From Bdellovibrionota bacterium (lineage in GTDB: Bacteria > Bdellovibrionota_C > UBA2361 > JBIKWN01), in NCBI GenBank assembly GCA_044356295.1, contig JBIKWN010000043.1, forward strand, positions 1 to 20,590: a DNA stretch of 20,590 bases, in the 5' to 3' direction. The first letter of the stretch is position 1; the number at the start of each line of letters is the position of its first letter. Positions 1 to 20,590 of this stretch are shown here, in pieces. Under the pieces are notes generated by a model. It searched no databases. It saw only the letters and a list, made by a program, of their open reading frames with translations, and had not been told where the DNA came from. A program made the translations under genes and the position numbers.

Positions 1-2
1 TT

Positions 3-179
3 TCTTCGATGCATGCAAATTGGATTGTGAATCCAACTAAAAAAGGTAGTGCCCAAGACGTTTTTACCCTTATCGAACTTGCTCAAAATACGGTATTAAC
101 ACAGTGCAAAGTAAAGCTTGTCCCAGAGGTCAAGTTATGGGGATTCTCAGATGTTAAAGGTGTTGTTTCGAACAATTAA
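3..179 (+). CDS. murB: UDP-N-acetylenolpyruvoylglucosamine reductase, 3' end (partial, begins before the window)
   Basis: Manual translation of frame 3 gives SSMHANWIVNPTKKGSAQDVFTLIELAQNTVLTQCKVKLVPEVKLWGFSDVKGVVSNN* (TAA 177-179). This matches the MurB C-terminal pattern S-x-HANFIVN...A-x-DV-xx-LI...L-x-PEV. It also lies in dcw context upstream of ftsQAZ. Confidence 0.9.
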   Translation, partial: SSMHANWIVNPTKKGSAQDVFTLIELAQNTVLTQCKVKLVPEVKLWGFSDVKGVVSNN

Positions 180-196
180 GATAGTTTTTTCAATCA
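62..196 (+). repeat. Direct repeat, left copy (attL-like)
   Basis: 62-171 is identical to 3524-3633 (110 bp, offset 3462). The match continues to 196/3658 with 3 mismatches (positions 172, 173, 180). Confidence 0.97.
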
Positions 197-270
197 CTGT
201 AATATGTAATTGTAACTTTTTTGCGATGAGCTTTCACAGAGCTTCCAACAATAGTGTACATTTTAATTGA
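151..270 (+). pseudogene. Duplicated ftsQ 5' stub created by the left repeat
   Basis: ATG at 151 corresponds to the ftsQ ATG at 3613. It reads MLKVLFRTIKIVFSIT (ftsQ: MLKVLFRVIKIVFSIS), then runs into unrelated sequence to TGA at 268-270. Confidence 0.6.
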
Positions 271-360
271 TTCAAGGACTAAGAAAAATCCTAATGAGAG
301 ATTAAATTCCAAAGCAGTCTAGAAAATCGGTCAGGTACGCGCATTCATGCTCTTTTTGTT

Positions 361-3252
361 CTATTCATTTTCAATCAACAAAGAAACATGTGCATTAATT
401 ATTTCTAACATTCTTTGAGCGACGTGCAAAAATTGTACTGTGACATCCAGTATAGCTTCGCTATCTGAAAGATTGCCTAGTCCTTTCTGAACCGTTTCGC
501 GCAATTGAACAATAGATGCTTTCAGCTCAGGGAGGGAATCTATCAACTTGAATTTAACTTCAGAACTTAAAAAAAGCTTTGCAAGGTAGAGCTGCGCATA
601 GCTGACAATTGGTTTTATTAGTGCTGGATCGGTGATTGTTTCTGATAACTCCAACGCCTTGATCATTTCAGTTCCGATGCTAATTGTTTCTTCATCGTTG
701 GATTTTTTTGAAAGGAGTGCAAGCTTTCGTATTTTCAAAAACACTTCTTGGCTATGTGCAAATGGCTCAAAGGAAAAATTGTTGTTATCAATTTCATGTA
801 TTGGTTCAGAAATTTTTTCAGCAAACAAAAAAACAGTCTGCTTTGTCGAAGCTTTGACTTTTGCCCTGAGTGACGGTGTTAAAGCTTCAAGTGCTATCCT
901 ATCAAGAGTCAATTGCGCGTTTGAAGGTGCTCGTAATCGAAATCCACAATTTTCAAGCTCTGCAATGAATGATTCTGAGAACACTCTTTGTTCGGCTTTC
1001 ATCCAAAGTATTCCTCCTTTTTGCAACACTCGCGCTGATTCCTCGATATAATGTCCGATTGTTTTGCTGTCTAAGTGATAAGGAGTCGAAATTTCTACTA
1101 CTGCAACACTCCCACTTTTTAAAGGAATGTTGAATGCATCCGCCAAGACTCGTCTTGGATTTTTGGATAACTCAAGCATACCCAATGAGGAATCAATATC
1201 AACAACTGTAGGAATGCTGTAGTTATTTAGTTTGAAATTCAAAGTAGCTTCTTCAACAGCTTCGAATAAAGTTCCCGGACCAGAACCTAGGGAAAGAAAC
1301 ACCGGATTCTTTCCCCAAACTCCAAAGTTTTCGGGAAATGAATTCATAACAAAGGAAAGACCAAGCCTTGTGGTAAACCAAGTTGAAAGGTGTGAAACGA
1401 ACTCACTGTAAGTTTGAGCCAATTTGGACCAAGACTCAGGGTGAGACGCCCTTCCCAATGCGAGACGAAGCATATCTATGGGAAGTAAAGGTCTTTGTTC
1501 AGCATCTCTTCGTCCTTTAGGTTCGACAAGATGTGTATATGAGCCAACATTATAAACTGAGCCAGCCCTTCTAAAAATAAATTCAGCACCTTTAAATCCT
1601 GGTCCAACTGCTTTTTCACGATCAAGCATAGAATCCACTGGATGAGGAATACTCTCATTAGTCACGACACGCAAAGAATTAGGGATGAGAGCTCCATACG
1701 CAAAGGAAGCAGTTCCGATTTTATGACGATTAGCATCTGAAAAACGGCAAGAAAGCCCAAAAAAAGCTAACTTTCCATATGGTCCGATAGGTCCAGTAAT
1801 TTCGAAATGCTCGCAATTTCTGATTGCATTTGTGACTATCCTTCCTTCTAACGACTGTCGGCCCTCTTCGCCGAGACGCAGATGAAGTGACCCATCATTT
1901 GTACGAATATACCAATCTTGTGAGCCCTTATTTTCAGGATCTTTTTCCAAGAATAACAAAAGTGCCTCGATTGCAGTGAGGTCAGTGCTTACTTCTTTTC
2001 CTGAAATTCTATATTCAACCTTCGGCTGTTTTTTTTCCGTGAGATGATAAGGGTGAAGCAGTTCCTGTGAGGAAACGGCAAACGCCCCCTGGGCATCTTT
2101 TTTCCAGTGAACCCGAATTATTTGGTCAGTAAATCGGGGGGTCACTGAGCCTTTTAACCCTAAGACTGCTTGGGGTGCATATGCACTTTTTGCAGGCGCT
2201 TCAATGACAAGAGTTTCGGCTTCATGTAAGCAAGACATTGCAATCTGGTACGACATAGATCCAGACGTTTCCGTTGTAGCGATGAGATAAGATTTATCAT
2301 TGTATATAATTCGTGCAAAGTCTCGATCGAGCTGTTCATTATTTTCAAATGCTAAATTTGAGAGAGCTTCTTCAAGTGTCAATTCGGTTTTAAAATCTCG
2401 CGTATTTTCACAATCAAGAATAATAAGTGCTTTTCTTTTACCATCTGGATAGAGATAGTTATCAGAAAGTATACGCGCTTCGATTGGTTTATGGCTGCCG
2501 TTACTTTGTTTCTTGAATGTAACTTCAACAGGCTGCCCTGCATATACACGCGAAGCATGCCATTTCACACCAAATGCTTCCAAGCTTCCTCCAATAGTCA
2601 GTTCTGATTCAATTGAGAAAGTGTCTAGTCTCGAAAGTTTTTCAGCTAAATAACGACTTGGACGATTTACCTTTCGTGGAATTGCCGTCTCAAACGAACT
2701 TCCTCTATATCTAATTGTGGCTGGTTTAGATCCAGGCATGTCTCGCAAAAGTCGTCCAAGTTCCATCATGGAAAGATGACTTTGATATGTTTGTAGCTCA
2801 AAGTTGATTGTTTCTTCTTTTCTTGGCTGGCCCAAAGCATCTGTAAGAATAGAAGAATAAATAATTACTTCCGCAGGCTGTAGTGTATCGTCCATTCCTT
2901 TTTTTAAATTCAAAAGTACCTGGCGAGACTCTGATGATTTGCCTGTTTTTACGCTAAAGCCGAATATATGAATAGCCTCCGATTGGCTCGGCTGCTCTAG
3001 AATGATAGAAATTTCAGAGAGTGTGGCGATAAATTTCTTAAGTGCAGCATCCCAGTTATTAGGATGACCACTAGGAGGTCGTAGTTGAAACGTATTTTGA
3101 CCAATTAGAAGCGTTACCGAACGCTCTCTTTCCTCATAATGAGGTGACGCTTCTATTTGTCTGATGATAAAGCGAATATCATGGAGCAGTTTTTCAGGAT
3201 TTTCTGGGTCTTTGAATACTGAATCACTATGAAGTTGGGCGGATTGGAGCAT
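361..3252 (-). CDS. Large hypothetical protein: N-terminal tandem degenerate ~130-aa repeats plus a class I SAM-dependent methyltransferase domain
   Basis: 965-aa ORF (TTG 3258; first ATG 3252). Aa ~650-775 carry MTase motif I FLSLGSGPG, the acidic motif VVDIDSSLGML, then ADAFNIPLKSGSV and ESARVLQKGG, as in Methyltransf_11-like domains. Confidence 0.8.
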   Translation of the reverse strand: MLQSAQLHSDSVFKDPENPEKLLHDIRFIIRQIEASPHYEERERSVTLLIGQNTFQLRPPSGHPNNWDAALKKFIATLSEISIILEQPSQSEAIHIFGFSVKTGKSSESRQVLLNLKKGMDDTLQPAEVIIYSSILTDALGQPRKEETINFELQTYQSHLSMMELGRLLRDMPGSKPATIRYRGSSFETAIPRKVNRPSRYLAEKLSRLDTFSIESELTIGGSLEAFGVKWHASRVYAGQPVEVTFKKQSNGSHKPIEARILSDNYLYPDGKRKALIILDCENTRDFKTELTLEEALSNLAFENNEQLDRDFARIIYNDKSYLIATTETSGSMSYQIAMSCLHEAETLVIEAPAKSAYAPQAVLGLKGSVTPRFTDQIIRVHWKKDAQGAFAVSSQELLHPYHLTEKKQPKVEYRISGKEVSTDLTAIEALLLFLEKDPENKGSQDWYIRTNDGSLHLRLGEEGRQSLEGRIVTNAIRNCEHFEITGPIGPYGKLAFFGLSCRFSDANRHKIGTASFAYGALIPNSLRVVTNESIPHPVDSMLDREKAVGPGFKGAEFIFRRAGSVYNVGSYTHLVEPKGRRDAEQRPLLPIDMLRLALGRASHPESWSKLAQTYSEFVSHLSTWFTTRLGLSFVMNSFPENFGVWGKNPVFLSLGSGPGTLFEAVEEATLNFKLNNYSIPTVVDIDSSLGMLELSKNPRRVLADAFNIPLKSGSVAVVEISTPYHLDSKTIGHYIEESARVLQKGGILWMKAEQRVFSESFIAELENCGFRLRAPSNAQLTLDRIALEALTPSLRAKVKASTKQTVFLFAEKISEPIHEIDNNNFSFEPFAHSQEVFLKIRKLALLSKKSNDEETISIGTEMIKALELSETITDPALIKPIVSYAQLYLAKLFLSSEVKFKLIDSLPELKASIVQLRETVQKGLGNLSDSEAILDVTVQFLHVAQRMLEIINAHVSLLIENE

Positions 3253-3260
3253 CAACAATT

Positions 3261-3269
3261 ATTATATCA
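3261..3269 (-). promoter_or_regulatory. Putative extended -10 promoter (TGnTATAAT) of the islet ORF
   Basis: The minus strand reads TGATATAAT, a perfect extended -10 consensus, ending 8 nt upstream of the ATG at 3252. There is no room for an SD between them. Confidence 0.45.
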
Positions 3270-3523
3270 GGTTAGTATCCTTAACATAGTTTATGAGACA
3301 GTAGGTTTGGCTGTATGGCTCTTGGTCCTCATCGAGTATCACGACCTGGCGGGAGTAGTCAGGAATACGTGGCGGTGTAAGTTGGAATAGCTTGAGATTT
3401 CATTATTTTCTTAGTCTCAAGAGTATCAATAAGAAATGATAGGATGCGCATTTTAGATTTACGCTTGGATCACTCGATAAGGTAGTGCTCATAATTAGAT
3501 TAATACACCTTACCAAGGCAGCA

Positions 3524-3658
3524 TTTTACCCTTATCGAACTTGCTCAAAATACGGTATTAACACAGTGCAAAGTAAAGCTTGTCCCAGAGGTCAAGTTAT
3601 GGGGATTCTCAGATGTTAAAGGTGTTGTTTCGAGTAATTAAAATAGTTTTTTCAATCA
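3524..3658 (+). repeat. Direct repeat, right copy (attR-like); contains a second copy of the murB 3' end and the true ftsQ start
   Basis: Matches 62-196. In the murB frame it still ends ...VVSSN*. Confidence 0.97.
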
Positions 3659-4494
3659 GTATCGTTGCAGCTGCAACGGTTACAGTGATTTCTTATGTAA
3701 ATCCAGAACTTCTAGTTCGTTCTGGAATAAACGTTTATATAAGCAAATTAGAGCGTTTCTATCACCAGGAACTCTATGAACGACGAGTCCTTGTTGAAGG
3801 GCTTCAATCGGTTGAAAAAAATGAAATTGAAGCTTTGATATCGCCATACACAACAAATCTTTCGTTTTGGTTTCAATCAAATGAGATAGTAAAGGTTCTA
3901 AAACAAAATCCATTTGTTGCAGACGCACAGATTACAACTTGTGATGAAGGATTTTTGACCCGTTGTTTCCGTATCTCTATTGAAGAAAGAGCACCGCGCT
4001 TTATTCACTTGAAGGGTCCCGATGCACTGCTTCTTGCAGAGGACGGAGTAACAATTGCTGTTGTTCCAAGCAGCGAGCTGATCCCATCACTTGAGCGTAT
4101 GCTCGTACCGCAGGCGCCGAGACCTAAGATTATCGCCGGTGTCATAACGAACGATGCAAGTACCGATCAATTTCGTGCACGATTTGAATATGTGAAAGAA
4201 AGTTTTGACATGCTTGAAAAGTTATCTGGCTTTCAGTTCTCTAGACTTGAGCTGTTACCCAATGGGGAGTTGTTGGCGAAACCCTCAAAAGCGCAGTTTG
4301 TAGTGCAATTTGATAAAAGTTGGGGAGATCCAAAAGCATTTGCAGAAGAAGTTTCTCGTTTAAAACTTCTTCTTCCTGAAATAAATGACAGACTCCAGGA
4401 AGTTGAAAAGATTGATCTGGCCTATAACAAACTGGCAGTTGTTAGTTATAAAACTTCACAAGTTACTCCAACACCGAAGCCCTTAAAAAAATAG
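3613..4494 (+). CDS. ftsQ: Cell division protein FtsQ/DivIB
   Basis: N-terminal TM helix (VIKIVFSISIVAAATVTVISYV), POTRA-like segment (VLVEGLQSV...LKQNPFVADAQI...ISIEERAP) and C-terminal KIDLAY motif. It lies directly upstream of ftsA. ATG 3613 is preferred over the track's TTG 3580. Confidence 0.85.
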   Translation: MLKVLFRVIKIVFSISIVAAATVTVISYVNPELLVRSGINVYISKLERFYHQELYERRVLVEGLQSVEKNEIEALISPYTTNLSFWFQSNEIVKVLKQNPFVADAQITTCDEGFLTRCFRISIEERAPRFIHLKGPDALLLAEDGVTIAVVPSSELIPSLERMLVPQAPRPKIIAGVITNDASTDQFRARFEYVKESFDMLEKLSGFQFSRLELLPNGELLAKPSKAQFVVQFDKSWGDPKAFAEEVSRLKLLLPEINDRLQEVEKIDLAYNKLAVVSYKTSQVTPTPKPLKK

Positions 4495-4535
4495 CCCCTT
4501 GCCCTGGTTACAAACTCTGTTTAATTTTGAAGTAT

Positions 4536-5765
4536 ATGGCTAGTCAACCTCATATTATCGCAGCCCTTGATATTGGAACTTTTCAAACAAAGATCGTCAT
4601 AGCAGATGTTACCGATCCATCAAGACATGAAGTTATTGGTGTTGGTGTAACTCCGTCTCGAGGAATGAGAAAAGGAGTTGTGATTCATATTGATAATACC
4701 GTTGCCGCAATTGAGCATGCATTGAAACAAGCTGAGTCGATGGCAGGCGTTGAAGTATCATCCGTATATTGTTCACTCTCAGGGAGCCACATTAAAGGTT
4801 TATCGAGTAACGGTGTCGTTGGAATTAAAAATAAAGAAGTACGAGCTGATGATATCGAAAGAGTTATTGAAGCTGCTAAAGCAGTTGCAATACCGATGGA
4901 TAGAGAGGTGCTGCATGTACTGCCGCAAGAATTTATTGTTGATGATCAAGATTCAATTAAAGACCCGATTGGTATAAACGGCGTACGACTTGAAGCACGT
5001 GTTCATATTGTCACTGGTGCAGTTGCAAGTGCTGAAAATATTGTTAAATGTGCAAACAGATGTGGTTTAACTGTCAATGACGTAGTGAGTGCAGGTATCG
5101 CTTCTGGAAGAGCTGTTGTTACTGATGAAGAGCAAGATCTTGGAGTATGCGTAATCGATATCGGTGGAGGCACTACCGATGTAACAGTTTTTCATCATGG
5201 TGCAGTAAAGCATTCATTTGTTTTGCCAGTTGGTGGAACTCATATTTCTAATGACATTGCTTCTGTGCTTAGTACTCCGATTGAAGCTGCCGATGAACTT
5301 AAATGTTTGCATGGTTGCGCTATGTCATCTTTGGTAAGGTTAAACGATACAGTTTCTGTTGTTTCTACAGGTGGTCGTGAAGACAGAGTAATTTCAAGAC
5401 AATTTTTGGCAGAAATTATTGAGCCCCGATTAACTGAAATATTCCAAGTAGTCATTGGAGAGCTCATCAATGCGAAAGCTGACCAATTAATAAGAAGCGG
5501 CATTATCCTTACTGGAGGAGTAGCAAATCAAAATGGGATAGCTGAGCTTGCAGAAAGCGTATTTAGCGCTCCTGTCCGAATCGGTTTACCAAGAGGAGCC
5601 CATGGCTTGTCAGACCTAATTCAAGACCCTTCACATGCTGCTAGTTTTGGCCTCATTCTTTACGGGGAAGCTACAAAAAGTACCTCTCGAGCCGTATATG
5701 GCAGGTCTAATTTCATATCAAAGTCGATGAAGAAGGTAGCAAACTGGTTCGGGGAACATTTTTAG
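4536..5765 (+). CDS. ftsA: Cell division protein FtsA
   Basis: ALDIGTFQTK and VIDIGGGTTD phosphate loops, ILTGG, VRLEARVHIVTG, and the C-terminal amphipathic helix KKVANWFGEHF. ATG at 4536. Confidence 0.97.
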   Translation: MASQPHIIAALDIGTFQTKIVIADVTDPSRHEVIGVGVTPSRGMRKGVVIHIDNTVAAIEHALKQAESMAGVEVSSVYCSLSGSHIKGLSSNGVVGIKNKEVRADDIERVIEAAKAVAIPMDREVLHVLPQEFIVDDQDSIKDPIGINGVRLEARVHIVTGAVASAENIVKCANRCGLTVNDVVSAGIASGRAVVTDEEQDLGVCVIDIGGGTTDVTVFHHGAVKHSFVLPVGGTHISNDIASVLSTPIEAADELKCLHGCAMSSLVRLNDTVSVVSTGGREDRVISRQFLAEIIEPRLTEIFQVVIGELINAKADQLIRSGIILTGGVANQNGIAELAESVFSAPVRIGLPRGAHGLSDLIQDPSHAASFGLILYGEATKSTSRAVYGRSNFISKSMKKVANWFGEHF

Positions 5766-5968
5766 GATAGTATCCCTTCACAAATTCCGAGAACACGAAT
5801 TTTTTGCGGTTTAAACTATTATTGGGGACTCTTTTACTGCTTTAATGACGCCAAACCACAATTAGCTTTACTTTGAACTAAAATTAGTTTAAGTAACCTA
5901 AAGTAACAGTGTTTTTTAAATGCGAGTTTTTTTAATACAAGATTTTTTTAGAACAAAGGTAGAAATCA

Positions 5969-7183
5969 ATGACAACTGAAGCTGGTAAAAAGCACCATCC
6001 TAATACTGCAAACATTAAGGTATTTGGAATTGGTGGAGCTGGAATTAATGCCGTAAATAATATGATCAAAGGCGGACTCTCAGGAGTTGAGTTCTTTGCC
6101 GCAAATACGGATTCACAGGCTCTTTCGTCATGTGAAGCAAAAAACAAAATTCAATTAGGTGACGAAATTACCAAAGGTCTTGGTGCTGGTGCTGACCCTG
6201 ATGTTGGTTATGCTGCTGCCCGTGAAAGTCTTGAGACAATCCGTAAATCGCTACAAGGCGCTGACATGGTGTTCATCACTGCTGGTATGGGTGGTGGTAC
6301 TGGAACACTTGGTGCTTCTGTTGTTGCAGAAGTTGCAAAAGAACTAGGATGTTTAACAGTCGGTGTTGTTACAAAACCTTTCCTATTTGAAGGAAAGCGT
6401 CGAATGAAAAATGCAGAGCGAGGTATTGATGAGCTCCGCAAACAAGTCGACACACTGATTACTATTCCAAACCAAAGACTTCTTTCAATCGCAGGAAGAA
6501 ACACATCTCTTCTCGACACGTTCAGAAGAGCTGATGACATTCTTTATCAAGCCGTAAAAGGAATCTCTGATCTTATTACCTACGAAGGTCTTGTTAACGT
6601 CGACTTTGCTGACGTACGTGCAGTTATGTCTGAAATGGGCATGGCGATGATGGGTACTGGTGATTCTTCTGGCGAGAATAGAGCTGTTGAAGCTGCTCAG
6701 AAAGCAGTGTCATCACCACTTCTCGAGGATATCTCAATTCATGGTGCACGCGGAGTTCTTATTAACTTCACTGCTTCAAGAGATGTAACTTTACAGGAAG
6801 TTAACGAAGCGGCAGAACTAATTCATTCTGAAGCTCATGAAGATGCAAACATCATCTGGGGAATGGTTATCGATCCACAGCTTGAAGACAGAGTGCAAGT
6901 TACAGTGATTGCAACTGGATTCGGTGATCGTGATGCGGTTACTCCTGGCGCAACTTTTTCGTCAGCAGTTCCTACCTCTACGACTTCGCAACTATCGACT
7001 TATTCAACGACACAAGCTGCTGCACCAACTGCAAGCCTTGCTGCTTCAGTTGAGCAATCAACATTTGGTAAAAAATCAGCGCAATCCGATGTTATTAAGC
7101 TCAAAAAACTCTCTGTCATGGCGAGTGCTGAAGATGAAGATAAGTTTGATATCCCAACCTTCTTAAGAAGAGGGGCAGAGTAA
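5969..7183 (+). CDS. ftsZ: Cell division protein FtsZ
   Basis: Tubulin signature [30 protein letters not shown]7 loop, and C-terminal core peptide DIPTFLRR. Confidence 0.99.
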
Positions 7184-7229
7184 CTGCTTCTACTTTTTAG
7201 ACCGGTTTGTCATAACAAATTGTGATATG

Positions 7230-7271
7230 AACCTAGTGGTATTTCTTTATGATTTACTACTAGGTTTTTTT
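7230..7271 (+). terminator. Intrinsic terminator downstream of ftsZ
   Basis: AACCTAGTGGTA (7230-7241) pairs with TACTACTAGGTT (7255-7266) with one G-U, followed by a T run. Confidence 0.7.
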
Positions 7272-7402
7272 ATTTCTATTCCTTCTGTGGACATAATGCG
7301 CGAGATGCGCTTTTAAAACCTTGTTTGCTCTCGTTTTTTACGAATTCATGTTCCCTTTTATTATCTTTCCGTAATTGAGATTAACAGATATATAGCAATA
7401 AG

Positions 7403-9400
7403 ATGATTCCTCGTTTTTATAGAATAATTTTTCTTTCTACCATTATAGTTTCTTGCACTTTGCCTACATTTGCAGAGAGAAGACTAGGCGAGATGAGTCT
7501 TGAAGAATTAATGAACGTTAAGGTTTCGATAGCATCTGGAAAAGAAGTTGATATCCGTTCTGCACCAGGGATTGTAAGCGTTATCACTGAAGAAGAGATT
7601 AAGGCGTTAGGTGCGAGAGATTTTATTGATATCCTCAATCAAATTCCAGGATTTCAATTTGGAGTTGATGTAATTGGAGTTGTCGGTGTTGGCGTTCGTG
7701 GTATCTGGGGGCATGAAGGAAAAATATTGCTGCTCTGGAATGGTCATGAAATGAATGAATTGCTTTATTCAACGCTGCAATTTGGAAACCACTTTCCTGT
7801 AAATTTAATTAAGAAAATTGAGATCATCCGTGGACCCGGATCCGCTCTTTACGGTGGCAATGCTGAACTCTCTGTCATTAATGTCATTACCAAATCAGGT
7901 AGTGACTTAGATGGTGGTGAAGTTTTTGTGAGCTACGGACAGAATAGAGAAACATTTTCGCGGCGTAATATCGAGTTTGCTTACGGCGAACAAGTTGAAG
8001 ATTTCACTTACGATATTTCTGGTATTATGGGAGAGGGAACGAGAAGTTATAAGCAATATACCGATCAAGCAGGTAATAGCTTTGATCTTGCAGAGGACTC
8101 AGAGCTTAATCCTGGAATGCTCATGTTGAATCTTAAAAAAGGGAATTGGGATGCTCGTTTTCTTTATGATGATTATAGGACGAAACAGCGTGATGAATTT
8201 ACGGATATTTTATCTGAAGCAGTTAATGCTGATTTCACCTCTTATTTCTACGACCTAAGATATAATGCAGATATTTCTGACAGTCTTACTCTTATACCAA
8301 GAGTTTTTGTTAAAGATCAGATTCCTTACCGTGCAAACAATAATACCAAACAAGATAACACACCTTTGAATACTCGGGCCCAACGTGCTCAAGGAGAAAT
8401 GATTGCAAAGTACAAGTTAAGTAACTCAACTGATACATTATGGGGAGGACAGGTTTACTCTGATAGAGCCAGAAATTATATTGATGGGGAGTCTTTTGGA
8501 AACGGCAGTCAGTATTTTGATTACAGTGGGCGGGCTTTTTTTGGTCAAGCAATGATGCGATCTGATCTTGCCGATTTTACTGTCGGTGGACGTTATGATG
8601 CGCATAGCATTTTTGATTCTGCATTTGTTCCAAGAGTCTCTGCTACTAAAATAGTAGATAACTGGCACTTTAAACTTTTAGCAAGCTCTGCTTTTAGAAA
8701 TCCTGGAATTCAGAATATTAGTCTTAATCAGGCACTGATTAATGATAATGCTCCAGGAATAGATCCAATCAAAAGGGAAGAAACTACTGTATATGAATTA
8801 GAAACTGGGTACGCTTTTTCTGATAAAACTGTTCTTGTTTTTAACGTATCTCATACTCAGATTGACGACCCAATTGTGTACACGCTTTTGAATGATGGTG
8901 CTCAAGAAGGATATGTTAATGGAGACAAGGTTGCGTCTCTTGGTTTTGAAGCTGAACTAAAGCACAATTTTGATTGGGGTAAAACAGCAATTAGTTATTC
9001 ACACTATGCTGCACAAAATTCCAATGTAGATATTTATGAAGTCCCCAATGATAGTCAGTCTTATTTAGGTTTTGCCCGAGATAAAATAACTGCTTCTGCT
9101 TCTATCAACATGAATGATAGGACTTCACTCACCCCATCCTTGGTATTCCTTGGTTCTCGCTCTGGATATTATCAAATCGATAGTTCCGGAAATTCTGTGT
9201 TGAAAGAATTTGATCCGGTTGTTTTATTGAATGCTTATATTTCACATCGTCTCCAAGGGATTGAAAATCTTGAGCTTGGATTGGGTGTTTATAATATTCT
9301 TGGTCAGAATTTTAGCTTTATACAGCCTGCTAACAATGGTCATGCGCCGTTACCTGGGCTTTCTCCTGAGGTTATGGGTAGAGTTACTTATAGGTTTTGA
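7403..9400 (+). CDS. TonB-dependent outer-membrane receptor
   Basis: Signal-peptide-like N-terminus, SLEELMN...APGIVSVITEEEI plug start, KKIEIIRGPGSALYG plug motif, GVYNILG, and terminal aromatic strand VTYRF. Confidence 0.93.
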   Translation: MIPRFYRIIFLSTIIVSCTLPTFAERRLGEMSLEELMNVKVSIASGKEVDIRSAPGIVSVITEEEIKALGARDFIDILNQIPGFQFGVDVIGVVGVGVRGIWGHEGKILLLWNGHEMNELLYSTLQFGNHFPVNLIKKIEIIRGPGSALYGGNAELSVINVITKSGSDLDGGEVFVSYGQNRETFSRRNIEFAYGEQVEDFTYDISGIMGEGTRSYKQYTDQAGNSFDLAEDSELNPGMLMLNLKKGNWDARFLYDDYRTKQRDEFTDILSEAVNADFTSYFYDLRYNADISDSLTLIPRVFVKDQIPYRANNNTKQDNTPLNTRAQRAQGEMIAKYKLSNSTDTLWGGQVYSDRARNYIDGESFGNGSQYFDYSGRAFFGQAMMRSDLADFTVGGRYDAHSIFDSAFVPRVSATKIVDNWHFKLLASSAFRNPGIQNISLNQALINDNAPGIDPIKREETTVYELETGYAFSDKTVLVFNVSHTQIDDPIVYTLLNDGAQEGYVNGDKVASLGFEAELKHNFDWGKTAISYSHYAAQNSNVDIYEVPNDSQSYLGFARDKITASASINMNDRTSLTPSLVFLGSRSGYYQIDSSGNSVLKEFDPVVLLNAYISHRLQGIENLELGLGVYNILGQNFSFIQPANNGHAPLPGLSPEVMGRVTYRF

Positions 9401-9521
9401 TAAAGGAGCCTCAAAGCGGTCTTTTTATTCGCATACCTTTAAACGCTTGATTCTTTAGAATATTCCTCTGATATTTTGGTCGAAGTACCATAATTGTCTG
9501 GAAAGATACCTACATATGAAA

Positions 9522-9601
9522 TTTAGTAACGCGAAGGTCGCGAAGTACGCGAAGGATTTAATTAGATCCTTCGCGTACTTCGCGACCTTCGCGTTACTAA
9601 A
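9522..9601. repeat. 80-bp palindrome (36-bp perfect arms) built from 9-bp CGCGAAGNN units; REP-like
   Basis: 9522-9557 TTTAGTAACGCGAAGGTCGCGAAGTACGCGAAGGAT is the exact reverse complement of 9566-9601. The centre TTAATTAG is self-complementary except for one T/G pair. Confidence 0.95.
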
Positions 9602-9710
9602 AATGCCTTCAATGACTTTCTACAGGACAGTTGGGGCAAACTACTCCGTAATTTCTAAAAATTAAGTAATTATGTAACGTAGCTTTGCCATCTATGTATA
9701 ACCATTTGGA

Positions 9711-11222
9711 ATGATTGAGCGACTAGATAAATCACATATTACACAAATGATATTGGAGCTTCCTGAGTTGAAACGTCTTCAACCAGGAGATACAACCATC
9801 CATGGAACTGATAATCCAACCTATATCAATATGGGTTACGGGGGAAGGATTAGTGTTCATAGTGGTAATCAATCGATTGTAATCAAAGACCCTTCAAAAG
9901 ATCAGAGCACAGATCAAATTCCGTTATCGATACTCGTAAAATGTCATCAAGGTCTTACAGGTTTCCCTGAACAAGGAAGAGCACTTAACGATATCGAACT
10001 TTTGCAGTGGTACCGCAATGAAACTTCGATGCGCCCAGATCTTAATCGACCGATCGATACTCATTTTGTTTTAATACCGACACAAGACAGACCCGAAGAT
10101 TTAAAAAGATGCGTTACTAGTATTTTTGAGCAACATGCATCGTATCCACATCATAAAATAAAAATAATTATTTACGATGATTCATTGTTAGAGAATTCAA
10201 AGAAAGTAAATCGATTACATATTCGTTTATTAAAAGAGCGTGAAAATAGTAATTGCTCTATTCAATATGCAGATGCAAAAGATATTCAATCAATTCTTGC
10301 TGAAAAAAGTTCTCTTAGCCCGTATCATCAATCTTTTATTTTCCCTAAAACCGCTAGTTTCGGAAGAGCAAGGAATGCCCTCTTTATTTTAGCGGCAATT
10401 GAACATGGTAGTAGTAATGAAAATACTGCAATACATTTCTTTGATGATGATACTTCACTTCATACTGTTCAAATGAATGGAGTTATATCCGAGAAAGATA
10501 TAATTGTTAATCCATATTCAAGTGATTTCTTTGAACTAACGGCGACTGCACTTATGAAAACAGGACATGCCGGAGCTTGTGTTCAGGGTATTTTAGATAT
10601 GCCTCAACTTGAGCTTGTTTCGTTATGGCGATCGTTTTTACAAAAACAACTAGCGATATTAGTACATTCTGAAGACGAATTTTCAAAAGGTATTTTTTCT
10701 GCAGATGATCTAGCTTCTTATATCGAAGCGCTCAACGATGGTAGAGTGCCACATATTGATCATCGGATCCTAGGAAATAACACGTATGAATTCTTATCTG
10801 AGTTTTCTTCAAACATTGTAACGTTAGGATCTGGAAGATCCCTTTTATATGAAGTTGCGCTTGCTGTTCCTTTTGCAGTAGGTGGTTCTGAAGAAGATCA
10901 TATTCATGTAGATGCAGTTTCAGTGTTGGGTTATCGTCAAGAAAATAGCCAAGGCATAATTCATCATTGGTATGGAAAACAGAAGTTACCCCACGGCTTA
11001 TCATTGTGTTTAGAAGAGAGCGATTTAGAGACGATTCAACACCTTGATGAAGTTGGCGATAGGCTTGTTGCTGCTATTAGAGAAAATAATAGACACAGTG
11101 AAATTCAGTATCCAAAAAGAAATTCACTGTTACGGTACGGCGAAAATCATTATACAAGAGTCCAGTTGGCTACTTGGGAAAAATTAAAAAAAGAACTCAT
11201 GCAGAGTGAAGTGAAAGACTAA
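9711..11222 (+). CDS. Divergent GT-A fold (family 2-like) glycosyltransferase with an unknown N-terminal extension
   Basis: VLIPTQDRPEDLKRCVTSI, IIIYDDS, FGRARN, DxD motif HFFDDD, GGSEED and IIHH occur in the GT2 order. Confidence 0.7.
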   Translation: MIERLDKSHITQMILELPELKRLQPGDTTIHGTDNPTYINMGYGGRISVHSGNQSIVIKDPSKDQSTDQIPLSILVKCHQGLTGFPEQGRALNDIELLQWYRNETSMRPDLNRPIDTHFVLIPTQDRPEDLKRCVTSIFEQHASYPHHKIKIIIYDDSLLENSKKVNRLHIRLLKERENSNCSIQYADAKDIQSILAEKSSLSPYHQSFIFPKTASFGRARNALFILAAIEHGSSNENTAIHFFDDDTSLHTVQMNGVISEKDIIVNPYSSDFFELTATALMKTGHAGACVQGILDMPQLELVSLWRSFLQKQLAILVHSEDEFSKGIFSADDLASYIEALNDGRVPHIDHRILGNNTYEFLSEFSSNIVTLGSGRSLLYEVALAVPFAVGGSEEDHIHVDAVSVLGYRQENSQGIIHHWYGKQKLPHGLSLCLEESDLETIQHLDEVGDRLVAAIRENNRHSEIQYPKRNSLLRYGENHYTRVQLATWEKLKKELMQSEVKD

Positions 11223-11857
11223 ACTTTCCTTTTTAAAGATAACCCTAAAGAGGTAAAGCCTATTCTTTTAGGCTCTTCAAATTTCTTTAAAATTCCAAAT
11301 GCAAAATCAGCAACTCCGCCCATCTCAATTTTAGAAGAATCAGAGATATCGTCCTCAATAATGCGGTTTAATCTCAGTATAAATTCGTCAGCACGTTTTT
11401 GAATTTCGTGAACGAGTGGAGCCGATAATGACTCAGGTCTGGTAGAAATATAGAGACAGAAAGCTGCTTCTTCACGAACATGTTTTGATGGGTCATCTAA
11501 AGCATACAAGAAAATATCAGCGATGATTGGTGCGGATTTGATACACTCCATCAGGCCTGAAATCCAAATTGTTCTCAGAATCTCTACTTTATCATCTACA
11601 GTATTCTGGTTTACGTGAAATTGGCGATGAAATTTTTCTGCAGTTTCTTGAATGAGCGTAGAAGTAGATGTTTCAGGATTTGTCCAAAAGGAAATATCAA
11701 GGGAGAGAAGTCCATCTTTAACAGCTTGGAAATATCCAAGCGCACCTTTATTGTTGCCAGCTGAGCCAATAACTTCTTTTTGTGCAATCCGAAGTGTTTC
11801 TACAAGTTGATCTGGATCCTGATCCTGGGGAAACTGATACGCTCCAAATGAAAACAT
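11219..11857 (-). CDS. Hypothetical helical protein with one HEAT-like repeat
   Basis: 212-aa ORF with ATG 8 nt downstream of the biotin-carrier stop and GAGG upstream. The segment FLYALDDPSKHVREEAAFCL fits a HEAT motif. Confidence 0.65.
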   Translation of the reverse strand: MFSFGAYQFPQDQDPDQLVETLRIAQKEVIGSAGNNKGALGYFQAVKDGLLSLDISFWTNPETSTSTLIQETAEKFHRQFHVNQNTVDDKVEILRTIWISGLMECIKSAPIIADIFLYALDDPSKHVREEAAFCLYISTRPESLSAPLVHEIQKRADEFILRLNRIIEDDISDSSKIEMGGVADFAFGILKKFEEPKRIGFTSLGLSLKRKV

Positions 11858-11865
11858 CGCTTAGT

Positions 11866-12300
11866 TTACCTCAACAACGCTTCGCCTTTTCTTACCTCAG
11901 CGCCTTCAATTGCAAAAATTTCCGATATAACCCCATTCCATGGAGATGCAATGACATTTTCCATCTTCATCGCTTCTATGATTACAACTGGTTGCCCACA
12001 AGAAACTTCATCACCGATTTTAACGAGCATTTTTGCAACAATACCTGGTAGCGGTGAGCATATAGAATTTGGGTCGCTCGGTAGTTGTGTGGTTTCTTGT
12101 CGAATTATTCTTGGCTGAGCAGATTTTGTTATCCCAGAATTTAGAGCATAGCTTGGTGGCGCATACTCGCGAGCTTTTGGTTCAACACTGACAGTATAGG
12201 TTTGATTTCCTAACTCGAATGAAACGGTATCACCCTGTTTATCGATGAGTGTGACTTCAAATTCTTTTTCATTTACTGCGACAGTATATTTATTTTTCAT
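11866..12300 (-). CDS. Biotin carboxyl carrier protein (biotin/lipoyl-attachment domain)
   Basis: SPLPGIV...IEAMKMEN biotinylation motif. The start MKNKYTVAVNEKEFEV at ATG 12300 overlaps the upstream stop (ATGA). Confidence 0.92.
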   Translation of the reverse strand: MKNKYTVAVNEKEFEVTLIDKQGDTVSFELGNQTYTVSVEPKAREYAPPSYALNSGITKSAQPRIIRQETTQLPSDPNSICSPLPGIVAKMLVKIGDEVSCGQPVVIIEAMKMENVIASPWNGVISEIFAIEGAEVRKGEALLR

Positions 12301-12527
12301 CGGAGCTCCGAAATTTTTGATTGTGCACTCCAAAGCCTTGTAGGAAGTGGTTTGTTTTCAGGGATCAAAAGATACAGTGCAGATGCAATTGCAATAATAT
12401 CTTGATCAGAAGGAATTGATGAATCAACAGGGATCATAGGAAGTGCATCGATGCCATCTGGGTCAAGAAAAAAGGTCTGCTCAAATGATTGTGATTTACT
12501 CGATTTTTTAGAGCGGGATGTTGCCAT
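12297..12527 (-). CDS. Small acyl-CoA carboxylase/decarboxylase accessory subunit (epsilon/delta-like), putative
   Basis: 76-aa ORF overlapping the carboxyltransferase 3' end and coupled by ATGA to the biotin carrier. The C-terminal DIIAIASALYL...LW pattern resembles OadG/MmdD/AccE-type tails. Confidence 0.55.
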   Translation of the reverse strand: MATSRSKKSSKSQSFEQTFFLDPDGIDALPMIPVDSSIPSDQDIIAIASALYLLIPENKPLPTRLWSAQSKISELR

Positions 12528-14058
12528 GTTTCTTCTTTGGATTAGTTTGAGATTTTCCTTCAAGGAAAGCAAAAGATTTTATGAGTTCTTTTCTCGTGTT
12601 CTTTGGTTCAATCACTGCATCGATAAAACCAAGACGAGCAGCTTCCCAAGGGTTTGAAAATTGATCCTTGTAGCTTTCGATAAGTTCTTTTCTTCGTTCC
12701 TCACGAAATTGCAGAGGAAGAGATTCAATCTCTTTTCTAAAAAGAATTTGAACAGCACCTTCTGCTCCCATTACTGCAATCTCGGCTCCTGGATAACTTA
12801 AGTTTACATCAGCACGGATATGTTTCGATGCCATAACATCATAGGCACCGCCATATGCTTTTCTTGTTATGACCGTTACTTTTGGTACGGTACTTTCAGC
12901 GTAAGCGTACAAAAGTTTCGCGCCGTGTCGTATGATACCACCATGCTCTTGTTCAATACCTGGTAAAAATCCTGGAACATCCACAAGAGTAACAAGTGGA
13001 ATCGAAAATGCATCACAGAAACGAACAAAACGGGCAGCTTTTGTGCTGGCATTAATATCAAGACAACCTGCAAGAACCATCGGCTGATTTGCTACCACAC
13101 CGATTGACTGTCCATTAAGGCGAATAAATCCAGTAACAATATTTTGAGCAAAGTTTTCTTGTAGTTCAAAAAAATCGTTGTTGTCTGCAACTTCAACAAT
13201 GATTGATTTTATATCATAAGGTTTATTTGGTTCGTCTGGAACCAATGTTTGCAGAGAATGATTGATCCTTCCGAGCGTATCACCAGATTGCACTCTTGGT
13301 GCTGGGTCTAGGTTATTCTGTGGAAGAAATGATAAAAGTATTTTTAATTGATTCAGTGCATCTTCATCCGATGAGCAAACTTTGTGACAAACACCGCTGA
13401 CACTTTCATGTGTATGAGCACCACCGAGTGACTCTTTATCGATATCTTCTCTCGTTACCTGTTTTATTACTTCAGGACCTGTAATAAACATATGGCTTGT
13501 GTGATCAACCATAAATATAAAATCTGTGATTGCAGGACTATAGACGGCACCCCCTGCACATGGTCCCATTACAAGAGAGATTTGAGGAACGACACCAGAT
13601 AACAATGTATTTTTAAGGAAGATATCGGCGTACCCTCCGAGGCTTTCAACACCTTCATGAATCCTAGCACCACCAGAATCATTAATGCCTATGACGGGGC
13701 ATCCGATTTTTTCGGCATGCTCCATGACTTTAATTATTTTTTTAGCGTGCGCCGCTGCGAGTGAACCACCAAAAACTGTGAAATCTTGGCTAAATACACA
13801 AATATACCTTCCGTGCACGGTACCAAAGCCAGTGATGACGCCATCTCCAAGAAATTTCTGTTCGCCAATGCCGAAATTGGTAGCGTTATGGGTCACAAAA
13901 GCATCGAGCTCGACGAAGCTGTCTTGGTCAAGCAGAGTGAGGACTCTTTCTCGGGCAGTAAGTCGTTTTCCACCAGCTCGTTGTTTTTGGAGCCTATCTA
14001 GACCACCAGCAGAAAGAAGCTCTTGCTGTTTTAGATGTAACTCTTTTAGTCCTTTCAT
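12508..14058 (-). CDS. pccB: Acyl-CoA carboxyltransferase (propionyl-CoA carboxylase beta / methylmalonyl-CoA decarboxylase alpha type)
   Basis: LTARERV, GDGVITGFG, DSGGARIHEG, GPCAGGAVYSPA, VDVPGFLPG, RKAYGGAY, and C-terminal KKHGNIPL. ATG 14058 is chosen because the track's longer start overlaps the divergent mutase. Confidence 0.92.
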   Translation of the reverse strand: MKGLKELHLKQQELLSAGGLDRLQKQRAGGKRLTARERVLTLLDQDSFVELDAFVTHNATNFGIGEQKFLGDGVITGFGTVHGRYICVFSQDFTVFGGSLAAAHAKKIIKVMEHAEKIGCPVIGINDSGGARIHEGVESLGGYADIFLKNTLLSGVVPQISLVMGPCAGGAVYSPAITDFIFMVDHTSHMFITGPEVIKQVTREDIDKESLGGAHTHESVSGVCHKVCSSDEDALNQLKILLSFLPQNNLDPAPRVQSGDTLGRINHSLQTLVPDEPNKPYDIKSIIVEVADNNDFFELQENFAQNIVTGFIRLNGQSIGVVANQPMVLAGCLDINASTKAARFVRFCDAFSIPLVTLVDVPGFLPGIEQEHGGIIRHGAKLLYAYAESTVPKVTVITRKAYGGAYDVMASKHIRADVNLSYPGAEIAVMGAEGAVQILFRKEIESLPLQFREERRKELIESYKDQFSNPWEAARLGFIDAVIEPKNTRKELIKSFAFLEGKSQTNPKKKHGNIPL

Positions 14059-14115
14059 GCTGCCTGTAATCCCTTTATCTTTCCACGTACTGGATTCTAA
14101 TGATACTTTCGTGCT

Positions 14116-15663
14116 GTGAGCAATTCGAATCCTAATAAATATCAAAGAATATATGGTGCTGAAGCTTTTGGCGATGCAGGTGAGTTCCCTTATACACGTG
14201 GGATTCATTCTGAAATGTACCGTAAAAAACTATGGACAATGCGCCAGTATGCGGGTTTCGGAGATGCTACCGCTGCAAATGCTCGTTTTAAGTATTTGAT
14301 GTCTAAAGGAACTACTGGGCTTAGTATTGCGTTTGATCTTCCTACTCAAATGGGAAGAGACCCCGATCATCAGCTTTCTCAAGGTGAGGTTGGAAAGGTT
14401 GGTGTTTCTATTGCCACCAGTGATGATATATCGAATCTTTTTTCAGAGATTGATCTTTCAAAAGCCTCAGTCTCAATGACGATCAATGCAACTGCTACAA
14501 TTCTTTTAAGCCTTCTTTGCGTTAAAGCGAAAAAAGATGGAACAAAATTTTCTGATCTTCGTGGCACGACGCAAAACGATATTCTTAAAGAATATATTGC
14601 TCGGGGTACGTATATCTATCCTCCAAAAGGAGCAATGAAGCTCACGACAGATTTAATTTCATTTTGTAAAAATGAACTGCCTCAATGGAATACAATTTCA
14701 ATCTCTGGATATCATATTCGTGAAGCTGGAAGCACTGCTGCGCAAGAGATAGCGTTTACTCTTTCGGATGGCATTTCATATATTGAAGCTGCTCTTAAAA
14801 AAGGGCTTACTATTGATGAGTTTGCACCGAGACTTTCATTTTTCTTTAACGGGCATAGTAATTTTTTTGAAGAAGTTGCTAAATTTCGAGCCGCTCGGAA
14901 ATTATGGGCGACTTTAGTAAAGACTCGTTATAATCCAAGTAAAAAAGAGAGTATGCAGCTTCGATTTCATACACAAACTGCAGGAAGTACTTTAACGGCT
15001 CAACAACCTGAAAATAATATTGTAAGGACTACGCTTCAAGCCTTAGCAGCAGTTCTGGGTGGAACTCAAAGTTTACATACCAATGGCTTTGATGAAGCGA
15101 TAAGACTTCCCACACAAGAGGCAGCCACCCTTGCGTTAAGAACACAGCAAGTTATTGCTCATGAATCAGGTGTTATCGATGTTGTTGATCCTTTAGGTGG
15201 GGCTCCTTTTATTGAAGAATTAACAGATTCACTTTTTAATGAAGCTTTAAGTTTGATAGAAAAAATCGATTCGCAAGGTGGTATGATTGCTGCGATTGAA
15301 AATTACTTCCCACAGTCCGAGATAGAAAGAGCTGCGTACGATTTTCAAAAATCTGTTGAGCAGAAAGAAAATATAATAGTTGGTGTAAATGATTTTGTTG
15401 CTGAGTCTGATGACTCTGATAAACATAGTGAACAAATGAAATCTAGAGAGTCCTCTGAGGAGGATATTGTCGAAAAGTTGAAAGCTTTTAAAGGGAATCG
15501 AGATAGTGCCTTAGTTTCTGGCGCATTGCAGGCGGTGAAAAATGCTGCAACTTTGGATGAGAATACTATGCCTGTTACTATTAGTGCGCTTGAAGTTGGG
15601 TGTACGTTGGGTGAGATCAGTGACCAGTTCCGAGAGGTCTTTGGTGAGTATCACTCTGCTTAA
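14116..15663 (+). CDS. Methylmalonyl-CoA mutase, substrate-binding (large) subunit lacking the B12-binding domain
   Basis: PYTRG, WTMRQYAGF, GLSIAFDLPTQMG, QNDILKEYIARG, SISGYHIREAG, FHTQTAG, GGTQSLHTN. There is no DxHxxG cobalamin motif. GTG start with an in-frame stop at 14101. Confidence 0.93.
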   Translation: MSNSNPNKYQRIYGAEAFGDAGEFPYTRGIHSEMYRKKLWTMRQYAGFGDATAANARFKYLMSKGTTGLSIAFDLPTQMGRDPDHQLSQGEVGKVGVSIATSDDISNLFSEIDLSKASVSMTINATATILLSLLCVKAKKDGTKFSDLRGTTQNDILKEYIARGTYIYPPKGAMKLTTDLISFCKNELPQWNTISISGYHIREAGSTAAQEIAFTLSDGISYIEAALKKGLTIDEFAPRLSFFFNGHSNFFEEVAKFRAARKLWATLVKTRYNPSKKESMQLRFHTQTAGSTLTAQQPENNIVRTTLQALAAVLGGTQSLHTNGFDEAIRLPTQEAATLALRTQQVIAHESGVIDVVDPLGGAPFIEELTDSLFNEALSLIEKIDSQGGMIAAIENYFPQSEIERAAYDFQKSVEQKENIIVGVNDFVAESDDSDKHSEQMKSRESSEEDIVEKLKAFKGNRDSALVSGALQAVKNAATLDENTMPVTISALEVGCTLGEISDQFREVFGEYHSA

Positions 15664-15695
15664 AAATAAGATTATTTAACGCCAATAGCGGAAGC

Positions 15696-15764
15696 CCGTG
15701 ACCATGACCGTAGGCTTGAGCGTGAACGAAAATTTCTTGCTCACGCCTACGCTCACGGTCACGG
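15696..15764. repeat. Imperfect inverted repeat (26-bp arms, 3 mismatches) built from 6-bp units; REP-like or terminator-like
   Basis: CCGTGACCATGACCGTAGGCTTGAGC (15696-15721) versus the reverse complement of 15739-15764, CCGTGACCGTGAGCGTAGGCGTGAGC. Confidence 0.85.
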
Positions 15765-15805
15765 TCAAGGGTGGGAGGAGCGGGGGATCCGTAGCATTCT
15801 TTTGA

Positions 15806-15834
15806 TTGTCGCATAGCCCTTTATCTACTAGGAT
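15806..15834 (+). promoter_or_regulatory. Putative sigma70 promoter for the tal operon
   Basis: TTGTCG-N17-TAGGAT, with the -10 ending 6 nt before the tal ATG. Confidence 0.35.
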
Positions 15835-15840
15835 AGAGCC

Positions 15841-16962
15841 ATGAAAAATGCACAATTACAAGCTCTCTCCTCAGTCGGTCAATCTGTTTGGTACGACAAT
15901 CTTTCACGTGACGTTTTAAAATCTGGAGAGCTCAAAGGTTTAATAGATGCTGGAGTTCTTGGACTTACCAGTAACCCATCGATCTTTAAAAAATCAATTG
16001 CTGATAGCAATGATTATGATGATGCTATGAAAGCTCTTAAAGCTAAAGGAATCACTGATACTGATGCAGTCACTGAAGCGCTTATGATCGAAGATGTTGC
16101 AGCAGCAGCAGATCTGCTACGACCAATCTATGATGGTTCAGATGGTATTGATGGTTGTGCAAGTATTGAGGTCTCACCTTTTCTTGCTCACGATACCAAC
16201 GGAACAATTGCAGCTGGTAAAAAACTTTGGGGAATTTTAAATCGTCCTAATATTATGATTAAGGTTCCTGCCACTACGGAAGGAATACCAGCAATTAAGG
16301 CTCTTCTTGAAGAAGGCATTAATGTAAACGTAACTTTGATTTTCTCTGTTGAAGTTTATGCGGCTGTAATGGATGCCTATATTGCTGGGCTAGAAGCACG
16401 TACTGCGAAAGGTCACCCAATAAATCGAATTGCATCTGTTGCAAGTTTCTTTGTATCGCGTGTTGATAGCATCGTTGAAACGGAACTTGCTAAAGTTAAA
16501 AAGGAAGGCAAGATCTCAGATGAGATCGAATCAGAGTATTTTGGCAAAGTTGGAATTGCTAACTCAAAACTCGCTTACGGAGCTTATGAGAAAACATTTA
16601 CTTCTCCACGTTTCAAAGCAATTCAAACTAAAGGTGCAAAAGTTCAACGACCACTCTGGGCAAGTACTGGAACTAAAAATCCTAAGTTTTCTTCTGTTAT
16701 GTATGTTGAGGCGTTAGCTGGAAAAGATACAGTGAACACAATGCCTCCTGCGACATTGAAAGCAACCATGGAGCAAGCTGTAATAAGAGATGCTCTCGCA
16801 ACAGGTTTTAAAGAAAGTGAAACACTGATTAATTCCTTGACATCTCACCATGTGAATTTCTCTAAACTCTTAGAAGACCTCCAAGTGCAAGGTGTAAAAC
16901 TTTTTGCTGATGCGTATCAAGAATTGTTAGATTCTACTAAAAAGAAAATATCATCACTTTAA
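15841..16962 (+). CDS. tal: Transaldolase (type 2)
   Basis: GQSVWYDNLSR, GLTSNPSIF, Schiff-base NIMIKVPAT, NVNVTLIFS, SVASFFVSRVD, RPLWASTGTKNP. Confidence 0.97.
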   Translation: MKNAQLQALSSVGQSVWYDNLSRDVLKSGELKGLIDAGVLGLTSNPSIFKKSIADSNDYDDAMKALKAKGITDTDAVTEALMIEDVAAAADLLRPIYDGSDGIDGCASIEVSPFLAHDTNGTIAAGKKLWGILNRPNIMIKVPATTEGIPAIKALLEEGINVNVTLIFSVEVYAAVMDAYIAGLEARTAKGHPINRIASVASFFVSRVDSIVETELAKVKKEGKISDEIESEYFGKVGIANSKLAYGAYEKTFTSPRFKAIQTKGAKVQRPLWASTGTKNPKFSSVMYVEALAGKDTVNTMPPATLKATMEQAVIRDALATGFKESETLINSLTSHHVNFSKLLEDLQVQGVKLFADAYQELLDSTKKKISSL

Positions 16963-16975
16963 TCTTAATATTTCT

Positions 16976-18502
16976 ATGACTTCTATTACTGCACCATCGC
17001 CGTCAAATCAAAAACCACCTGCAACTGTTATTGTAATCTTTGGTGCGAGTGGTGATCTGACTGCTCGAAAACTGGTCCCTGCGCTCTACAATCTTTTTGC
17101 AGATCAATATCTTCCAGATAATTTCATCGTTATTGGTGCAGCAAGAAGTAAATTGAGTGACGAGGAGTTTCGTTCGAAACTTCATGATGGTTTGAAAAAG
17201 TTTTCACGACGACCCGTTACGGATGAATTTTGGTCTGCGTTTTCTAGTCGAGTTTTTTATCAATCTGTTGATGGTTCTGTTATAGATGATTTTAATGGCC
17301 TGAAAGCTAGGATTGAAACATTAACTGAGGGTAACATTACCTATAATTATCTTCATTATCTTGCTGTTTCACCTGAATTTTTTGCAGGGATTGCTGCAAA
17401 TCTTCGAAAAACCGATCTGATGGTTGACCCAGCCACAGGAATTCGAAGAACAGGACTTATTGTTGAAAAACCATTCGGACACGATGTGCCTTCTGCAAAA
17501 CTTTTAAATCAAGAGTTAATGCAGTACCTCAGGGAAGATCAGATTTTTAGAATCGATCATTATCTTGGAAAAGAAACTGTTCAAAATATTTTAGTGTTTC
17601 GTTTTGCAAACGGTATTTTTGAACCGCTCTGGAATAATCGATATATTGAGTCGATCCAGATCTCGGTATGTGAAGAGATCGGTGTTGGAAGTCGGGGCCC
17701 ATACTTTGATCAAAATGGAATCACCCGAGACATCATACAAAACCATGCAATTCAGATGTTATCGCTGCTTTGTATCGAGCCGCCTCATTCTTTAGGCGAT
17801 CCGAATGCAATTAGAGATGAGAAAGTAAAAGTTTTAAGATCCATCAATCGATTTACTCCACAAGAAGCTGCAAAACATTCAGTCCGAGGGCAGTACACTG
17901 CCGGCACTGTAAACGGAGAAGCTGTTTGTGGTTACAAAGAAGAAAAAGGAATTTTGTCTTCCAGTAAAACTGAAACGTATTCAGCAATGCAATTTGAAAT
18001 TGATAATTGGCGATGGAAAGGAGTGCCGATCTATATAAGAGCAGGCAAACGCCTTCCTAAACGTATCACTGATATTACCGTCTATTTTAAAAGTGCACCT
18101 AATTCACTTTTTAGAGGTCGTAACATCGGAAACCTTGAGCAAAACTGTTTGACTATACAGGTTCAACCGAGTGAAGGAATGGCACTTCATATAAATTCAA
18201 AACCTCCTGGGCAACGTTTCAGTATTGAACCAGTACAGATGGATTTTCAGTATAATCAATCATTCGGTGTTGCATCATCTGATGCTTATGAACGGTTGTT
18301 ACTTGATTCAATGAGAGGCGATTCAACTCTATTTACTCGTAATGATGAGATTGAAGAAGCGTGGGGTCTGCTTGAGCCGTTCTTTGATGCATGGAGTGAT
18401 AAATACCTCTGTCCTGTATGCGATTATGCGGCTGGTTCTTGGGGACCGAAGGAAGCTGATAAACTACTTGAACAAAGACATCAGAAGTGGCGACAGCTGT
18501 GA
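16976..18502 (+). CDS. zwf: Glucose-6-phosphate 1-dehydrogenase
   Basis: IFGASGDL, EKPFG, RIDHYLGKE, NWRWKGVPIYIRAGK, YERLL. Confidence 0.98.
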   Translation: MTSITAPSPSNQKPPATVIVIFGASGDLTARKLVPALYNLFADQYLPDNFIVIGAARSKLSDEEFRSKLHDGLKKFSRRPVTDEFWSAFSSRVFYQSVDGSVIDDFNGLKARIETLTEGNITYNYLHYLAVSPEFFAGIAANLRKTDLMVDPATGIRRTGLIVEKPFGHDVPSAKLLNQELMQYLREDQIFRIDHYLGKETVQNILVFRFANGIFEPLWNNRYIESIQISVCEEIGVGSRGPYFDQNGITRDIIQNHAIQMLSLLCIEPPHSLGDPNAIRDEKVKVLRSINRFTPQEAAKHSVRGQYTAGTVNGEAVCGYKEEKGILSSSKTETYSAMQFEIDNWRWKGVPIYIRAGKRLPKRITDITVYFKSAPNSLFRGRNIGNLEQNCLTIQVQPSEGMALHINSKPPGQRFSIEPVQMDFQYNQSFGVASSDAYERLLLDSMRGDSTLFTRNDEIEEAWGLLEPFFDAWSDKYLCPVCDYAAGSWGPKEADKLLEQRHQKWRQL

Positions 18503-19206
18503 AAGTTGAGGTTTTTGAGGCAACAACATATTTTGATGATGCTGCTTTATTCATCATCAACAAACTTCAGTCATATAAAGGTCGCACAGTAACTTTTGCA
18601 TTGTGTGGAGGTTCAACACCTAAACCTATCTACGAATTACTCGGTAAAGCTGTTAAAGCCGATCCATCCCTTTCAGATATAATGTTTGAATTATATTTAG
18701 GCGATGAACGATTTGTTCCGTTAGCTGATGATCGTAGTAATTATAAAATGGTAATTGATTCAGGATTTGCCGACATATCTGGTCGTTCAAAACTGTATCC
18801 ACTCGATGTTGAGAGTCAGTCAGTAGAAGAAGCTTCAATAAAATATGAAAACCTTTTAGAGACTAATGTCTCAAAGTTTGACTTTATGCTTTTAGGAATA
18901 GGAGATGACGGGCATACAGCATCACTCTTCCCCAACGATATAAAAGCATTACATGAAAAAACTAAAAAGTGTATTGCGGTTTCACACCCAACTGATGGAA
19001 CAACACGTATGTCGATGACATTTCCTGTATTGGAAGCAGCAACTCATATTTTCTTTCTTGCTCGCGGAGCAGGTAAAGCAAAACTTTTAAAAGAAGTCGT
19101 CAAAGGTGATTTTACTATTGAAAACTATCCAAGTACTTTTTGGAAACGGTGTGAAGACAAAGTCTCATTTCTATTTGATAAACCTGCAGCGGCTCTATTA
19201 GGATAA
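18499..19206 (+). CDS. pgl: 6-phosphogluconolactonase
   Basis: ALCGGSTP, GDERFVP, LLGIGDDGHTASLFP. The GTG at 18499 overlaps the zwf stop (GTGA). Confidence 0.93.
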   Translation: MKVEVFEATTYFDDAALFIINKLQSYKGRTVTFALCGGSTPKPIYELLGKAVKADPSLSDIMFELYLGDERFVPLADDRSNYKMVIDSGFADISGRSKLYPLDVESQSVEEASIKYENLLETNVSKFDFMLLGIGDDGHTASLFPNDIKALHEKTKKCIAVSHPTDGTTRMSMTFPVLEAATHIFFLARGAGKAKLLKEVVKGDFTIENYPSTFWKRCEDKVSFLFDKPAAALLG

Positions 19207-19217
19207 AAAGAGGTGTT

Positions 19218-20366
19218 ATGTTAACACTAAAAGCCGGAGAAAAAGCTGAAAACCTCAGAGCTGAGCTCCAAGAATGGTTGAAGAATAATACGCCACCAAA
19301 AATCTCGCCTGAATCAGATCTTCCTGAATTTGTTTCACAGGGTAAAATCTGGCAGAAAAAACTCTCTGAGCAAAAATTTATTGCTGTGCATTGGCCTTCT
19401 GAATACGGAGGTCGAACAATGTCACTCGTTGAAGAGGCGATTCTTCAAGAAGAGCTTGGAAAAGCTCGTGCGCCACAAGTTGTTGGGCTTTTTGGTCTTA
19501 CCATGGTTGGGCCGGTTCTAATCCGATATGGAACTGGTGCTCAAAAAGAGAGGTACCTTTCTAAAATTCTTTCAGCCGAAGAGATCTGGTGCCAAGGTTT
19601 TTCTGAACCTGAAGCTGGAAGTGACCTTGCAAATCTAAAAACGAAAGCAACTAAAGTTGAGGGTGGTTTTAACATTACTGGTCAAAAAATCTGGACAAGT
19701 TTTGCTCATGTTGCAGATTTTATCTTTGTTCTGGCAAGAACATCAGATGAAGAAAAACGCCATCAAGGACTTACTTACTTTTTAATCCCAATGACTGCAC
19801 CAGGTATTACGGTTCGCCCCTTAAGGCAGATCACAGGGGATGCAGAGTTCAATGAAGTTTTTTTTGAGGATGTGTTTGTCCCAGATGAAAGTATCGTTGG
19901 TCAAGTTGGTGACGGCTGGAATATAGCTATATCAACATTAATGTATGAACGGGTGATTCTGACTTTTTCAAGACATATACAATCAGAAATAGCGCTTCGT
20001 GAATTACTGGAAAGAAAAGATTCACTCGATGTTACTGGTAAAGTAGCACTTTCGAATGCCATTATTTCCCAAGCTGCAACAAGAGCATTAGCCTATAAAC
20101 ACTTGAATCATTACAGTGTTACCGGCGCAAATCCAGGAGCAGAAGGCTCGCTTGATAAACTTTTATGGTCTACATCATTTCTTGAGCTGTCTAAACTTTC
20201 TGCTAAAAGTTGGGGGAGTTCTCTTGCACTTGGTGAAAGTGACTCAGATGCGGGGGATGATGTTCTTCGGTATTTTTATTCTCGTGGCAGAGCTATTGCT
20301 GCTGGGACTACGGAAGTTCAAAAAAATATTATCGCTGAGCGTCTACTAGGATTAAAAAGTAAATAA
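19218..20366 (+). CDS. Acyl-CoA dehydrogenase family protein
   Basis: WPSEYGG, WCQGFSEPEAGSDLA, GQKIWTS, FNEVFFEDV, GTTEVQKNIIAER. GAGG RBS upstream. Confidence 0.93.
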   Translation: MLTLKAGEKAENLRAELQEWLKNNTPPKISPESDLPEFVSQGKIWQKKLSEQKFIAVHWPSEYGGRTMSLVEEAILQEELGKARAPQVVGLFGLTMVGPVLIRYGTGAQKERYLSKILSAEEIWCQGFSEPEAGSDLANLKTKATKVEGGFNITGQKIWTSFAHVADFIFVLARTSDEEKRHQGLTYFLIPMTAPGITVRPLRQITGDAEFNEVFFEDVFVPDESIVGQVGDGWNIAISTLMYERVILTFSRHIQSEIALRELLERKDSLDVTGKVALSNAIISQAATRALAYKHLNHYSVTGANPGAEGSLDKLLWSTSFLELSKLSAKSWGSSLALGESDSDAGDDVLRYFYSRGRAIAAGTTEVQKNIIAERLLGLKSK

Positions 20367-20369
20367 GAA

Positions 20370-20590
20370 ATGATTCCACAATCTGTTCAAAAATCATTGA
20401 GAAACTTTGAAGAAGATAAAAAAAGAATTTTACAGATTGCCTCTGCTATGAGCCAGCAAGGTTTATCTGTTTCACCACAGGGTGATGAGTGGAACATGAC
20501 AGAGCTGTTAGAGCATTTGGTAGTCGTTGAAGAAAAGCTCCTCGATGCAATGAAAAAATCTCTCGTAAGGAAAACAAATACCAAGTCTTC
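20370..20590 (+). CDS. DinB/YfiT-family protein, 5' part (runs off the window)
   Basis: Manual translation from ATG 20370 gives MIPQSVQKSLRNFEEDKKRILQIASAMSQQGLSVSPQGDEWNMTELLEHLVVVEEKLL, which has the DinB P-xxx-W-x6/7-HL-xxx-E pattern. It starts 3 nt after the ACAD stop. Confidence 0.7.
   Translation, partial: MIPQSVQKSLRNFEEDKKRILQIASAMSQQGLSVSPQGDEWNMTELLEHLVVVEEKLLDAMKKSLVRKTNTKS

Follow-up and report, generated by a model that had tools for sequence, protein, structure and literature searches.

An accessory gene between direct repeats of the murB/ftsQ overlap in a lake Bdellovibrionota bacterium

The genes murB and ftsQ are essential in model bacteria, and the dcw cluster ranks among the most conserved gene orders of bacteria. 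In the stretch of DNA analysed here (20,590 nt, hereafter the window), 3,327 nt separate murB from ftsQ, and this DNA stands between two copies of the ends of these genes. How could such a junction take up new DNA and leave a living cell? A sequence-only reading had answered with a minimal integrative cassette using murB as its attB. Our analysis leads to another answer, to which we give an even chance: a single, lineage-specific recombination event that put one accessory gene into the chromosome of this Bdellovibrionota bacterium from a lake, at the place where murB and ftsQ overlap.

The repeat and the genes that it completes

A repeat search and pairwise alignment gave a direct repeat of 135 nt with a spacing of 3462 (Table 1). 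The two copies are identical between 62–171 and 3524–3633 (110/110), and over 172–196 the identity is 22/25, the differences being at 172, 173 and 180. Position 61 differs from 3523, and the likeness is gone past 196/3658. The sequence-only reading had described a 110-nt exact repeat with an abrupt onset at 62/3524 and similarity up to 196/3658 with three mismatches, and this description was reproduced in full. The mismatches are bunched, three within 9 nt by the junction (3/25 against 0/110 elsewhere), a pattern that fits a mosaic donor as well as a switch point where synthesis was error-prone. The 110-nt perfect identity could be accounted for by gene conversion rather than by a recent event. 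The rest of the 2.96-Mb assembly holds no further copies of the repeat.

The reading frames agree with the earlier view that murB finds its end in the left copy and ftsQ its start in the right one. The murB 3' end is 50% identical to aa 257–302 of a same-genus MurB, and the repeat sets in with the last base of codon 20 in the 58-codon stretch. Position 1 of the window is the start of contig C34, with just 61 nt of murB upstream of the left copy; the 5' part of murB (aa 2–193 on the same-genus scale) lies at the end of contig C5, and ~63 codons between the two are unassembled. Immediately upstream of the right copy the murB frame is shut by three stops, and this copy is therefore a bare murB 3' fragment. 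The ftsQ' remnant that runs out of the left copy shares 26 of 39 aligned residues with the FtsQ N-terminus. Orthologues of ftsQ, whose start is within the right copy, are present in 39 of 40 relatives, and the protein scored 22.2 bits with Pfam POTRA_1, slightly below the 23-bit cut-off.

Table 1. Features at the murB–ftsQ locus (positions in the window)
Feature	Coordinates	Strand	Description
murB 3' end	3..179	+	final 58 codons and stop; Pfam MurB_C, E 6.4e-9; tblastn with same-genus MurB
Left repeat copy	62..196	+	last 38 codons and stop of murB, plus 17 nt further
ftsQ' remnant ORF, 50 aa	118..270	+	first ~26 residues like the FtsQ N-terminus, then insert DNA
Left non-coding insert end	197..360		from murB stop region to 3' end of the convergent 965-aa gene
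965-aa protein gene	361..3258	-	sole gene of the insert
Right non-coding insert end	3259..3523		upstream of both the 965-aa gene and the right repeat copy
Conserved non-coding element	3351..3500	+	76–82% like the murE-upstream element and the G002 element
Right repeat copy	3524..3658	+	dead murB 3' fragment (38 codons and stop) and live ftsQ ribosome-binding region and start
ftsQ	3580..4494	+	304 aa from TTG at 3580; alternative ATG at 3613 preceded by GGGGA
ftsA and ftsZ	4527..7183	+	dcw cluster continuing undisturbed

Cargo, mobility features and non-coding ends of the insert

Nested ORFs aside, the insert has one ORF of at least 50 aa. The predicted layout of its 965-aa product comprises beta-rich N-terminal modules, a fold of the class I SAM-methyltransferase type (aa ~589–833) and a helical tail. 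Methyltransf_11 was the sole Pfam match (22.0 bits against a cut-off of 21.2). The model of 589–833 aligned with 2zfu_B over 192 residues (VIA-align Z 18.2, rmsd 3.2), and in Foldseek the fold was matched by many methyltransferases at E 1.4e-7 and below. S656, G660 and G662 are invariant across nine sequences. We regard this region as a putative class I SAM-dependent methyltransferase domain, Rossmann-like with a glycine-rich SAM loop. A search of 1.84 billion representatives returned 70 homologues at E<=1e-3 (69 non-self), the best of them an unnamed protein of 32% identity, and no close relative is characterised; the family of the protein is sparse. A word-index protein search gave the self match alone, PADLOC a single weak match (mad2, E 0.0046), NCBIfam and PHROGs no match, and the protein atlas no usable match for residues 1–560.

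The insert had been described as having no visible recombinase, and this stands: in the Pfam scans neither the 965-aa protein nor 11 other large ORFs of the 20.6-kb window, nor MurB, FtsQ and FtsA, gave a recombinase or transposase domain. Inverted repeats are absent from the insert ends. We rejected an insertion sequence or transposon on three grounds, i.e. no transposase domain, no inverted ends and a duplication as long as 135 nt. An integron gene cassette was rejected because the insert has no attC. A profile of eight attC sites from contig C38 found none on C34 at E<=10, and the pair RYYYAAC...GTTRRRY, which we take to be the attC core motifs, does not occur in 1–3800. In the genome as a whole, eight contigs share about 35 attC-like sites, 29 of which reach E<=1e-4.

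We consider it unlikely that the insert is a site-specific integrative cassette moved by a host recombinase in trans, with 62–196 as the attP-borne replacement of the murB 3' end and a 3,462-bp circle as its excised form. This reading draws support from the sharp onset of identity at 62, with imperfection at the distal end only, and from the recombinases that the genome encodes, all on contigs other than that of the insert: two Xer-like tyrosine recombinases, an integron integrase (TIGR02249, 428.8 bits) and one resolvase that is interrupted by an internal stop. Against it, the insert offers the integron integrase no attC. An element-borne copy should also diverge over its full length, rather than being perfect over one part and altered at one end. 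The composition of the insert is native: its tetranucleotide distance is at the 44th percentile among 826 genome windows, and its GC is 0.399 compared with a genome median of 0.387.

Neither a terminator-like site nor a similar sequence elsewhere in the genome was found for the left non-coding end. Inside the right non-coding end, on the minus strand (3429–3402), is the most promoter-like site of the region. The conserved element in this end has one relative in the same genome, immediately in front of murE (end of C89/start of C48), and another in G002, a genome of the same genus (C63:7973–8064). As the element resembles non-coding DNA native to the genus, it counts against a mobile cassette. 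Consensus folding, from three sequences only, gave -7.08 kcal/mol with one compensatory pair; Rfam had no match in 1–3800 at E<=1, and the window has no tRNA genes. To see whether decayed murB homology continues upstream of the right copy, left 8–55 and right 3442–3491 were aligned, with a gapped local score of 23 that 25 of 2000 shuffles reached; we place no reliance on this marginal score, as the stretch is also conserved in the non-dcw element of G002.

A second dcw junction, ftsI|murE, is broken in the same genome, with three copies of an 81-nt repeat. This junction is intact in G002 and murB|ftsQ is intact in another same-genus genome, G001, while here both hold opposite-strand genes for large proteins. 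Both inserts are bounded by direct repeats, and a copy of one and the same conserved non-coding element of ~100 nt is found at the end of each insert that faces the downstream dcw gene. The murE-upstream element was tried as a decayed end of ftsI and rejected, its score being reached in 208 of 1000 shuffles; when the 81-nt repeats were compared with the start of murE in a decayed-copy test, the score was reached by 89 of 2000 shuffles at best. That large accessory genes repeatedly colonise the dcw operon of this lineage, by a route that makes duplications and needs no recombinase, is a speculation to which we give little weight. The ~100-nt element could serve as a restart promoter or as a recombination handle that makes dcw insertions viable.

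Ancestral state, distribution and physical linkage

The locus had been called an insertion, and its relatives agree: murB abuts ftsQ, i.e. the site is empty, at 16 of 19 relatives' loci (of the other three, the first is truncated at a contig end, the second has ~580 nt upstream only and the third lacks murB within 1.3 kb). In G001 the two genes overlap, the murB stop being 80 nt inside the ftsQ frame. With murB–ftsQ adjacency the rule among relatives, the insertion is the derived state. The closest relative, G002, is uninformative at this site, as the whole stretch between murC aa 388 and ftsQ aa 157 is missing from its assembly.

Neither the insert nor its ends have a second copy in the own genome (93.6% complete) or in 90 genomes of the order, and among 123 genomes of the phylum the insert or its relatives were not found at the same or any other bracketed site. 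A distant homologue of the 965-aa protein occurs in three of 123 other genomes of the phylum, in unrelated contexts. These loci (G013, G007 and G072) have no bracketing coding duplications, and two of them have no flanking repeat at all. A 120-nt repeat pair around a Lon-like gene in G007 was rejected as a coding duplication, being a dispersed palindromic element that the G007 genome matches at five places, two of which match weakly. Searches of plasmids and phages gave no match, and a scan of viral contigs no locus. A metagenome scan with the FtsQ protein gave 203 pattern matches, none of which was confirmed, and no contig with an empty site or alternative cargo; a second scan with a 27-nt stretch of the repeat gave 0 matches. 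The lack of a second instance in all these collections, the native composition and the cargo homologues without bracketing coding duplications argue against the trans-mobilised cassette. The claim of an integrative cassette using murB as attB could thus not be upheld, there being no mobility marks, no second copy or bracketed relative and a native composition. A literature search of titles and abstract openings found no description of murB/ftsQ as a site of integration, nor of islands within the dcw cluster.

Is the inserted arrangement physically real? Contig ends of the assembly overlap by exactly 127 nt in 14 cases (seven contig pairs, each in both orientations), from which we infer a final assembly k of 127. 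As this k exceeds the 110-nt exact repeat, the link is probable, and the inserted arrangement is probably real on the strength of the inferred k rather than of counted junction reads. The depths of the individual runs come from contigs built with k=31, a k too short to phase a 110-nt repeat. In run X1, possibly the source sample, the insert has a depth of 9.75 and the ftsQ flank one of 8.64. The insert contig of this run has 3,492 nt (142–3633, i.e. 3462 + 30) with the same 30-mer at both ends, and positions 1–141 have no cover. A free 3,462-bp circle would yield a contig of this kind as well.

We see little probability that the assembly is mis-phased, in which case the chromosome would have an intact murB–ftsQ, and the assembler would have threaded in a loop that exists apart from it, as a 3,462-bp circle or as a tandem array, with the 965-aa gene and a 135-nt junction copy. 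The X1 contig with its shared 30-mer, the uncovered 1–141, the absence of a break where the murB arm ought to join the repeat and the start of the assembled contig merely 61 nt ahead of the repeat all speak for it. The path from the murB arm through the repeat to 172A, however, needs 127-mers unique to the integrated form (with k as inferred), and a coverage gap in murB, which also ends C5, explains the missing arm in X1 by its reduction to a short tip. The X1 depths of insert and flank are near-equal, and the two variants of the distal 25 nt of the repeat mean that two copies exist regardless.

In an independent lake metagenome (X2), which adds to the case for a real arrangement, the insert was found at >=99% identity, on contigs that start at 142 and 3604, the 3' end of the repeat, and cover extends beyond the left end. 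The length-weighted depth is ~4.6 for the listed insert contigs compared with 7.1 for the ftsQ flank. This is a hint that some cells there may lack the insert, and such a presence/absence polymorphism would also match an element that comes and goes. Runs X3 and X4 gave scattered pieces alone at ~2x depth, with no bearing on the junctions. Excision of a 3,462-bp circle is geometrically possible.

A proposed single insertion and its known counterparts

In our preferred account, which we rate as an even bet, the DNA came in by one insertion, driven by homology or by a template switch, and the product survived because the duplication kept both genes whole. One recombination event would insert the DNA and duplicate 135 nt of the target, either by a Campbell-type single crossover of a non-replicating circle bearing a copy of the murB–ftsQ junction, or by a replicative template switch that copies a 3.3-kb segment and re-enters the target 135 nt upstream. 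A donor copy of the 965-aa gene is absent from the 93.6%-complete assembly, which counts against a pure intragenomic template switch, as this predicts one. Since murB and ftsQ overlap and both are presumed essential, the cell would be viable only if the event duplicates the overlap; the long repeat may thus be a signature of survivorship and need not be an attachment site. After the insertion, murB would terminate in the left copy and ftsQ–ftsA–ftsZ would be read from the right copy, with the ftsQAZ promoter probably within the insert or the repeat. The mechanism, the recency of the event and the route of ftsQAZ transcription are all what we infer.

The same outcome could be reached in two steps, with a short tandem duplication of the overlap first and unrelated DNA between the copies later, an order of events that we think improbable. 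Short tandem duplications are common, the duplication yields a neutral zone of ~73 nt (180–196 and 3524–3579) that tolerates insertions, and the interrupted ftsI|murE junction with its 81-nt repeats provides a parallel. Against this, the insert lies exactly at the boundary of the copies (196|3524), which is improbable for a random strike in a 73-nt zone, two events are required where one is enough, and the bare duplication was not seen in any relative examined.

Campbell-type insertion-duplication is known chiefly as a laboratory method. The likeness is that the inserted DNA ends up between two direct copies of the homology segment and has no further end features, that both flanking genes stay intact if the segment spans their ends, and that no recombinase gene is necessary. 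On the other side, 135 nt is short for a RecA-dependent crossover, and a natural donor circle with 135 nt of the murB/ftsQ junction is unobserved. As the genome has an integron integrase and attC-like sites, single-gene circles are made in this cell. The insert differs from an integron cassette in that it lies away from the array and is far larger than the cassettes there, and integron insertion produces no 135-nt duplication. Entry by homologous single crossover, which the sequence-only reading had named as an alternative, suits the data at least as well as the cassette.

The topology of this locus has two precedents in E. coli, which speak for the trans-mobilised cassette. The 15-kb prophage e14 has its own integrase and is excised upon SOS induction. 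According to PMC13626634, e14 (and phage 21) in icd of E. coli K-12 leaves the 3' pseudogene icdC, and its excision is documented. As here, the insertion hit a housekeeping gene in its 3' part, the gene is completed by one of the repeats, a dead 3' fragment is displaced to the other end, and recombination between the copies would give back a single gene (PMC13626634). Unlike e14, our insert has 3.3 kb, one gene, no recombinase and a native composition, and its duplicate must also carry the start of a second, overlapping gene. The H47 island (microcin H47 system) is, according to PMC3191183, small, devoid of integrase and excisionase and flanked by extensive imperfect direct repeats, and mobilisation in trans by the host was proposed. 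Our locus resembles it in lacking an integrase and in the long, imperfect direct repeats around the insert. Experiments demonstrated that H47 excises and integrates, also without homologous recombination, and the attachment sites are widespread in E. coli (PMC3191183), whereas here no excision product, second site or second copy was found.

Returning to the single insertion, the repeat-bracketed DNA looks like a one-off recombination scar with no sign of self-movement. If so, new genes can enter even where two genes overlap whose counterparts in model bacteria are essential, provided that the overlap is duplicated. The locus would be a natural example of a long, attachment-site-like repeat that arose from selection on viability and not from a site-specific recombinase, and this bears on the interpretation of integrase-less islets bracketed by gene ends, of which genome scans find many. 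If the insert is polymorphic or excisable, it would form a natural switch immediately upstream of ftsQAZ.

Duplication of the murB/ftsQ junction

The sequence-only reading had placed a long direct repeat at 62–196 and 3524–3658, and the repeat search of the window together with pairwise alignment confirmed this position. The repeat forms a two-copy family of 135 nt (98% identity, spacing 3462). Alignment of the copies gave 110 identical columns (62–171 versus 3524–3633), followed by mismatches at 172, 173 and 180; similarity ends beyond 196/3658. No further copy of the 135-nt repeat was found anywhere in the 2.96-Mb assembly.

The first base of the repeat is the third position of the 60–62 Val codon, and thus the last 38 murB codons and the stop lie inside it. 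The proposal that the left copy completes murB with these codons, while the right copy contains the ftsQ start, also held. The murB frame in the right copy is shut by three stop codons immediately upstream, and this copy is therefore a dead 3′ fragment. An alternative ftsQ start is the ATG at 3613, with GGGGA ahead of it, and a 50-aa ftsQ′ remnant is kept in the left copy.

Features of the insert and its borders
Feature	Coordinates	Strand	Description
murB 3′ end	3–179		last 58 MurB residues; MurB_C, E 6.4e-9 (Pfam)
Cargo gene	361–3258	minus	965 aa; sole long ORF of the 3,327-nt inter-repeat segment
Conserved non-coding element	3351–3500		directly ahead of the right repeat; ~100–150 nt
ftsQ	3580–4494		start within the right repeat copy

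The assembly comprises 128 contigs (93.6% complete), and the window covers nt 1–20,590 of contig C34. As it begins at the contig start, just 61 nt of murB lie upstream of the left repeat. The 5′ portion of murB (aa 2–193, numbered as in the same-genus protein) forms the end of another contig, C5, after murC, and ~63 murB codons (~190 nt) between C5 and the window are missing from the assembly.

We searched 40 relatives for FtsQ and then 19 fetched loci for MurB, FtsQ and FtsA. The empty murB–ftsQ site, proposed earlier as a check on the insertion, was present in 16 of the 19 loci, with murB directly upstream of ftsQ. Among the remaining three, that of the same-genus genome G002 is cut by the contig end, one has ~580 nt upstream, and one is without murB within 1.3 kb. 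In G001, also of the same genus, the genes run murC-murB-ftsQ-ftsA, with the murB stop 80 nt into the ftsQ frame. From the adjacency in relatives and the overlap in G001, the ancestral state was an overlapping murB/ftsQ junction, and the insertion is derived.

Assembly path and metagenome contigs

Mis-phased assembly of an empty murB–ftsQ site and a separate 3,462-bp circle could in principle produce the same contig. We observed 14 contig-end overlaps of exactly 127 nt (seven contig pairs, both orientations counted), from which we infer that the last assembler k was 127. Since this k exceeds the 110-nt exact repeat, the path from the murB arm through the repeat to 172A requires 127-mers unique to the integrated form. 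With this probable k, the assembly path favours the integrated form, and we regard mis-phasing as very unlikely.

The evidence from public runs consists of k=31 contigs, and at k=31 an empty site accompanied by the 3,462-bp circle would look the same as the integrated form. The two runs that contain the insert, X1 (possibly the source sample) and X2, are lake and freshwater metagenomes. In X1, a single 3,492-nt contig makes up the insert over 142–3633 (3462 + 30), beginning and ending with the same 30-mer; another contig begins at 3604, and 1–141 is without cover. These contigs look like a loop in the k=31 graph from which the short murB arm has been removed as a tip. Clipping of this kind would follow from a coverage gap inside murB, and the same gap ends contig C5. 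In X1, the insert has a depth of 9.75, compared with 8.64 across the ftsQ flank. In X2, which comes from a different study and year, 13 of 13 contigs are at least 99% identical to the window; contigs also begin at 142 and 3604, and cover extends beyond the left end. By our calculation, the length-weighted depth of the seven listed insert contigs of X2 is ~4.6 versus 7.13 for the flank, which may reflect some cells without the insert or low-depth noise.

The cargo gene and its homologues

The cargo gene is convergent with murB and divergent from ftsQ. The sole Pfam match of its product was Methyltransf_11 at aa 657–752, which is borderline (22.0 bits versus the 21.2-bit cut-off). A HMMER search over 1.84 billion representatives returned 70 proteins at E<=1e-3 and four, self included, at E<=1e-30; the closest non-self match has 32% identity. 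Homologues match mostly over aa 590–900, and a few also over aa 31–390. Judged by these searches, the protein belongs to a sparse family. The Methyltransf_11 cut-off was passed by nine of the 22 scanned homologues, and two distant homologues are fused to helicase domains.

The AlphaFold model (mean pLDDT 69.3) is confident at about 110–300 and 600–965. A class I SAM-methyltransferase fold was recognised at 589–833 (VIA-align Z 18.2 to 2zfu_B), Foldseek gave E of about 1e-7 to many methyltransferases, and the glycine-rich loop residues S656, G660 and G662 are invariant across nine sequences. The model supports a predicted methyltransferase domain; structure comparison leaves the N-terminal beta-rich modules without explanation.

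Among other genomes, three of 90 in the order and three of 123 in the phylum have a homologue, and the cargo had no match in plasmid or phage collections. The gene is thus patchy in distribution, without a link to known mobile DNA. In G013, the homologue adjoins an ORF overlapping a FlgO-like gene and is followed by a sulfatase gene; in G007 it adjoins a Lon-like gene, and that of G072 is carried by a short contig. No flanking repeats were found around the homologue in G013 and G072. In G007, a 120-nt palindromic dispersed repeat (C19:30368–30487 and 32646–32765; L034:6369–6488 and 8647–8766) flanks the Lon-like AAA+ gene, which immediately precedes the 1011-aa homologue; this element has five matches in the G007 genome, two of them weak.

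Origin of the insert

The composition of the insert is native: in tetranucleotide distance to the genome mean it ranks at the 44th percentile among 826 equal-size windows, and its GC is 0.399 versus a median of 0.387. The conserved non-coding element is 76–82% identical to a non-coding element immediately upstream of murE in the same genome (C48:14–111 = C89:11930–12027), and similar to one in G002 (C63:7973–8064; L042:1501–1592). It is 76–84% identical between species whose FtsQ proteins share 36–73%. This resemblance to the murE-upstream and G002 copies indicates that at least part of the insert DNA is native to the genus. The element had no Rfam match, and consensus folding of three copies only gave no clear structure. 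On reading by eye, two pairs of a 7-bp hairpin stem differ between the two copies of this genome, with pairing kept.

The murE copy of the element lies at the downstream end of another interruption of the dcw cluster. In G002, murE follows ftsI (87.5% identical) after ~75 nt; in the present genome ~6.4 kb lie between them (C89:5595–12046 and C48:1–146; L053, L054), with two large unknown ORFs of 738 aa on the plus and 917 aa on the minus strand. An 81-nt repeat occurs there in three copies (C89:5658, 8314 and 11667). We tested whether the 81-nt repeats or the element derive from the end of ftsI or the start of murE, without a significant result. A common pattern behind the two interruptions that share the element is not established and is offered as a lead. 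The 917-aa ORF has a HELIH motif on reading.

Other repeats were observed in this genome. A 98-nt direct repeat, 92% identical (C23:35209–35306 and 36338–36435), brackets a 137-aa ORF, its second copy overlapping the 3′ end of a 489-aa ORF; the pair possibly represents another case of a duplicated gene end around an insertion. A dispersed family of ~135–140 nt, 85–97% identical and unrelated to the murB/ftsQ repeat, is present on many contigs (for example C107:1556–1695, C61:8159–8294, C57:15219–15353, C85:20207–20343, C104:34196–34330 and C3:9273–9410).

The sequence-only reading took the insert for a minimal integrative cassette that would be mobilised in trans, be a remnant or have entered by homologous single crossover. 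Its statement that no recombinase is visible was borne out, as recombinase and transposase domains were absent from the 965-aa protein, 11 other large ORFs, MurB, FtsQ and FtsA; the repeat search found no inverted repeats at the insert ends. The remaining genes in the window have housekeeping roles (ftsA, ftsZ, a TonB-dependent receptor, carboxyltransferase, methylmalonyl-CoA mutase and pentose-phosphate genes). An 80-nt near-perfect palindrome (9522–9601, 97.5% self-complementary) separates the TonB-dependent receptor gene from the ORF that follows. The genome-wide recombinase search that this reading had suggested gave three Phage_integrase-family genes (C38, C116, C18) and a resolvase-family serine recombinase frame with one internal TAG stop (C126:1082–1501). 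The C38 gene encodes an integron integrase (TIGR02249, 428.8 bits versus a 265-bit cut-off) beside a classical attC array; this chromosomal integron lies at about 54,060–64,500, the integrase then the array (...TAACAAA...AAACGTTA...). A profile built on eight attC sites found ~35 attC-like sites, 29 at E<=1e-4, over eight contigs (C38, C125, C51, C128, C69, C15, C25, C70) and none on C34, C89 and C48. Recombinase and DNA circles could come from the integron; however, the insert is without attC, and integron insertion is not known to make a long duplication.

Mobilisation in trans has real precedents. The e14 element lies within icd, leaving icdC behind (PMC13626634), and the H47 island, with no integrase and long imperfect repeats, was shown to excise and integrate (PMC3191183). 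The present data show no sign of mobility, and we consider it unlikely here.

Any mechanism is constrained by an insert lying precisely between two 135-nt copies of the target segment, with an abrupt proximal edge, no end features and native composition. The mismatches (0/110, then 3/25) are clustered within 9 nt, about 17–25 nt from the distal junction. A Campbell-type single crossover with a circle carrying the junction segment would yield the observed topology directly. Alternatively, a replicative template switch would depart the target at 196, copy a 3.3-kb segment and re-enter at 62; the mismatch cluster by the junction would fit error-prone synthesis at such a switch. To a one-off event of either kind we give about an even chance. 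A two-step origin, with tandem duplication first, seems improbable. By crossover or template switch, the long duplication would let the cell survive because murB and ftsQ overlap.

A literature search, at abstract level at most, returned no report of integration at murB/ftsQ or of islands within the dcw cluster. The general pattern of an insertion bracketed by a duplicated gene end is not new. murB and ftsQ are essential in model bacteria. The present case stands out by its location, in the overlap between two genes of the cell envelope's most conserved operon, and hence the duplicate must serve both murB and ftsQ.
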